Source: Promethearchaeati archaeon (GTDB taxonomy: Archaea; Asgardarchaeota; Heimdallarchaeia; Heimdallarchaeales; Heimdallarchaeaceae). From it: a stretch of 64,000 nt of DNA. The position numbers and the translations under genes were made by a program. The DNA is taken from NCBI GenBank assembly GCA_013166775.1, contig JABLTJ010000011.1:1-64000 (forward strand), read 5' to 3'. The notes beneath the pieces are model-generated. The model worked only from the letters and a program-made list of their open reading frames with translations, had not been told where the DNA came from and searched no databases. This document shows positions 1 to 64,000 of the stretch, one piece after another. Position 1 is the stretch's first letter. Each line of letters opens with the position of its first letter.

Positions 1-1
1 T

Positions 2-247
2 TTGATTGTCATCAACATGGCAGATATCATCGTAACCACAAGGACTGCAAAGCTCATCAAGAAAGGGTTGGACAACAAAACGAGTGTCGTGAAGGATGGA
101 GCGGATGAAATCAGCATGGAGAGGAAAGAAGAGATCATCATCAAGAAAAACCTTGCAAAACATAGGCTGGTAGCGACCTTTATCTTTAGTGTGAAAGGCA
201 ATGTAGAGCTGCATTTTTTCCCTGATAATATATTGTTCAAAGTACAT
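2..247 (-). CDS. Hypothetical protein, N-terminal part (runs off left edge)
   Basis: Manual minus-strand translation from ATG 247: MYFEQYIIREKMQLYIAFHTKDKGRYQPMFCKVFLDDDLFFPLHADFIRSILHDTRFVVQPFLDELCSPCGYDDICHVDDNQ..., no stop to the edge; alternative ATG at 214. More protein-like than the + strand shadow ORF. Confidence 0.45.
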   Translation of the reverse strand, partial: MYFEQYIIREKMQLYIAFHTKDKGRYQPMFCKVFLDDDLFFPLHADFIRSILHDTRFVVQPFLDELCSPCGYDDICHVDDNQ

Positions 248-500
248 TTAAGCTTTGCGAAGCAGAAAAAGAGGGGAAAAGTGAAAATAAAAAAAGAAGG
301 AAAAAAAAGAAAGAAAGAAAAAAGTGAAACGAGAAAAGTTTAAAATAGGGAGAAGAGAGAGAGAATAAGAAAAAAAGAGAGTGAAAAGAGAAAGAAAGGG
401 TTGCAACAGCAACTTTTATAATTGTATCCACTCAGAAAAAGACAAAGCGTTAAAAAGGATTTGCAAATCTAATTACAAGGAATAGTGAAAGCGTGATCGT

Positions 501-1562
501 ATGAGTCGTCCACCTGAAGATGTGCTATTGGAAATAAAGGGACTAAAAACATATTTCTTTACAGAAGAGGGAGTAGTAAAAGCAATAGAATCAGTAGATA
601 TTGAGGTTTATAAATCAGAAACACTAGGATTAGTAGGAGAATCAGGTTCAGGAAAGTCAGTTACAGCACTTTCTATTCTAGGAATTGTACCAGATCCTCC
701 TGGAAAAATTCTTGATGGTCAAGTTGTTTTTCATGGTCAAGATCTTCGCCACCTCAGTGATGCTGATATGCGTAAAATCCGTGGTAATCAGATTGCTATG
801 ATTTTCCAAGATCCTATGACTAGTCTTAATCCTGTTTTTACTGTTGGTGATCAAATTAGTGAGGCTATTATGCTCCACCAAAAAGTTTCTAAGAAAGAGG
901 CTAAGGAGAAATCCATTAAGATTATGAGTTTAGTTGGTATTCCTTCTGCTGATGAACGTGTTGATAATTATCCTTTTGAGTTTAGTGGAGGTATGCGCCA
1001 GCGAGTTATGATTGCCATGGCTCTCAGCTGCAATCCTGAATTATTAATTGCCGACGAACCTTCCACCAGTCTCGATGTTACTATTCAAGCACAGATTCTT
1101 GAGCTTCTCAAAGCCACCAGTGAAGAGTTCGACATGAGTATCATACTTATTACCCATGATATGGGTGTCATCGCCGAGATGTGTGATCGTGTCGCTGTTA
1201 TGTATGCAGGCTATATTTGTGAAATTGGTGATATCATGATTATTTTCAAATCTCCTTTTCATCCATATACACGAGGTCTTTTAGGAGCCATCCCTCGTCC
1301 TGATGCTGAGCGCGAGGATTTAACTATTATCAGAGGTGCAATACCCAATTTAATTAATCCTCCTTCAGCATGTCGATTCCATCCTCGTTGTGATTATTTC
1401 ATGCAAGGTTTATGTGATGTTATTCTACCATCAATTATTGAAGTTGAACCAGGTCATGATATTCGATGTCATATCTATACTGAAGAAGGTAAGGCTTGGA
1501 TGCAAAAACATGGCCAGCAAAGAGAGATTGGCAAAATCCCTATCGGTAAAGCAATAAATTAG
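501..1562 (+). CDS. oppD: Oligopeptide/dipeptide ABC transporter ATP-binding subunit
   Basis: Walker A GESGSGKS, signature FSGGMRQR, Walker B LIADEP, C-terminal HPYT and CRFHPRC oligo_HPY domain. Confidence 0.95.
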
Positions 1563-1571
1563 GTGTTTAAA

Positions 1572-2789
1572 ATGAGTAAAGATTATCAAGATAAATCATT
1601 CATTGACAGAATTGCACAAAAACAACAAGATGATCGTATTAGAACCATAGAAATGGAAAAAGACGTAGTACTTCAAGTTAAAGATTTGAGAAAATTCTTT
1701 GATATTCCAATTCCTTTTGAAACCACTTGGTTTATGATTGCTTTTGTTGGAGCAATAGTTGTTTTTGCATTTAATCAAATCGCAGGTCTTGGACTAATTG
1801 CAGGAATAATCGTAGTTTATTTTACTTTACCTCGTATTCCACCTTTTAACAAAAGACCTAAGGTTGCTCATTTAAAAGCTGTAGATGGGATAGATCTAAA
1901 AATCAAAAAAGGAAAGATAGTTGGACTCGTAGGTGAATCAGGCTGTGGGAAAAGTACAGCAGCTAAAACAATCATTAGATTATTAGAACCAACCTCTGGA
2001 GCAGTATATTTCAAAGGAATTGATATTAATCGTCTTACTTCTGAGGAGATGAAGGAAATCAGGAGACACTTACAGATTGTTTTCCAAGATCCTTATGCTT
2101 CCCTCAATCCTCGTGCTACTGCACACGACATTATCATTGAACCTTTTGATATTCATGGAGTAGCTTCTGGTGATGAAGCCAGTTATAAGGTTTTAACCCT
2201 CTTAAAAGATGTAGGATTAGCTCCCCACCATGCTTACCGCTATCCTCACGAATTCAGTGGAGGACAAAGACAAAGATTAGGAATTGCCAGAGCTTTAGCT
2301 TTGGAACCTGACTTCATAGTAATGGATGAACCTGTTTCAAACTTAGATGTATCAGTTCGTGCAGCAATTATCCAGTTAATTCTTGATTTACAAAAGAAAA
2401 TGGGACTTACTTACCTATTCATTGCTCATGATCTCTCCCTTATCAAAATCTTAGTTGATGAAGTTAATGTAATGTACCTTGGAAAAATTATGGAAGCTGG
2501 TACCAGTGATGAGATATTTGAATCAATGATGCATCCCTATACAAAAGCATTGATATCTGCAGTACCAATTGCAGATCCAACCAAGAGATCAAAGAAAATT
2601 TTCTTAACAGGTGACATTCCTACACCAATAAACCCACCACCAGGATGCAAATTCCAAACAAGATGTCCATTAGTGTCAGATATCTGCCGTGTAGAAGACC
2701 CTCCTGCAAAATGGTACACTAATTCTCATGTTGCTTACTGCCATAATATTGAAGGTGGAGAAGAAAGTCCTGAATTCTTTGCAAAATAG
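1572..2789 (+). CDS. oppF: Oligopeptide/dipeptide ABC transporter ATP-binding subunit with inserted hydrophobic hairpin
   Basis: GESGCGKS, FSGGQRQR, VMDEP, HPYT, CKFQTRCP. ATG 1572 follows an AGGTG SD that overlaps the oppD stop. Confidence 0.93.
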   Translation: MSKDYQDKSFIDRIAQKQQDDRIRTIEMEKDVVLQVKDLRKFFDIPIPFETTWFMIAFVGAIVVFAFNQIAGLGLIAGIIVVYFTLPRIPPFNKRPKVAHLKAVDGIDLKIKKGKIVGLVGESGCGKSTAAKTIIRLLEPTSGAVYFKGIDINRLTSEEMKEIRRHLQIVFQDPYASLNPRATAHDIIIEPFDIHGVASGDEASYKVLTLLKDVGLAPHHAYRYPHEFSGGQRQRLGIARALALEPDFIVMDEPVSNLDVSVRAAIIQLILDLQKKMGLTYLFIAHDLSLIKILVDEVNVMYLGKIMEAGTSDEIFESMMHPYTKALISAVPIADPTKRSKKIFLTGDIPTPINPPPGCKFQTRCPLVSDICRVEDPPAKWYTNSHVAYCHNIEGGEESPEFFAK

Positions 2790-2830
2790 TCTTTCTTTTC
2801 TTTTTTATTCTATTTTCTTATTTATTTTTA
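2790..2830 (+). terminator. Oligo-T archaeal-type terminator
   Basis: TCTTTCTTTTCTTTTTTATTCTATTTTC directly after the oppF stop. Confidence 0.55.
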
Positions 2831-2917
2831 GTATGTCATAATGAAACAATGTTTATTAGTATAAAATTAAAGTACTATTTGTTATTAGTTTCACGTGATT
2901 ATATGTGAGGAGATTAC

Positions 2918-3670
2918 ATGAGTAGAGTAAACCTTGAATCAGCAAAAAATAATATTGAAAGAATTCTTACTAGTTTAAATGAAATCCAGCAACTTCTGAC
3001 TAGTAAAAATCAAGAGATTAATTCTAAAGTTCGAGATTTTAATGACACTTTAACAGCTTATTACAAGCAAGCTGAAGAAAAAAATCAGCTAATTAATCAA
3101 GAGGAAGAGAAAAAAGCAAGTAATACTGTTCTACTGGATCAGAATAACCAAAAGCTACAAGGATTAAACCACACTAAGGATGTTCTACAATCCGAGATTT
3201 CAAGTAAACAACGAGATATTGAACAATTATCTGCTATGATTCTAGAAAGAGAGAAGCTCTTTACGGAGTTGAGTGTTCAAATTGATTCCTTAAATGAGAG
3301 AATATCAGAACTAAAGCGTAAAGACGAGGAAATAGAAGTTCTCACTCAAGTTACTTTAGATGAAACTAAAGATGAACTAAGAAAGAAAGAGATTCATCAT
3401 GCTGAATTGTTAACAGAGTATAACAAAATGATTTCAAGATCGAAAGCTCTCAAATATTTGGTAAAACAGGATATAATTAACTTACCTGAAATTCAAGTAA
3501 TAAGAAACTTAACAGTTCCCGGTGTTGATAATGAAGAGAACTTGAAGAAAACTTCTGGAGTTTCCGATCAGATCATTAGAAATATGCTAACTGATTTAGA
3601 TACGAGAGGTATCATAGCTTTTGATATACATACTGGTAAATTCCAGGTTTTAACGGAGTTGGATATTTAG
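2918..3670 (+). CDS. Coiled-coil protein with C-terminal winged-helix domain (paralog A)
   Basis: About 175 aa of heptad-rich helix, then YLVKQDIINLPEIQVI...LKKTSGVSDQIIRNMLTDLDTRGIIAFD (HTH plus wing); GAGGAG SD. Confidence 0.8.
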   Translation: MSRVNLESAKNNIERILTSLNEIQQLLTSKNQEINSKVRDFNDTLTAYYKQAEEKNQLINQEEEKKASNTVLLDQNNQKLQGLNHTKDVLQSEISSKQRDIEQLSAMILEREKLFTELSVQIDSLNERISELKRKDEEIEVLTQVTLDETKDELRKKEIHHAELLTEYNKMISRSKALKYLVKQDIINLPEIQVIRNLTVPGVDNEENLKKTSGVSDQIIRNMLTDLDTRGIIAFDIHTGKFQVLTELDI

Positions 3671-3679
3671 GTGAGTAAA

Positions 3680-4432
3680 ATGATGGAAGAAAAGATGATT
3701 AGAATTTTAGATGAATTGAAACAGGATTTTGAAGAATTATCAACAAGAAAAACTTCAGTTATTTCAACAGTTAAGATGACTATAGAAACGACTACAGATG
3801 ATGTAAGAGCTATACCTGGTTTCATAACTTCATTACAAACAACCATTCAAAACCTTCAACAAATGAACAGGGATTTAGAAGAAAAAATCATGCAAGCTCA
3901 ACAATCAATTGACACTGTTACTACAGAGACTGAGATTAGTTCAAGTAATAAATCTGATCTGGAAACTACCGAGGAAAGAAAACGAAACCAGAAAGCAGAC
4001 TTGGAAGTTCAAATAGAAGAATACCAAAATAAGAAAGTTCAACTTGAAAAGGAGTTTCAGGAGCTCACTCATCTTGTGAGTATGAAAGATAATGACTACA
4101 ATCAGCTACAGGTAACTATAAAGCAAGAAATCGATGCGATAAATCAAAAAATAAGTGAAGCTGGTACGAGATTAGAGTCAGCTAAAGAAGAAAATAAACT
4201 CATAGTTTATTTGATGGATTCTGGACTTTTGGATGTTCCAGAAGCTGAAGTTGTCTCAATAATTGCCTCTTATCCAAACGGTTTGACAATGACAGAAATT
4301 AAAGAAAGAGTAAGTATGGCACCAGTTAGAGTTCAGCCTACAATTAACAATCTTCTTGAAAAAGTTCTAGAACATGATCCTGTATCTGATTCTTATAGAA
4401 TACTTGATACAATAAAGAAAGAACTAAATTAA
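3680..4432 (+). CDS. Coiled-coil protein with C-terminal winged-helix domain (paralog B)
   Basis: Same architecture: YLMDSGLLDVPEAEVV...GLTMTEIKERVSMAPVRVQPTINNL. AGGTGA SD overlaps the upstream TAG. Confidence 0.8.
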   Translation: MMEEKMIRILDELKQDFEELSTRKTSVISTVKMTIETTTDDVRAIPGFITSLQTTIQNLQQMNRDLEEKIMQAQQSIDTVTTETEISSSNKSDLETTEERKRNQKADLEVQIEEYQNKKVQLEKEFQELTHLVSMKDNDYNQLQVTIKQEIDAINQKISEAGTRLESAKEENKLIVYLMDSGLLDVPEAEVVSIIASYPNGLTMTEIKERVSMAPVRVQPTINNLLEKVLEHDPVSDSYRILDTIKKELN

Positions 4433-4625
4433 TTTAACTCTGGAAATAGAATTTGAGGGAATTTTTTTTCTATTTTTCACATAAGGAAAGAGAACTCTTG
4501 CTTTGTAAAAACTGTATCCATGACATTAAACTATGTGTATTTATTGCAGAGATAGCGTAATCTTTTTGAAGCAATGTAAAATTGAGAAATTGAATCCGTA
4601 TTCATAATACGTATTGAGGTTATGA

Positions 4626-5969
<1,344 letters not shown>

Positions 5970-6022
5970 AACTCTGAAAAATCAAAAATAACAGGATAAA
6001 TCCTGTTCTCATTTTTCTTCTT

Positions 6023-8986
6023 TTAAATAGGTTCTACGATTATTCCTTCTCCTTTTTGAGCATCTATTCTGATTATCATGGGTTTCTTTGTTCTTATATG
6101 TCTTACATATTCTAAATCAGTTACAATTTCCTGTTTTTCTAGCCAATCCCAATTTATAACTTGTTCATCTTTGTTGTATTTAATATGGAAGTAACCAATA
6201 TTTGATGTCACAATATTATGGAAGAAATGACTTCCTTGTGAAAAATCTACTTGAAAACCCTCTAAACCTGCTTCAATAATAATTTTAGCACTGCTGATAT
6301 TATTCCATTTTGCAGGTATTCCAAGAAATCTATCAGCAGTTCCCCATCTACCAAAACCAATTAAAACAGAATCTGTCTTTGATTTGTATAAATTAGCATT
6401 AACTTGATCAATCTCTTCAGCAATCTTAAGTGTCTGTGTTTTATCAAACTTATCAGGTTTCACGAAAATAATATCTCGCAGGTCTTTTCTGATGAGATTA
6501 CCTGATACATGTGTCGAATGAGCTATTACATTTTTTATATCAGCTGAATCTAACTCCTCAATCATCATTGCTTCTTGGTATAGATAGGGTCGAATTTGTA
6601 GAATAACAAATTTATCTTTCTCATCTTTGAATTTCTTAAAATTTCCTGCAAACTCTATTTCAATTGAACTTCCTAGAGCTTTCTCACCCATTATTAGTAT
6701 TTTCGTAATAATTTTAGCAAGAGGAAAGGTTTCCAATTTTAATTGATTGCCAAAAGTTATAACAGGAGAACCTTCATCAAAATATCCTTCACGTAAAATT
6801 TGAGAACTGAAATCATAGGTATCAGCTATATGTGATAATGTTCTATCTTCAATAGCATCACTTAGATTATACTTTACAGTAAAGGGATCATATTCCAAAA
6901 TGTCGAATGCTTTGTACATTAAATCAATTGCATAGAAATTCTTTTGACTTAAATCTAATAATTTATCAGGAGTTGAATGGTAATTCAGTTTAGGATATTT
7001 TGGACAGAATCTAACTGAGGCACCACCATCAAGTATGGTTTTCCCAAGACCAAGTGCTACATGAGCAATCCTATCCTCAGGTTTCATATAGTCACCAAAT
7101 GGATAGAAGTTATAGGATGCAGCTGCGCCTGAAAAGTCAGGATAGAACCTATTATTATGTTCTCTACCAACAACATCCTGAATAACAACAGCCATTTTTG
7201 ATTCCTCAACAGTATAACTGATAGTTTCAGCATACGTTTTAGCAAGTTTTAGAAAAGGAGATGCGTATACTAATTTTATAGCTATACACAGCTGCTCTAA
7301 TCTATCTTTTTCATTAAGGCTATTGTTTGGCAACATATACGTGTCAAATATTCCAGCGAAAGGTTGGTAAGCAGAATCTTCTAGAAGACTGGAAGAACGT
7401 ACTGCTAATGGGCCATTTAAATCTCTTAGTAAGAAATCCAAATCATCTCTTAGGCTCTTTGATAATTTTGCTTTGGTAAAACGTTCTTTAATTTCCTGGT
7501 CTGATACATCAGACAAAGCAAATTCATACAGATTATTGTCTTCCATAAATCTATCAAATTCATCAGTACCAATTACAATTGTTTTCGGTATTTCTATAAT
7601 GACATTTTTAAATTCAACATCAATCATAAAGGAGTTAAGCAAAAACATTAAAAACGCAAGTCCTCGACCTTTTCCTCCCAAAGAACCGGGTCTTAGACGT
7701 ATAAAGAGAATTTCAGGATGATACGATTCTCTAGAAAAATCATTTACTATTCCTCGAGTCTTTTCAATCACAACTTCATTTATGCTTTGTATCAAAAACG
7801 ATCTTAGCTCATCCTCATTAAACTCTGATACTTTTCGTGGTTTAAGTTTTTGTGCTATTTCAAATTCTCCTCTTGCATTTAACCAGTTGGAGAAGTGATC
7901 GTTTTTTCCATGATAAATGAGAGAGCTCTCGGGTATCTTTTCTAATTGCTCATAAAAATCTAAAATATCTTTAGCCTTTCCAACAATTTTACCTTCACTA
8001 TCTTTGAAAATAAAATCACCAAAGCCAACATTATTCAATAACCAATTTTTTAGGTCCCACACCATTCCATGAGATCTTTTATGAATAAATGAATAACCTT
8101 GTTCTTCAGCTTTTTCTTTATATTTTTCTTTGCTAGATTGCAGAATTATTGGAAGATTCGCATGCTCTTTTCGTAGTTTTTCAGCAAAAGTAAAACCTGC
8201 AGATTTATCCAGTTCACCATTCCGGGAAAATTCTATATCAAGAATAACTCCCATGACATTTTCCTCGAATTTCTCATAATATGCTAATGCCTCTTCATAA
8301 GTTTCAGCGAGAAGAATTTTAGGTCTAATCCGCATCTTGAGTAAATCTTGAAAATCATTTCTACCTTCTGTAATCAATCGATGCGTTTGACGCATAAGTT
8401 CTCCATAAATCTCAGGTAGAAGAAGAGAGTAAAAACGGATTGAATCGTCTACAAAAATAAAAACTTGGACGTCTCCAGTTTTTGTATCATACTCTGCGTT
8501 AATTTTATCTTCTAGATGCTTGATTATTGCTACAAAGAGCTTTGAATCTCCATTCCACACAAAAATGCGGTCTATTCCTTTTCGTTTATCATAATCAGGA
8601 ACATATTTGATTTCCATAACGCTATTAAGAAGAAGAATTACTGGTATTTCTTGTATTTCTTTTACTTGCTCTCCAAAAGTAAACGCATCTATTTCTCCCA
8701 ATCTCCTCATGGTTATGACGAGATCGAAGTTTTTTTCCTTGAGTATATCAATAGCTTCTTGGGCAGAAGATACTCTGGTTATTCTAGGCAGTGTTCTTAA
8801 GTTTAGATTTTTGAATTCTTCGTAAATTTGATCTGAAAGTCTTCCATCCTCTTCAATCATAAAACTGTCATAAATGCTTGAAACTAGAAGCACATTGTGC
8901 ATTCTCTTAGACATTAGTTCATGAAATATCTTATATTTAGGTTTATAATCAAAGTAGAAACTTTCTTCACCATACTCTGTAGTCAA
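6023..8986 (-). CDS. Receiver-like domains fused to PEP synthase/PPDK N-terminal (ATP-grasp) domain
   Basis: SLGGKGRGLAF, PLAVRSSSLLED, FAGIFDT, GLGKT, IEIEFA, LQIRP. REC-like N-terminal segments; no His-swivel or PEP-binding barrel. Confidence 0.88.
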   Translation of the reverse strand: MTTEYGEESFYFDYKPKYKIFHELMSKRMHNVLLVSSIYDSFMIEEDGRLSDQIYEEFKNLNLRTLPRITRVSSAQEAIDILKEKNFDLVITMRRLGEIDAFTFGEQVKEIQEIPVILLLNSVMEIKYVPDYDKRKGIDRIFVWNGDSKLFVAIIKHLEDKINAEYDTKTGDVQVFIFVDDSIRFYSLLLPEIYGELMRQTHRLITEGRNDFQDLLKMRIRPKILLAETYEEALAYYEKFEENVMGVILDIEFSRNGELDKSAGFTFAEKLRKEHANLPIILQSSKEKYKEKAEEQGYSFIHKRSHGMVWDLKNWLLNNVGFGDFIFKDSEGKIVGKAKDILDFYEQLEKIPESSLIYHGKNDHFSNWLNARGEFEIAQKLKPRKVSEFNEDELRSFLIQSINEVVIEKTRGIVNDFSRESYHPEILFIRLRPGSLGGKGRGLAFLMFLLNSFMIDVEFKNVIIEIPKTIVIGTDEFDRFMEDNNLYEFALSDVSDQEIKERFTKAKLSKSLRDDLDFLLRDLNGPLAVRSSSLLEDSAYQPFAGIFDTYMLPNNSLNEKDRLEQLCIAIKLVYASPFLKLAKTYAETISYTVEESKMAVVIQDVVGREHNNRFYPDFSGAAASYNFYPFGDYMKPEDRIAHVALGLGKTILDGGASVRFCPKYPKLNYHSTPDKLLDLSQKNFYAIDLMYKAFDILEYDPFTVKYNLSDAIEDRTLSHIADTYDFSSQILREGYFDEGSPVITFGNQLKLETFPLAKIITKILIMGEKALGSSIEIEFAGNFKKFKDEKDKFVILQIRPYLYQEAMMIEELDSADIKNVIAHSTHVSGNLIRKDLRDIIFVKPDKFDKTQTLKIAEEIDQVNANLYKSKTDSVLIGFGRWGTADRFLGIPAKWNNISSAKIIIEAGLEGFQVDFSQGSHFFHNIVTSNIGYFHIKYNKDEQVINWDWLEKQEIVTDLEYVRHIRTKKPMIIRIDAQKGEGIIVEPI

Positions 8987-9101
8987 TTATACTTCCCCCA
9001 AAGCTTGGGTTTATTATATTTACATTGCTGTAACTCAATATAACAATTATTGTTCAGATAAAAATATCGTTCCATCGGGATAAGAAGAGAAGATGTGTAT
9101 T

Positions 9102-9704
9102 CTAGTCCTTTGATTTAGCTAAAATCCAATAGTGTTGTTCTCCTCCCCTTTCTAAAACTTCTTCAGATATAATCTCAAATCCAGCATCCTTCACTAATTC
9201 TATTGATTGTTCAGTACTATGTTGACTCCAAAACATCTTTGCACCAAAATAATCGTCGATTACTTCCCATTCATCTGAACCCAAAACAATCATCATTAAT
9301 CCTCCTGATTTGAGTATTTTTTGAAATTTTTTGAAGAGAGGTGCATGTTTTTCACGTGGCAAATGTATGATAGCATAGAAAGAGACAATACCATCAAAAG
9401 TATCGTCAGGAAAATCCATCTCACTCATATCGATTTTAAAAAACTCACCTTTAGGAACATGCTTCTTTGCTAAGGAAAGCATTTTCTCGGAAATATCTAT
9501 ACCAGTAACGGAAAAACCTTCATCAACAAGATATTTTGTAACTGGAACGCCAGCCCCACAACCAACATCTAAAAGCTTGGCCCCTGGAATTAATAAATTA
9601 GTGAACTGTTTTAGTTCAACTATGCTTTCAAATTTGTTTCTTTCAGAGTGATATTTGAGAGCAATTTTATTATATCCTTCCTCAACTATCTTTTCTTTCT
9701 TCAT
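9102..9704 (-). CDS. Class I SAM-dependent methyltransferase
   Basis: LLDVGCGAG, GIDIS, FDGIVSFYAIIH; likely start MKKEK at 9704. Confidence 0.9.
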   Translation of the reverse strand: MKKEKIVEEGYNKIALKYHSERNKFESIVELKQFTNLLIPGAKLLDVGCGAGVPVTKYLVDEGFSVTGIDISEKMLSLAKKHVPKGEFFKIDMSEMDFPDDTFDGIVSFYAIIHLPREKHAPLFKKFQKILKSGGLMMIVLGSDEWEVIDDYFGAKMFWSQHSTEQSIELVKDAGFEIISEEVLERGGEQHYWILAKSKD

Positions 9705-9874
9705 ATAGTGTCGGCAGACAGCGAAAAATATAAACAATTCCTTTCTAGAGGGTAGAAGCAATAGATTTTCTCTTCAAAGCATTGTGCAAAAATTTTATAA
9801 TGGTCTCAGCAGATATTACTTAGAGTGGTATAAGCTATTCTATTGTATAGAAGATGAAGTAGGAAGAACCAACA

Positions 9875-10537
9875 ATGTCCCATAGAGAAAATCAAGGTGA
9901 TGATGCCGCACTTAAAGGAGAGATTTACCAAGATTTCACAAAATACCAACCATTATCTGAAAGAGATGCATTGATAATTGAGATGTATGATGAGGGACTG
10001 TCTACCTACGAAATAGCAGAAATTCTTGAGATAAATAGACATACAGCTTCAAAAGTTCTCAAGGAAAATGAAATCCAGACAAGAACAATAGCTGATTATC
10101 ATAAACTAAAACATCACGACATTGTACACTTATTTAAGCAAGGTAAAACAAAACACGAAATAGCTAAAGAATTGAACATAACATACTATACAGTAAGGAA
10201 AGTTCTAGAGGATAAAGGGTTAGTACTAAATAAGAAAGATAGGGAAACGCTAGCAATAGCTAGATATATCCAGATGAAAAACAAAGGATATGAGAATGAT
10301 TCAATCGCTATATTCTTGGATATGACTGAGAAACAACTGAACAGATTAATTCGTAATTCAGGAGTAAATGTTTCAACAGTTAGACATAAATCTAGAAATA
10401 TGGATGTTCTTCCTGATATAGTTCTTCAATGTTTGAAAGGCATGACTCTATCCAAGATATCTATGAAGTACAAAATTGATCTTGTTTTAGTAAAAGAAAT
10501 TCTGTATGAGTTTGGTTTATGCACTCGAAAAAATTGA
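9875..10537 (+). CDS. Protein of four tandem helix-turn-helix repeats
   Basis: Four units of the type Y..G.S..EIA..L.I...T..KVL...G; TTTATAA box near 9795. Confidence 0.8.
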   Translation: MSHRENQGDDAALKGEIYQDFTKYQPLSERDALIIEMYDEGLSTYEIAEILEINRHTASKVLKENEIQTRTIADYHKLKHHDIVHLFKQGKTKHEIAKELNITYYTVRKVLEDKGLVLNKKDRETLAIARYIQMKNKGYENDSIAIFLDMTEKQLNRLIRNSGVNVSTVRHKSRNMDVLPDIVLQCLKGMTLSKISMKYKIDLVLVKEILYEFGLCTRKN

Positions 10538-10715
10538 TGCAGTAAACGTAGTGGCTAACTCATTTTCCCTTATTTTGAGATTATTGTGCGAAAAAACCAA
10601 AAATATGAGAAAATTATAATTAGAGAGGATTTTGGGTTACTGTTTCGAGTAATACTTAATAAACAATGAATTTTTTCTTCTTAAAAAGAGAAAAAAACTT
10701 CAAGATTGTGGTCAA

Positions 10716-11837
10716 ATGGGAAAGAAAAGAGATTGGTTAGTAGTACATGAAGAGCCACTTGCAGGTTACTCGATGCAGAACATTTTCAGAGTATTATGGG
10801 ATAATAAATTTAGAATTCACCCAAAGTATTGGTTAAGATTAGGTTATGGTATAGGTTTGAGTTTTATTACTATTCCATTAAAGGTTTGGCAAAAAATCCG
10901 ACATCATAGAAAGATAAAGAAGACAGAAATAAAAGAAGATCCTATTTTTATTATTGGTCATTATAGAACAGGAACTACCTATTTGATGACTTTAATGGCT
11001 TTTGATAAATCCAAGGGATATGTATCTAATTTAGAGGGATATGCAACTTTGTTCTATTTAGGTGTTCCAAGATTCGCAAGATGGATAATGAAAGCATCAT
11101 TACCAGATGTAAGACCTATGGACAATGTTATCATGGGAATTGAAGAACCAACTGAAGAAGAGTACTGTATAGGGACATTTACTAGATATGGATATTATAC
11201 TGGATTCATTTTTCCTCGTAATTTTGACTTATACTCACGATTTTTAACATTTGAGGGTATGCCTAAAGACAAAGCGAAATGGAAAAAAGCTTACTACTAT
11301 TTAGTTCAAATGCTCACCTATGGGCATAAAGGTAAACAACTGTTCTTGAAGAATCCAACTCACAGTTATAGGATTCCAGATTTACTGGAAATGTTTCCTA
11401 ATGCGAAATTCATTCACACTTACAGAAATCCATACGAAGTATATCTTAGTACTGTAAAGTTCTTTGATGAAGTTTTTGCTATTTATACACTCCAAACATG
11501 GGACAAAGAGAAAATGAAGCAGGATATTTTGGATAATTACAAACTATTATACGAATATCAAAATAAAGATTTACATTTAATTTCAGAGGACAGAATTGTT
11601 CATATCAAATACGAAGAATTCATTCAGACACCAGCTGAAACTATGGAAAGAGTCTACAAGGATTTGAATATAAGTGGATGGGAAGAATACAAGGATGATA
11701 TTATAAAGTATGCTGTATCACAAAAACGAGAGTACGTTCCAAACAATCACAAGATTGATTCTGATACCATTCGTAGAGTTAATGAACATTGGAAGGATTT
11801 TATGGAACAATATGATTATGAAAAATTAGAACCGTAG
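10716..11837 (+). CDS. PAPS-dependent sulfotransferase (Sulfotransfer_3 / Stf3-like)
   Basis: 5'-PSB motif PIFIIGHYRTGTT, RPMDNV...PTEEEY, LKNPTH, FPNAKFIHTYRNPYEV (3'-PB), IKYEEF. Confidence 0.92.
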   Translation: MGKKRDWLVVHEEPLAGYSMQNIFRVLWDNKFRIHPKYWLRLGYGIGLSFITIPLKVWQKIRHHRKIKKTEIKEDPIFIIGHYRTGTTYLMTLMAFDKSKGYVSNLEGYATLFYLGVPRFARWIMKASLPDVRPMDNVIMGIEEPTEEEYCIGTFTRYGYYTGFIFPRNFDLYSRFLTFEGMPKDKAKWKKAYYYLVQMLTYGHKGKQLFLKNPTHSYRIPDLLEMFPNAKFIHTYRNPYEVYLSTVKFFDEVFAIYTLQTWDKEKMKQDILDNYKLLYEYQNKDLHLISEDRIVHIKYEEFIQTPAETMERVYKDLNISGWEEYKDDIIKYAVSQKREYVPNNHKIDSDTIRRVNEHWKDFMEQYDYEKLEP

Positions 11838-12013
11838 TATTTGTAAAAACTATTTTCTCTTTTCTTATTTTCAATCTAATTTTCTTTAGTATTTACAAAA
11901 ATGTGAAAACACAATTCTGAAATATAACAGAATTGCTAGGCTTAAATTTTAAATACAGATGTTATTCGAACTCAAATCAGATTATTAAATCTCATTTGAT
12001 TCGGTGCTATCTA

Positions 12014-12892
12014 ATGTGCGATCATTGCTTAAAACATGGAACAGCAGGTAAATGGTATCTTAATGCAAAATTCTATTCAGATGAATTAGCAGAAGAACTT
12101 GATCTTAAAGAGTTTCTTTTGGAACAATACAAAACCTTTGAAGCAATGCAAGTGAGAAAATTTGGAGGTTTCAGTGCGGTAGGAATGGGTTATAAAAGGC
12201 AAATGCCAATAATTGGGCGAATCGTTAAGCATACGGCAGAAAAAATGCTTCATTCAAAAAAACCTTCAAGAAACCCATTCAAAGCAGAAGGTCATATTGG
12301 ACAAGTAGTGCCATTAGATGATGCAATAGCTATTTTGGAAACTTGTATCCCTGAAAATAGTTTAATCATGAAATACTGCATGTGTAGATATATGCATAAG
12401 GGAGAGAAAGAAGCTTGTTGTATAAATTTTGGAATTATGTCAGAAATCATTGATAAACTTCCACGATTCATTCCTGAACCAGAAGATAGTAAGTTTAGAC
12501 TTACAAAAGAAGAAGCAATAGAAAAATTTACTGAGTTTAATAAAAAAGGATACATAGGAACTATATGGTATGGAGCCTATCCTTATATAAACAACCTTTG
12601 CGCCTGCCAGACACCTATGTGTGCTGGTTTTAGACCTCGTACAGAATTTGGTATAAAATCAATTTTTAAAGCTGAATATGTGGTGGAGAACAATCCTAAC
12701 AATTGTCAAGGATGCAAAAGATGCATAACGATGTGCCAGTTTGGTGCTATTGAATTTGATGATAAGACTAAACGAGCTGTGATTGATCAGTCTAAATGTT
12801 ATGGATGTGGAAATTGTTTACTTGTTTGCAGATTTGAAGCTCTGAATTTGGTTACTCGAAAAGAAATTCCAGCTTTAGCGGGAGATTACTAG
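12014..12892 (+). CDS. Cys-rich 4Fe-4S dicluster protein
   Basis: MCDHC, CMCR, CC, LCACQTPMC, and two CxxCxxCxxxC motifs (CQGCKRCITMC, CYGCGNCLLVC). Confidence 0.88.
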   Translation: MCDHCLKHGTAGKWYLNAKFYSDELAEELDLKEFLLEQYKTFEAMQVRKFGGFSAVGMGYKRQMPIIGRIVKHTAEKMLHSKKPSRNPFKAEGHIGQVVPLDDAIAILETCIPENSLIMKYCMCRYMHKGEKEACCINFGIMSEIIDKLPRFIPEPEDSKFRLTKEEAIEKFTEFNKKGYIGTIWYGAYPYINNLCACQTPMCAGFRPRTEFGIKSIFKAEYVVENNPNNCQGCKRCITMCQFGAIEFDDKTKRAVIDQSKCYGCGNCLLVCRFEALNLVTRKEIPALAGDY

Positions 12893-12905
12893 TAGTGGTG
12901 CTATC

Positions 12906-13163
12906 ATGGGGAAAATTAAAATTAAAATTGACTATTCAATCTGTGGTGATGGAAACAAAATCGATCCTCGAGATTGCACTATTTGCTTGAAGATCTGTGA
13001 ACCAGCTATTTTTCTTTTACATCCATCATTGAAATTTCAAAAAGAGGATGATCCCTACGATCCAAAGATTTGGAGAGTTACACCAGTATATCCCTCACTT
13101 TGCACCCTCTGCATGAAGTGTGTGGAACAATGTCCTGAAAATGCAATAAGAATACGTAATTGA
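12906..13163 (+). CDS. Ferredoxin (2x 4Fe-4S type)
   Basis: C...CTICLKICEP and CTLCMKCVEQCP. Confidence 0.88.
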   Translation: MGKIKIKIDYSICGDGNKIDPRDCTICLKICEPAIFLLHPSLKFQKEDDPYDPKIWRVTPVYPSLCTLCMKCVEQCPENAIRIRN

Positions 13164-13173
13164 GTTGATTTCT

Positions 13174-14211
13174 ATGTCTAAAAAGAAAGCAGAAAATGAA
13201 AACTATCCCTTGAAAAACCTTGGAAGATGTCTTGTGATTGGTGGAGCAGGAATGCTTGGACTTGAAATCGTACTGCAATTAAATAAAGAGGGACATTTAG
13301 TACGCATCTTAGATCTCGAACCAGTAGACATTGAAGGAGTGGAATCAATAGTTGGTGATATTAGAAACCTAGATGTTGTTGAAGAAGCTTGTGAGGGAAT
13401 GGATACAGTTTTTCAAACTGCTGCAGCTGTTTGGAATCCTGGGACTCCCAGACGTTTTTATGATGAAGTAAACGTTATGGGTAACCAGAATGTTATTGAT
13501 ACTTGCATTAAATTTGGAATCCAGAGATTTGTTTACACCTCAACTCTAGATGTAGTTGTAGATGGAAAAAAACCAATTGTATATGCAGATGAATCTCTTC
13601 CTTATCCAAAGAAACTACCTAAGGATAACTATTCAAGAACAAAGATTCTCGCTGAAAAAGCGTCAATAGAAGCGAATAATGAAAATGGATTACTAACTGT
13701 TTCCTTGCGACCAGTTGGAATGTATGGACCAAGAGATAAATATCATATAGCAAATATTATTCAAGTAGCTCAAAGCAAGAATAACATTAAGCTAGGAAAT
13801 GGTACTGCAGAGTTTTCGCATGTTTATTCAGAAAACGCAGCTTATGCACACGTACTAGCAGCAAAACATCTTTATCCTGGATCAAAAGTTCCTGGAGAAT
13901 GCTACTTCATTACGGATCATCAACCAGCTGATAATCTATTTGTATTCATGAAACCCTTTCTTGAAGCGCTGAATCTACCTGTTCCAGAGAAGTACATTCC
14001 GTACAAAATAGCCTATCTTTTGGCGTGGTTTGCTGAAAAACTTGCACCTAAATCAAATTTCAACAGATTTGCTGTTATACAAACATGTGTAGATCATACA
14101 TTTGTTAGTGATAAAGCTGAAAGAGATTTTAATTACAAACCTATTGTATCCAAAGAGGAAGCTTTTGATAAGACTGTTGAATGGTTCAAAAACGAATCAG
14201 GATTAGTTTAA
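13174..14211 (+). CDS. 3-beta-hydroxysteroid dehydrogenase / NSDHL-like extended SDR
   Basis: GGAGMLG, FVYTST, ADESLPY, YSRTK (YxxxK), LRPVGMYGPRD, VYSENAAYAHVLAA, GECYFITD. Confidence 0.88.
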   Translation: MSKKKAENENYPLKNLGRCLVIGGAGMLGLEIVLQLNKEGHLVRILDLEPVDIEGVESIVGDIRNLDVVEEACEGMDTVFQTAAAVWNPGTPRRFYDEVNVMGNQNVIDTCIKFGIQRFVYTSTLDVVVDGKKPIVYADESLPYPKKLPKDNYSRTKILAEKASIEANNENGLLTVSLRPVGMYGPRDKYHIANIIQVAQSKNNIKLGNGTAEFSHVYSENAAYAHVLAAKHLYPGSKVPGECYFITDHQPADNLFVFMKPFLEALNLPVPEKYIPYKIAYLLAWFAEKLAPKSNFNRFAVIQTCVDHTFVSDKAERDFNYKPIVSKEEAFDKTVEWFKNESGLV

Positions 14212-14268
14212 TTTTAGCTAGATACTTTTATTAAGTAGGATAAAGTTTCTGAATTTAGGTGATTTAAT

Positions 14269-14658
14269 ATGAGCAAGATAGGAAAACTCATTTCTCGCTT
14301 ATTCACTTTAGCTGTTTTTGGTGCTTGGTTTACTTTTGTCATCTGGGGTCTCAAAACTTGGGGAACACCAGATCCATTTGTGAGTGAAAAAACAACTATA
14401 ATATTGCTAAGTCTTCTCACCTTCATAGGTATGTTTATTCTCTTCATCATTGCCTCTGCACTTGGTGCAATTGGTAAAAAGAGGAAGAAGGAGGAAAAAG
14501 AAGAGGAGAAAAAGTTTTCATTTACAACAAAAGATGGAGACAAAATGGAGTTCAAAGGTGGAGAGGATTTTGACATAGAGAAGATACCTGCTCCATTCAG
14601 AGAAATAGGTAAGAAATTCATGGAAATGGCTAAAAAAGAAATGGATAAAGAAAAATAA
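14269..14658 (+). CDS. Small two-TM membrane protein with charged C-terminal tail
   Basis: Two hydrophobic segments; AGGTGA SD upstream. Confidence 0.75.
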   Translation: MSKIGKLISRLFTLAVFGAWFTFVIWGLKTWGTPDPFVSEKTTIILLSLLTFIGMFILFIIASALGAIGKKRKKEEKEEEKKFSFTTKDGDKMEFKGGEDFDIEKIPAPFREIGKKFMEMAKKEMDKEK

Positions 14659-14745
14659 TTTATTTCTTCATTTTTTCCTTTTTTAAAAAAACTTAAAAAC
14701 AAAAAAAATAGGTTTTAAATCTCAAAAAAAACCAGATTGACCAGA

Positions 14746-16386
14746 ATGAACTTACAAACTGATTTTGATGACTTACTTGATGGACTAGATATTGAAAATA
14801 GAGATTACCAATTATCAGCTGTTAATGAGATAGTAGAGAGTTACATTGAGAAATCAGTTCTACTGAATTATCCTTATGGTACAGGAAAAACCATAATCGC
14901 TTTACTTGCTTTTCTAGTTATAAAACAAGAAAACCCTAATGCACAGTTCATTTTTACATCCGCTCGTGAAGCAGCAGGATTACGATGTCGTCAGGCTTTA
15001 GAGATGGCTAAGAAATTTGGTTTTATAGAAAAACTTGGTTATCTTTATGATCCAACAGGTAAAGGAATAAGCTTACGTCAAAAAAGCAAGATGTATGAAG
15101 CATCTTCTGTGATTTTTTCCCCAATTACATCTTTGATGAATGATCATTTTGAAATCAGAAGTAAATTGAAGATAGATATTTTCCAAAACATTAGCATATG
15201 TGTTATAGATGAAGCTACAGACTTACTAGCTAGGGAAATGACAGATTACAGATTGAGTAAATACTTTGAGGTCTTATTCCGAACAAGAAGCAAAGGAAAT
15301 AATTTTCCAATTCTAGGTTTGACTGGTACTCGAGATAAACAGAGAGCTAAAGCGATAATGAAACTTCTAGGGCAGGAAACACATCTAATGCAAAGACTAG
15401 ATTTATCTCCCTATGAGACTATAACTAAAATTCAAAAAATCAGACGTGAGGATTACATTAAGATAGATAAACTAATTTCGACACATATCACAAAACCTAT
15501 TGAAACTATCCAAAAGCATCTTGATTCAAAGCTTTCGAGACTAGAGATCATCAAGCTTTCCTACGGTGGAATATTGGATCGATTACAATTTGAACCCAAA
15601 GAGTATCCCTACAAAGTCAGTAAATATTCCATTAAAGATAATGAATCGAGAGAAGAATTAGTGACCGCATTTCTACTCCTTTTCAAAATGACACATTCTA
15701 GATTACTCTTACTAGAATCCACTCCAGGTGAATTCTTGAAATATATAGAAAATGATGAAAACAAAGAGATCTTCAAATCTATTATCGAAGCTAGCAAAGA
15801 AATCATCTCATATCGAGTTGATCTACCTAGGTACGATCAACCTGAAGAAACAACAACCAGAGCCTTAGTGCAACCAAAAGTTAGTGCTGCAATAGATCTA
15901 ATTCATGACCATGTAATAAGGGGAGCTCAGGTTCTTCTATTCACCAGATATTTAGCGCTGGGAAGCCAAATTAGTGCGCTGCTTAAGGCTTTAAAATTTC
16001 CTGACGTTAGTTATATTTCAGGTAAAACTCTAGAAGATACTCGGAGAAGAGCGTTAACAGAATTTGAAAATGGAAACATCAACGTTTTAGTTTTTACTCC
16101 ATTAGGAGGAAGAGGTTTAAATCTTGAAGCAGCGGATGTTGTAATTCATTTAGATATCACTACGAATGTTGATGATATGATCCAAAGAAGAGAGAGAGCT
16201 AGAGGTTGTCTTGAATATGTACTAGTCTTAGAAGAGACTAGTGAAGAAGGAAAGGTAAAGGAGTACCAGAAACTAATTGATGGGAAAGAAAAAGAAGAAG
16301 AAGAGGATGATGAGTTGTTAGTTGAAGCAGAGAATAACCTTGAAGATGAAAACAGTGATTCTAAAACTTTTTTGACAAAACTTTGA
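14746..16386 (+). CDS. SF2 helicase-like protein (Hef/Mph1-like, degenerate motifs)
   Basis: RDYQ, YPYGTGKT, VIDEAT, LGLTGT, VLLFTRY, GGRGLNL, IQRRERAR; acidic tail. Confidence 0.85.
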   Translation: MNLQTDFDDLLDGLDIENRDYQLSAVNEIVESYIEKSVLLNYPYGTGKTIIALLAFLVIKQENPNAQFIFTSAREAAGLRCRQALEMAKKFGFIEKLGYLYDPTGKGISLRQKSKMYEASSVIFSPITSLMNDHFEIRSKLKIDIFQNISICVIDEATDLLAREMTDYRLSKYFEVLFRTRSKGNNFPILGLTGTRDKQRAKAIMKLLGQETHLMQRLDLSPYETITKIQKIRREDYIKIDKLISTHITKPIETIQKHLDSKLSRLEIIKLSYGGILDRLQFEPKEYPYKVSKYSIKDNESREELVTAFLLLFKMTHSRLLLLESTPGEFLKYIENDENKEIFKSIIEASKEIISYRVDLPRYDQPEETTTRALVQPKVSAAIDLIHDHVIRGAQVLLFTRYLALGSQISALLKALKFPDVSYISGKTLEDTRRRALTEFENGNINVLVFTPLGGRGLNLEAADVVIHLDITTNVDDMIQRRERARGCLEYVLVLEETSEEGKVKEYQKLIDGKEKEEEEDDELLVEAENNLEDENSDSKTFLTKL

Positions 16387-16467
16387 GTGGCTTCATACAA
16401 TTTGTATACATCTATAAATCTAAACAAAATATTAATTATATATAAAAATTCAAAGTTATGTGGAATA

Positions 16468-17520
16468 ATGATTAATAAATCAGATTTTGTAATAAACACA
16501 TACTTTCACTCTGAAATTCCAAATACTCTGAAAAAAGGATTAGCAATCTTGATGAAAGCGCAGCATATGGAACACTCAGATATGCCAGTTCATAATCTCA
16601 GCTATTATCGTAAACCTCTTAATCAACCAGAAGACGATGAAATTGGATTAATATACATACTCGCATCAGAACAATTGAAAGGTAAAACAGAACTTGTAGG
16701 CTATGCAAGATTTGAATACAGAAAAAATTCCGGATATAACCAAAATTATGGAAATCTTCAGATTTATGTGAGAAAAGATAGACGAAGTAGAGGTTGTGGA
16801 ACACAATTACTTAATGCTATCAGAGAAGAGATACCTGATTTCCTTACCACAATCACAATGCTTGCGGAGAAGGACAGTATATCTTCAAAAATTCTTGAGA
16901 AAATACTTCGTGTAGAGAAGACATTTGAAAGCAGACATTATTTTTCAGTGATACAGGAATTGAGCATTGAAAATGTGCTTGAGTTGGAGAGAAAAGCAAT
17001 TGAAGAATTGGAGAGAAAGGGTCTGGAGATAATCTATACTGATAGTAATACCTTTCATGAATATGAGAATGAGTATGCACAGCTACTGGAAGTAATCTGG
17101 AATATTGGAAAAAATGCATCAGAATATGAACCCTTTCCTGTTGAGCGTTTACGTGGAAGAATACAATATTTTAGAGAAGAGTTCAATATATTTGTGTACA
17201 TTTTTTTTGTCAGAAAAAAATCAGATAATTCACTTGTTGCAATCTCTGAAAATATACTATATGAGAGCAATGCAAGGGTAGCTGATGAGGCAATAATTGG
17301 ATCACTTGATGAATACAAAGATGAACAGATTGAGCATGCATTGAGACTCAAATCACTAGCATTACTACTTCAAGAAACTGAGGTCACACACTGGGAATCA
17401 TCGCTACTGAAACTAGATGAAAATCAACTACTCAAACCCAATGATGAAATTCTCGGGTTTAGAATTGGAAAAATATTCAACATATACAAGATTCCAATCA
17501 AACAATTCTTGAATCGATAA
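16468..17520 (+). CDS. GNAT-family acetyltransferase (tandem GNAT)
   Basis: IYVRKDRRSRGCGTQLL acetyl-CoA motif A; second, degenerate GNAT half. Confidence 0.75.
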   Translation: MINKSDFVINTYFHSEIPNTLKKGLAILMKAQHMEHSDMPVHNLSYYRKPLNQPEDDEIGLIYILASEQLKGKTELVGYARFEYRKNSGYNQNYGNLQIYVRKDRRSRGCGTQLLNAIREEIPDFLTTITMLAEKDSISSKILEKILRVEKTFESRHYFSVIQELSIENVLELERKAIEELERKGLEIIYTDSNTFHEYENEYAQLLEVIWNIGKNASEYEPFPVERLRGRIQYFREEFNIFVYIFFVRKKSDNSLVAISENILYESNARVADEAIIGSLDEYKDEQIEHALRLKSLALLLQETEVTHWESSLLKLDENQLLKPNDEILGFRIGKIFNIYKIPIKQFLNR

Positions 17521-17585
17521 CATATGATATCAATAATAGATCGTAAATTAATGCTGTCTATTTACACAGCCACACAAGAATAATT

Positions 17586-18296
17586 TATAAAATAAGAAAA
17601 CTGTTTAAAGATACAAATGCTGCAAAGGAAAGAAATTTTGGTGTGAGTTATTTTAGCTTCAATCATAAAAACGGAAGATGTATAGAATGTGAAGGAGAAG
17701 GAGAAAAGAGAACTGATCTTCAATTCATACCAGATATAAGAAACAAATGTTCTCTTTGCAACGGAACTAGATATAATGGAGATGTTCTTGAAGTCATATA
17801 TAGAGGAAAGAACATTGCAGAGGTGCTCGATATGTCTGTAGAGGAAGCAATGGAGTTTTTCAAAGATGATTCAACACTTTCGTACAAACTAGGTGTGATG
17901 AATGACTTAGGATTGGGTTATCTAAAGCTGGGGCAGTCAGCAACAACACTTTCTGGGGGAGAAGAACAAAGGATTAAACTTTCGAAGGAGCTTGGGAAGA
18001 TAAAGAGAAAAAAGGACAACTTAGACTTGCTTGATGAACCTACAGTCGGTTTACACATGGAAGATATTCAGAAGCTTCTTACTAGTTTAAATAAAATAGT
18101 CGAAGATGGTAACACAGTACTAGTTATTGCACATCATTTAGATGTTATTAAAGCAACTGATTATGTGATAGATCTTAGTCCTGAAGGTGAATCAGATGGA
18201 GGTAGAATAATTGCTCAAGGAAGCCCAGAAGAAGTTGCAGAGGTAACTGATTCATATACAGGGAAGTATCTTAGACCTTTACTTAACAAGGTTTAA
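17586..18296 (+). pseudogene. uvrA: C-terminal fragment of excinuclease ABC subunit A
   Basis: In-frame YKIRKLF...FSFN..GRCIECEG, CSLCNGTRY, LGQSATTLSGGE, LDEPTVGLH, SYTGKYL. Lacks most of UvrA including Walker A; several consensus residues are altered. Confidence 0.85.
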
Positions 18297-18530
18297 CTTT
18301 CTTTTTTCTGATTCTTTGCGTATTATTTTCGTAATTTTCTATCTTTTCTTTTAATCTTGGTTACCCTAAGCAGTAGAAGAAGAAGAAACTCCCCCCCGTT
18401 TTGGAAAGTCTGTGGTCTATTGGAAAGTGAGTTCCAAGAGTGAGTACGTCTCTAACCTTGAAACTTGCTTTACCAAGCTTGACTTGCTCGTCTCGTTAGG
18501 TGATCTAAACGAACAAAACAACGCTATCGC

Positions 18531-19424
18531 TCATATGTCCTTGTGGAATAATGAGGCGCTAGGTTGAGCGTAATTTACGTTAAGTTGCTGCATATGTTTT
18601 TTGAGAGGAATTCTATTACCAAACAACCATATGAGATAATAATCGATACCACTTTTTGCTGCTATTTTTGCTGCTTTAGCAACTAGCATCTTCAAGTATT
18701 TGGCATCGGTTACATATGGCAAAGCTAAATTTGCTGCGTTTTTCTTAGTGGGATTTCTGAAAATTAGAAATGTCCCTACTATTTCATCTTCTTCCTCTAC
18801 AATCAAATGAGCAACTATACTATCTGCTTCACTTACAAGTTCATTTTTTATTGTTTCAATTCTTTCGTCATCTAAATTATCAAGTGATTTAATAACTTCT
18901 AGCCACTTTTCGATGTCTTTCTCCATATCGAATTTTCTTACTTTGGAGGTATCAACAGTTTCATCAATATTGGAAACCTTAAGAGTATAAACGATGTTTT
19001 CTACATCCTTTACATAGCTGAAATCATATTTATTGGCTAGCTCAACTTGACTACCGCATAAAGCAGATGCGTAAGTTTCAATTTTTTTGACTCCCTTTTC
19101 TTTAAGAGTCTTAATTGCTGTGTCATAAAGCAAGCCTATAGCTTCTTCATGACCAGGCAACACTGAAGGAAAAACCAAACTAGCTTTCTTCACTTCACCT
19201 TCCTCTTCTTTCAGAATTTTAGAGGTAAGAAAGCCGACCATCTTATCACCTTGGAAACAGTAGTGTCTAGTTTCAGGATCAAATTCAGGTTGCGAATATA
19301 CTTCCTTCAAACGGTCTGCAGGAGTCTGATGAGCATGTATCCATTCCTTAGCTACTGTAACTCCTACAGTTTCCTGTTCTTCTTCGAATCCATCTTCGTA
19401 ATTCTTGATAATGTACGCAGACAT
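18531..19424 (-). CDS. GNAT-fold protein
   Basis: Two GNAT-like halves (HYCFQGDKMVGFL..., EEEDEIVGTF); family assignment from pattern only. Confidence 0.6.
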   Translation of the reverse strand: MSAYIIKNYEDGFEEEQETVGVTVAKEWIHAHQTPADRLKEVYSQPEFDPETRHYCFQGDKMVGFLTSKILKEEEGEVKKASLVFPSVLPGHEEAIGLLYDTAIKTLKEKGVKKIETYASALCGSQVELANKYDFSYVKDVENIVYTLKVSNIDETVDTSKVRKFDMEKDIEKWLEVIKSLDNLDDERIETIKNELVSEADSIVAHLIVEEEDEIVGTFLIFRNPTKKNAANLALPYVTDAKYLKMLVAKAAKIAAKSGIDYYLIWLFGNRIPLKKHMQQLNVNYAQPSASLFHKDI

Positions 19425-19575
19425 CCAAGATAAGCTTTTCTCGTGCATTTATAAGTCTTTCTTAATGTATGAGAATAACATCCTTAAGATATAATAAAAG
19501 CATTTTAATAAAAGAGATAATGAACCCCAAGTTTGGGAAACATTAATTAATGCTTTAGAAAGCTATAACAGATTT

Positions 19576-20562
19576 TTATCTGAAATTTGTTTTTGGTTTA
19601 TTATCTAGTATCTCTTCGATTCGCTCTAGAGTATCTTCTTTCAGTTCTATACCAGAAGCTTCCACATTTGAAATAACTTGCTTAGGTTTTGTTGCGCCCA
19701 TTATAGTTGTTGTTACTTCTGGATGTCTTAACGCCCAGGCTATTGCTAAATGGTTTAGAGAGATCTCTAATTCTTCTGCAATTTCCATAAGAGGACCACA
19801 TATTTTCTTATAAACCGCATAGATATCTTCTCTATCGAAATTCTGTATTTCCATTCTACTACCCTTAGGGACACCTTCCAGATATTTTCCTGTAAGAAAT
19901 CCACTTGCTAAAGCTTCAAAAGTAGTTAATCCTAGTCCATGATATTTAGCTAGTTCCAGTAGATCTACTTCAATGAATCTTCCTCTCATACTATAAGGCG
20001 GTTGTTCAGCTGCGGGAGGGTGTGCACCTAGTTCTTTTGCTAAGGCTATTGTTCTTTCAACCAAAACGGGTGGCCACCAACTTGTTCCCCAGTAATTTAC
20101 GTAACCTTCATCAATTAGATTGCTGATTGTTAATATTGTCTCTTTGAGAGGTGTTTCTCTATGAGGTCTATGGCAAAAATATAAATCTAAATAATCAGTT
20201 TGAAGATATTTGAGTGTATCACGAATTTCTTCTCTAATATGCTTTCGACTTAATCCTCCTGAATTTGGTGTGTCCCTCATTTGATAGAACACCTTGCTAC
20301 TAATTACTAAATCAGCACGATCATAATCTTGAATGAATTCACCTAGAACAATCTCAGCTCTTGTTCTTTCTTCCACGGGTAGATTAGATGCGTCATATAT
20401 CCCATAACGATTTGCACAGTCGATGAAATTGATACCTTGGTTTATTGCTTCAGCAAGAACCTTATGTGATTTTTCCTTTGAAAGATATGAACCATGATGC
20501 ATAGTACCAATTGATATTTCAGAAAGTTTCAATCCATGTTTTCCTAAATTTCTATATTTCAT
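19576..20562 (-). CDS. Aldo/keto reductase (Kv-beta/Tas-like)
   Basis: YRNLGKHGLKLSEISIG, GINFIDCANRY, GLSRKHI, LQTDYLDLYFCH, SGFLTGKY. Confidence 0.93.
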   Translation of the reverse strand: MKYRNLGKHGLKLSEISIGTMHHGSYLSKEKSHKVLAEAINQGINFIDCANRYGIYDASNLPVEERTRAEIVLGEFIQDYDRADLVISSKVFYQMRDTPNSGGLSRKHIREEIRDTLKYLQTDYLDLYFCHRPHRETPLKETILTISNLIDEGYVNYWGTSWWPPVLVERTIALAKELGAHPPAAEQPPYSMRGRFIEVDLLELAKYHGLGLTTFEALASGFLTGKYLEGVPKGSRMEIQNFDREDIYAVYKKICGPLMEIAEELEISLNHLAIAWALRHPEVTTTIMGATKPKQVISNVEASGIELKEDTLERIEEILDNKPKTNFR

Positions 20563-20580
20563 GTCATCACCATTTTTCAG

Positions 20581-21579
20581 TTATAAAGATGATTTGAGAA
20601 CACCTTCAGTTATGAATTCTTGGAACAATTCATTTATCTTATCAACAACATCAGATTTAAGTGGCTCAAGTTCCAAAGTTCCAGCGTTTTCTTTTATTTG
20701 TTTAACATTCTTAGCTCCAGGAATAGGAATGATTGTTTTACTCTGAGCTAAGATCCAACTTAATTGCCCTTGAATCAATGATCTACCATCTTCTGTAAGA
20801 ATTTCCTTAAGATCTTGAAGTTTAGATAAAATCTTCCTCCTCCTCTCATCGCTAAAATCAAGTCTAGACAACATATGATCATCTTGTATTTTAGTATCAG
20901 GTCCATATTTACCTGTTAAAGTACCAGAAGCAAATGGACTTCTTATCAATCCAGAGAGATTCTCCTCTTCGCAGAATTTAATCATCAATCTATTGTGATG
21001 AGTGAGGTTGAGTGCATACTGTATTGCAACACAATTATTACTTTCTGCAAAAAACTTTGCTCGTTCAACATCGTCTGTAGACCATCCAAAACTACCTATT
21101 AATCCTTCTTGGACTAAATCATCCAAAGTATTGCGAACTTTAATAGATTCTTCAATTGGATAATCACTTGAATGGAATTGATAAATATCAATAAAATCTG
21201 TTTGTAATCTTCTGAAACTATCTCGTATTGCTCTTCTGATATATTCTGTGCTTGTTCCTTTTCCTGCGAGGGATATGGGATTACCTTCTTCGAATCTACT
21301 TGCAAATTTTGTTGCAATCACGATATCATCCCTATAATCTTTTAATGCTTTACCAAGAACTTTTTCGCTTCTTCCAACACCATAGATATCTGCAGTATCA
21401 AAAACATTTACACCCATATCTATCGCTTTGTGAATTGCTTTAATCGATTCTTCATCATCAACTTGACCATAAGCAAGCACTCCTCCTGTTGATCTATAAA
21501 ATGGGCCACCTATGGCAAAACAGCCCATTCCTATTGCACTAACTTCTTTATTTATTCTGCCAATCTTTCGTTTCTTCAT
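20581..21579 (-). CDS. Aldo/keto reductase
   Basis: FDTADIYG, IATKF, LQTDFIDIYQFH, IPIPGAK. Confidence 0.93.
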   Translation of the reverse strand: MKKRKIGRINKEVSAIGMGCFAIGGPFYRSTGGVLAYGQVDDEESIKAIHKAIDMGVNVFDTADIYGVGRSEKVLGKALKDYRDDIVIATKFASRFEEGNPISLAGKGTSTEYIRRAIRDSFRRLQTDFIDIYQFHSSDYPIEESIKVRNTLDDLVQEGLIGSFGWSTDDVERAKFFAESNNCVAIQYALNLTHHNRLMIKFCEEENLSGLIRSPFASGTLTGKYGPDTKIQDDHMLSRLDFSDERRRKILSKLQDLKEILTEDGRSLIQGQLSWILAQSKTIIPIPGAKNVKQIKENAGTLELEPLKSDVVDKINELFQEFITEGVLKSSL

Positions 21580-21635
21580 ATTCTCACATACTTTTAGCCA
21601 CCAATCAAAATCGTCTTTAACCGTTCAGATTACAA

Positions 21636-21654
21636 TTGAATGGTGACCATTCAA
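21636..21654. promoter_or_regulatory. Palindromic operator candidate
   Basis: TTGAATGGT-G-ACCATTCAA, a perfect 9-bp inverted repeat between the divergent AKR and wHTH genes. Confidence 0.7.
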
Positions 21655-21670
21655 CTAACGGTTGATTCGT

Positions 21671-21686
21671 CGAAATACTTATAAAA
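21671..21686 (+). promoter_or_regulatory. BRE + TATA box of the wHTH regulator
   Basis: CGAAA then TTATAAAA, about 45 bp upstream of ATG 21729. Confidence 0.6.
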
Positions 21687-21728
21687 GTTTCGTCTTGTTA
21701 AGAAGTGAAGAAAAAGAAAAGTGATAGA

Positions 21729-22424
21729 ATGGCTAAGCAAAACAATGGCAAGAAAGAAGAAGAAAGAGAAATATTATACAGTTTTTGGAAAGATTTACCA
21801 CTTCTAAGTGTAATTGAGGTCACTGAAAAGGAATTGTTTTCTCACGAGGTGCGATATATGATCTTAGCGATTCTTAGAAAGGGGATTGGGGAAAAATCAA
21901 AGAAAGAGGAGGAAATCAGGAAAAGACACGCTCTTACAGCTAGAGAAATTTTGGAGTTGGTAAATAATGACCTTGAACCAAAAATGAAACTTCAAGCAAT
22001 GTATTTTCATCTTCAAAAGCTTCAAAATGCTGGTATCATCAAAGTTGTAGCAACTTTACATGAGGGAAGACACAATATAGCCTATTTTGGCAGAGTGGCA
22101 AAGAATTTCTTTTTTGAGGATAGAAAGAAGGAACAAGAAAAATATGAAAATATGCTTCGTGAAACTGGTAAATTAGCTCAAAAGCTCAATCCTAAAGTAT
22201 CTATTGATATTTTTGATAGATATATTGAAAAAATTATTGAACTTCATCAGGAGAGGTATAAAAGAGTAAATGAATGGTTAAACACTTACGAGAAGGAGAT
22301 AAATATAGAAGAAATCGATTTAACTCAAGTTCTCAGTTTTCTATCTAGATTAACGTATGCAGACTCAGGGTTAACAGAGTTGTATCGAGAAATTGCTAAA
22401 CTAGTGGAGTTTGAAATAAGATAG
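21729..22424 (+). CDS. ArsR-like winged-helix transcription regulator
   Basis: HEVRYMILAIL, ALTAREI, MYFHLQKLQNAGII, YFGRVAK. Confidence 0.82.
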   Translation: MAKQNNGKKEEEREILYSFWKDLPLLSVIEVTEKELFSHEVRYMILAILRKGIGEKSKKEEEIRKRHALTAREILELVNNDLEPKMKLQAMYFHLQKLQNAGIIKVVATLHEGRHNIAYFGRVAKNFFFEDRKKEQEKYENMLRETGKLAQKLNPKVSIDIFDRYIEKIIELHQERYKRVNEWLNTYEKEINIEEIDLTQVLSFLSRLTYADSGLTELYREIAKLVEFEIR

Positions 22425-22431
22425 AAAGTAT

Positions 22432-24063
22432 TCATTCCCATGGGAATATATTATCTCTATTAAACAATCCCTGTGGATCTAATTCTTTCTTCGCAGAACG
22501 CATCTGCTCAACACCTTGTTCCCCATACATAATTTGGAGATATTCATGTTTTATTTTACCTATGCCATGTTCAGCTGAAACAGAACCTTCAAATTCTATA
22601 ACTTTTGAAGCAAATTTCTTGTATATCTTCTTTCCTTGATCTAGTTCATCCATATTCCTTGGAAGAATGTTTACATGAACATGATTATCGCCAATATGTC
22701 CCCAAATTACATATTCCAATCCAACTTCTTCTAATGTTTCATGATAAATATTCATCATTTCTTTTAGATGTTCATCAGCTACTGACATGTCAGTACCTAG
22801 TTTGTGCAATTTGGGATACTCATGTTTTCGTCTCCCTATAATACTATTAACAATCTCAGGAACAGCGTGTCTCATAAGTCTGAAATTCTCTTTCTCTACT
22901 TCATCAAATCCAGACCAACAGTAATCAATGGATGAATTACACTCTACAGCCATACCTTCTAATCTCAGAATAATATCCTCAAGCAAATCATCGGAATAAG
23001 GAACCTCGAAGAAGATTGCTATATTCATATCTTCTGGAATAGTGGATAGATTAGCTAAGGCAGGATTTGTATCTTGTTTACTCTTCAATAATTCGAATGA
23101 GTGTTCATCAAAGAATTCTATATATTCTACCCCAAGCTCCTCATCATCACGTAGTAGTGTAACAAAATTAATCGCATCTTTTTCAGAAGGGAAGAACATA
23201 ACATTTGGAAGTCCTAATGGTCGTTTTGTTATCCATAAATCTACCTCTGAGATTATGCCAAAGATTCCTTCCGAACCAATAAAGAGGTCTATTAAATCCA
23301 TGTCTTTTTCTGCCCATAATCCCGCAGCATTTTTTGCTTTTGGCATTTGATATGTTGGAATTTTAACTTCCACTTCATGATTTTCTTTTTTGATAATGAA
23401 AACATTATCAATCTCTTTAACTTGGCCCCGAGTTATATCCAACACCTCTCCAGTGTCTAATATTACTCTAAGTCTTCTCACCCAGGGTCGCATTGCACCA
23501 TATTTGAACGATCGTGCTCCAGAAGCATTTGCAGCAATAGATCCCCCTACCATAGCTGTCATTTCTGTAGGATCTACAGGAAACATGTAGGTAATTTGAT
23601 CCTGTTTAAATTTAGTTACATAATCTGCTGTTTGAGAGAGATTATTTTCACTTGTAAATTCTTTGTTCTTGATTATCTCATCCAAAGAATCTAGTGTTAT
23701 TCCTGGATCCATCCTCACAAAGTATTGCTTCTTATCTTCATCATAACCAAGACCTATCATTCTGTTCATGTGGTCAAAAGAAACTACACCCCCACCAAAT
23801 GGAACAGCACTCCCTACTATTCCTGTTCTACCTCCTGAGATAGTTATAGGAGTTTTCTCTTCTCTCATCTTGTTTACGATAGTAATAATATCCTCTTCGT
23901 TTTGTGGGAAGAATAACCATTGAGCTGATCCACCAGCTAGTTTTGATTCATCAATGATATAATCAGAGTGTTTGGAAGAAACATTGTTTTCTCCGTTTAT
24001 ACTCATTATACCCTCAAATTTTGAGCCTTCAGTTTTTTGTGCTTTTATTATATTTGATGCCAT
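22432..24063 (-). CDS. FAD-binding oxidoreductase (D-lactate dehydrogenase/GlcD family)
   Basis: SGGRTG, GGSIAANASG, LFIGSEG, GHIGDNHVHVNI, SAEHGIG. Confidence 0.92.
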   Translation of the reverse strand: MASNIIKAQKTEGSKFEGIMSINGENNVSSKHSDYIIDESKLAGGSAQWLFFPQNEEDIITIVNKMREEKTPITISGGRTGIVGSAVPFGGGVVSFDHMNRMIGLGYDEDKKQYFVRMDPGITLDSLDEIIKNKEFTSENNLSQTADYVTKFKQDQITYMFPVDPTEMTAMVGGSIAANASGARSFKYGAMRPWVRRLRVILDTGEVLDITRGQVKEIDNVFIIKKENHEVEVKIPTYQMPKAKNAAGLWAEKDMDLIDLFIGSEGIFGIISEVDLWITKRPLGLPNVMFFPSEKDAINFVTLLRDDEELGVEYIEFFDEHSFELLKSKQDTNPALANLSTIPEDMNIAIFFEVPYSDDLLEDIILRLEGMAVECNSSIDYCWSGFDEVEKENFRLMRHAVPEIVNSIIGRRKHEYPKLHKLGTDMSVADEHLKEMMNIYHETLEEVGLEYVIWGHIGDNHVHVNILPRNMDELDQGKKIYKKFASKVIEFEGSVSAEHGIGKIKHEYLQIMYGEQGVEQMRSAKKELDPQGLFNRDNIFPWE

Positions 24064-24153
24064 CTAAATCACTATTCTAAAAACGATCAACCACTTGAAC
24101 AAGCGTAGAAAAAGCATAAAAAGCTTCAGATGTATCAATATAACTGATAGAAA

Positions 24154-25260
24154 TTGACAATCAAAAATCTTTCAAGAAAAGAAGCTCTAGATCTCGTTAT
24201 TGGAGCGAAGATATTAGCTTGTGGTGGGGGAGGAAGTGATGCTATAGCGATTGATAAAATTAACGAAATCTATGACAAAGAAGAATTTTTCACTATCGCA
24301 GACCTCTCTGACTTCCAAGAAGAGGGCACTATTTGTATAATAGGGATGGTTGGTGGAGGGATAACAAAAGAAGACATGCAATTAGTCGAAGGCTTGAAAA
24401 TTGTTGAACAAGAACCTATGATTAAAGCTGTGGAAACGCTTGAGAATTTTCTGGATAGCAATTTTCAAGGTTTTGTTGCCACAGAACTAGGACCATATAA
24501 CAGTATTGTACCGCTAATAGTAGCTTCTCAAATGGGAAAAATTGCAGTCGATGGAGATTGTTGTGGAAGAAGTAAGCCAAAGATTTCTATTAGTACAACT
24601 GCGGTAATGGACATATCCATTTCACCGTTTTCGATTGTTAACTCATTTGGGGATATCCAAATTGTTGAATCTGCAGTTGACGATATCAGGGGAGAAGTTA
24701 TAGCGAGAACTGCGGCTAGATTATCTGGGGGGAGCGTGAGTGTTGCTAGATGTCCTATGACTATAAGTCAAGCAAACACTGCAGTAATTCCGAAGACTTT
24801 TTCCAAAGCTATAGAGCTTGGAAGAAAAGTGAGAGAAGCTACTAAAATTAGAATAAATCCAATTCGAGTCATTCTTGATGTGATTCCTGAATCAAAGGTG
24901 ATATTCAGAGGAAGGGTTACTAAATTCTCTAGAAAGGAAGAAGGAGGATTCACTTCAGGAGAGATTTTACTAGAATCTGAAGAAAGAACAACTGACATAC
25001 TCAAAATATATTATCAGAATGAATATTTGTTAACTTGGTTGAATAATAAACAACACATTTCATGCCCTGATAGTATAATAGTAGTGGATACACAAACTGG
25101 GTATGGTTTAACTCCATGGGAAAATGATTTCACAGAAGGTAGAATGGTGACTGTTTTAGCTCAAGAAGCAACAGAGATATGGAAAACTGAAAGAGGTTTA
25201 GATGTATTTGGTCCTCAAAATTTCGATAAAACTTGGTCAAAATATGAGAAAAAACTATAA
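24154..25260 (+). CDS. DUF917 family protein
   Basis: GAKILACGGGG, E.G..N, VDGDCCGRSKP, QNEYL, PD.I motifs. Confidence 0.85.
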   Translation: MTIKNLSRKEALDLVIGAKILACGGGGSDAIAIDKINEIYDKEEFFTIADLSDFQEEGTICIIGMVGGGITKEDMQLVEGLKIVEQEPMIKAVETLENFLDSNFQGFVATELGPYNSIVPLIVASQMGKIAVDGDCCGRSKPKISISTTAVMDISISPFSIVNSFGDIQIVESAVDDIRGEVIARTAARLSGGSVSVARCPMTISQANTAVIPKTFSKAIELGRKVREATKIRINPIRVILDVIPESKVIFRGRVTKFSRKEEGGFTSGEILLESEERTTDILKIYYQNEYLLTWLNNKQHISCPDSIIVVDTQTGYGLTPWENDFTEGRMVTVLAQEATEIWKTERGLDVFGPQNFDKTWSKYEKKL

Positions 25261-25328
25261 AATGGTCAAATTAGCAGATTCAAGGGATATTTTTAAAAGA
25301 ATTAATGTACAACGATATTCTGACTAAT

Positions 25329-25724
25329 ATGAAAGAGAAGAAATGGGTAAAATGTGAAAACGATAAAATTGTGGCAGGAGTTTGTGCAGGACTCGCTAGA
25401 CACCTTGGTAGTGATATAAATCTAACACGTGTCGCAGTTTTTTTTGCTATGTTAGCTTCAGGAGGAATTATTTTCTGGGCATATATCGCTGCAATAATAA
25501 TCTTACCTAAAGGAGATTGTGCAGAAATTGAAGTAACTAAAACATGGGTTAGATGCACTAATGAAAAAATCATTGGCGGAGTGAGTTCAGGATTTGCTAA
25601 ATTTATTGGCGCAGATGTAGGATTAATTAGAATCATCTTTTTCATTGGTATCTTCTTAACTGGAGGAGCTTTGTTCTGGACATATATTGCTGCTTTAATC
25701 ATGCTTCCAGAAGGAGAATGCTAG
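25329..25724 (+). CDS. Tandem double PspC-domain membrane protein
   Basis: Two copies of K(I/V).GV..G.A...G.D..L.R......YIAA.I.LP. Confidence 0.88.
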   Translation: MKEKKWVKCENDKIVAGVCAGLARHLGSDINLTRVAVFFAMLASGGIIFWAYIAAIIILPKGDCAEIEVTKTWVRCTNEKIIGGVSSGFAKFIGADVGLIRIIFFIGIFLTGGALFWTYIAALIMLPEGEC

Positions 25725-25739
25725 AAAAATAATGTAAAT

Positions 25740-26264
25740 CTAAATTAAAAACTCCTTGATTTCATCTATAGGTAGATTATCTGAAATAGTCTTGCCATAA
25801 TAAGCTTTTTTCACTTTGATGTTATCTATCAAGAAATCAGCAGGTAAAAGATTCTTTTTTCCCTCCATCTTTCCAATCATGAAACCTTTCCAAAGAGCTC
25901 TCAACATCGTTATGGAAATGCCACCCCTAAGATAACCTATCCAAGAATGTTCTACTCCATACAACTTGTAGATTTTTCTTTCAGGATCAGAGATTATAGG
26001 AAAAGGAGCATTTTGTATTCCCACATATTTTTCAATACTTTCTTTGGGAGATTGAAAGAAAGCAATAAAACAGAGCCCTTTAGATTTTAACTCATCATAT
26101 ATTTGAATAAGTTGCGAAACTCTAAGATTACATAATGGGCAAGAAGCATATCTATAAAATGATAGTAATAATTTTTTGTCTTTGAAATCAGCTAATGAGA
26201 GCTGTTTGCCTGATATATCCTCTAATGAGAAATCTTTTGCTACATCACCAGCTTTGAGTCTCAT
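25740..26264 (-). CDS. Peroxiredoxin-like AhpC/TSA family protein
   Basis: GDVAKDFSL, FYRYASCPLC, SDPERKIYKLYG; AGGAGG SD. Confidence 0.9.
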   Translation of the reverse strand: MRLKAGDVAKDFSLEDISGKQLSLADFKDKKLLLSFYRYASCPLCNLRVSQLIQIYDELKSKGLCFIAFFQSPKESIEKYVGIQNAPFPIISDPERKIYKLYGVEHSWIGYLRGGISITMLRALWKGFMIGKMEGKKNLLPADFLIDNIKVKKAYYGKTISDNLPIDEIKEFLI

Positions 26265-26331
26265 AAGATTGTTCCTCCTGAACATATGTTCTGTTATTTG
26301 TATATAATTAATAAGATTCAACAAAATAGGT

Positions 26332-29463
<3,132 letters not shown>

Positions 29464-29609
29464 TCATTTCTATATTGAAACATTTTATTATAATATAATT
29501 TTCATATAAAACAATTTAAAAAAAGGTTTGCTTCAAAAAAGACCAAACTATTAAATAGAAGCTGTAAAGATTCCAGAGTAGAAACTTAAGAAAATAAATG
29601 GTGGTTCTT

Positions 29610-30413
29610 ATGAGTAGAATCGGCAATTATGAAGTGAAAAAATTCCCAAAAAGTCGAAAAATGGTTTTTGATTTAGTTGAACAAAGTGCAAAGAAACATC
29701 ATGTGAAAGCTGTTTTCGAAGTAGATGTAACCACTGCTAGAGAGTTCTTTAGAAAGCATAAAGAAAAAACTGGAGAAAAGCTATCTTTCACAGGTTGGGT
29801 AATTAGATGTATAGGTGGAGCAGCAAAGGAATATCCAGAAATAAATTCAATAAGAAAAGGAAGAAGAAAATATTATGTTTTTGAGGATATTGACATTGGT
29901 ATTGTAGTTGAAAGAAATATTGGAGGAAAACGTGTTCCTACAAAATATTTCATGAGAAAGGTGAATAAGAAGAGTTTTCGAGAGATACATGATGAAATAA
30001 GAAGAGTTCAAAGTCAGAAATTGGAAGGACCTGTTCTAGGAGAAGTGAAAGAAGATAAGACAGCACATCTAGTTGTAAAACTTCCCAAATTCATAAGAAA
30101 TATAATCTGGTGGCAAGTTAATAGAAATCCCCTTATGAGAAAGAAGCATTTAGGTGCAATTACAGTATCAGCAATTGGAATGTTTGCTGAACAAGGAGGT
30201 TGGGGCATAAGTATGTCTTCTGAAACAACTCATTTTATGATAGGTGGAATAGGAAAAAAACCTGGAGTGGTCGATGATAAAATTGAGATTCGTGAATATC
30301 TATCATTAACTGTTATGATAGATCATTTCGTTGTTGATGGTGGTCCTTTTGCAAGATTCGTACAACAACTTATCAATCTGTTGCAAAGTGGATTTGGCTT
30401 GGATGAGGTATAA
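29610..30413 (+). CDS. Stand-alone 2-oxoacid dehydrogenase E2-type acyltransferase catalytic domain
   Basis: FEVDVT, KLSFTG, IGGIGKKP, DHFVVDG (HxxxDG); no lipoyl domain. Confidence 0.88.
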   Translation: MSRIGNYEVKKFPKSRKMVFDLVEQSAKKHHVKAVFEVDVTTAREFFRKHKEKTGEKLSFTGWVIRCIGGAAKEYPEINSIRKGRRKYYVFEDIDIGIVVERNIGGKRVPTKYFMRKVNKKSFREIHDEIRRVQSQKLEGPVLGEVKEDKTAHLVVKLPKFIRNIIWWQVNRNPLMRKKHLGAITVSAIGMFAEQGGWGISMSSETTHFMIGGIGKKPGVVDDKIEIREYLSLTVMIDHFVVDGGPFARFVQQLINLLQSGFGLDEV

Positions 30414-30446
30414 TCCATTAATAAAATAATAAAAGAAAAAAAGTGT

Positions 30447-31427
30447 TTAGTGTCTGGTCGCCAAGATGCTACCTGTTGTTATGTCAAGATCAAAATGAAT
30501 TAGACCCATTCCAGCTTGGTTAACAGTATTTGAAGGTACATTTACGCTGCCTGTTGTTACGGACGTGGAGAAAGTAGTTCCAATATTTTCGTTGAAAGTA
30601 AGATCAATAGTTATATCTCCAGTAGTTCCTTGAATGTTGAAATAATGACTAGTCAGTATAGAATCCTGTGTCCAATCAAGATTAAAATTACCAGTTGTTA
30701 TATCAACACTCACATCAATATCTGAGGTAAAATTAACATTAACCATATCTATGTAAACTGAACCAGTCGTACAAATCAGACTGAATGTATCAACATCTAA
30801 AGTACAATCTTCATTAATATCTACAGAAATAGAACCTGTTGTAGCTTCAAAGAATAAATCTCCTGTTACTAGAGTTTCGCTAGGTAGGGATAATCCTATA
30901 TTTCCAGTAGTTGCTACCATAGAAACAATATCAATTTCTTGATCAGGTTGTTCTAAAATAACTTCAGCTGATCCTGTAGTTACTTCCATATCAATAATGA
31001 GTTTTGCTCTATAATCTACTCTTATTTCTACTTCATGAGAGAACCGGTAGGTTAACCGAATTGGATCTTCTTTGATGAAATTGATGGTATAGTTTCCATC
31101 ACCATCATCTGTTATCGTCAGGTAATCTGCTTTATCTGGATAATCATCTACTTTACTTTTTGGACCAGAAACAGTATTATCAATTTCTATAATATTATCT
31201 TCAGTCATTAAGTCTGCAATGACTGTTATAGAAGCAGTTTCTGCCTCACAATCAATTAAAATATTGTATTCTGAAATTCCTAGAGGTAATGGCTCTGAAT
31301 CACTTAAAACACCATATTCAATATATCTAAAACTAGTATTTTTTACAGCAAAGTAAGTTCCAGCACTAATTCCTGCTATTATAACCATACTCCCTACAAT
31401 AATTCCGAATAAGTTACTATTCTTCAT
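30447..31427 (-). CDS. Membrane-anchored beta-strand repeat protein (DUF4097/adhesin-like)
   Basis: N-terminal TM segment; acidic; repeated TTG(S/N/D) units. Confidence 0.75.
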   Translation of the reverse strand: MKNSNLFGIIVGSMVIIAGISAGTYFAVKNTSFRYIEYGVLSDSEPLPLGISEYNILIDCEAETASITVIADLMTEDNIIEIDNTVSGPKSKVDDYPDKADYLTITDDGDGNYTINFIKEDPIRLTYRFSHEVEIRVDYRAKLIIDMEVTTGSAEVILEQPDQEIDIVSMVATTGNIGLSLPSETLVTGDLFFEATTGSISVDINEDCTLDVDTFSLICTTGSVYIDMVNVNFTSDIDVSVDITTGNFNLDWTQDSILTSHYFNIQGTTGDITIDLTFNENIGTTFSTSVTTGSVNVPSNTVNQAGMGLIHFDLDITTGSILATRH

Positions 31428-31661
31428 AAATAACCATGGTTTACCTTTCTATAAAAAGGGGAACAAACGACAAATAATTTCCAATTAAAGACATTAATCC
31501 TTAATTTCTTCTTTTTCATTTTAGAGGATTTTTAGAAAAGATTCATAACTGTTATACCTGAGACAATGCAGCTAATATCTCCAATTTGAATGGGTATAAT
31601 GGTTTTGTTAAATTGAAAATATGATAGGTTTTATAAAATAGTAGTTTAAGTCAGATTACCG

Positions 31662-32378
31662 ATGAAGACTTTTCATAACGTAGACACGCTACTTTTCGAT
31701 ATGGATGGAACCCTAACTGATCTTGGAAAAAGATGGTGGGATCCGTTTTTCAGAGCTTATGATAAAATAAGACCTGAAGAAAATCAGATTAAAAAGAAAG
31801 AAATATTTGAAAAGACACTAATTAGCATTATGGAAACTTCAATGGGTAGTCCAAGAATGCTTAAATTGAAAACGTTTTGGAGAGCATCGCGAGATTTAGA
31901 ATTATCTTTATTTGATACATTTAGAGCTATCAAGTTCTTAAGAACAGATCCTTTGGCTTTCAAAGACATTCAGCCACTTGATGGTGTGGAAGAAGTTTTG
32001 AAAACACTTCAATTTCGAGGGTACAAGATGGCTCTAGTAACTAGTGCAGGAGACGATACTGTAGAAAAAGCAAAATTGAAACTAAAAATGTTAAATTCGT
32101 TTGATCTTATTATTACAAGAAACTCTGTTAAAAGAATAAAACCTTACCCTGATGCAATTCTGTTAGCAAGTAAAGAATTGGGTAAGAATCCAAGTTCTTG
32201 TGTCATGATAGGTGACTTCCCTCAAGATGTCCAAGCAGGGAAAAATGCTGGAGCAAAAACAATCGCAATTCTGGGTCTTAACGCTAAATACACTAGAGAG
32301 AGATTGATAGAAAAAAATCCAGATGCCTTATTATCATCAATCCAGGAATTACCAGAGTTGTTTCCAAATTTAGTTTAG
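31662..32378 (+). CDS. HAD-superfamily hydrolase (phosphoglycolate phosphatase-like)
   Basis: FDMDGTL, LVTS, KPYPD, MIGD. Confidence 0.92.
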   Translation: MKTFHNVDTLLFDMDGTLTDLGKRWWDPFFRAYDKIRPEENQIKKKEIFEKTLISIMETSMGSPRMLKLKTFWRASRDLELSLFDTFRAIKFLRTDPLAFKDIQPLDGVEEVLKTLQFRGYKMALVTSAGDDTVEKAKLKLKMLNSFDLIITRNSVKRIKPYPDAILLASKELGKNPSSCVMIGDFPQDVQAGKNAGAKTIAILGLNAKYTRERLIEKNPDALLSSIQELPELFPNLV

Positions 32379-32414
32379 TAGGATTTTTAAGTAAGTTAAG
32401 TTTCCTTACCTTCC

Positions 32415-33122
32415 ATGGAGTCCTTGAAGAAGGTAGACACATTATTTTTTGACATGGATGGGACTCTTACAGATCTTTGGAAGAGATATCGAGATCCTTT
32501 CTATAGAGCACTTAATAAAATAAAACCAAATCATGATAAGAAAAGATTGCAGGAAGTTTTTGAAAAAACGTTAGCTGAATTTCTAAAAACTTTTGAAGGA
32601 AAATCAAGACTTATAAGATTGAAACTCTTCAGGAAATCTCGAAAAGAGATGGGAGGATCATTGATCGATTCTTTCAGAATTATGAAGATAGTTCTTTCAG
32701 ATCCAATGGCATTCAGGAACGTTGAACCTATAGAAGGTGTTAGAAGCACTTTAGAGATACTTCAAAAAAGGGGATATGGATTAGCATTAGTAACTAATGC
32801 AAGTGATAAAACAGTGGATGTAGCTAAAGAGAAACTGAAGATTTTGAAATCTTTTGATATTTTAGTCACGAGAAATACTGTTAAGCGTATAAAACCACAT
32901 CCAGATGCTCTGCTGTATGTGTGTGAACAATTAGGAAAAGATCCGAGAATGTGTGCGATGATAGGAGATTTCCCTCAAGATATTAAGGCAGGAAAAGCTG
33001 CAGGAACAAAAACAATTGCTATCTTGGGAGATAATAGAAAATACACCGAAGAAGAGATAAGATCATTAAATCCAGATTTAGTATTAGAATCATTTCAAGA
33101 ATTGCTCCAGATATTTCCCTGA
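32415..33122 (+). CDS. HAD-superfamily hydrolase (tandem paralog)
   Basis: FDMDGTL, LVTN, KPHPD, MIGD; collinear with the upstream gene. Confidence 0.92.
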   Translation: MESLKKVDTLFFDMDGTLTDLWKRYRDPFYRALNKIKPNHDKKRLQEVFEKTLAEFLKTFEGKSRLIRLKLFRKSRKEMGGSLIDSFRIMKIVLSDPMAFRNVEPIEGVRSTLEILQKRGYGLALVTNASDKTVDVAKEKLKILKSFDILVTRNTVKRIKPHPDALLYVCEQLGKDPRMCAMIGDFPQDIKAGKAAGTKTIAILGDNRKYTEEEIRSLNPDLVLESFQELLQIFP

Positions 33123-33162
33123 AATCAAAAAAAAGAGAATACAATATTTTGAAAAAAAGAAA

Positions 33163-34044
33163 TTAGATCAGCTGGAATGTCTGATCTAAATTACCATCAT
33201 ATTCTTCAGGAATCATTACTCCAGTGTGGTAAGGAAAATTAGCTGATGCATAAGCAAAAGCTTCTTCCATTGTAGTTCTGGGTTTGGAGTTGAAGTAATC
33301 AATCAAAGTGAATTCTAAGAAGTAGTAGGTCCATAATCCGTTATTAAATTCAGGTGCGTCCCAACCCATACCTTTAGTAGTACAAGCTGCTGCAAAATAA
33401 ATGTATTCACTGTTGGTTAAGTTCATTAAATCTGGTCCAAATCCTCCAGCAAAGCAGTGGTCAATGAAAATGAAAATGCTTTCTGCGATAGCTAATTCAA
33501 GTATAGATGCTAGTTCATAATCCCAGAATCTTCCGTCTTCGTCATTTTCAGCATCACCTAGATCCCACATACATAGAAAGCTTCCACCCTTATGATCTGT
33601 AGAACCATGTCCAGAAGTCATAAAAGATATTACATCATTTTCTCCTGCATTTGCAATGACATTGCATAGTGCTTGTTTAACGTTATATTCAGTTGCTAAA
33701 CCATCTAATTGAGGATAATAACTTGTGTCATCTCCAAAGAGCAATATATGCTCGTACCCTAGTTCTGTTAAGTAAAGATACCAATCTGTAGCGTCATCAT
33801 CAGCTAATCCAAGATCACTAATGGCTTTGTAATCACTAATTCCAACTATTATTGCCCAATGCTCAGCTTTTCCATTAGCAGGAGGAACAATATCAGCAGA
33901 ATATTCCAGTGATGTTGAAGAAATGGTGTCAAAAGAGAAATTGATATCTCTTGAAGCGAGTGATGAATATTGTTGTATAGAAATTCCAAAGAATAGACTG
34001 GATAGAAGGATAATTAGTACAAAATTTGTTTTTGTATGTTTCAT
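33163..34044 (-). CDS. Caspase-family (C14) peptidase with signal peptide
   Basis: WAIIVGISDY, SGHG (catalytic His), IDHCFAG (catalytic Cys), NGLWTYY; hydrophobic N-terminus. Confidence 0.85.
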   Translation of the reverse strand: MKHTKTNFVLIILLSSLFFGISIQQYSSLASRDINFSFDTISSTSLEYSADIVPPANGKAEHWAIIVGISDYKAISDLGLADDDATDWYLYLTELGYEHILLFGDDTSYYPQLDGLATEYNVKQALCNVIANAGENDVISFMTSGHGSTDHKGGSFLCMWDLGDAENDEDGRFWDYELASILELAIAESIFIFIDHCFAGGFGPDLMNLTNSEYIYFAAACTTKGMGWDAPEFNNGLWTYYFLEFTLIDYFNSKPRTTMEEAFAYASANFPYHTGVMIPEEYDGNLDQTFQLI

Positions 34045-34198
34045 ATCAATCACTTAGGTCGTATAAACCTGATACTCAATTGAAAAGCAAAATATCATTG
34101 TTTTTCTTTAAAAAACTAAAGTAGAGATTCCAAATTCATAACTAAAATCTCAAATTAAAAAGAGATAGAAGTTAGAGAATGGAAGGAGGTTTGAGAGA

Positions 34199-34390
34199 AT
34201 GGTGAAGATAGAATCAATTACTTAACATATTGTTGTCGACACAACTACTCAGAGTTCTACTATATCATGAGTCTTAGGTGGTATTGGGTTAGATAATTTC
34301 TCAATAGCCATAGACAGCCGAGATTCATTGGTGTAGGAACTGGTTTGGGTAAGATTTGAACATCATTAATTTTGTAATCATCAGTAAATA
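34199..34390 (+). pseudogene. Decayed N-terminus of a probable MBL-fold hydrolase
   Basis: GGAGG SD then MVKIESIT*HIVVDTT...*VLGGIGLDNFSIAIDS..., with several in-frame stops. Confidence 0.45.
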
Positions 34391-34461
34391 AAATATTGAT
34401 ATATTCTAATTTCATGTTGTCTTTCAGTAAATCAAATAAATGTATACAAAAATGTAAACCT

Positions 34462-34917
34462 ATGTCAAACGAAAATGCTAGAACTGGATGGTTTTTCAGA
34501 GATGGAGAACTGCTAGATGATAATGCATACTTTGAGAATATGTCTAGAGCTGTATTTCAAGCAGGTTTGAGCTGGCAAATGATTGCAGATAAATGGCTAG
34601 CTTTCAGGAAAGCATTCAAGGATTTTGACATAGAAGAAGTTGGCAATTTCGATGAAGAAGACATTGAAAGATTGCTTTCAGATAAAAGTATAATTCGAAA
34701 TAGATCAAAGATTGAAGCTGTTATAGTAAATGCGATTGAGTTTGTAAAAATAAAAGAGGAATTTGAGTCCTTTCGAAATTACATAGATAATCTAGATAAA
34801 TCAGAAAATTACAAATTTGTTAAGAAAGAATTGGGAAAAAGATTTTCTAGAATGGGACCAAAATCAGCTATGATTTATTTGTATAGTATTGGAGAAAATA
34901 TAAAACACGAAGAATAA
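34462..34917 (+). CDS. tag: DNA-3-methyladenine glycosylase I (short form)
   Basis: YFE, FQAGLSW, FRKAFKDFD, IIRNRSKIEAV. Confidence 0.9.
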   Translation: MSNENARTGWFFRDGELLDDNAYFENMSRAVFQAGLSWQMIADKWLAFRKAFKDFDIEEVGNFDEEDIERLLSDKSIIRNRSKIEAVIVNAIEFVKIKEEFESFRNYIDNLDKSENYKFVKKELGKRFSRMGPKSAMIYLYSIGENIKHEE

Positions 34918-34953
34918 CTAGAATGAATATTGCAGATATTTAACTAATTTTTA

Positions 34954-35133
34954 TTATGCATCATCAAGTTCTTCAAAATCAAGCTTAAAATGATTTGAAG
35001 CTAAGAAGACTTCTGGATTATGTACAAATTCAATCAAACAATCCCTCTGACAAAAATATAATGTTTTACCCTTGTAAGCTGTTTTAACGATATTTTTAGG
35101 AAGATGGGCACCACAACATGTTTTTGTAGCCAT
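34954..35133 (-). CDS. YHS/TRASH-domain metal-binding protein (59 aa, missed by ORF track)
   Basis: MATKTCCGAHLPKNIVKTAYKGKTLYFCQRDCLIEFVHNPEVFLASNHFKLDFEELDDA: CG...YKGK.LYFC..C...F..NP pattern. Confidence 0.85.
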   Translation of the reverse strand: MATKTCCGAHLPKNIVKTAYKGKTLYFCQRDCLIEFVHNPEVFLASNHFKLDFEELDDA

Positions 35134-35256
35134 ATGTAATTTATTGTGAATTTCTAATTAAGAATTATGCTTTAACAAAATTCTAAAACATTTATTATCA
35201 ATTCAATTAAAAAGTTAATATAGATATATAAATGTGTCTTCAAAGATACTAATGTA

Positions 35257-36726
35257 ATGAGACAGAAACACTCTCAAAATTTTTTAGAATATAAGAAAAA
35301 AATCCCTAAAGCTAGACTCCTAGAAGATTACTTGATATTTAGAGAGAGTCTTGAAGCAATTCATCCTTCGATTTACAGGTATAGAAAGCAAGAAGAAGTC
35401 CAAGAAGAGTTTAATGAGATAAGAAACAAGATTTCTTATGATATGATTTCTCTTGATTTTTTCACATTTATAGCTCCTTTAATTAGTTTCATAGGAGATG
35501 GGCATACAAATATTATACCTAGTCTTACATTTATGGATTGGTTAAAAAATGAAAATGGCGTTTTTCCTCTAAAACCTATTTTCATAGAAAATAAATTTTT
35601 CATAAATCATAATTATACTAATTTGGAAGAATTAGATCTAAAGTGTGAAATTTTATACATCGATAGTTTTCCAATAAATGAAATTGTTAAACATTTATTT
35701 GATTTTATTCAAATCGATGGAATAGGTGACGAAAGAAAATACAGAAAATTAGAAAATGTTTTCCAAATCCTATACAGTTTGGTATATGGAGTAAAAACTG
35801 AATTCCAAATTGAATTCAGAAAATCCAATGAAAAACAGACCAATAGCATAAGAATTAAATCTATGACGAGAGAAAATATTGAGCAAATTAAGAAAATTAA
35901 ATATCCGGAGGAACTTTACAGACCACTCTATAATTTAAGAATTCTTAATGATAGAGATACAGCTGTTCTTAAAATTCGTTCATTCTTAAATGGAAAGAAA
36001 TTTGCTAAAGTTTACAAAAACAAACACTACAAAAACGAAGGAAAGTTGAATAAATTTCTAAAACATGCTTTTAAATTGGTTAAAAAGAAAGAAATACACA
36101 ATCTAATTATTGATATAAGAGATAATGATGGTGGAAAGAAAACCAATAGTGCGTTTCTTTATAGATATTTGAGCGATAAAACATTCAAGTTTTACAAGGA
36201 TTGTTATATAAATAAAAATTGTTTTGATTTTCTCAAGAGAAATAATAAAAAAATTGATAGTTTAATTACTAAAACTCTTCCTAAATTATCCATTGAGCAA
36301 AATTACTATAAATTTGAAAATTATTTTTTTATGCAATCATTGTACAAAACTCATAAACCTAAAAAAAATAGATTCAGTGGAGTTGTTTATATTATTCTTA
36401 ATGGAAGAACATTTTCTGCAGCAGGAGAATTTGCTGCTATATGTCATAACGCTCAAGCAGCTGCTATCGTGGGAGAAGAAACAAGTGCAGGATATCTAGG
36501 GAATACAGCAGGACATATCGTCAAAGTAGAACTACCTGCATCAAAAATAAGAATTTTCATTCCAATTTTACAGTTTAATAATGCTTTAGAAGGAAAGGAT
36601 TTTGGTAGAGGAATTATCCCACAGTATAGTGTAGAAAAAACTATTGAAGGTTTTAGTTCAGGAAAAGACACTGAACTCGAATTTATCTTTGAATTAATAC
36701 AAGATAAACGAAACACACACAAATAG
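35257..36726 (+). CDS. S41 family peptidase
   Basis: DGHT, LIIDIRDNDGG, TFSAAGEF (catalytic Ser), VGEETSAG, GRGIIP. Confidence 0.88.
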   Translation: MRQKHSQNFLEYKKKIPKARLLEDYLIFRESLEAIHPSIYRYRKQEEVQEEFNEIRNKISYDMISLDFFTFIAPLISFIGDGHTNIIPSLTFMDWLKNENGVFPLKPIFIENKFFINHNYTNLEELDLKCEILYIDSFPINEIVKHLFDFIQIDGIGDERKYRKLENVFQILYSLVYGVKTEFQIEFRKSNEKQTNSIRIKSMTRENIEQIKKIKYPEELYRPLYNLRILNDRDTAVLKIRSFLNGKKFAKVYKNKHYKNEGKLNKFLKHAFKLVKKKEIHNLIIDIRDNDGGKKTNSAFLYRYLSDKTFKFYKDCYINKNCFDFLKRNNKKIDSLITKTLPKLSIEQNYYKFENYFFMQSLYKTHKPKKNRFSGVVYIILNGRTFSAAGEFAAICHNAQAAAIVGEETSAGYLGNTAGHIVKVELPASKIRIFIPILQFNNALEGKDFGRGIIPQYSVEKTIEGFSSGKDTELEFIFELIQDKRNTHK

Positions 36727-36886
36727 CTAGAAGACTCTTTTTAATTCTATTATCTAAAAGAAGAAAGAAGAGATAACACAATTCTCTTTCACTTTCTTTC
36801 TTTTTCTCGATGATGTCACTAAAATAGAAACAAAAATCTATGAGAATGTCACAAAAGTTAAGAAACAGAGCTGTTAATATTTGTTT

Positions 36887-38950
36887 ATGTATAAGAACAG
36901 AAAGCGAAAATTTACAACAACTATTTGCTTAGTATTCTTACTTGTTGCTGTTATATTATTAGAATTTTCAAATAACAGCACAATTGGAACTATAGCAGAA
37001 AACGAATCAGATCTAAAAATAAAACTGCAATATTGGACTGAAGGAATTATAATTTCAGATGCAAATATCTCAGCTCTTAGCTCATCTGGAACAGGATCAA
37101 ATTCAGATCCCTATATAATCGACAACCTGTTCATAGACACAACTGATTCTCTTGCAGTAGAATTTGAAGGAGTATCAACTTCAACTCACTATGTGCTTCG
37201 TGACTCTTACCTTAAAGGTAGTACTTACGGTGTCTATATTTCTGATTCCATTTTTGGAAAAGCATCAATAATCAACTGCACAATTGAGGGAGCTCTATCA
37301 GTAGGAGGTCCAAATGCTCGTTATTTGCTAGTTCATAATAACACATTAACCTTTAATCAGGGAAGCTCCTTTAGAAAAGGAATAACATTCACTGAAAATA
37401 TCATAATCTCAAAAAGTCCATATAGTGTTCATTTAGGAAGATTTCGAAATGAAGATAATATAATAAAAGACAACGTCTTTTACGGAAATAACTCAGAAAT
37501 CCTCCTTAACAATATAGTAAATTCAACCATTGAAAACAATGTATTACATAATGCAGGCTTTGATTTCTCAAATAATGATGTTAAAGAAACTACAAACAAT
37601 ACAATGGAAGGAAATACAATTGATGGAAAACCATATGGTTTCTTCTACAACAAAACAGGAGAAATAATAGATGGAGATATCTATGGACAAATATACCTTT
37701 TCAATTCTGTTAACTCTGAAATTAAAGATCATACTCTAAGTGGTTCCGGTTATGGAATACAAATCCACAAATGTACAGATATAGTTGTAGACAGTGTAGA
37801 AATAACAGGTAAAAATGGTATTGATATCAAGGAATCTGTGGATATTCTGATTGAAAAGAATGTTCTGGTAGGTTATGGCAATGGGATAAATCTAAATTTA
37901 GTAAATGATATAGATCTTCAAAACAATCATCTTACAGGATTTGCGTACGGGATTGATAGCTTTCTGGTAGATGAATTGTACATAAATAATAACACCATTT
38001 TAGAAAATGAAGATAATGGCATCTATCTCGATGATTGTGACAATATAGAGATTTGGTTCAATATAGTAACCATCAATGTTGAAGTACCAGGATCAGAACC
38101 AGCTCTAGTCTTCTGGGGATGTGAAAACGTAACAATATTCTATAATGTATTCATAAACCTAGGAAATAATACAGAATCACCAGTAGAAGGGAATTCATCT
38201 ACAAATGTAATATGGTATGACGAAACATTAGATGTAGGAAATCATTATTCAGATTGGATTGGTGCAGGAAATTACTTAATACCAGGAGATGTAGGGAGTA
38301 TAGATATTTATCCATTCATCGATGTAGATGGAGATTTACTTGAAGAATATGAGGAAGTAGTGGTGTACCACACCAATCCATTCGAAACAGATAGCGATAA
38401 TGATGGTTTAGATGATAATGAAGAAATAAATACATACAACACAGATCCTTTATCAAACGATAGTGATTCTGATGGAATGGATGATTTATGGGAAGTAACA
38501 AATGGTACAGATCCTAACACAGATGATGCTGATGAAGACCTAGATGATGACGGTTTGACAAATATTGAGGAATATAATCTCAATACATTACCAACAAATA
38601 ATGACACTGACGCTGATGGAATGGATGATTATTGGGAAGCCACATATGGAACAGACCCATTGATTGATGATGCCGAAAACGATCCAGATGAAGATGGATT
38701 GACTAACTTAACCGAATATAGTTTGGGTACTCTTCCAATGAATAACGATACAGATGGCGATAGTTTTACAGATGGTGTGGAGGTTATAGAAGGAACAGAT
38801 CCATTAGATCCAAATGATTATCCAAAATACGCACCTATAGGGCTTATTTTAGGATTAATTTTTGGTCTAGTAGTTCCATTAGGTGTAGCTGTTCTTGTGG
38901 TTCTAGCTAGAAAAGGTAAAATCACATTACCATTTATTAAGAAAAAATAG
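36887..38950 (+). CDS. Cell-surface protein: signal peptide, parallel beta-helix (NosD/PbH1), Ca-binding Asp repeats, C-terminal TM anchor
   Basis: GTGSNSDPYII, Asn-rich beta-helix repeats, GNHYSDW, DxDxDG repeats, IGLILGLIFGLVVPLGVAVLVVLARK. Confidence 0.88.
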   Translation: MYKNRKRKFTTTICLVFLLVAVILLEFSNNSTIGTIAENESDLKIKLQYWTEGIIISDANISALSSSGTGSNSDPYIIDNLFIDTTDSLAVEFEGVSTSTHYVLRDSYLKGSTYGVYISDSIFGKASIINCTIEGALSVGGPNARYLLVHNNTLTFNQGSSFRKGITFTENIIISKSPYSVHLGRFRNEDNIIKDNVFYGNNSEILLNNIVNSTIENNVLHNAGFDFSNNDVKETTNNTMEGNTIDGKPYGFFYNKTGEIIDGDIYGQIYLFNSVNSEIKDHTLSGSGYGIQIHKCTDIVVDSVEITGKNGIDIKESVDILIEKNVLVGYGNGINLNLVNDIDLQNNHLTGFAYGIDSFLVDELYINNNTILENEDNGIYLDDCDNIEIWFNIVTINVEVPGSEPALVFWGCENVTIFYNVFINLGNNTESPVEGNSSTNVIWYDETLDVGNHYSDWIGAGNYLIPGDVGSIDIYPFIDVDGDLLEEYEEVVVYHTNPFETDSDNDGLDDNEEINTYNTDPLSNDSDSDGMDDLWEVTNGTDPNTDDADEDLDDDGLTNIEEYNLNTLPTNNDTDADGMDDYWEATYGTDPLIDDAENDPDEDGLTNLTEYSLGTLPMNNDTDGDSFTDGVEVIEGTDPLDPNDYPKYAPIGLILGLIFGLVVPLGVAVLVVLARKGKITLPFIKKK
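38321..38820 (+). repeat. Intragenic thrombospondin-3-like Ca-binding repeats
   Basis: About seven D(T/S)DxDG(L/M)xDxxE...TDP units. Confidence 0.8.
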
Positions 38951-39059
38951 CAATTGCTATTCTTTTCATTTTTTCATTATTAATTACATTTGTATTTGCT
39001 TTATATGAAAATTTAAAATACATTTGTTCTTTGGAGATACAAACTGAGGAAGATGCAAG

Positions 39060-40019
39060 ATGCTTGAAAAAAGAACACTTGGAAAAACCAACATCAAAGT
39101 ATCACCTATTGGGATAGGTGTAATGATGTGGATGGGAGGTAAAGGTATCATTGGTCGTATTGCACCTAATGTATCAGATGAAATCAAGAACAATATTATC
39201 AAAGAGTCGTTTGACGGTGGCATCAATTTTTTTGATACTGCAGAAATGTATGGTTTTGGAAGATCTGAAGCAAATTTAGCTAAATCTTTGAAAGCAAACA
39301 GTATTGAAGATAAAGACGTGGTTATTGGTACAAAATGGGCACCTATGTTTCGAAGAGCAAGAAATATGCGTAGAACTATTAACAAACGTCTTCAATATCT
39401 CGATGATTATACAATCGATCTCTATATGATCCATCAACCAATCAGCTTTTCTACAATCAAAACTGAAATGAATGAACTTGCAAGACTTGTAGAAAGTGAA
39501 AAGGTTAAATCTGTAGGGATAAGCAACTACAATGCAAAAAAAATGAGAAAAGCTCATGAAGAACTGGAGAAGTTAAGAATACCCTTAGCTGCCAATCAAG
39601 TAAACTATAGTTTAGTAAGAAGAAATATTGAAACTAATGGAATATTGGATACTGCTAAAGAGCTTGGGGTTACAATTACTGCCTATACACCACTTGCTGG
39701 AGGTCTCCTAACTGGTAAACTACATAACAATCCAGAAATGATGAAAAATAAGTTTGCAATGTATCGTATGGTTGCTAAGAGGAATATGGAAGAAAGCACT
39801 CCATTAGTTGAAACTTTAACAGAGATAGGTAAAACACACGAAGTTCTTCCAGGTCAAGTTGCTCTGAACTGGTTAGTTACTTATCATGGAAATACAGTAA
39901 TTACTATACCAGGTGCAACAAAAGCTTATCAAGCTAAAGAGAGTGCCGGAGCGATGGCTTTCAACTTGAGTAAAACTGAATCTGAGGAAATTGCTGAAGT
40001 ATCAGAAATCTTCCTTTAG
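39060..40019 (+). CDS. Aldo/keto reductase
   Basis: FFDTAEMYG, IDLYMIH, VGISNY, NQVNYSL, IPGATK. Confidence 0.93.
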   Translation: MLEKRTLGKTNIKVSPIGIGVMMWMGGKGIIGRIAPNVSDEIKNNIIKESFDGGINFFDTAEMYGFGRSEANLAKSLKANSIEDKDVVIGTKWAPMFRRARNMRRTINKRLQYLDDYTIDLYMIHQPISFSTIKTEMNELARLVESEKVKSVGISNYNAKKMRKAHEELEKLRIPLAANQVNYSLVRRNIETNGILDTAKELGVTITAYTPLAGGLLTGKLHNNPEMMKNKFAMYRMVAKRNMEESTPLVETLTEIGKTHEVLPGQVALNWLVTYHGNTVITIPGATKAYQAKESAGAMAFNLSKTESEEIAEVSEIFL

Positions 40020-40126
40020 TTTCCTTTTCTTTACTTTATTATAGACCATTCAAATGAAAATGATTATATAAATCACTATCAAAGAAGCACCAAGATTAAC
40101 ATACAAGTATTTGAGCTGACATAGCC

Positions 40127-41581
40127 ATGGCTACTGAAGAATTCGTTTCTCAAGAGGACAAACCATCCATTCGACAAGTTCTCACCAATGCCACTTTTAT
40201 GGTACTTTTCGCAGCTCAATTTATAGAAAACATTGGTAGATCAATATCTGGTTTAGCTATTGAGTTCCTTATTTTCGAACTTACAGCAAGCCCATTTTTG
40301 ATGGGTGTTCTATCAATAATTTGGTTATCACCTTTCGTTATTATTGCTCCACTAGCTGGAGTTTTAGCAGATCGGTTCGATCAGAGAAAACTTATGTTAT
40401 ATTCAAACATAGTCAGTGCACTCGCATCAGTTGGTTTTGTAATCGTTTATCTCTTCATAAACCAACTAACACAAATTCATTATCCGTTTGGACAACCAGA
40501 TCTAGTTAACTCTCTCATTACTATAAATCCAGTTCCAAATTATCTTCATGTTCTTTGGCCCTTATTCATTCTTTGTTTCATAAATTCTGCTTCAGCAGCT
40601 TTCTTCTTTCCATCTAGAAATGCTTACACTCGTTTAATAGTTAAGAAAAAGAATCTCCTGATAGCTAATTCAGTTGGATCTTCAGTATTTCAAGTCGCTA
40701 CAATTTTTGGATTTGTTCTTGCAGGTCTATTAGCAGCTCGAAGTTATTTGTTGAGTTTTATATTTGATGCTCTAACTTTCGCAGTGTCTGGGATTCTTAT
40801 AGGAGTTATTTTCTTTATAGGAAAGAAACCTCCAGAGGTTATACGGGAGAAAAGTAAGAATATTAGACAGGAGATAAAAAGCTTTGGAGAAGATATTAAA
40901 ATTGGTTATCAAACAATTCGAGAGTATCCTAAAATATCCTATATGCTCTTAGTTTTCTCTTTCACTACTTTTTCATTTGGAGCAATTAATGTGCTTTTTA
41001 TTGTGATTTTACAAGGCGAGATGAGTTTAGGTGCAACGTGGTATGGGGTTTTGCAAGCATTAATGGGGGCGTCTGGCATTATTACTGCAATTGTTCTAAT
41101 GAGAATAGGGAGGATAAATCGTAAGATTTTAGTTCTAAATATCACTTTTGGTGCAATAACAGTGTCCATGTATATCTTCGCAGTAGTAAGAAACCTCTAT
41201 GTTATGATGGCTATTATGTTCGGTTATGGTATTATGGCAGTTTGTTTAAACGTTCCTTCTTCAACATTGATCCAAGAATCTGTTCCATATGAAAAGCAAG
41301 GAAGAGTATTTGGAACGCAACAATTGCTCCAAGGTGTTGCGCAATTATTGGGAATGGGGATTGTATCTTTAATTGCAGAATATGTTCTACCTATGTATGT
41401 ACTCTTAACAAGCTCTGGAATCCTCACAATTGCAATTATTTTTGGAATAATATATTCAGGAAGAAGAGGATTGATGGGTTCAGATTATTCAGAAGAAGTC
41501 TCACCTAAGGGAATCCTGGATATGGAAACGGAACCAGTATTAACAAGTACCAGTCATCTAGAATTATCAAATGAGGACTAA
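40127..41581 (+). CDS. MFS transporter (MFS_3/macrolide-efflux-like), copy 1
   Basis: About 12 TM segments; motif A GVLADRFDQRK; QGRVFG. Confidence 0.92.
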   Translation: MATEEFVSQEDKPSIRQVLTNATFMVLFAAQFIENIGRSISGLAIEFLIFELTASPFLMGVLSIIWLSPFVIIAPLAGVLADRFDQRKLMLYSNIVSALASVGFVIVYLFINQLTQIHYPFGQPDLVNSLITINPVPNYLHVLWPLFILCFINSASAAFFFPSRNAYTRLIVKKKNLLIANSVGSSVFQVATIFGFVLAGLLAARSYLLSFIFDALTFAVSGILIGVIFFIGKKPPEVIREKSKNIRQEIKSFGEDIKIGYQTIREYPKISYMLLVFSFTTFSFGAINVLFIVILQGEMSLGATWYGVLQALMGASGIITAIVLMRIGRINRKILVLNITFGAITVSMYIFAVVRNLYVMMAIMFGYGIMAVCLNVPSSTLIQESVPYEKQGRVFGTQQLLQGVAQLLGMGIVSLIAEYVLPMYVLLTSSGILTIAIIFGIIYSGRRGLMGSDYSEEVSPKGILDMETEPVLTSTSHLELSNED

Positions 41582-41605
41582 TTGATTTATATGTAATATC
41601 TGATC

Positions 41606-41890
41606 CTATTCTCCAAGCAATCTAACGATTCTTTCATATTCCTTATCGAGTTTAACAAAACTATTTGATTCTTTGTCAAAGAAATTAAAACCTTCACCTA
41701 TATTGATTTCCGGAATTCTAGACCACTGTTGAATGAAGTATGAATCTAGCAGAGGTTTAAGTAGATAAAAAGCATCTAGAAATTCTCTGATCTCTGATGA
41801 TGGAAATTCAATAGCAACACCAGATTTACCAGATTTGTCTATTGCAACGGTATCGGGGTAGGGGATCTTTGATAAATGGTAGAGAATTTT
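41606..41890 (-). pseudogene. C-terminal fragment of an Lrp/AsnC-type regulator (paralog of 45721-46857)
   Basis: ILYHLSKIPYP...IEFPSSEIREFLDAFYLLKPL...SNSFVKLDKEYER matches the C-terminus of 45721-46857; the HTH part is absent. Confidence 0.85.
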
Positions 41891-41911
41891 GTGAAAAACT
41901 CTGAAGAACTC

Positions 41912-42084
41912 AATTAACCAATATGTGAAATCGATTAGCACAAAAGCTTAGCTATTGAACTTTCAAGTTTAGAATACAATGTCTCTAGCTTAGAAAGAAT
42001 TAACCAAATGTGAAATCGATTAACACAAAAGCTTAGCTATTGAACTTTCAAGTTTAGAATACAATGTCTCTAGCTTAGAAAGAA
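41912..42084 (+). repeat. Tandem direct repeat, 2 x about 86 bp
   Basis: 41912-41997 and 41998-42082 are identical except for one indel and one substitution. Confidence 0.92.
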
Positions 42085-42120
42085 CATATTAGTACCAGAA
42101 ACTCATTTATTTTGATTCAT

Positions 42121-42279
42121 ATGTCATCGGAAATAAAATATGGACTTGTTTTAATTCAGTTTAATGAGTTTTCAGATCCAAATCTAGTAGTCGAATTTGC
42201 AATTGAAGCAGAGAAAGCTGGTTGCAGTAGAAGATATGAGAAAGATAGTTCCAAAAGGTCCTCCTTTAAGTATGTATGA
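42121..42279 (+). pseudogene. Internally deleted LLM-class (luciferase-like) oxidoreductase remnant
   Basis: MSSEIKYGLVLIQFNEFSDPNLVVEFAIEAEKAG (LLM N-terminus) joined out of frame to VEDMRKIVPKGPP (LLM-like C-terminus). Confidence 0.65.
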
Positions 42280-42318
42280 AGCAAGCAAGATTTACAATGG
42301 TGTTGAGATGATGTGGAT

Positions 42319-43782
42319 ATGGTAGAAGACAATACTCTAACGGAAGGAATAGTTTCAACAAACAAACCTTCAGTTAGAGAGGTTCTCACTAATGCAACTT
42401 TTATGGTCTTATTTGCTGCTCAGTTTATAGAAAATATTGGTAGATCAATATCTGGTTTAGCTATTGAATTTCTTATTTTCGAACTTACTGGAAGTCCATT
42501 CTTAATGGGTATTCTTTCTATAATTTGGTTATCACCTTTTGTTATAATTGCACCAATTGCTGGAGCTTTAGCAGATCGGTTCGACCAGAGAAAACTTATG
42601 TTTATCTCAAATATAATCAGTGCAATTGCATCAGTCGGTTTCGTGATAATCTATCTTTTCATTGATCAACTAACGATGATAAATTATACAACTGTACCAA
42701 ATTTAAATAACAATCTTCCAACAATACAACCTGTTCCGAATTATCTTCATGTTCTATGGCCATTATTCGTTCTTTGTTTCATAAATTCTGCTTCAGCAGC
42801 ATTTTTCTTTCCTTCAAGAAATGCTTACACTCGTTTAATAGTCAAGAAAAAGAATCTCCTGATAGCTAATTCAGTTGCTTCTTCAGTGTTTCAGATTGCT
42901 ACAATTTTTGGATTTGTACTTGCAGGTTTATTGGCAGCACGAAGCTATTTATTGAGCTTCATATTTGATGCAGGAACTTTTGCAGTGTCTGGAATACTTA
43001 TAGGAGTCATTTTTCTTATGGGAAAGAAACCTCCAAAAGTTATAAGAGAAAAAAGTAAGAATATAAAACAAGAAATGCAACGTTTTATAGAAGACATTAA
43101 AATTGGTTATCAAACACTTAGAGAATATCCAAAAATATCTTACATGCTTTTGATATTTTCATTTATTACTTTTTCACTAGGAGCGGTTACTGTTCTTTTC
43201 ATAGTAATTATCCAAGGTGAAATGAATTTGGGGGCAACTTGGTATGGAATTCTGCAAGCTATAATGGGAGTATCTGGAATTATTACAGCCATAGTCCTTA
43301 TAAGAATAGGGAAGATAAAACGGAAAATATTGATTATAAATATCGCTTTTGGTGCTATGACTGTAGTAATGTACATATTCGCAGTTGTTAGGAATCTCTA
43401 TGTTATGATAGTTATAATGTTCAGTTATGGTATAATGATAGTTTGTATCAATGTGCCTGCTTCAACATTGATCCAAGAATCTGTTCCATATGAAAAGCAA
43501 GGAAGAGTATTTGGAACGCAACAATTGTTACAAGGTGTTGCACAATTACTAGGAATGGGAATTGTAGCCTTAATTGCAGAATATGTATTAACTATGTATG
43601 TACTCCTAGCAGGTTCAGTAATTCTTACAATTGTGTTAATTTTTGGGGTGTTATATTCTGGAAGAAGAGGATTGATGGGATCTGATTATTCGGAAGAAAT
43701 CTCACCTAAGGGAATTTTGGATGTTGAACCTGAGCCCGCATTGACAAGTATCAGTTATCTAGAATCGTCAGATGATGTTTAA
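42319..43782 (+). CDS. MFS transporter, copy 2
   Basis: Collinear, highly similar paralog of 40127-41581. Confidence 0.92.
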   Translation: MVEDNTLTEGIVSTNKPSVREVLTNATFMVLFAAQFIENIGRSISGLAIEFLIFELTGSPFLMGILSIIWLSPFVIIAPIAGALADRFDQRKLMFISNIISAIASVGFVIIYLFIDQLTMINYTTVPNLNNNLPTIQPVPNYLHVLWPLFVLCFINSASAAFFFPSRNAYTRLIVKKKNLLIANSVASSVFQIATIFGFVLAGLLAARSYLLSFIFDAGTFAVSGILIGVIFLMGKKPPKVIREKSKNIKQEMQRFIEDIKIGYQTLREYPKISYMLLIFSFITFSLGAVTVLFIVIIQGEMNLGATWYGILQAIMGVSGIITAIVLIRIGKIKRKILIINIAFGAMTVVMYIFAVVRNLYVMIVIMFSYGIMIVCINVPASTLIQESVPYEKQGRVFGTQQLLQGVAQLLGMGIVALIAEYVLTMYVLLAGSVILTIVLIFGVLYSGRRGLMGSDYSEEISPKGILDVEPEPALTSISYLESSDDV

Positions 43783-43917
43783 CCGATTGAATATCACTAT
43801 GGTGTTGATACTATTCTGCTAGTAATAATCTCTTAATTTTTTCTTTATTCTATTTACATAGCTTTAAAAGCGCTAATAAACCTTATCCGATTATCAAAGT
43901 CAGAAGGTCGTAAAAAA

Positions 43918-45669
43918 TTGAGTTTTTTTAAAAGTAAGAAATTTATCGCTATTATAATTGTTTTAGTTACACTTACAGTTACTCTATCTGTGATTCCCTA
44001 TCCACCTATTATGCCTAGAAACATGTCAATTGATGATTACTCCTATGCTATAGATTTTACCCAATATGAATTAAGTAAACTAACACGAAAAGAAAAATTG
44101 CCATGTACAGCTGTTAGTCTCATCGTTGGTAATGAAACAATCTATCAGGAAGTGGCTGGTATTGCCAATATCGAAGAAGAAATGCAAGCAGATTTGAACA
44201 CCGTTTTCAAAGTAGGCTCAATTTCTAAATTATTTACAGCCATTGAGATTATGAAGTTATACGAAGAAGGTTTAGTGGATTTAGATGTTCCAATTACAAC
44301 TTATATCCCAGATTTCAAAATAAATAGTCGTTTTAACGATTCAGGTTCCATTACAATTCGCAATATCTTGGCTCATCGTTCTGGACTCCCAAGAACTCAT
44401 AATCTACCTCAGTGGGCATGGGATAATAACACATATGTCTTTAGAGATATGGTCGCTTCGTTAGAAGAATCTTATATGGCATATCCAGTTAATCAACAAT
44501 ACAAGTACTCAAATATCGGATTTAATATTCTTGCTAGAATTATAGAAATTGTTACAGGAGAATGGTTTGCTTTTCGTATGAGAGATTCTTTACTTCATCC
44601 TGTTGGGATGACTTCAAGTGGTTTTGTCGCCTCTCTAATTCCAACACCTGAAAAAATTGCTATGGGTTATTTCAAGGAAGGTAGACATAATATACCTTAC
44701 AATCAGTTTGATATTATTGATATGGCTTCCGGGGGGTTGCACTCTACAATAGGTGATATGAGTGAATTCGCAAAGTTCATCCTTAACTATGGAAAAGTGG
44801 ATGATATTCAAGTTATTAATTCAACTACACTTTCAATGATGTTTGAATCACGGTTTTCAAAACCTTCAGATCCACAAAAAGTAGGTATGGGGTTCATCTT
44901 GGACAAATCTTATTTGCCCAACAATGAACTTGCAGCATTTCATGCAGGAACCAACCAAGGAACAAAATCAATAATTGCTTTTGCACCAGATCAACAGCTA
45001 GCAGTGATACTTATCTCCAATTCAGCAGAATTCGAGGATGATTCAAAAGTTCTAGCACTGGAAATTCTTGAAATTATGCACGAGACTAGAACAGGATTAA
45101 AGAAGCAGAAGGAGAGTTTTGAGAAACAAGATGTAGATGTCGAGATTCTTAGAAGTTATACAGGAACATATGCAGTTGAAGGTGATGTTGCGGAAATCTA
45201 TTTGAAAAGAACTAAACTCAAAATGAGATATATGGGTTACAATGTAGTGCTTAAGCCAATAAACGATACAACTTTTATCGCAGATCATTGGTTAATCGAT
45301 ATAGGTAATATCCACGTGAGGTTCTTTGATAACTTCTTCATTCTCTCGTTAGAAGGCGTACATAATCCCATATGCCCAAGATATTCAGTTGACGCGGAAT
45401 TGATGAACCATTGGTCTTCTTATCTTGGGGACTATCAGGTATGGCTGCGACATTATTCAGCCTATACGGAAAATGAAGTTCCAGATTCTGTTCAATTACA
45501 ATTTGAAGATGGAATTCTTAGATTATCTTGGACTAACTTCGTTCTTCAACCAATAAGTCAGACTGAATTGATTATTCAAAGTGGAGCTTTTGAAGGAGAA
45601 ACAATGTTTAGAGATCCAAACACAGGTTTCCTTTATTGGCAAAATAGAGTTTTCAAACCTTCCACTTAG
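43918..45669 (+). CDS. Membrane-anchored serine hydrolase (beta-lactamase/class C-like)
   Basis: N-terminal TM, GSISK (SxxK), YKYSN, FHAG. Confidence 0.9.
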   Translation: MSFFKSKKFIAIIIVLVTLTVTLSVIPYPPIMPRNMSIDDYSYAIDFTQYELSKLTRKEKLPCTAVSLIVGNETIYQEVAGIANIEEEMQADLNTVFKVGSISKLFTAIEIMKLYEEGLVDLDVPITTYIPDFKINSRFNDSGSITIRNILAHRSGLPRTHNLPQWAWDNNTYVFRDMVASLEESYMAYPVNQQYKYSNIGFNILARIIEIVTGEWFAFRMRDSLLHPVGMTSSGFVASLIPTPEKIAMGYFKEGRHNIPYNQFDIIDMASGGLHSTIGDMSEFAKFILNYGKVDDIQVINSTTLSMMFESRFSKPSDPQKVGMGFILDKSYLPNNELAAFHAGTNQGTKSIIAFAPDQQLAVILISNSAEFEDDSKVLALEILEIMHETRTGLKKQKESFEKQDVDVEILRSYTGTYAVEGDVAEIYLKRTKLKMRYMGYNVVLKPINDTTFIADHWLIDIGNIHVRFFDNFFILSLEGVHNPICPRYSVDAELMNHWSSYLGDYQVWLRHYSAYTENEVPDSVQLQFEDGILRLSWTNFVLQPISQTELIIQSGAFEGETMFRDPNTGFLYWQNRVFKPST

Positions 45670-45720
45670 TTCACTCTTTTTTTATTATTATCAAAAACCT
45701 GTGGTTACATGCCTTAACAT

Positions 45721-46857
45721 TCAAGCTTCTTCAATTGAAGATAATGTTCGTTCATACTCTTTATCTAGCTTAACAAAACTGTTTGATTCTTCTTCGAATA
45801 AATCATATGCTCCTGCAATATTGAAATCTGGAATTTTAGACCAAAGCTGTATGAAATATGAGTCTATCAAAGGTTTAAGCAAATAAAAAGCATCTAGAAA
45901 TTCTCTTATTTCGTATGATGGAAATTCAATAGCGAGTCCTATTCTTCCTGGTTTGTCCAGAGCAATTGTCAGAGGGTAAGGGATTTTTGAAACATGATAT
46001 AAAATCTGCTGTATATTCTGTTTCGCTTCTATCACAATAAAAAGAGGGGGAAAATATTCAAAAGGATAGAAACCTGTTCTATAACCACGAATTATTCCCT
46101 TTTGTTCCATAATTTTAATACGTCTTCCAATTTGTGATTCGGATAAATCTAGTATCGCTTCTAATTTCTTTAGAGGGAGATTTTCAAGTAAATACATGTT
46201 TCTTAATATCTGTATATCTATAAAGTCGAAATTCATTCTCTCTGGTTCAGTATCAAATTCTATTACTAATTCATTGCCACTTTTAATCTTGTTCTGTAAA
46301 TGTCTTTTCCAAATCTCCCAGTTCCAATACCAACTTCCATCTTCGTCAAAATACTTAAAATTCCAACTATAAGTTTTATAATCTACTATATTTAGTGCTG
46401 AATAATCTCTTATTATGTCCTTTTCTTTCAATAATCGAAACATCTTATGAGGATGATAAGAAGAATCCAAAGAATAGATTGAATGCAGATAATATCCATT
46501 ATATTTCCCATAAGTAGGAACATACCAATCTATTGCTTCGTTTTTGTCTATTATATCATAAAATTCAGTCCTATATTTCGGATTCTCTTCTACAACAAAG
46601 ATGCTTTCTCCAATTCCTAATTTTCTCTCATGAGTTATGGGAATCTTTTTTTGAAGTATTCCTTTTTCTTTAAGGTTAAAAATTCTGTAGCGAATAGTTC
46701 TTGGAGGGATTTTTTGGTCAAAATCCCCAGATTTTTCAAGTAATTCACTTATTTGCTCTGTAGCTGGGGAATAATTCTGTTTATCGAACTGTTCATCTAT
46801 TGTACGAATAATTTGTAAATCTATGTTATCAAAATTTCTTGTTTTGCTTCTTGTCAA
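45721..46857 (-). CDS. Lrp/AsnC-type double winged-helix regulator
   Basis: FDNIDLQII...RTIRYRIFNLKEKGIL and FDFIDIQIL...LSESQIGRRIKIMEQKGIIRGY. Confidence 0.85.
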   Translation of the reverse strand: MTRSKTRNFDNIDLQIIRTIDEQFDKQNYSPATEQISELLEKSGDFDQKIPPRTIRYRIFNLKEKGILQKKIPITHERKLGIGESIFVVEENPKYRTEFYDIIDKNEAIDWYVPTYGKYNGYYLHSIYSLDSSYHPHKMFRLLKEKDIIRDYSALNIVDYKTYSWNFKYFDEDGSWYWNWEIWKRHLQNKIKSGNELVIEFDTEPERMNFDFIDIQILRNMYLLENLPLKKLEAILDLSESQIGRRIKIMEQKGIIRGYRTGFYPFEYFPPLFIVIEAKQNIQQILYHVSKIPYPLTIALDKPGRIGLAIEFPSYEIREFLDAFYLLKPLIDSYFIQLWSKIPDFNIAGAYDLFEEESNSFVKLDKEYERTLSSIEEA

Positions 46858-46891
46858 GAATTACACCTTTTTATTTTCTTTGGAATGTTTT

Positions 46892-48079
46892 TCATTTAAG
46901 CAACCACATAGAAGGCCAAGAGTATTCTTTAACTATGGCAAATAATATCTGGATATTCAATAATTCACCATTTATCCCATTTGCCATGATTACAGCTCCT
47001 TGACCTGTTTTAGGATTGAAAATCATCATACATGTTGCTCCAGGCATATTTGTCCCAGGATGAGTGAGGAGTAATTTATCTTCTTCTTCAATTAGGAAGA
47101 TTCCAAAACCCTGTCCTGTCCAACCAAAAAATTTTGCTGGGTCTATTTTTACTTGGGAGGAGAGCATTTGTTTTGCCATTTCAGAAGAAAGAATTTTATT
47201 TGATTCACCATTAAATGCTTTCATTAATTCTATAAGGAATAAACTCAAATCAAAAGGAGTGGTTAGAAGACCTCCATGTCCAGATGCTCCAGGATGTAAA
47301 CCTGTTTCCCTTGCTTCTCCATCTTGATTATGAGGTACGATTGCTTTTTTCTTTAATTCCCCAGTAGGATATTCAAAAGTGCTATTTTCAATTCCAAGAG
47401 GATTAAAAACAACCTCTTTCATTATTTCAGGGAGTTTTTTTCTTGTAATATCTTCATATAATTTTTGAATAATAATATAACCTAAGTTTGAATAACTATG
47501 TTCAGTTCCAGGTTTAAAACAAACCTCAACTGGATCATTAAGAGCAGGAAGTTCGCCTTTTAGTGTTTGATTAATCGTAGGAATCTTTCCTTCTTCTACT
47601 TCAAACATAGAATCTGGACGATTTATTCCAGCTGTATGTGTTAAAAGTTGTCGAAGTGTAATTTTATTTCTTTTTGTAAAATCGTTTTCTGGAATTTTCC
47701 ATGAATGGAGCTTATCATTCACATTTTCATCTAAGTCTAGTAAATTCTGCTCAACAGCATTTAATATTGCAGCGGCAGTAAATGTTTTTGAAGTCGACCC
47801 TCCTTCAAAGAGAGTATCAAGAGTAATTTCCTCTTGCGTTCTAACATCTTTTACACCAAAGCTTTTTGTCCATTCAATTTCAAAGTTATTGATTACTGCT
47901 ATACCGATACCTGGAACCTTGAGTGTTTTCATCTGTTCCTCAATGGTTCCTAAAGATTCCCAGATAGGTGAAGGAAATCCTTCAAGATCTAATTGAGGTA
48001 TTTCACTTTCTATTTTTCTAATTCGCTCTTTGATTTTGTTTTCATCTTTTCCTAAAATCCTCAATCTATCATCATTCAT
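46892..48079 (-). CDS. Serine hydrolase (beta-lactamase family), cytoplasmic
   Basis: GSTSK, LLTHTAG, YSNLGY, THPG; AGGTGA SD. Confidence 0.9.
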   Translation of the reverse strand: MNDDRLRILGKDENKIKERIRKIESEIPQLDLEGFPSPIWESLGTIEEQMKTLKVPGIGIAVINNFEIEWTKSFGVKDVRTQEEITLDTLFEGGSTSKTFTAAAILNAVEQNLLDLDENVNDKLHSWKIPENDFTKRNKITLRQLLTHTAGINRPDSMFEVEEGKIPTINQTLKGELPALNDPVEVCFKPGTEHSYSNLGYIIIQKLYEDITRKKLPEIMKEVVFNPLGIENSTFEYPTGELKKKAIVPHNQDGEARETGLHPGASGHGGLLTTPFDLSLFLIELMKAFNGESNKILSSEMAKQMLSSQVKIDPAKFFGWTGQGFGIFLIEEEDKLLLTHPGTNMPGATCMMIFNPKTGQGAVIMANGINGELLNIQILFAIVKEYSWPSMWLLK

Positions 48080-48135
48080 TTTCTTTCACCTTTATAATTA
48101 TCAATTTACTATTCTTCAGGAACACCATACAGTTT

Positions 48136-48166
48136 ATGGCAATATTAAATATAAAAATATTGCCAT
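48136..48166. promoter_or_regulatory. Inverted-repeat operator bracketing a TATA box
   Basis: ATGGCAATATT-aaatataaa-AATATTGCCAT; the spacer reads TTTATATTT on the minus strand, upstream of 48079. Confidence 0.72.
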
Positions 48167-48384
48167 TTAGTGCATAGTTTTATAAGTGGGTTTGGAAAAT
48201 GTGAAAAAGATTACCATGGGAAATGTTGTAACTAATCCATATATAGAGTGCTATAATACCATACTAGAAGCAGATCGAACAAGGTTATACGAAATTGAAG
48301 CAAAGAAATTCTTAGAACAACCTTTCTCGCTTTAAACAAATTTAAGGACGAAACTTTTAAAATAAAATACATGCTTCAAAACTT

Positions 48385-50436
48385 GTGATTTCGGAGAAGC
48401 AAATTGAGGAAAAGGTTGAGAGATTAATAGAAGAACTCACTTTAGAAGAGAAGTTCAAATTAATGGTTGGGTTCTTCAGATTTCAAACAAATACCATTCC
48501 AAGATTAGGAATTAAAACATTCAAAGTGACTGATGGGCCACTAGGAATTTCTCAACATTCAAGTATGCTTAGAAAAAATACTAAGTTTCCCGCAGGTATT
48601 AATCTTGCAGCTTCTTGGAATCGAGAATTAGCTTATAAGTGCGGAGAAGCCATAGGTAGAGAAGCAAGAGCAATAAACAGATTGTGTGTTCTAGGTCCAG
48701 GAATCAATATTGATAGATCACCTCTTAATGGTAGGACTTTCGAGTACTACAGTGAAGATCCACATCTAACTAAAGAGATATCTATACCCTTTGTAAAGGG
48801 GATTCAGAGTCAAAGAATAGCTGCATGTCCTAAACATTATGTCGCAAATAATCAGGAAACTCATAGACACATCATTGATGTTCAAGTAGATGAAAGAACA
48901 TTACAAGAGATCTATCTTCGAGCTTTCAAAGAAATTGTAGAAGAAGCAAATCCATGGACAATAATGAGTTCATACAATTTAGTTAATGGAGAGTACGTGC
49001 ATGGGAGTTACAAGCTATTAAAAGAGATATTAATGGCCAAGTGGGGATTTAATGGTTTTGTAATGACAGACTGGTGGGCAACACAAGATAGAGGTGTAAC
49101 ACAACCAACAACAGAAGAAGCAATAAAAGCGGGTTTGACATTAGAGATGCCTGTTCCTATCCTATATGGAGAAGAAGAGCTTCTTGAGAACTACAAGAAG
49201 GGGAAGTTCTCTGAAGACAATATTAATGAACTAATTAGAAGACTACTGCGTGTATATGCTCAGGTAGGGATGTTTGAAGATGAAAAAGATTTACCAAAGG
49301 GAGAAAGAAATACTAAAAGACATCAAGAATTAGCAAGAAGAATGGCAGAAGAAGGTATTGTTTTACTAAAGAATGAAAAACAATTTCTGCCTTTGAACAC
49401 TGACAATATTGATACTATAGCTGTCTTAGGGCCTAATGCTAAAAGAAAGTTTGGAAAAATGTTATTAGGGGGTGCAGCAGCTGTTACACCACCCTATGAA
49501 ATCACACCTCATAAAGGATTAAAAGAGAAATGCAAAGGTAAAATAAAGATAATTAAGGATCCTTCCAAAGCAGATTTTGTTCTCTTATTCATGGGTCTTA
49601 ATCATGATTCCCATATAACGCTATTATCTGACAAAATTTCTAAAGATAAACCTGAATTTGGAAAAGAATCAGAAGAGGTGGATAGAACAGAATTTGGGTT
49701 ACCGATAGCACAAATTGAACTGATAAAGAAAACTATTGAAATTAATCCTAATGTCATTGTTATTCTAAATAATGCTAATCCAATATCTATGGAAGAATGG
49801 ATTGAAAATGTACCAGCAGTGTTGGAAGTCTGGTATCCTGGAATGGAAGGTGGAAGAGCAATTGCCAATGTTCTTTTTGGAGATGTAAATCCTTCTGGAA
49901 AAATACCCTTAACATTTCCAAAACAATTGAAAGATTCTCCAGCACACAAATCAACTAAAACTTTTCCAGGAGAGGATCTCAAAGTTTACTATGAAGAAGG
50001 AATATATATAGGATATAGGTATTTTGAGAAAGAAAACATCGAACCGCTTTTTCCTTTTGGATTTGGTTTATCCTATACAACATTCGGAATTACAAATGCA
50101 GTTTCAGATAAAGATAAATTGAATTCAAAGGAAGATTCTCTGAAGATAACTGTTGACGTTACAAATACAGGAGAGAGAGCTGGAAGTGAAGTAATTCAAA
50201 TTTATTCAGAAGCACCCAGCAAAGTAATTGATAGACCTTTGAAAGAATTGGTTGGATTTGAGAAAGTCTTTCTTAAGAAAGGAGAGAAAAAGAAAGTAAA
50301 AATCCAGATTAAAGCAACAGATTTAGCATTCTACGATACTAAAGAAGCTGATTGGAATATTGAACAAGGTAAGCACATCCTACATATTGGAAATTCCTCA
50401 ACTAATATATCTGCGAAAATAGAGATAGAGTGTTAA
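48385..50436 (+). CDS. Beta-glucosidase, glycoside hydrolase family 3
   Basis: TDGPLG, GRTFEYYSEDP, KHYVAN, VMTDW (nucleophile), PFGFGLSYT, Fn3-like C-terminus. Confidence 0.95.
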   Translation: MISEKQIEEKVERLIEELTLEEKFKLMVGFFRFQTNTIPRLGIKTFKVTDGPLGISQHSSMLRKNTKFPAGINLAASWNRELAYKCGEAIGREARAINRLCVLGPGINIDRSPLNGRTFEYYSEDPHLTKEISIPFVKGIQSQRIAACPKHYVANNQETHRHIIDVQVDERTLQEIYLRAFKEIVEEANPWTIMSSYNLVNGEYVHGSYKLLKEILMAKWGFNGFVMTDWWATQDRGVTQPTTEEAIKAGLTLEMPVPILYGEEELLENYKKGKFSEDNINELIRRLLRVYAQVGMFEDEKDLPKGERNTKRHQELARRMAEEGIVLLKNEKQFLPLNTDNIDTIAVLGPNAKRKFGKMLLGGAAAVTPPYEITPHKGLKEKCKGKIKIIKDPSKADFVLLFMGLNHDSHITLLSDKISKDKPEFGKESEEVDRTEFGLPIAQIELIKKTIEINPNVIVILNNANPISMEEWIENVPAVLEVWYPGMEGGRAIANVLFGDVNPSGKIPLTFPKQLKDSPAHKSTKTFPGEDLKVYYEEGIYIGYRYFEKENIEPLFPFGFGLSYTTFGITNAVSDKDKLNSKEDSLKITVDVTNTGERAGSEVIQIYSEAPSKVIDRPLKELVGFEKVFLKKGEKKKVKIQIKATDLAFYDTKEADWNIEQGKHILHIGNSSTNISAKIEIEC

Positions 50437-50445
50437 TAGTTCAGA

Positions 50446-52329
50446 TCAAAGACAGAGATTGTATTCATTTATTAATTTCAGTGTCAATTCATTTACTCCT
50501 TCCTCGATTAGATCGGATGTTGTTTCAGTAAAAGAATTTTTCCAATTCTTAGCTGACTTATTAATGTCTACTAATTTTCTCTCTGGTTCTAATTTATGAA
50601 TTAGATTAGTATCCAGTTGATCCATTCCCCAACAAAGATTAAGCGCAGGCATTGGAAAAATATAGAAATACCCTAGTTTTTTAAAATCCAAATCAGAAGC
50701 GGGAGGGAAATGAATTTTATATTCATTGAAGAAAGCTTTGCGTAAATCTTCACCCATACCACTATAAAAAACAAAAGTACAAATCTCTTCAACTATGTCT
50801 CCATATTCAGAATTCTCCCAATCTACTAACCACAACTTACCTTGTGAGTCGGTGATAAAGTGACCTCCTAAATCTCCATGCAAAATTCCTGAGATTCCAA
50901 AAGGAAACAATTCTTTATTATCATCAATTAAAACTTCATATTCTTCTTGTGCTAGTGAAAAAGCTTTAGAAATACTGGGATTCATCAAGTGAGGATAATC
51001 TACTTCTATGTGATTCATCGTTTTCTTTAGAAATTGGTGATTCTTCTTCATTTGTTCTAAACCATCAGGGATTATCTCATACTCCACATTGTGTATATCA
51101 GCTAGATTACGAGCCATTTTCTTAATAGTAGATTCATCTTGATAATCTGAATGAATTCCTTCTGCAAAATCAAAAACAACTGCTCCATTCTTGAAAAACT
51201 CTTGATCCACACATATTGGTGCGGGGACACATTGTACTCCTTTGTCTATGAATTTCTGTCTGATTTTTGCTTCGTTAAATATTTTTCGAGTTCGACTAGT
51301 AATTTTCTCTTCGAAGATCTCTATTTTATTATAAGATGTTTTAATTACGTTATCGATTAAATCTGCGAGAATATATTTCCAAATTGCTGCAGTATTACGT
51401 TTTCTTCTAAAAGAAAAATCTCTTCTAATTCTGTTGTAATGTTCTTCTGTTATCCAAGTAGGAACTAAGAAAATACCATTAGAATAGAAGCCAAAATCAT
51501 CAGATAAGTTTTGAAGGTAATTAATTACATTTATCTTTTCCTTCTCACTTAATTCAATTAAATCAAGAAATTCCTTCATAAAGTATTTTTTATCTTTAAA
51601 ATCATCTCCTTTACTGGTAAGAAAATCGGTCATACCAATAGCTTCTGCACAATTAATTAGAAGTGGGGGATAATTTTCTATTAAATTGCTTATTTCTTTT
51701 TCAAACGCAATTCTAATTTCATCAAATTTTCTTATTTTTGAATGAGAATCTTCTTGTCTTTCAAAATTAATAATCAAATCTAGTAATTTTTGATTAACAA
51801 AAAAATCATAATAATTGTGAGATGATTTATTTTGCTTTATTTGGATACGAGTTATAAAACCTGGTTTAAATTTTAAGAATCTTCTAAAACGAATAGTCTT
51901 AAGATTATATTGATATTTTGATTTGGTTTTTGTAGGTGTACTATCTTCCAATAAGAACTCTTCTGTGAATATTAAATTAGCAGACTTATTATATTTAATT
52001 TTTAGAGTTAAATTCATATCAGATATTCGAATAGAATATTGAAGATAAGATCTTTTCTTGTTTTTTCTTTTATGCATAACATTCTGAAAAGACTCAAGAT
52101 TTACAAGATTTCCATGAAAAGTAAGAGGAGCTTCTGAGAATTTATTCTCTAATGTTTGTTTCAGCAACAACAAGAACTGGATAAAACTTGATTTACCAGA
52201 GCTATTGGCACCAATTAGTACTGTAATAGGTTTAAGTTTTATTTCTAGCTTATCCCCAATGGATTTGAAATTTTGAACACATAATTTTTCTATTATGTCA
52301 TCATTATCTTCGTGTGAAACTATGATTAT
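50446..52329 (-). CDS. Chimeric ORF: AAA/ABC-type ATPase N-terminus fused to aminoglycoside-phosphotransferase/choline-kinase-like domain
   Basis: The frame stays open upstream of 52173 to 52329 and encodes VQNFKSI...PITVLIGANSSGKSSFIQ (Walker A). The C-terminal half has LHGDL and LVDWE. Confidence 0.7.
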   Translation of the reverse strand: MIIVSHEDNDDIIEKLCVQNFKSIGDKLEIKLKPITVLIGANSSGKSSFIQFLLLLKQTLENKFSEAPLTFHGNLVNLESFQNVMHKRKNKKRSYLQYSIRISDMNLTLKIKYNKSANLIFTEEFLLEDSTPTKTKSKYQYNLKTIRFRRFLKFKPGFITRIQIKQNKSSHNYYDFFVNQKLLDLIINFERQEDSHSKIRKFDEIRIAFEKEISNLIENYPPLLINCAEAIGMTDFLTSKGDDFKDKKYFMKEFLDLIELSEKEKINVINYLQNLSDDFGFYSNGIFLVPTWITEEHYNRIRRDFSFRRKRNTAAIWKYILADLIDNVIKTSYNKIEIFEEKITSRTRKIFNEAKIRQKFIDKGVQCVPAPICVDQEFFKNGAVVFDFAEGIHSDYQDESTIKKMARNLADIHNVEYEIIPDGLEQMKKNHQFLKKTMNHIEVDYPHLMNPSISKAFSLAQEEYEVLIDDNKELFPFGISGILHGDLGGHFITDSQGKLWLVDWENSEYGDIVEEICTFVFYSGMGEDLRKAFFNEYKIHFPPASDLDFKKLGYFYIFPMPALNLCWGMDQLDTNLIHKLEPERKLVDINKSAKNWKNSFTETTSDLIEEGVNELTLKLINEYNLCL

Positions 52330-52546
52330 TCACCAATATAATACTAGATTTTATTATATACTTTTCTAATGAAATTTAAATATATAAATACAAAGAACAA
52401 TCATTTCTTGTAATTGAAAACTTGAGATATTTTTCAAAATGCTGTAAAGACCACTTTCTTCCAAGAAAGACGTTCATATAAAAAGACACCTTATTGAAAG
52501 ATATCATCACAGAGATGTTTTTCTTCCTGCTTCAGTAATTACGAGC

Positions 52547-53587
52547 TCATAATTTTGTTAGAAGACCATCTGGTTCTTTACGATGGATAATGAGTTCACT
52601 ATAATGCTCAGAAGGAATATTGATCAATGTTTCTTCAATTAAAAAATCAATTGCCCAAGGATAAGCTAAGTGAGTATACCAACAAATAAATTCTCCAAAA
52701 CTATTATTTGTATATCTACTTGATTCTAAGTTCTGAAAAAGTAGTTTCAAACTTTCTTCTTTTCCTTTCATTACCTCTAATAGGCTCTTTGATATTTTTT
52801 CTGTAATTTTCAACCAGTTCTTTGACTCCTCTTCATTTAGAAGAGGTATCTCTAAGAGTTCTGCCAATTCCAAAGAGTCTCTTGCCCTATCTAATTTAAC
52901 CAAATCTTTACACTTCTTTTCTGTTTTATCTCTAGCTTCATTTCTTTGCCCATTTAACCAACTTTGCCCGAAATTTAGATAGTACCAGTTAGACCAAGGT
53001 AAATCTATTTCTTCTTGCCCATATTTTCCAAGATGTTTCAATTCCCCTTCAATCATCCAAAAATAATATTGAGCATCAGGTCTAGTTAAGCTAGAACGTA
53101 ATGGAGCTACTTTCAGTAAATTCCCATCTTTTACTAACTCACCTAACAGACCAATATCTAGAATTCTTGAACCTACAAGCATGAATGCCTGATCTTTCAG
53201 AGAAGAATTTTCACTTATTGATAATTTCTCAAAAACAGCATCAATCTCGGACCACTTTGAGATTGTGTGATCTGCTAGCACCTTTCCCATTTCTTTTGAA
53301 TGTTCATATACTAGTTTGGTTTCATCTAGATTTACAATCAGAAACGTCGGAAGATATTCGTTTCCCTCTTTTTTCACAAGACTTGAATCTGATAATGGTT
53401 TGATTTCTGTTAGTAAATCATCTAAAGACATGTTAAAGATATTAGCTACTTCATCAAGTGGGATTCGATCATGGAGAGAATTGATAATATCTTTTCTGGT
53501 TTTAGTTAGATAACTCCAAGGATCTCCACTTCCTGCCAACGACAAGTATGTTTTTTTATTTTCATAAATATTTGAAGTAGTATTCAT
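52547..53587 (-). CDS. Uncharacterised protein with N-terminal wHTH-like segment, copy 1
   Basis: Paralog of 56169-57221 (GSRILDIGLLG, YYFWMIEGEL.HLGKYGQE, GEFICWY). Confidence 0.8.
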   Translation of the reverse strand: MNTTSNIYENKKTYLSLAGSGDPWSYLTKTRKDIINSLHDRIPLDEVANIFNMSLDDLLTEIKPLSDSSLVKKEGNEYLPTFLIVNLDETKLVYEHSKEMGKVLADHTISKWSEIDAVFEKLSISENSSLKDQAFMLVGSRILDIGLLGELVKDGNLLKVAPLRSSLTRPDAQYYFWMIEGELKHLGKYGQEEIDLPWSNWYYLNFGQSWLNGQRNEARDKTEKKCKDLVKLDRARDSLELAELLEIPLLNEEESKNWLKITEKISKSLLEVMKGKEESLKLLFQNLESSRYTNNSFGEFICWYTHLAYPWAIDFLIEETLINIPSEHYSELIIHRKEPDGLLTKL

Positions 53588-53781
53588 AAGATATACTTGT
53601 TAGTTTTGAGATAATTATAAGCTTTAGGAAGAATGAAAGATAAAATCAGAGATAAATAGTTTACCTAATCTTTAGTTGTAATTTAATCAAGAGATGAAGA
53701 AGAACTGATTAGTAAAATACTAAACACTAAATAAGTATACTAAAACTATTAGAAATTTATGTGAATATTGATTGTATTATG

Positions 53782-54045
53782 TTAATTTGATTTTGTTATT
53801 TTTAGTAAATTAGATTTGATATCTTTCATTTGATTATTAATAGAGATTAAGGAAGAACGCATATCTTCAAAATTTGGATGACTGATCAAAATTCCCTTTT
53901 CTAATAATGTTCTTATTGTATATCGTATTGCACGTGGATTTTCTTCACTAATGGTAGATATTAGCTCTCTTTGAGTGAGTGCTCCTTCATTTTCCAAAGT
54001 TTTAATAACATTTTGAGAACCTTTGGGCAATCGATTTTTCGACAT
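53782..54045 (-). CDS. Small MarR-like wHTH protein, copy 1
   Basis: GALTQRELI...RAIRYTIRTLLEKG...PNFEDMRS. Confidence 0.85.
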   Translation of the reverse strand: MSKNRLPKGSQNVIKTLENEGALTQRELISTISEENPRAIRYTIRTLLEKGILISHPNFEDMRSSLISINNQMKDIKSNLLKITKSN

Positions 54046-54282
54046 AGCATCAATCTCGCTTCTTCAAAATTAGCTATGTGAGTAGAAATCACAAATAGTC
54101 TAATTATTAAACATTCTTTTTAACATATTTAAATCTTCATTAAAATGTTCAATGTTTATATGTAATTTTAGTAAAGACCTGTTCTTACTAGCACAACTAA
54201 TCTGCTTTAAAGAAAACATATTATACGAAAAAATTATTTTTTATTCTTACTTTCTCTTTCCATTTAGCAGATTAAAGATATT

Positions 54283-54600
54283 CTAATCAAATTCAATTCT
54301 TTCAAGTTTAAAGATTACTGGTCTCAATCCATCTGGACAAACACCAAAAGATATACCTTCACCGATGGTTTCAGGATATCCTCCACCCCAAGTAAGGAGA
54401 TGAACATTCTTGAAAATACTGTTCCATGCATGTGGACAAAATCCTTCTGGTTTGTTTCCTGTTCCATCTGAAATAAATTCACTTCCTTCCTTAAGCGCAC
54501 AATTTTTTACCTTATTCCCAGACACAAGAGTGTAATCATGTCCGAAGATATCTTTTGGTAAGAATTGTTTAACCACCGTAATTTTTACCTTGTTTCGCAT
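54283..54600 (-). CDS. TIGR04076 family protein (B1)
   Basis: VKITVVK, C..KEG.EF, PEGFCPHAW, CPDGLRPVIFKLERI; GGTGA SD overlaps the upstream stop. Confidence 0.88.
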   Translation of the reverse strand: MRNKVKITVVKQFLPKDIFGHDYTLVSGNKVKNCALKEGSEFISDGTGNKPEGFCPHAWNSIFKNVHLLTWGGGYPETIGEGISFGVCPDGLRPVIFKLERIEFD

Positions 54601-54609
54601 TCTTATCAC

Positions 54610-54918
54610 CTATTCACTTATTCTCTCTAATTTAAAACAAACTGGTCTTGCTCCATCTGTGCAGCTACTATAGATAATTCCAGGAGGAGACCAAAAAACA
54701 TCTTCACCTGAATCCAAAATTTCAATATCCTTCAATACAGTTTTCCAACCCCATCCACAGAATTTTTCAGGCTTCTCTAAATCCTCTACTATGAATTCTT
54801 CTCCCTCTTCAAAAACATAACATGTTGGAACAATATCTCCTCTAGGATAAGTTATATCATGACCAAAGACTTCCTTTGGATTAAATTTCCTTATCACCGT
54901 TACTTTTACTTTTGTCAT
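54610..54918 (-). CDS. TIGR04076 family protein (A1)
   Basis: CYVFEEGEEF, PEKFCGWGW, CTDGARPVCFKLERI. Confidence 0.88.
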   Translation of the reverse strand: MTKVKVTVIRKFNPKEVFGHDITYPRGDIVPTCYVFEEGEEFIVEDLEKPEKFCGWGWKTVLKDIEILDSGEDVFWSPPGIIYSSCTDGARPVCFKLERISE

Positions 54919-54970
54919 TTAGCATCCCTTTCTTTCAAGAATTAGCAAATCCATAGATTTACATAATACA

Positions 54971-54995
54971 CCAAGAAGCACTTATAAGAATTATC
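54971..54995 (-). promoter_or_regulatory. Conserved promoter of the TIGR04076 pair
   Basis: CCAAGAAGCACTTATAAGAATTATC occurs here and again at about 58609-58633; it contains TTATAAG. Confidence 0.6.
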
Positions 54996-55014
54996 AAGTC
55001 AATCATAAAAAAAT

Positions 55015-55512
55015 TCAATTTTCTTTCGCTAACGCTTCATTAATTGATTGACCAAATTTGAATGCTTGTTTAAGTTTTGGTCTGAAGAATCCTTTAAATC
55101 TAGCTTGGGCGATAATAATTGCTCCTGCCTCTTTTACTGTCTTTTCCATCAGTTCAAGTGTTTTTTTTCCAGTGATACTACAAGTAGTAAATATAGCAAC
55201 CTTTTGTTCTTTGATATCAACTCTCTTTACAATTTCATAAAACGCACTTGGAGGATAGTCTCCATAAGTAGGCATACCAAAAATAATCAAATCATAATCC
55301 TGTTTTATCTTATCTAATTCACTTAATTCTTGCTCTATTGTAGAGAAATCACCTTTAGTATGTTGATTTTGTATACTTACCTTCATTCCAAAAGTACCTG
55401 TCAAGATAAATGGGAAGTAATCTACATCATAATTTGTCATAGCACTACCTATAACAGCAGAGGTTTTTTTGGACCTTCCTAAAGAAGTGAAATAGATAAT
55501 CAAAGCTTTCAT
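55015..55512 (-). CDS. Flavodoxin-like protein
   Basis: IIYFTSLGRS, YDLIIFGMPTYG, VAIFTTC. Confidence 0.85.
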   Translation of the reverse strand: MKALIIYFTSLGRSKKTSAVIGSAMTNYDVDYFPFILTGTFGMKVSIQNQHTKGDFSTIEQELSELDKIKQDYDLIIFGMPTYGDYPPSAFYEIVKRVDIKEQKVAIFTTCSITGKKTLELMEKTVKEAGAIIIAQARFKGFFRPKLKQAFKFGQSINEALAKEN

Positions 55513-55751
55513 TAAGTCTAAATCCCAGCAAATAAGATAAAAACTTTTGCTAATTCAAATTGTGTTCAGGTTTTCTAGCACATATTCAAGAACTGAATCT
55601 TTGTCATCATTAGCTATGTAATTAAGATTTAAATCAAGTTGATAAAGTATAAGCAAAATTTCCGCTTCTTTTGTTTGTTAATGTTTCAAGCGCTTAAACA
55701 CTAAAAGAGAATTTTTGGTATAAAACCATCTTTAAGAAGCTCTTTGATGAA

Positions 55752-56057
55752 TTGTCTGTCATGTTATACAAACTATACAAAGCGAAAAATAAAACTACAG
55801 AAGAGATTTACGACTATAGCTTTGAAGGCTTTAGTAGTATCTACAAGAAGTATGACGTACAGGTTCTTGGGGGTGGAACAAACGTTGATGACACATCAGA
55901 GATGTACTTAATGGTTGTTTACAAAGATAAAAAACACTATGAAGAGACAGTCAAAAAACTTCAAGCTGATCCAACATACATTGAACTCTCCAAAAAACTT
56001 CAAGAACAACGAGAAAGTATTGAAGTCATTACTCTTGAAAGTTCTTACGAATATTAA
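55752..56057 (+). CDS. NIPSNAP-like small alpha/beta protein
   Basis: Size and pattern (IYKKYDVQVLG, YLMVVYKD, LQADP.Y). Confidence 0.6.
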   Translation: MSVMLYKLYKAKNKTTEEIYDYSFEGFSSIYKKYDVQVLGGGTNVDDTSEMYLMVVYKDKKHYEETVKKLQADPTYIELSKKLQEQRESIEVITLESSYEY

Positions 56058-56168
56058 CAGAACTAATTTTCTGTTGAAATCTAATATCAAAATGAGAAAT
56101 TCATTTTCTCTTTTTTTATTTCTAATTATATTTAACGCAAGACAGAACTCTAATCAATTTCAATTATC

Positions 56169-57221
56169 TCATTTGTTTTTATTTGCTTTAGATAAAAAAC
56201 CATCTGGTTCTTTACGCTGTATGATTAGTTCGCTATAATATTCTGGTGGAATCTTGATCAATTTTTCTTCAACTAACAAATCTATTGCCCAAACATATGC
56301 TAAGTGTACATACCAACAAATGAATTCTCCTAAACTATTATGTGTATATTTACTCGAACCTAGTGATTGATAGAAAGATACTAAATCTTCTTCACTTTCT
56401 TTATATTTCTTCAATAATATATTTGAAAATTTGTCAGCTGTTTCTCCCCAAATCTGTGAATCTTTCTCATTTAGATAAGGTACTTCAAGAAGTTTTGCAA
56501 GCATTCCTGGGTTTTTAGCTTTGTTTGATTCTATTATTTCCTTACATTTTTCTTCGCGGGAATCTCGTTTTTCGTTTCTCTTATTATTTATCCAGCTTTG
56601 ACCAAAGTTTAAGAGATACCAATCTGACCAAGGTAATTTAATTTCTTCTTGCCCATATTTACCCAAATGTACTAGTTCGCCTTCAATCATCCAAAAGTAA
56701 TACTTGGCATCAGGCCTATTTGGACTTGGACGCAGTGGAGCAGAATCCAATAAACTCCCATCCTTTACTAAAGCACCTAAGAGTCCAATATCTAAAATTC
56801 TTGACCCTATTAACATAAAAGCTTGTTCTTTAAGTGATGAATCTTGACTTATTTCTAATTTTTTATAACTTGCTTCAATTTCTTTCCATTTTGAAATCAG
56901 GGATTCTGCTAGAATTTCTCCTATTTTTCTAGAATGTTCATAAATAATTTGTGTTTCTTCTAAGTTAGCTATAAAAAATTGGGGAATATAGAAGTTATTT
57001 TCTCTTTTTACTAGACTAGCTTCTTCCAGTGGTTGGATTTCATCTAGTAATTCCTTTTTGGATAATCCAAAGATACTTTCAAGTTCTTCAACATTATGTT
57101 TTTCATGTAGAGCTAGAAGTATATTCTTTCTTGTAATTGTTAAATGACTCCAAGGATCACCCCTACCTGCCATCGAGAAGTGAATTTTTTTCTTTTCGTA
57201 GATGTTTGGAACAGAATTCAT
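56169..57221 (-). CDS. Uncharacterised protein, copy 2 of 52547-53587
   Basis: Collinear paralog. Confidence 0.8.
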   Translation of the reverse strand: MNSVPNIYEKKKIHFSMAGRGDPWSHLTITRKNILLALHEKHNVEELESIFGLSKKELLDEIQPLEEASLVKRENNFYIPQFFIANLEETQIIYEHSRKIGEILAESLISKWKEIEASYKKLEISQDSSLKEQAFMLIGSRILDIGLLGALVKDGSLLDSAPLRPSPNRPDAKYYFWMIEGELVHLGKYGQEEIKLPWSDWYLLNFGQSWINNKRNEKRDSREEKCKEIIESNKAKNPGMLAKLLEVPYLNEKDSQIWGETADKFSNILLKKYKESEEDLVSFYQSLGSSKYTHNSLGEFICWYVHLAYVWAIDLLVEEKLIKIPPEYYSELIIQRKEPDGFLSKANKNK

Positions 57222-57410
57222 ATAACCAACATATAAAAACTTGAGACAATTATAAGTATTATGAGTAAATCAAAATTAAATCATAGATAGCCTTTGCATG
57301 TAATTGTTTTCATTTTACTTAATAATTAAAGAAATACCGCTAATAAAATACTAAATAAAGCTACTAAACACTGTTATAAATTCAGTTTAATATTAGCATA
57401 TCATCTGGAA

Positions 57411-57671
57411 TTAATTTTTCTTACTTCTAGTATCTTTAATCTGTAGTCCTTCATTTCTTTTATTAATATGTATTAATGAAGAACGCATATCATCAAAATT
57501 AGGATGACGAATCAAAAAATCTTTTTCTAATAGGGTTTTAACTGTATATCTTATTGCGCGAGGATTTTTTTCTTTTATAACAGATATTAGCTCTATCTGA
57601 GTAAGTGCTCCTTTTTCTTCCAAAGCTCTAATAATATCATCAGAACCTTTGGGTAATTGATTTTTCTTCAT
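57411..57671 (-). CDS. Small MarR-like wHTH protein, copy 2
   Basis: Collinear paralog of 53782-54045. Confidence 0.85.
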   Translation of the reverse strand: MKKNQLPKGSDDIIRALEEKGALTQIELISVIKEKNPRAIRYTVKTLLEKDFLIRHPNFDDMRSSLIHINKRNEGLQIKDTRSKKN

Positions 57672-57920
57672 AATATCAATCTCAAGTCTTTAAAGTTAGC
57701 TACATGAATAGAGTATACCAAGAGTCTAATTATATAATATAGTCTTTAATCTATTTAAATCTTTTTTTTGAAAGATCTAATGCTAGTTTTTATTTCAGTA
57801 AAGATTTGTTCATTTTGATACTAACATTTTTTTGTAAAAAAGACATTCTAAACGAGAAAATTATGTTTATTTTTCTCCTCTGTAATTGTTTTTCTTTTCA
57901 CTTAACAGACTAAGGATATT

Positions 57921-58238
57921 CTAATCAGTTTCAATTTTTTCTAATTTGAAAATTACTGGTCTCAATCCATCTGAACATACACCAAAAGATATCCCCTCAC
58001 CGATAGTTTAAGGATATCCTCCACCCCAAGTTAGTAGATGAACATTCTTGAAAATACTGTTCCATGCATGAGGACAAAATCCTTCTGGTTTGTTTCCTGT
58101 CCCATCAGAAATAAATTCACTTCCTTCTTTAAGAGCACAATTCTTTACAGTGTTCCCAGACACAAGCCTGTAATCATGTCCGAAGATATCTTTTGGTAAG
58201 AACTGTTTGACTACTGTTATCTTTACTTTATTTCTCAT
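57921..58238 (-). pseudogene. TIGR04076 family protein (B2) with nonsense mutation
   Basis: GYP*TIGEGISFGVCSDGLRPVIFKLEKIETD*: GAA>TAA at 58008-58010 and CPDG>CSDG relative to copy B1. Confidence 0.88.
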
Positions 58239-58247
58239 TCTTATCAC

Positions 58248-58556
58248 CTATTCACTTATTCTCTCTAATTTAAAACAAACTGGTCTAGCTCCGTCTGTGC
58301 AACTGCTATAGATAATCCCGGGAGGAGTCCATGTAACATCTTCACCGGAATCTAAAATTTCAATGTCCTTCAGAATGCTTTTCCATCCCCATCCACAGAA
58401 TTTCTCTGGTTTCTCTAAATTCTCTACTATGAATTCTTCCCCTTCTTCAAAAACATAACAAGTTGGCACAATCTCTCCCCTAGGATAGGTTATTTCATGA
58501 CCAAAAACATCTTTTGGATTGAATTTCTTAATTACTGTTACTTTTATCTGTGTCAT
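58248..58556 (-). CDS. TIGR04076 family protein (A2)
   Basis: Near-identical to 54610-54918; start MTQIKV with GGAG SD. Confidence 0.88.
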   Translation of the reverse strand: MTQIKVTVIKKFNPKDVFGHEITYPRGEIVPTCYVFEEGEEFIVENLEKPEKFCGWGWKSILKDIEILDSGEDVTWTPPGIIYSSCTDGARPVCFKLERISE

Positions 58557-58643
58557 TTTGAAACTCCTTTTTTCTAGAATAATCAGACCTTTAGATTTAC
58601 GAAATAGACCAAGAAGCACTTATAAGAATTATCTAGATAATTA

Positions 58644-59255
58644 TCAGTATTCACCAATTTTCGATGTAACAAGCTCTGCTAGTTCAGTAATTGGTTTTAA
58701 TCCATCAACAATCAAATCTGCATCTTCTCGAATTCTTTCTTCTATAATTTTCAAAGCTGAATGGAACCAGTCAAGATACCGTTGAGTATAGAATTTCAGG
58801 AGATTAACAAGTTCCTCTGGATTCTGCAATTTTTGCATGTTGTTAAGTTCTCTATTGTAAGTCCTAGCCAAAGAAATTTCATGAGGAAGATCTATAAATA
58901 TCAAATAATCGACTAATGTCTTCATTTCATTTCGTGTTCTTCCTGTTGGATCTTCTACAAAAATATATCTTGCTGGATTTATTTTCTCTTTTGTAATAGG
59001 ATGTAAAATTTGCTTGCCATCTTTCAAAGAACGTAAATCTTCAATGAATTGTTCTGTTTTCCATCTATTAGTATCACAACCATCTTTTACCCATTTCTTC
59101 GGATCTTCAAATTCAAGTTTTACAAGATGATCATAATCGTCCCATAACATCGAAACTGAATCTTGAAGGGATTTTGCTACATCCTTTATTAAAGATGTTT
59201 TTCCAGCACTCACAATACCACAAATTCCTATAACTAAACTACTTGAGCTTGCCAT
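58644..59255 (-). CDS. P-loop kinase, uridine-kinase-like
   Basis: VIGICGIVSAGKTS, DDY, IFVEDP, IFIDLP...LAR...RE, ADLIVDG. Confidence 0.8.
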   Translation of the reverse strand: MASSSSLVIGICGIVSAGKTSLIKDVAKSLQDSVSMLWDDYDHLVKLEFEDPKKWVKDGCDTNRWKTEQFIEDLRSLKDGKQILHPITKEKINPARYIFVEDPTGRTRNEMKTLVDYLIFIDLPHEISLARTYNRELNNMQKLQNPEELVNLLKFYTQRYLDWFHSALKIIEERIREDADLIVDGLKPITELAELVTSKIGEY

Positions 59256-59352
59256 AAATGTCTAATTTTATTAATTTTAGCCATTTAAAAGAATAATTGT
59301 TTCTTATCTGGAGAATTTTATTTTTCTCTAAAAAAATCTGATTAATATTAAT

Positions 59353-60013
59353 TTAGGTGTTCTCTAACACTATTTCACATTTAATCCCTCGCATTTCATC
59401 AATCAAATTGTGAGAAAGAAATAATATATGTATTTCTGTCCGCTCTAATTTCTCTCTCAATATTTTGGTATACAATCCTTCACCTTCTTTCAATAAATTT
59501 TCATAGATAAAATTGTTGAATTTAATCCGATCAATTTCTTTGGGATTTATATCTGCCAATGAATCAAATTTACTCAAATCCAAAGTTTTTGCAACACCAC
59601 ATGTTGGAGAACCATCAATTCCTATCATTCCAACAACTTCATAATCATTCTTTATATAATCGTTAACTAGTTTTACGTATCTCATTGCTATCCGTTTGTA
59701 TATTATCTTAGTTCTCCACATGAAAATTGGGTACACCAGTTTTCTTATTCGAAATAACATAGAACCATTAATTCCAACACTCTTCCACAAATGAGGTTTT
59801 AGAACCCCCCCAAGCAAAAATTTCTGGACAGTCCATCTGGATAATTCCTATTCCTTTGCTTTGTAATAAATCAACTATTTCATCTATAGATCCTTCTCTG
59901 AATGCACCACCCATATATCTTGAATTTTCGTTCAAAATGCAATGTGATAAAAGAATGATTTTCTTACTTCTTTCATCATGAAGTCTATTCTGGAAATATT
60001 TTAGATTTTTCAT
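59353..60013 (-). pseudogene. DUF523/TudS-related (thiouracil desulfidase-like) gene split by a frameshift
   Basis: SHCILNEN and QMDCPE in the upstream frame; GIDGSPTCG in the downstream frame; the break is at a G7 tract (59805-59811). Confidence 0.8.
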
Positions 60014-60075
60014 TACTTGTTCTTGGAGCGTGGATTAATAAAATTTAAGCTTACATTATAATTGAAATGAATTTT

Positions 60076-60462
60076 TTAGTTGGGATTAGTTAACGCATTG
60101 TTAACTGATTGACTAAACTTGAAAACTTGTTTAAGTTTTGGTTTGAAGAATCCTTTGAATCGAGCTAGATCGACAATAATTGCCCCCGCTTCTTCTACTG
60201 TCTTCTTCATAAGCTCTAGAGATGCAATTCCAGTAATACTACAAGTATTAAAAATAACTATTTTTTTCCCTTTAATATCCATTCTTTTTACAATTTCATT
60301 AAAAGCGCTTGGAGGTCTATCTCAGTAGGTTGGTACACCAAAAATCAAATCATAACTCAAATCTGTTTCTTCAAGCTTTCGAAGCTCTTTTTCAATTGTA
60401 GAAAAATCACCCTTATCATGCTGGACTTGTATGCTTACTTTCACTCCAAAACGTCCTGTCAT
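60076..60462 (-). pseudogene. Flavodoxin-like gene, 5'-truncated with nonsense codon (copy of 55015-55512)
   Basis: MTGRFGVKVSIQVQHDKGDFSTIEK...IFGVPTY*DRPPSAF; TGA at 60322-60324 aligns with Gly (GGA). Confidence 0.85.
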
Positions 60463-60679
60463 TTGCATAAAACTACCCCATAAAGAAAGCTCCTCCTGCA
60501 AGAATGAATGCTAAAAAAATTCCTATAATTGCTGTTTCTTTTACCATTTTATTCACTTCATTTAGTTAATTAATAATTTTACTAACATTGATGTGCAGTG
60601 TATTTGAATTATCTAAGATACGGTTTGATTTAAGTAAAATTGATAAAGAAGGTGATATTTATGTTGTAAAGGTACAGTC

Positions 60680-62074
60680 ATGAGTAATGCAGAACTGGGT
60701 AAGATTAGTGATCCATTGGAAAATGACCAACGTGTTTCTTTTCGACAACGTATCTATATTGGTGTAACAAAATCTGGTTCTGATATGTTCAGTGTACTTT
60801 TTGCTGGTGCATTGTTTGGTTTTTATGTTGATATTCTTCATATGAAGCCCATTTATTATGGGAACGTTATGATTATCTTTGCCATATGGAATGCTATTAA
60901 CGATCCTATTTTTGGTTACATGTCAGATAAGAAAAGAATGGATAAAAGAGGAAAAAGAGCTTTCTTTATACGTATATCCATCCCGTTCTATTTTGCTGGT
61001 TTTCTAATGTTTTGGTTAGCTTCTCCTGGATGGTCTCAAATTTCACTTTTTATTTTCTTACTTATTTCACTCTTTATTTTTGATACAGGGTTAACAATAG
61101 CAGGCTTGAACATTAGTGCAATCCAGACAGATCAAACCTCAAGTACAAATGAACGAACTAGAATAATGTTGATAGCAATGTTGCTTAGTATGATACCCGT
61201 TGGATTAGCCTCTATGACACCCAATCTAGTACTTACTTCTACAACTTTAAGCAATCGTAAAATGTCATTAATCTTCATTTCCATAGGTGTTGTAGCATTT
61301 ATTCTGATGATTTATGGTTCAATAAAACTAAAAGAAAAATCTCTTGAAGGGGAGGATTCACAACCTTTACCTATCTTAGCAGCAATTAAAGAAACTTTCA
61401 AATCAAAGTCTTTCATATTTTTCGTGATTTTTTCATTTATGATGAATGCAGTTGCACTTAACCTTATTGCAGTCATTCCGTTATATTACAAGTATGTCTT
61501 TCAGCTTGATTCAATCCAAATTTTAATTATCACAATAGTAACAGGAATTTTCTATATCCCTACACTGTTTATTTTTGAAAAACTTCAGAAGAAATTTGGT
61601 CTTCGTAAAACTTTCTTCCTAACGATGATACTCATGTTTCTAGGTTTTATCGGTCTTTATTTTGCTAAAACGGTTATTTTCATGGCAATATGCTATGGTG
61701 TTTGTTTGTGCATGACCACAGTCTGGTGGCTTCTTGTTAATCCAATGGTTGGTGATGTTACAGATGAAGATGAATTAAAAACAAATAGTAGAAGAGAGGG
61801 GATGTTCTTTGGAACAAATGCCTTAATCACCAAACCTGCTTCATCACTCATCATTTTCATCTTTACAGCAATGATTCAGTTCTTTGGCTACAATTCGGAA
61901 TTAGCTGTCCAATCCTCTCAAGCTATCAAGGGTTTACGTTTAGGGGTTGGTATTCTTCCACTTGGTTTTTTAGTTTTAGGTTTCATTGCATTGCTATTCT
62001 ATCCGTTACATGGTAAGAGACTGAATCATGTTAAAATTGATTTAAGCGAATTACATAAGAAAAGAGGAAAATAG
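60680..62074 (+). CDS. MFS glycoside-pentoside-hexuronide (MelB-like) transporter
   Basis: WNAINDPIFGYMSD, ERT, DVTDEDEL...RREGMFFG, FYPL. Confidence 0.92.
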   Translation: MSNAELGKISDPLENDQRVSFRQRIYIGVTKSGSDMFSVLFAGALFGFYVDILHMKPIYYGNVMIIFAIWNAINDPIFGYMSDKKRMDKRGKRAFFIRISIPFYFAGFLMFWLASPGWSQISLFIFLLISLFIFDTGLTIAGLNISAIQTDQTSSTNERTRIMLIAMLLSMIPVGLASMTPNLVLTSTTLSNRKMSLIFISIGVVAFILMIYGSIKLKEKSLEGEDSQPLPILAAIKETFKSKSFIFFVIFSFMMNAVALNLIAVIPLYYKYVFQLDSIQILIITIVTGIFYIPTLFIFEKLQKKFGLRKTFFLTMILMFLGFIGLYFAKTVIFMAICYGVCLCMTTVWWLLVNPMVGDVTDEDELKTNSRREGMFFGTNALITKPASSLIIFIFTAMIQFFGYNSELAVQSSQAIKGLRLGVGILPLGFLVLGFIALLFYPLHGKRLNHVKIDLSELHKKRGK

Positions 62075-62347
62075 TTAATTCAGTACTATCAGAAAGATTG
62101 GTTTTTATTATTATACTTCTCATATTGGTATAATTGTGGCTCAATAAACCGTTCCATATGACTTTCCTTTTCAGAATCTGGAAAATAAATGAAAACTTCA
62201 TGAGAAGATTCTTGAGAGGATCGAACAAGGAGAAACCTACAAGGTTCATGCTCTTGCTACATTAGAATTTGCTTTAAACTAATCACTAAAACAAACCAAA
62301 ATGATTAATGAATGATTAAACAATATTCTGAAGAGAAAGATTTCTTT

Positions 62348-62647
62348 CTAATTTATTACTTGCTTAATTAGATCAAAAATTTGTAGCTCAGGTGGCTGAA
62401 TTAAGTGATAAAATTCTGGAATACTTTTTGCTAAATCGGAAACTCGATAGTTATTGAGATCATCTTCATTATCAAAGAATAGAATACCACCAGCTTGGTT
62501 AGTTCGTTCATCCTTCATGTAGACTATCTGTAATAGACCTGGTACTTTTTTGTATAAATCCTCACGTGTCTCAGATAGCTTAATCATCTCATCAAATGAT
62601 TTTTTACTTCTAAAGAGCATCATAAGAATTTTCATGATGTTATACAT
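62348..62647 (-). CDS. YdhR-like dimeric alpha/beta-barrel protein
   Basis: VPGLLQ.VY, AGGILFF, Y..S; start uncertain (62647 or 62635). Confidence 0.7.
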   Translation of the reverse strand: MYNIMKILMMLFRSKKSFDEMIKLSETREDLYKKVPGLLQIVYMKDERTNQAGGILFFDNEDDLNNYRVSDLAKSIPEFYHLIQPPELQIFDLIKQVIN

Positions 62648-62727
62648 ATTGCATTTCTTCTTATAAAACTATTTTACTAACAAAAATTCTAATTTATTAA
62701 GATTTTATTATTTTTAGCCAAGCAAGC

Positions 62728-64000
62728 CTATATTTGTGCTTCAAAACTTTGTTCGATTAGATTAGAGAGTTGAGTGCGAATATCAAGGGTGAGATTTCCA
62801 TCAGATAACCAGCTTTCAGTGAACTCTCTTGAAATAGAAGATTTCAGAAATTCATCAAGAAAAAGGGCAAATTTTTTGATTGGTTGGAAGGATTTTCCCA
62901 TGAAAACATAACAGAAGAAGAAATCTTGCTTCTTAAACAATAAACAAGACAATTCTTTATAACGAAATCTAACAGGAAACTGATAGTTTTCATTTTTGGC
63001 TTCAAAATCATTGATTTTAGAAAAAATCTCTGAAATCTTGCTGTAATCAAGGGATTCTGATGAAAAAGAATCAGAAAAAACAATTGAACCTTCTTTATCT
63101 AAAATTACAAAAAAGTATGGAGATTCTTCCTCTTGCACAACATCAGAGTAACTAATCCATTTTCTGATCATACCATTAAGAAAATCTTCAATATGTGTTA
63201 ACTCAAAACGCTCTTCTAAAGAAGGTAAATTGGTAGTCAAATCCTCCCATTTGTCTAGTTGTTCAAGAAGAACATCGTACTCATTCGAAAGGAGTAACTC
63301 TAACCTTGTAATTCCTTTTTCTCTTGCTAATTCTTGTGCTTGGTTTAAAACATTAAGCGCTTCTTCAACCTTTAAATCTAGCAATAAGATTTTGGATTGT
63401 AAAAAGTGAAGCTCTATTATCAGTAAATTTGATTGTGCATATGTTGCCTTCAAGGTAAGTTCATTGATATAATTATGAAGAATTTCAATTAATTGCATGT
63501 TTGCTGTAGATTTTATTTCCTCCAAAATTAAATCACATAGATGAAGATAAGCTCTATTGGCAGTAACTTGGAATGGAGTTTCTGTTGATACTAAATCAGT
63601 AAGAATTTTCTTAGCTTGATTTCTGATTTCATCATCTTTACTAGATTTAAGGATAAGAGCTTTAGAAAGTGAGTGCAGCTGATTAACCCAGATCTCATCT
63701 GTTTCTTCTTTCATTTTTCTTATTTTATCAAAATACTCCATTGCTATCTCTTTCATACCTTGTTGTAGATTTATTTCTAGAAGGTGAAAATAATTGTTAG
63801 CTAGAATTGTATATGCCCCAAACTCTTCTCTGATTCTCAAACTTTTTTGAAAATATGAAGCAGCAATTTCCAGATTGCTTTTTTGATAATAAATGTCAGC
63901 TAGTACGCCGTAAGCCATCGCAAGAGAAAATGGCTCATAATGACTCTCATATCTTTCAAGTAATTCAAGCATTTGGTTCAAAGCTAAATCAACATCTCCC
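62728..64000 (-). CDS. TPR protein with C-terminal longin-like domain (5' end beyond window)
   Basis: LADIYYQKSNLEIAASYFQKSLRIRE TPR; the C-terminus FFVILDKEGSIVFS...FFFCYVF has a longin-type beta-beta-alpha pattern. Frame is open to the edge. Confidence 0.8.
   Translation of the reverse strand, partial: GDVDLALNQMLELLERYESHYEPFSLAMAYGVLADIYYQKSNLEIAASYFQKSLRIREEFGAYTILANNYFHLLEINLQQGMKEIAMEYFDKIRKMKEETDEIWVNQLHSLSKALILKSSKDDEIRNQAKKILTDLVSTETPFQVTANRAYLHLCDLILEEIKSTANMQLIEILHNYINELTLKATYAQSNLLIIELHFLQSKILLLDLKVEEALNVLNQAQELAREKGITRLELLLSNEYDVLLEQLDKWEDLTTNLPSLEERFELTHIEDFLNGMIRKWISYSDVVQEEESPYFFVILDKEGSIVFSDSFSSESLDYSKISEIFSKINDFEAKNENYQFPVRFRYKELSCLLFKKQDFFFCYVFMGKSFQPIKKFALFLDEFLKSSISREFTESWLSDGNLTLDIRTQLSNLIEQSFEAQI

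Follow-up and report, generated by a model that had tools for sequence, protein, structure and literature searches.

A conserved gene pair of Asgard archaea predicted to encode a paired coiled-coil rod with two winged-helix domains

Rod-shaped heterodimers of paralogous chains, with a pair of domains at one end, are used repeatedly by eukaryotes to link DNA or filaments to other machines. Hop2-Mnd1, a eukaryotic recombination accessory heterodimer that binds double-stranded DNA and stimulates Dmc1/Rad51, is the closest concept to the gene pair described here, by analogy and not by membership. Winged-helix (wH) domains of the MarR/Lrs14/Lrp type are mostly DNA-binding, and a whole protein of the MarR family is a homodimer of ~140-160 aa in which the wH is flanked by N- and C-terminal dimerisation helices. 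The crenarchaeal nucleoid protein Sso10a/Sul10a is described as a 95-aa antiparallel homodimer whose heads lie ~5-6 nm apart (PMC4941522). Other proteins combining a coiled coil with a wH were recorded inside ESCRT loci in a survey of ESCRT systems (PMC10936438).

The locus studied here comes from a member of the Heimdallarchaeaceae (Asgard), assembly GCA_013166775.1, contig JABLTJ010000011.1; the window is the whole stretch of DNA analysed, 64,000 nt, positions 1-64,000 of the forward strand. The original prediction, which had rightly taken the source for a probable Asgard genome, held that two coupled genes of about 250 aa encode tandem paralogues of matched architecture, each with a coiled coil, a shared hinge and a terminal wH, and that their products may form an obligate heterodimer, perhaps a structural, DNA-linking or cytoskeleton-linking complex. 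The two genes, called A (upstream, or UP, type) and B (downstream, or DN, type), and the signals around them are as follows.

2845..2859, + strand: BRE/TATA-like, promoter-like element AACAATGTTTATTAG, ~60 nt 5' of gene A and conserved upstream
2905..2912, + strand: Shine-Dalgarno-like GTGAGGAG ahead of gene A, from sequence reading
2918..3670, + strand: gene A, an open reading frame of 250 aa with stop TAG at 3668-3670
3669..3674, + strand: Shine-Dalgarno-like AGGTGA for gene B, from sequence reading, overlapping the A stop and 5 nt 5' of ATG 3680
3680..4432, + strand: gene B, a reading frame open from GTG 3671, 250 aa from ATG 3680
4462..4477, + strand: T-rich run (T8 then T5) 3' of gene B, from sequence reading

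Gene A has 52 homologue clusters, and every complete one is 250 aa. For gene B the most likely start is ATG 3680, which gives a 250-aa product of the same length as A, because its homologues are 250-251 aa (coverage 97-99%), the B profile match begins at 3680, and AGGTGA stands 5 nt upstream; GTG 3671 is immediately 3' of the gene A stop. The overlap of AGGTGA with that stop suggests that translation of A and B is coupled. In an upstream alignment of 15 Heimdallarchaeaceae loci the element ahead of gene A was kept as AACAAGATTTATTTAG and was followed by a conserved GTATTATnTGTTATT block in the 2845-2879 region, and GTGAGGA 5' of gene A was conserved as well. From what is known of archaeal promoters, 2845-2879 probably holds the promoter and the start of transcription; no palindromic operator was evident in the conserved region upstream of A in these 15 loci. 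The T-rich run is a probable archaeal terminator. A bacterial-type promoter/terminator scan, not informative for an archaeon, found no hairpin terminator. With the promoter-like element in front and the T-run behind, the A-B pair seems to be transcribed as a unit by itself. Around it lie unrelated genes, for oppD-type and oppF-type ABC ATPases upstream, for glutamate dehydrogenase downstream, and for a receiver/PPDK_N protein on the other strand. The OppF-type ATPase (1563-2789, + strand) is 408 aa long, with an ABC_tran domain that begins only at residue 108 and an N-terminal extension containing a long hydrophobic stretch at about residues 55-95, unusual in a soluble importer ATPase. Tail to tail with the glutamate dehydrogenase gene, 6023-8986 (- strand) encodes a 987-aa protein with a response-regulator receiver and a PPDK_N ATP-grasp domain.

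AlphaFold2 monomer models of A and B, built with family alignments, divide the two chains into the following parts.

2924..3466, + strand: A rod, residues 3-183, one continuous helix of ~27 nm, from AlphaFold2 and the heptad core pattern
3485..3649, + strand: A wH, residues 190-244, with a YL...PE hinge before it, from AlphaFold2, Foldseek, VIA-align and profiles
3683..4219, + strand: B rod, residues 2-180, one continuous helix, from AlphaFold2, with A's core columns and two stutters
4235..4402, + strand: B wH, residues 186-241, from AlphaFold2, Foldseek, profiles and Pfam matches in DN orthologues
4406..4426, + strand: B family-specific terminal helix, residues 243-249, from AlphaFold2

The A model (pLDDT 92.4) has a helix at 3-183, shorter helices at 190-197, 206-213 and 217-229, and strands at 233-235 and 241-244. 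The B model (pLDDT 84.7) has a helix at 2-180, shorter helices at 186-196, 204-210 and 215-228, strands at 230-233 and 238-241, and a last helix at 243-249. The matched architecture that had been claimed was therefore recovered, both products being 250 aa with a helix of ~180 residues and a C-terminal wH. The extra C-terminal helix of B, and an invariant Ile-Pro inside the B rod (AIP, residues 44-46, nt 3809-3817), were found only in Heimdallarchaeaceae; both are missing from other Asgard B-type proteins. A joint alignment of 44 A and B sequences is almost gapless over 250 residues with 12-20% identity between lineages, and by this measure the rod length is strongly constrained. Conservation is highest in the hinge and wH, second in the N-terminal 25 residues and lowest in the rod, a distribution that fits two working ends held at a fixed distance.

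Pfam and NCBIfam searches with A and B gave sub-threshold coiled-coil noise alone, and neither an ATPase nor a membrane segment was found in either chain, as had been expected. Two existing names for homologues, 'chromosome segregation ATPase' from JGI and 'V-SNARE coiled-coil homology' for an Atlas cluster, are coiled-coil artefacts. The NCBIfam SMC matches reached ~18-22 bits against cutoffs of 567-729 and covered coiled-coil regions only, and an ABC or AAA Pfam match was absent. One orthologue matched Synaptobrevin at 15.4 bits, short of the 26.4 cutoff, and A and B lack a hydrophobic tail, the C-terminus being a wH in both models. Assignment to the intermediate filaments or crescentin was rejected as well, the best Filament match scoring 22.8 bits against a cutoff of 40 and Rod_CreS 19.7 against 100. 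Wide VIA-align and Atlas fold searches returned long helices and generic wH domains separately, and both together only in Asgard clusters; among ESM Atlas clusters, the nearest consist entirely of unnamed Asgard proteins, 242-251 aa in length. Neither a Pfam or NCBIfam family nor a solved structure covering the pair's whole architecture was found, and a literature search, including locus tags, found no paper on the A-B pair.

In both models three helices and a beta-hairpin wing make up a wHTH fold of the MarR/TrmB type. Foldseek matched only the wH part of each chain, that of A to MarR, Fur, ArsR and the TFE wH and that of B to MarR, TrmBL2 and TtgV, with probabilities of 0.99-1.0 for the MarR, Fur, ArsR, TrmBL2 and IclR wH domains, and VIA-align matched the A wH to that of SelB (Z 8.4, rmsd 2.2). 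Against the PDB, the UP wH profile matched MarR/EmrR (E 4.8e-4), TFE (7e-4) and LrpA (2.8e-3) and, weakly, the wH of CdvB (2xvc, E 0.01), cullin (0.03) and Mnd1 (4y66, 0.11), and the DN profile matched Lrs14-like proteins (E 1.9e-4), MarR (6e-4) and Lrp (1.2e-3). Pfam at E up to 0.01 listed MarR in 10 and TrmB in 8 of 44 family members; A and B of this locus matched neither. One B-type orthologue passed the Pfam MarR gathering score (25.2 bits, cutoff 24.6), and the Odinarchaeum B orthologue is tagged in UniProt with an HTH iclR-type domain. Their fold, together with a sequence similarity that is weak but significant, places the wH domains of A and B in the MarR/Lrs14/Lrp/TFE class (MarR/TrmB-type). 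It had been asked of the original prediction whether the wH would match an ordinary characterised regulator family, and the answer is divided: the domain is of the MarR/TrmB/Lrs14/Lrp class, with one orthologue passing Pfam MarR and PDB matches at E ~2e-4 to 5e-4, but the whole architecture matches no characterised regulator family. The wH domains are neutral to acidic in net charge (A-type ~0, B-type -7 to 0), and in the third helix a single conserved Arg stands among residues that are hydrophobic or acidic, the usual DNA-reading positions being hydrophobic or acidic. As read from these residues, a non-basic wH weakens the case for DNA binding.

BLASTP detected no similarity between A and B. 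In a profile-profile comparison, residues 150-248 of A aligned with 149-247 of B (E 9.9e-6, probability 82%), and the predicted hinge motifs, present in both chains, aligned with each other; in distant lineages the A profile covered B-type proteins over their full length. A and B are distant paralogues, a relationship visible only with profiles. In a maximum-likelihood tree, 20 upstream and 20 downstream copies split (support 94/99) into mirrored subtrees, in keeping with the claim of tandem paralogy. Because the tree separates UP and DN copies in this way, the history read from it is one old duplication that preceded the divergence of these lineages, after which the two copies co-diverged. 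At one further locus (L034, G105:C8, 1468-4591) a tandem double pair A-B-A'-B' was seen, and each copy grouped with its own type in the tree.

Both A and B are single-copy in this genome. The distribution of the pair was surveyed in 399 genomes of the phylum with a broad profile, scoring no more than six candidates in each genome, and absences are soft. Strong matches (E up to 1e-30), in most cases two side by side, were counted in ~205 of the 399 Asgard genomes and in 15 of 33 families, and there the ordered pair A then B recurs, abutting or overlapping. Three families (f31-f33, 89 genomes, with f31 accounting for most of the hits listed) gave weak matches only, and in the largest family (f20, probably Lokiarchaeia) many genomes had 3-5 matches. 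The pair occurs in Heimdallarchaeaceae, Ca. Atabeyarchaeum deiterrae and Baldrarchaeia, in cultured Promethearchaeum syntrophicum MK-D1 (DSAG12_03037 and DSAG12_03038) and in Ca. Odinarchaeum yellowstonii (OdinLCB4_007335 and 007340), everywhere annotated as hypothetical. All 19 complete pairs at the distant loci examined had an A-type gene followed directly by a B-type gene, with stop and start often overlapping, and no neighbour genes were conserved around the pair when distant loci were compared. Co-conservation of A and B had been set beforehand as a test of the original prediction, and the ordered pair proved to be strictly kept far beyond the Heimdallarchaeaceae.

In a representative search with a mixed profile, true members were 237-254 aa with a single matched stretch, and giant coiled-coil proteins swamped the list; no fused form of ~500 aa was among the best 150 of that search. 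A contig-wide search for related loci and a further homologue search returned Heimdall-group records only. Open reading frames of ~310 aa whose match to the A profile was confined to the N-terminal half (G204:C1:316713-317063, G239:C93:13574-13978 and G250:C196:3614-4021) may represent a third, longer relative.

The core columns of A-type and B-type chains coincide, as do their two stutters, between which 115 residues run in unbroken heptads. In the rods of both types position a is I/L/V and position d is L, the usual signature of two-stranded parallel coils. Averaged over 18 species pairs in the parallel, in-register arrangement, the net number of attractive g-e' pairs was +6.5 of 46 for A:B, -1.9 for A:A and +2.1 for B:B, and the score was ~0 for whole-heptad-shifted and all antiparallel registers. 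With the partner swapped for one from another species the score was -0.55, and the true value was reached in 0 of 10,000 permutations; with one pair per family (10 families) the values were +8.4 vs -0.78, with 0 of 20,000 permutations. Several g-e' positions are +/- in some lineages and -/+ in others, and have therefore undergone compensating changes. This g-e' complementarity is the strongest evidence, from sequence, for a physical, parallel, in-register pairing of A with B. Within the Heimdallarchaeaceae the score is non-discriminating (A:B +3.1, A:A +1.0, B:B +1.75, shifted register +3.2), and the A:B pair of this locus scores +2 only. Charged residues at core positions a and d number 7 in A and 8 in B of this locus and never fall in the same layer, and in 16 other Heimdallarchaeaceae pairs there were 0 core-charge coincidences vs 14.9 expected and 16-37 in shifted registers. 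Because the core charges never coincide, a homodimer in register would place 7 or 8 pairs of like charges in its core, the heterodimer none. Covariation of core side-chain volume and hydropathy was marginal (p about 0.02-0.1) and was not used as evidence. The g-e' charge pairs and the avoidance of core charges both favour the obligate heterodimer that had been predicted, and A:B is quite probably a parallel, in-register heterodimeric coiled coil. The architecture of the chains, their paralogy, their joint conservation and their complementarity are computed results; the dimer is inferred from sequence.

How might the pair work? We propose that a single small operon gives rise to A and B by coupled translation and that the chains would assemble as a two-stranded heterodimeric coiled coil, parallel and in register, ~27 nm long. 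Two different wH domains, derived from the MarR/Lrs14/Lrp class, would then lie side by side at the C-terminal rod end, and two moderately conserved N-terminal tips would come together at the opposite end, with the weakly conserved rod middle keeping an almost invariant length between them. The A:B complex would in this way be a fixed-length, two-ended adaptor, whose N-terminal tip, as a guess, engages either a second partner or a further A:B rod. Taken whole, from co-translation through the parallel rod and paired wH head to the fixed-length adaptor, this reading is somewhat better than an even bet. The likeliest ligand of the paired head is double-stranded DNA, at about even odds, and otherwise a protein or peptide, a protein ligand being a serious alternative to DNA; the ligands are guesses, as is any structural, chromosomal or cytoskeletal role in the cell.

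The arrangement of the chains bears on a different possibility, that A:B or homodimers are antiparallel, with a wH at each end, forming a 27-nm rod that bridges or stiffens DNA as a giant analogue of Sso10a/Sul10a. The stutters lie at alignment columns 29-37 and 152-160 (A residues ~23-31 and 146-154), ~24 residues from each rod end, and this mirror symmetry makes the whole core pattern palindromic about the rod centre, as an antiparallel dimer would need. In the diverse set, moreover, core-charge avoidance is as strong for the antiparallel arrangement (7 coincidences against 13.9) as for parallel A:B (7 against 12.8). However, e-e' and g-g' charge pairing gave no signal in any antiparallel register, whereas for the parallel arrangement in register g-e' pairing gave a strong signal that is specific to true partners; in the Heimdallarchaeaceae the antiparallel register has 10 core-charge coincidences vs 0 in the parallel one; and an antiparallel homodimer would leave the strict pairing and co-divergence of two paralogues unexplained. 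We regard the antiparallel rod as very unlikely. The palindromic core is unexplained under a parallel dimer and might reflect end-to-end or tail-to-tail assembly. A further reading is that the pair is an oddly long heterodimeric transcription regulator, in which an asymmetric operator would be recognised by the two wH domains of MarR/Lrs14 type, with the coil serving only to dimerise. The small size of the genes, the match of the wH domains to DNA-binding regulator families by sequence and fold, and the iclR-type tag of the Odinarchaeum orthologue are what such a regulator would have, but a dimerisation helix of 180 residues, almost free of indels across the phylum, far exceeds the need. A and B also lack a ligand-binding domain, a conserved adjacent target gene, a palindromic operator in the conserved upstream region and a basic wH, and the pair is single-copy and kept in 15 families, unlike many lineage-specific MarR-type regulators. 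An ordinary regulator, for which the interest of the A-B pair would drop sharply, is accordingly improbable.

The acidic or neutral wH domains, with their hydrophobic 'recognition' helices, speak for a protein-protein scaffold or filament subunit, in which the wH ligands would be peptides or proteins, on the model of CdvB, ESCRT-II and cullins, and the rods would associate side by side or by their ends, like intermediate filaments and tropomyosin. Strict rod length and fixed stutters are typical of filament formers, and the A-type wH profile does weakly match the wH domains of CdvB and cullin (2xvc at E 0.01, and E 0.03). Sub-threshold matches to Filament, crescentin and tropomyosin point the same way, but none of these Pfam matches reaches its cutoff, and they are noise of the kind that coiled coils typically give; the wH domains match DNA binders best, and the pair is not associated with ESCRT, actin or tubulin genes at the loci compared. 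A scaffold or filament subunit of this kind is rather unlikely. On the boldest reading, the pair would be an Asgard-specific tether with a fixed length of 27 nm, with the double wH head on chromatin and the N-terminal tip on a cytoskeletal, membrane or division structure. The tether is distinctly improbable; if true, it would be a prokaryotic counterpart of the rod-shaped heterodimeric linkers of eukaryotic kinetochores and recombination.

The fixed-length, two-ended adaptor that we prefer would be encoded by a module of two single-copy genes that occurs in roughly half the Asgard genomes sampled. Because the pair is present in cultured MK-D1 (DSAG12_03037/DSAG12_03038) and in Odinarchaeum, it is directly testable.

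The comparisons first drawn with Hop2-Mnd1, Ska1 and CdvB hold as analogies, but family membership was not found for any of them. Proteins of the MarR, Lrs14, Lrp and TrmB types, among them the chromatin protein TrmBL2, form homodimers in which the wH is N-terminal or central and the dimer helix is short; a ligand domain is often present. TrmB and Lrs14 resemble A and B in dimerising through a helix next to the wH, whereas A and B are two different chains with a C-terminal wH, a 27 nm rod, no ligand domain and a non-basic surface. Membership of the MarR family as a whole protein was rejected, A and B having 250 aa, a single N-terminal helix of 180 residues and two different chains. Sso10a/Sul10a shares with A and B a wH carried by a coiled-coil rod that fixes how far apart the heads lie, and its role is architectural, not regulatory; Sso10a is an antiparallel homodimer, whereas the charge tests favour a parallel heterodimer for A and B. 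CdvB (ESCRT-III) and Ska1 likewise have a helical region followed by a C-terminal wH, and their wH binds protein, not DNA. The helical part of CdvB is a hairpin polymer subunit, whereas that of A and B is a single 180-residue helix, and Snf7 and Ska1 Pfam matches were absent from A, B and the orthologues scanned. Unlike the coiled-coil and wH proteins of the ESCRT survey, the pair is not in ESCRT loci.

Like A and B, Hop2 and Mnd1 are two paralogues of ~200-250 aa, each with one wH and a long coiled coil. The wH of Hop2-Mnd1 is N-terminal and its coil is kinked into three leucine zippers, whereas in A and B the wH is C-terminal and follows one helix of 180 residues. Pfam TBPIP (PF07106) and Mnd1_HTH (PF03962) were unlisted at E up to 1 for A and B and absent among the families listed for the scanned orthologues (E up to 0.01-0.1, best 25). 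Hop2 and Mnd1 are thought to pair in parallel with their wH domains side by side, as proposed here for A and B, and a parallel heterodimeric coiled coil of two paralogues is what the sequences of A and B indicate.

Follow-up and report, generated by a model that had tools for sequence, protein, structure and literature searches.

Gene organization of the locus

The window, by which we mean the whole 64,000-nucleotide stretch of Heimdallarchaeaceae DNA that was analysed, contains in region 10716-14211 four co-oriented genes, which encode a Sulfotransfer_3 enzyme, a 292-aa Fe-S protein, an 85-aa 2x[4Fe-4S] ferredoxin and a 3beta-HSD/NSDHL-type SDR (Table 1). The common orientation had been claimed in an earlier note on the same DNA and is confirmed by the open reading frames together with their Pfam matches. 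The note had also put the last three genes only about 10-13 bp apart, and the measured gaps are indeed 13 nt (Fe-S protein/ferredoxin) and 10 nt (ferredoxin/SDR). The gap between the sulfotransferase and Fe-S genes is 176 nt long and AT-rich. As listed, the ORF of the Fe-S protein begins with TTG at 11933 (319 aa); because all homologues begin with MCD, we take its true start to be the ATG at 12014. The SDR starts with the ATG at 13174, and TTG 13165 is an alternative.

Table 1. Coordinates of the genes and of the promoter-like element in the window
Feature	Position	Strand	Remarks
Sulfotransferase, Sulfotransfer_3 family, 373 aa	10716..11837	+	PF13469 at 97 bits
Conserved TATA-like element CTTAAATTTTAAATA	11941..11955	+	~60 nt upstream of the Fe-S gene
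Fe-S protein, 292 aa	12014..12892	+	N-domain (residues 1-225) and C-terminal 2x[4Fe-4S] ferredoxin domain
Ferredoxin-like subunit, 85 aa, 8 conserved Cys	12906..13163	+	Pfam Fer4 families
Extended SDR, 3beta-HSD/NSDHL family, 345 aa	13174..14211	+	PF01073 at 199 bits

A conserved three-gene unit

The genes for the Fe-S protein, the ferredoxin and the SDR (the FeS-Fd-SDR triad) are intact and keep their order in all 17 genome loci. The triad is also present in most of the 80 metagenome loci, which span G+C contents of 0.31-0.71 and whose SDRs are 56-67% identical to that of the window. It is common among metagenome contigs, and their named relatives, at about 60% identity, are bacterial and include Spirochaetota and Actinomycetota. 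Across the approximately 100 loci that were fetched, the last three genes recur in the order seen in the window, a recurrence far beyond chance, and the neighbourhoods of these loci contain no further conserved gene beside the triad. Thus, of the four-gene cluster described in the earlier note, the FeS-Fd-SDR part is conserved, whereas the sulfotransferase is not, its place beside the triad being limited to five genomes of one genus. Of 11 aligned upstream regions, from loci both with and without a sulfotransferase, 10 retain the TATA-like motif, and this sequence conservation makes the element in the window the likely promoter of the triad. We consider it highly probable that the triad is the unit and that the sulfotransferase lies outside it.

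In one Heimdall family a PlsY-like acyltransferase is encoded after the triad. A 987-aa gene upstream of the locus raised the idea that the triad is connected with PPDK_N-type phosphotransferases. We rejected this idea, as such a gene occurs in 0 of the 80 metagenome triad loci; in other Asgard genomes it is found only beside a paralogue of 50% identity, and in the window's genus it is present through regional synteny.

The sulfotransferase as a lineage-specific neighbour

The sulfotransferase matches PF13469 with 97.2 bits (cut-off 27; profile positions 1-216) and is a Sulfotransfer_3 member, and the motifs quoted in the earlier note, GHYRTGTT, RPMDN, EEPTEEEY and LKNPTH are all present in its translation. 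Its PDB relatives are the mycobacterial Stf-type chains 2z6v and 2zq5, no NCBIfam model matched it, and some of its close homologues (47-62% identity) bear the Stf3 name, which stems from JGI automatic naming only. Family membership and the Stf-type chains constitute its likeness to mycobacterial Stf3 and Bacteroides BT_0416, enzymes of sulfomenaquinone formation and cholesterol sulfation, respectively (PMC7404182, PMC9417993). The genomic context appears to differ. No P450 adjoins the window's sulfotransferase, as would be expected for Stf3, and of the menaquinone genes MqnA (PF02621) was searched for and not found in the 88.7%-complete genome. Unlike BT_0416, the window's enzyme does not cluster with PAPS synthesis or transport genes. 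No PAPS genes are adjacent to it; a search for them, which had been proposed earlier, did identify a PAPS synthase (fused ATP sulfurylase and APS kinase) on contig C70 of the same genome.

If all four genes served one pathway, as had been suggested, the SDR and the Fe-S proteins would modify some lipophilic alcohol, be it a scavenged sterol, a quinone or a novel lipid, which would then be sulfated by the Stf3-like sulfotransferase with PAPS. The co-oriented, adjacent arrangement of the genes, the PAPS synthase and the Stf3 name of the homologues are all in line with this proposal. In addition, among species of one genus the slot ahead of the triad is occupied by sulfotransferases of two distinct clades, which could reflect selection for the pairing. 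However, when synteny was followed through Asgard genomes, the sulfotransferase filled this slot in only five (G000, G151, G142, G297 and G202), all from one Heimdall genus; it adjoins the triad in 0 of 80 metagenome loci and in no other Heimdall family. Each part also occurs on its own: in two genomes (G145 and G273) the triad is present but gave no sulfotransferase match beside it or elsewhere, and six (G133, G115, G166, G003, G026 and G074) encode the sulfotransferase but gave no Fe-S match. In the triad-less G003 and G026 the sulfotransferase keeps its region, still lying near the same helicase or 987-aa gene. Heimdallarchaeaceae show a strong expansion of the sulfotransferase family, a single genome carrying as many as 6 copies in differing contexts, and orthologues elsewhere adjoin wHTH proteins, a metallophosphoesterase, a hydrolase or an MFS transporter, contexts that are unrelated and uninformative. 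Together with the 176-nt gap and a promoter-like element that the triad carries whether or not a sulfotransferase stands upstream, these observations make a single four-gene pathway unlikely. The sulfotransferase is a lineage-specific neighbour by regional synteny and not part of the conserved module. It is probably a separate transcription unit, to judge from the spacing and the element, and would contribute at most a lineage-specific tailoring step.

The Fe-S protein and its ferredoxin partner

The Fer4_7 and related Pfam matches of the Fe-S protein are confined to residues 252-305 of the 319-aa ORF. Both this protein and the ferredoxin carry a 2x[4Fe-4S] domain (Fer4_7/Fer4_9), the kind marked by two CxxCxxCxxxC(P) motifs, with its 8 Cys kept, and fold matches of such a domain reach Z scores of 9.2. 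The ferredoxin keeps its Cys across 85 sequences and has an elongated first cluster motif (C-x10-C-x2-C-x3-C-P). Both it and the C-terminal domain of the Fe-S protein are modules like those in multi-cluster subunits of anaerobic oxidoreductases (the HdrA C-terminus, DPD PreA, PorD and NuoI), but the Fe-S protein has in addition an N-domain of 225 aa, which matches no Pfam family and has no solved structural relative (Foldseek best E 0.36; VIA best Z 3.4). A model of the whole protein was poor (pLDDT 68.5) and matched ferredoxin domains only, whereas the N-domain refolded alone with a deeper alignment gave a confident model (pLDDT 88.2). As to a non-cubane cluster domain of the CCG/HdrB type, the N-domain has no PF02754 match, and an HdrB-like fold is not among its listed fold matches. 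The ESM Atlas returned only unnamed or Fer4 clusters for the Fe-S protein and no structure of it. The protein has about 600 homologues; nearly all of the 208 clusters in a cluster-representative search share its architecture, and no informative fusion is found among them.

The N-domain is conserved very strongly (57-92% among orthologues). In 76 diverse members 8 Cys are invariant; a His is nearly so, and a Gln is invariant too. The Cys and the His are probable ligands of additional Fe-S or metal centres. The orthologue clade also keeps several Arg and Lys in the N-domain, which could suit a substrate that is anionic and not purely lipophilic.

The ferredoxin is an obligatory partner of the Fe-S protein: its gene comes after the Fe-S gene in all 20 Asgard loci examined, those of 35-50% identical paralogues among them, and likewise in the metagenome loci. 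One called protein (P0462) is a fusion of the ferredoxin with the SDR. Paralogous FeS-Fd pairs adjoin differing genes (PPDK_N with DUF7065, DUF362, GlcD/CCG, radical SAM), so that the pair could be a general electron carrier, that is, a low-potential module without a catalytic site that serves whichever enzyme is nearby, while the SDR works alone as an NAD-dependent dehydrogenase. In keeping with such a role, the variant operon described below contains a flavoprotein that could accept electrons. Nonetheless, we regard this explanation as improbable, since the conservation of the N-domain exceeds what a wire would need, and since a one-electron donor is of no use to an SDR, which is yet the sole constant partner of the pair.

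The SDR belongs with 3beta-HSD and NSDHL

The SDR scores 199 bits against 3Beta_HSD (PF01073) and 102.7 bits against Epimerase (PF01370), and no other strong 3Beta_HSD member is encoded in the genome. Among solved structures, human NSDHL comes closest (E 9e-38; about 36% identity over 234 aa). The GGxGxxG motif (G23-G24-x-G26-x-x-G29), Ser123 and the Tyr153-x3-Lys157 pair align to the NSDHL motif and are kept in at least 95% of 59 orthologues, and Asp47 suggests a preference for NAD. JGI names several orthologues after the NSDHL/ERG26 enzyme, the decarboxylating sterol-4alpha-carboxylate 3-dehydrogenase. What the SDR has in common with NSDHL/ERG26 is the extended SDR fold, GGxGxxG and the catalytic Ser/Tyr/Lys. 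In contrast to NSDHL, which is not known to be coupled to two Fe-S proteins, it always is; it occurs in anaerobes, has extra conserved C73, C111, C305 and H308, and lacks in its genome the ERG25/SMO partner of a sterol-making organism.

Public names of the orthologues are mostly 'NAD-dependent epimerase/dehydratase' or 'nucleoside-diphosphate-sugar epimerase', and a nucleotide-sugar epimerase or dehydratase would turn the cluster into one for glycan synthesis. We find this very improbable given the twofold PF01073 lead, the scores of only 25-39 bits with the GalE, RmlD and RfbB (dTDP-glucose dehydratase) models (37.4, 38.8 and 24.8 bits, all far under the cut-offs) and the absence of recurring glycosyltransferase neighbours in about 100 loci. 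The earlier assignment to the 3beta-HSD/NSDHL/OleD clade rather than to sugar epimerases therefore agrees with our results, which place the SDR by family-model scores.

Within that clade, beta-hydroxy/beta-keto acid motifs are a substrate feature common to NSDHL and OleD. Among curated family models the highest score is that of OleD NF042422, a 2-alkyl-3-oxoalkanoate reductase, which matched the SDR over its full length, so that an OleD- or LstD-like beta-keto-acid reductase or decarboxylating beta-hydroxy-acid dehydrogenase has to be weighed; it would act in fatty-acid-derived lipid or olefin metabolism and not on polycyclic substrates, and the PlsY-like acyltransferase mentioned above would fit. 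Its 188.9 bits (155.1 for NF042423) nevertheless fall far below the cut-off of 580, an OleABC-like neighbour recurs in none of about 100 loci, and the variant operon points to 3-ketosteroid-type flavoenzymes. We thus give an OleD- or LstD-like function little credence. HpnA (TIGR03466; 104 bits, cut-off 367.65) and SdmB (NF052578; 69 bits, cut-off 600) scored below their cut-offs as well. The 3beta-HSD/NSDHL-type assignment is the one we retain.

Substrate clues and sterol genes

A clue to the substrate comes from a bacterial group of digester metagenome contigs (L080/83, L085, L096-98, L107 and L063). Here a single gene run unites an orthologous FeS-Fd pair with a 3beta-HSD-like SDR, a classical SDR and a flavoprotein. 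The best solved relative of the flavoprotein is 4at0, a 3-ketosteroid delta4-(5alpha)-dehydrogenase (E 1.6e-68, compared with 1e-36 for fumarate reductases). By analogy, this variant operon hints at A-ring chemistry on steroid-like alcohols or ketones. It joins FeS-Fd to exactly the two enzyme types that bacterial steroid A-ring clusters combine, 3beta-HSD and a flavoprotein of the 3-ketosteroid delta4-(5alpha)-dehydrogenase or 5alpha-reductase type (structure 4at0), and adds the classical SDR; we know of no Fe-S partner of the FeS-Fd kind described for the known clusters. The flavoprotein is, in contrast, missing from the window, with no close homologue in its operon or genome. The steroid-type context stems from essentially one related group of contigs. 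We also considered IsmB, a new coprostanol 5beta-reductase, as a lead and rejected it, since this Fe-S flavoenzyme belongs to a different superfamily. A steroid-like or alicyclic 3-OH/3-oxo substrate is, in our estimate, a tentative suggestion that falls somewhat short of an even chance.

A sterol pathway in this archaeon, which had been entertained earlier, finds no support in the 88.7%-complete genome: there is no squalene synthase (no SQS_PSY PF00494 match), no ERG25-like oxidase (no FA_hydroxylase PF04116 match) and no convincing cyclase, SQHop_cyclase_C giving only 26 bits with a 369-aa ORF.

A possible redox enzyme system and its meaning

On balance, we lean slightly toward the interpretation that the triad is a three-gene operon with its own promoter, which encodes one oxygen-independent redox enzyme system and leaves the sulfotransferase outside. 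In this scheme the NAD-type SDR would switch an alicyclic substrate, probably a lipophilic one of steroid- or terpenoid-like nature, between its secondary alcohol and ketone forms. The Fe-S protein and ferredoxin, if they form a heterodimer, would pass low-potential electrons through as many as four [4Fe-4S] clusters into the Cys-rich N-domain, where a second, reductive step might take place on the activated 3-oxo intermediate, e.g. the saturation of a neighbouring C=C. To our knowledge, SDRs take no single electrons, and any coupling of the SDR to the Fe-S proteins is therefore a conjecture. The upstream sulfotransferase would be PAPS-dependent and expressed from its own transcription unit. 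It is tempting to go further and to regard the triad as a new oxygen-independent enzyme, in which a catalytic Fe-S domain of unseen fold, together with the NSDHL-like dehydrogenase, hydrogenates or in some other way reduces the A-ring of sterol-like lipids, the product being also sulfated in one Heimdall genus; we hold this full version to be rather doubtful.

The earlier note saw in the cluster a relevance to eukaryogenesis. The triad is, however, not special to archaea; its wide occurrence with bacterial relatives at about 60% identity removes that argument and, together with the absence of the upstream sterol genes searched for, leaves the triad without bearing on either Asgard sterol biosynthesis or eukaryogenesis. 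It is a redox operon common to many anaerobic bacteria and Asgard archaea. In the literature on Asgard or archaeal NSDHL or 3beta-HSD and on Heimdallarchaeota sulfotransferases, we found no paper on it. Its parts are a member of a eukaryote-type sterol dehydrogenase family and an Fe-S domain without a Pfam family or solved structure. If they make up one enzyme, the triad would be a widespread, hitherto uncharacterised anaerobic redox system and a gene candidate for how alcohols of a sterol-like or alicyclic kind are transformed without oxygen in sediments, digesters and peat. Microbial conversion of sterols to stanols in anoxic sediments has long been observed, and no enzyme is known to have been assigned to it. 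Should the reading of A-ring reduction be true, the triad would be a candidate for this conversion, shared by Asgard archaea and many anaerobic bacteria.

Gene layout and the conserved triad

As the earlier note had it, four co-oriented genes occupy positions 10716-14211 and the last three are close-set, with gaps of 13 nt between the genes of the Fe-S protein and the ferredoxin (Fd) and of 10 nt between those of the ferredoxin and the 3beta-HSD/NSDHL-type SDR. An AT-rich stretch of 176 nt separates the sulfotransferase gene from this FeS-Fd-SDR triad. The ORF list gives the Fe-S gene a TTG start at 11933; we placed the start at the ATG at 12014, since Met-Cys-Asp opens all homologues. A predicted membrane protein of 129 aa, with a tail rich in Lys and Glu and no Pfam family, is encoded 57 nt after the SDR gene (14269-14658), a position kept in the Heimdall genus only. 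Another ORF, of 217 aa (17643-18296), resembles in translation the C-terminal ABC half of UvrA, with zinc-finger-like CxxC pairs and the LSGGE signature; it has no Pfam match at E 1e-5, its N-terminal counterpart is not nearby, and it is perhaps the remnant of a gene or else a free-standing fragment.

Features of the window's four-gene region and enzymes of the variant operon
Feature	Position	Strand	Basis
Sulfotransferase, 373 aa	10716-11837	+	ORF list; Pfam Sulfotransfer_3, 97 bits
TATA-like element CTTAAATTTTAAATA	11941-11955	+	ca. 60 nt ahead of the Fe-S start codon; upstream-region alignment
Fe-S protein, 292 aa	12014-12892	+	ATG start chosen from homologues; Fer4 dicluster C-terminal only
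Ferredoxin, 85 aa	12906-13163	+	Fer4 dicluster domains over the whole small protein (Pfam)
SDR, 345 aa	13174-14211	+	Pfam 3Beta_HSD, 199 bits, versus sugar-epimerase profile, 103 bits
Variant operon: 3beta-HSD-like SDR	digester contigs, before FeS-Fd		PF01073, 186 bits
Variant operon: FAD_binding_2 flavoprotein, 580 aa	digester contigs, before FeS-Fd		
Variant operon: classical SDR	digester contigs, before FeS-Fd		

When species-representative genomes were scanned for the Fe-S protein, 17 true loci emerged, all with the triad in the same order. Only the two closest relatives also have the sulfotransferase; at six other loci of the genus the Fe-S gene directly adjoins an upstream HTH gene. The metagenome scan yielded 80 loci with a G+C content from 0.31 to 0.71. 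Most contigs of sufficient length have the Fe-S gene, the ferredoxin and the SDR at 56-67% identity, the exceptions without an orthologous SDR downstream being L053, L061, L071, L075, L085 and L096-098; none of the 80 loci has a sulfotransferase. No neighbours other than the triad members recur across lineages. At 60-62% identity to the Fe-S protein, the named homologues belong to MAGs of Spirochaetota and Actinomycetota. The ferredoxin gene follows the Fe-S gene in all 20 fetched Asgard loci, including those of paralogues only 35-50% identical, and the SDR accompanies the orthologue clade only, not the paralogous FeS-Fd pairs. One public 454-aa protein, P0462, is a natural Fd-SDR fusion (Fd in residues 1-83, SDR in 94-434). 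Finally, of 11 upstream regions aligned, 10 retain the TATA-like element, whether the sulfotransferase is present or not. On this evidence, the triad is a self-contained, mobile and strongly conserved operon; our literature search found no paper on it.

In a tree of Fe-S proteins rooted on Asgard paralogues, the Heimdall sequences branch as a basal grade, with a single nested clade of presumably bacterial ones. We draw no direction of transfer from this tree, because its outgroup was sampled from Asgard genomes only. As for individual loci, the contig of L019 and L040 (DATKZI010000026.1) is labelled 'Candidatus Bathyarchaeia' at NCBI. This label is probably wrong, since the same contig (G288:C26) is assigned to the class of the window's genome. 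In one Heimdall family the triad is preceded by an MFS transporter gene and directly followed by a gene for a PlsY-type glycerol-3-phosphate acyltransferase (PF02660; L019:10258-10992, also L017 and L117), a bacterial-type lipid gene in an archaeon; an isochorismatase-family and an APH/choline-kinase-like gene lie beyond it.

The sulfotransferase

It had been proposed that all four genes form one sterol/isoprenoid modification and sulfation pathway. As a conserved pathway this does not hold: the conserved unit is the triad, and only five genomes, all of one genus, have the sulfotransferase in the slot that separates it from the HTH gene. The suggested search for PAPS synthesis genes was successful, as a 579-aa ORF on contig C70 of the genome encodes ATP sulfurylase together with APS kinase. 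What speaks most for a functional link between sulfotransferase and triad is the double occupancy of the slot. The sulfotransferases of genomes G000, G151 and G142 are about 93% identical to that of the window, whereas that of G297 and G202, two species of the genus, shows only 54-56% identity and belongs to a different, well-supported clade, with flanking genes 72-80% identical (L122:1496-2608 and L123:7267-8379). It may be that one paralogue replaced another here, or that the site received a second insertion. Against the link speak two genomes having the triad without any sulfotransferase match (G145, G273) and six having the sulfotransferase without an Fe-S match. In the triad-less G003, a 79%-identical sulfotransferase orthologue adjoins the same helicase gene that follows the triad in the window, and in the triad-less G026 4 kb separate the sulfotransferase orthologue from that of the window's upstream 987-aa gene. 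Most species of the genus carry the sulfotransferase orthologue in yet another conserved context without evident meaning, which likewise argues against the link. The simplest reading, then, is regional synteny within one family; at most, the enzyme may have a lineage-specific tailoring role.

The enzyme may be Stf3-like, going by JGI automatic names on some homologues and by mycobacterial Stf-type PDB relatives. Heimdallarchaeaceae have strongly expanded this family: genomes carry up to six sulfotransferase copies, some of them in tandem, which suggests that sulfation is a major, unexplored activity there. Examples of this expansion, which includes Sulfotransfer_3 tandem pairs and triplets, lie at G288:C14:232707-235092, G300:C155:6055-9438 and G199:C150:110625-112792.

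The SDR and the Fe-S protein

Placement of the SDR in the 3beta-HSD/NSDHL/OleD clade rather than among sugar epimerases stood up well. Among the 12 PF01073 matches of the genome, it alone is a strong 3Beta_HSD member. Its best match among solved structures is human NSDHL (E 9e-38; 234 residues with about 36% identity, as counted from the alignment), with which the Tyr-x3-Lys motif is aligned. A sugar-nucleotide enzyme would be at odds with the 199 bits for 3Beta_HSD versus 103 bits for the sugar-epimerase profile. An OleD-like beta-keto-acid reductase has in its favour that OleD is the best curated bacterial model, but the score of 189 bits falls far below the cut-off of 580; HpnA, SdmB and every sugar-nucleotide model come out much lower still. 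GGxGxxG, Asp47, Ser123, Tyr153 and Lys157 are kept across 59 orthologues. Considering these matches, scores and kept catalytic residues, the SDR is a bona fide member of the clade and the equivalog of no named enzyme. Asp47 suggests NAD rather than NADP. The unusual residues Cys73, Cys111, Cys305 and His308 (QTCVDHT motif), kept in at least 95% of the 59 orthologues, do not belong to the catalytic residues usual for SDRs; perhaps they provide a contact or a metal site on the face turned towards the Fe-S partners.

In the Fe-S protein, Fer4 dicluster domains are limited to the last ~60 residues, and the N-terminal 225 residues have no match in Pfam or NCBIfam. The family is compact (208 clusters at 50% identity) and almost always has the same two-domain architecture. 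Within the orthologue clade, apparently spanning both domains of life, proteins are 57-92% identical, many polar residues being kept too, and C2, C5, (H8), Q97, C122, C124, C136, C196, C198 and C203 are invariant in 76 diverse family members. Folded alone with a deeper alignment, the N-domain gave a confident model (pLDDT 88.2, pTM 0.85). Foldseek returned a best E of 0.36 for this model, which, aligned exhaustively to 48,161 representative chains, reached a Z of no more than 3.4, far under the usual level for unrelated models. The FeS-Fd pair might be purely electron-carrying, but the strong conservation of the N-domain and its eight extra Cys exceed the needs of an electron wire. From these residue patterns we take the N-domain to be a putative catalytic or substrate-binding metal site.

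Possible substrate and chemistry

No squalene/phytoene synthase, ERG25-type hydroxylase or MqnA was found in the window's genome, a MAG of 88.7% completeness, and its sole cyclase-profile match is marginal (26 bits, a 369-aa ORF), so that an endogenous sterol or hopanoid substrate is unsupported. A hint at the triad's chemistry comes from digester metagenome contigs (L080/83, L085, L096-98, L107 and L063, the last joining the group at 75% protein identity), where three enzymes are encoded in one run ahead of the orthologous FeS-Fd pair. By far the best solved relative of the flavoprotein among them is the Rhodococcus 3-ketosteroid delta4-(5alpha)-dehydrogenase 4at0 (E 1.6e-68 versus ~1e-36 for fumarate reductases). 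The combination of a 3beta-HSD and a ketosteroid dehydrogenase serves A-ring redox chemistry of steroids. As these contigs are one related group, they count as roughly one observation; no close homologue of the flavoprotein was found in the window's genome. Paralogous FeS-Fd pairs in other Asgard genomes adjoin PPDK_N, swivel-domain and DUF7065 genes, DUF362, GlcD/CCG or radical SAM. One such paralogue, 50% identical, is clustered with genes for a stand-alone PPDK_N ATP-grasp protein, a small swivel-like protein, a 385-aa unknown and a DUF7065 protein (L022:4732-9584, L024, L030, L031), which looks like a split phosphotransferase system.

In the mechanism we propose, the SDR would use NAD(H) to interconvert a secondary alcohol on a ring and its ketone. 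Low-potential electrons would pass through the four [4Fe-4S] clusters of an FeS-Fd heterodimer to the Cys-rich N-domain, which would reduce an activated oxo-intermediate, for example at a conjugated C=C bond. To our knowledge, no enzymes have been assigned to sterol-to-stanol reduction outside the gut, a role for which the triad is a candidate of low probability. The reduction itself is a known observation in reducing settings (e.g. PMC12179283).

Overall, the observation in the earlier note is confirmed and its interpretation is partly supported: the SDR clade and PAPS synthesis stand, the four-gene archaeal sterol pathway is not supported. The object of interest is instead a widespread FeS-Fd-SDR triad with an unclassified Fe-S domain.
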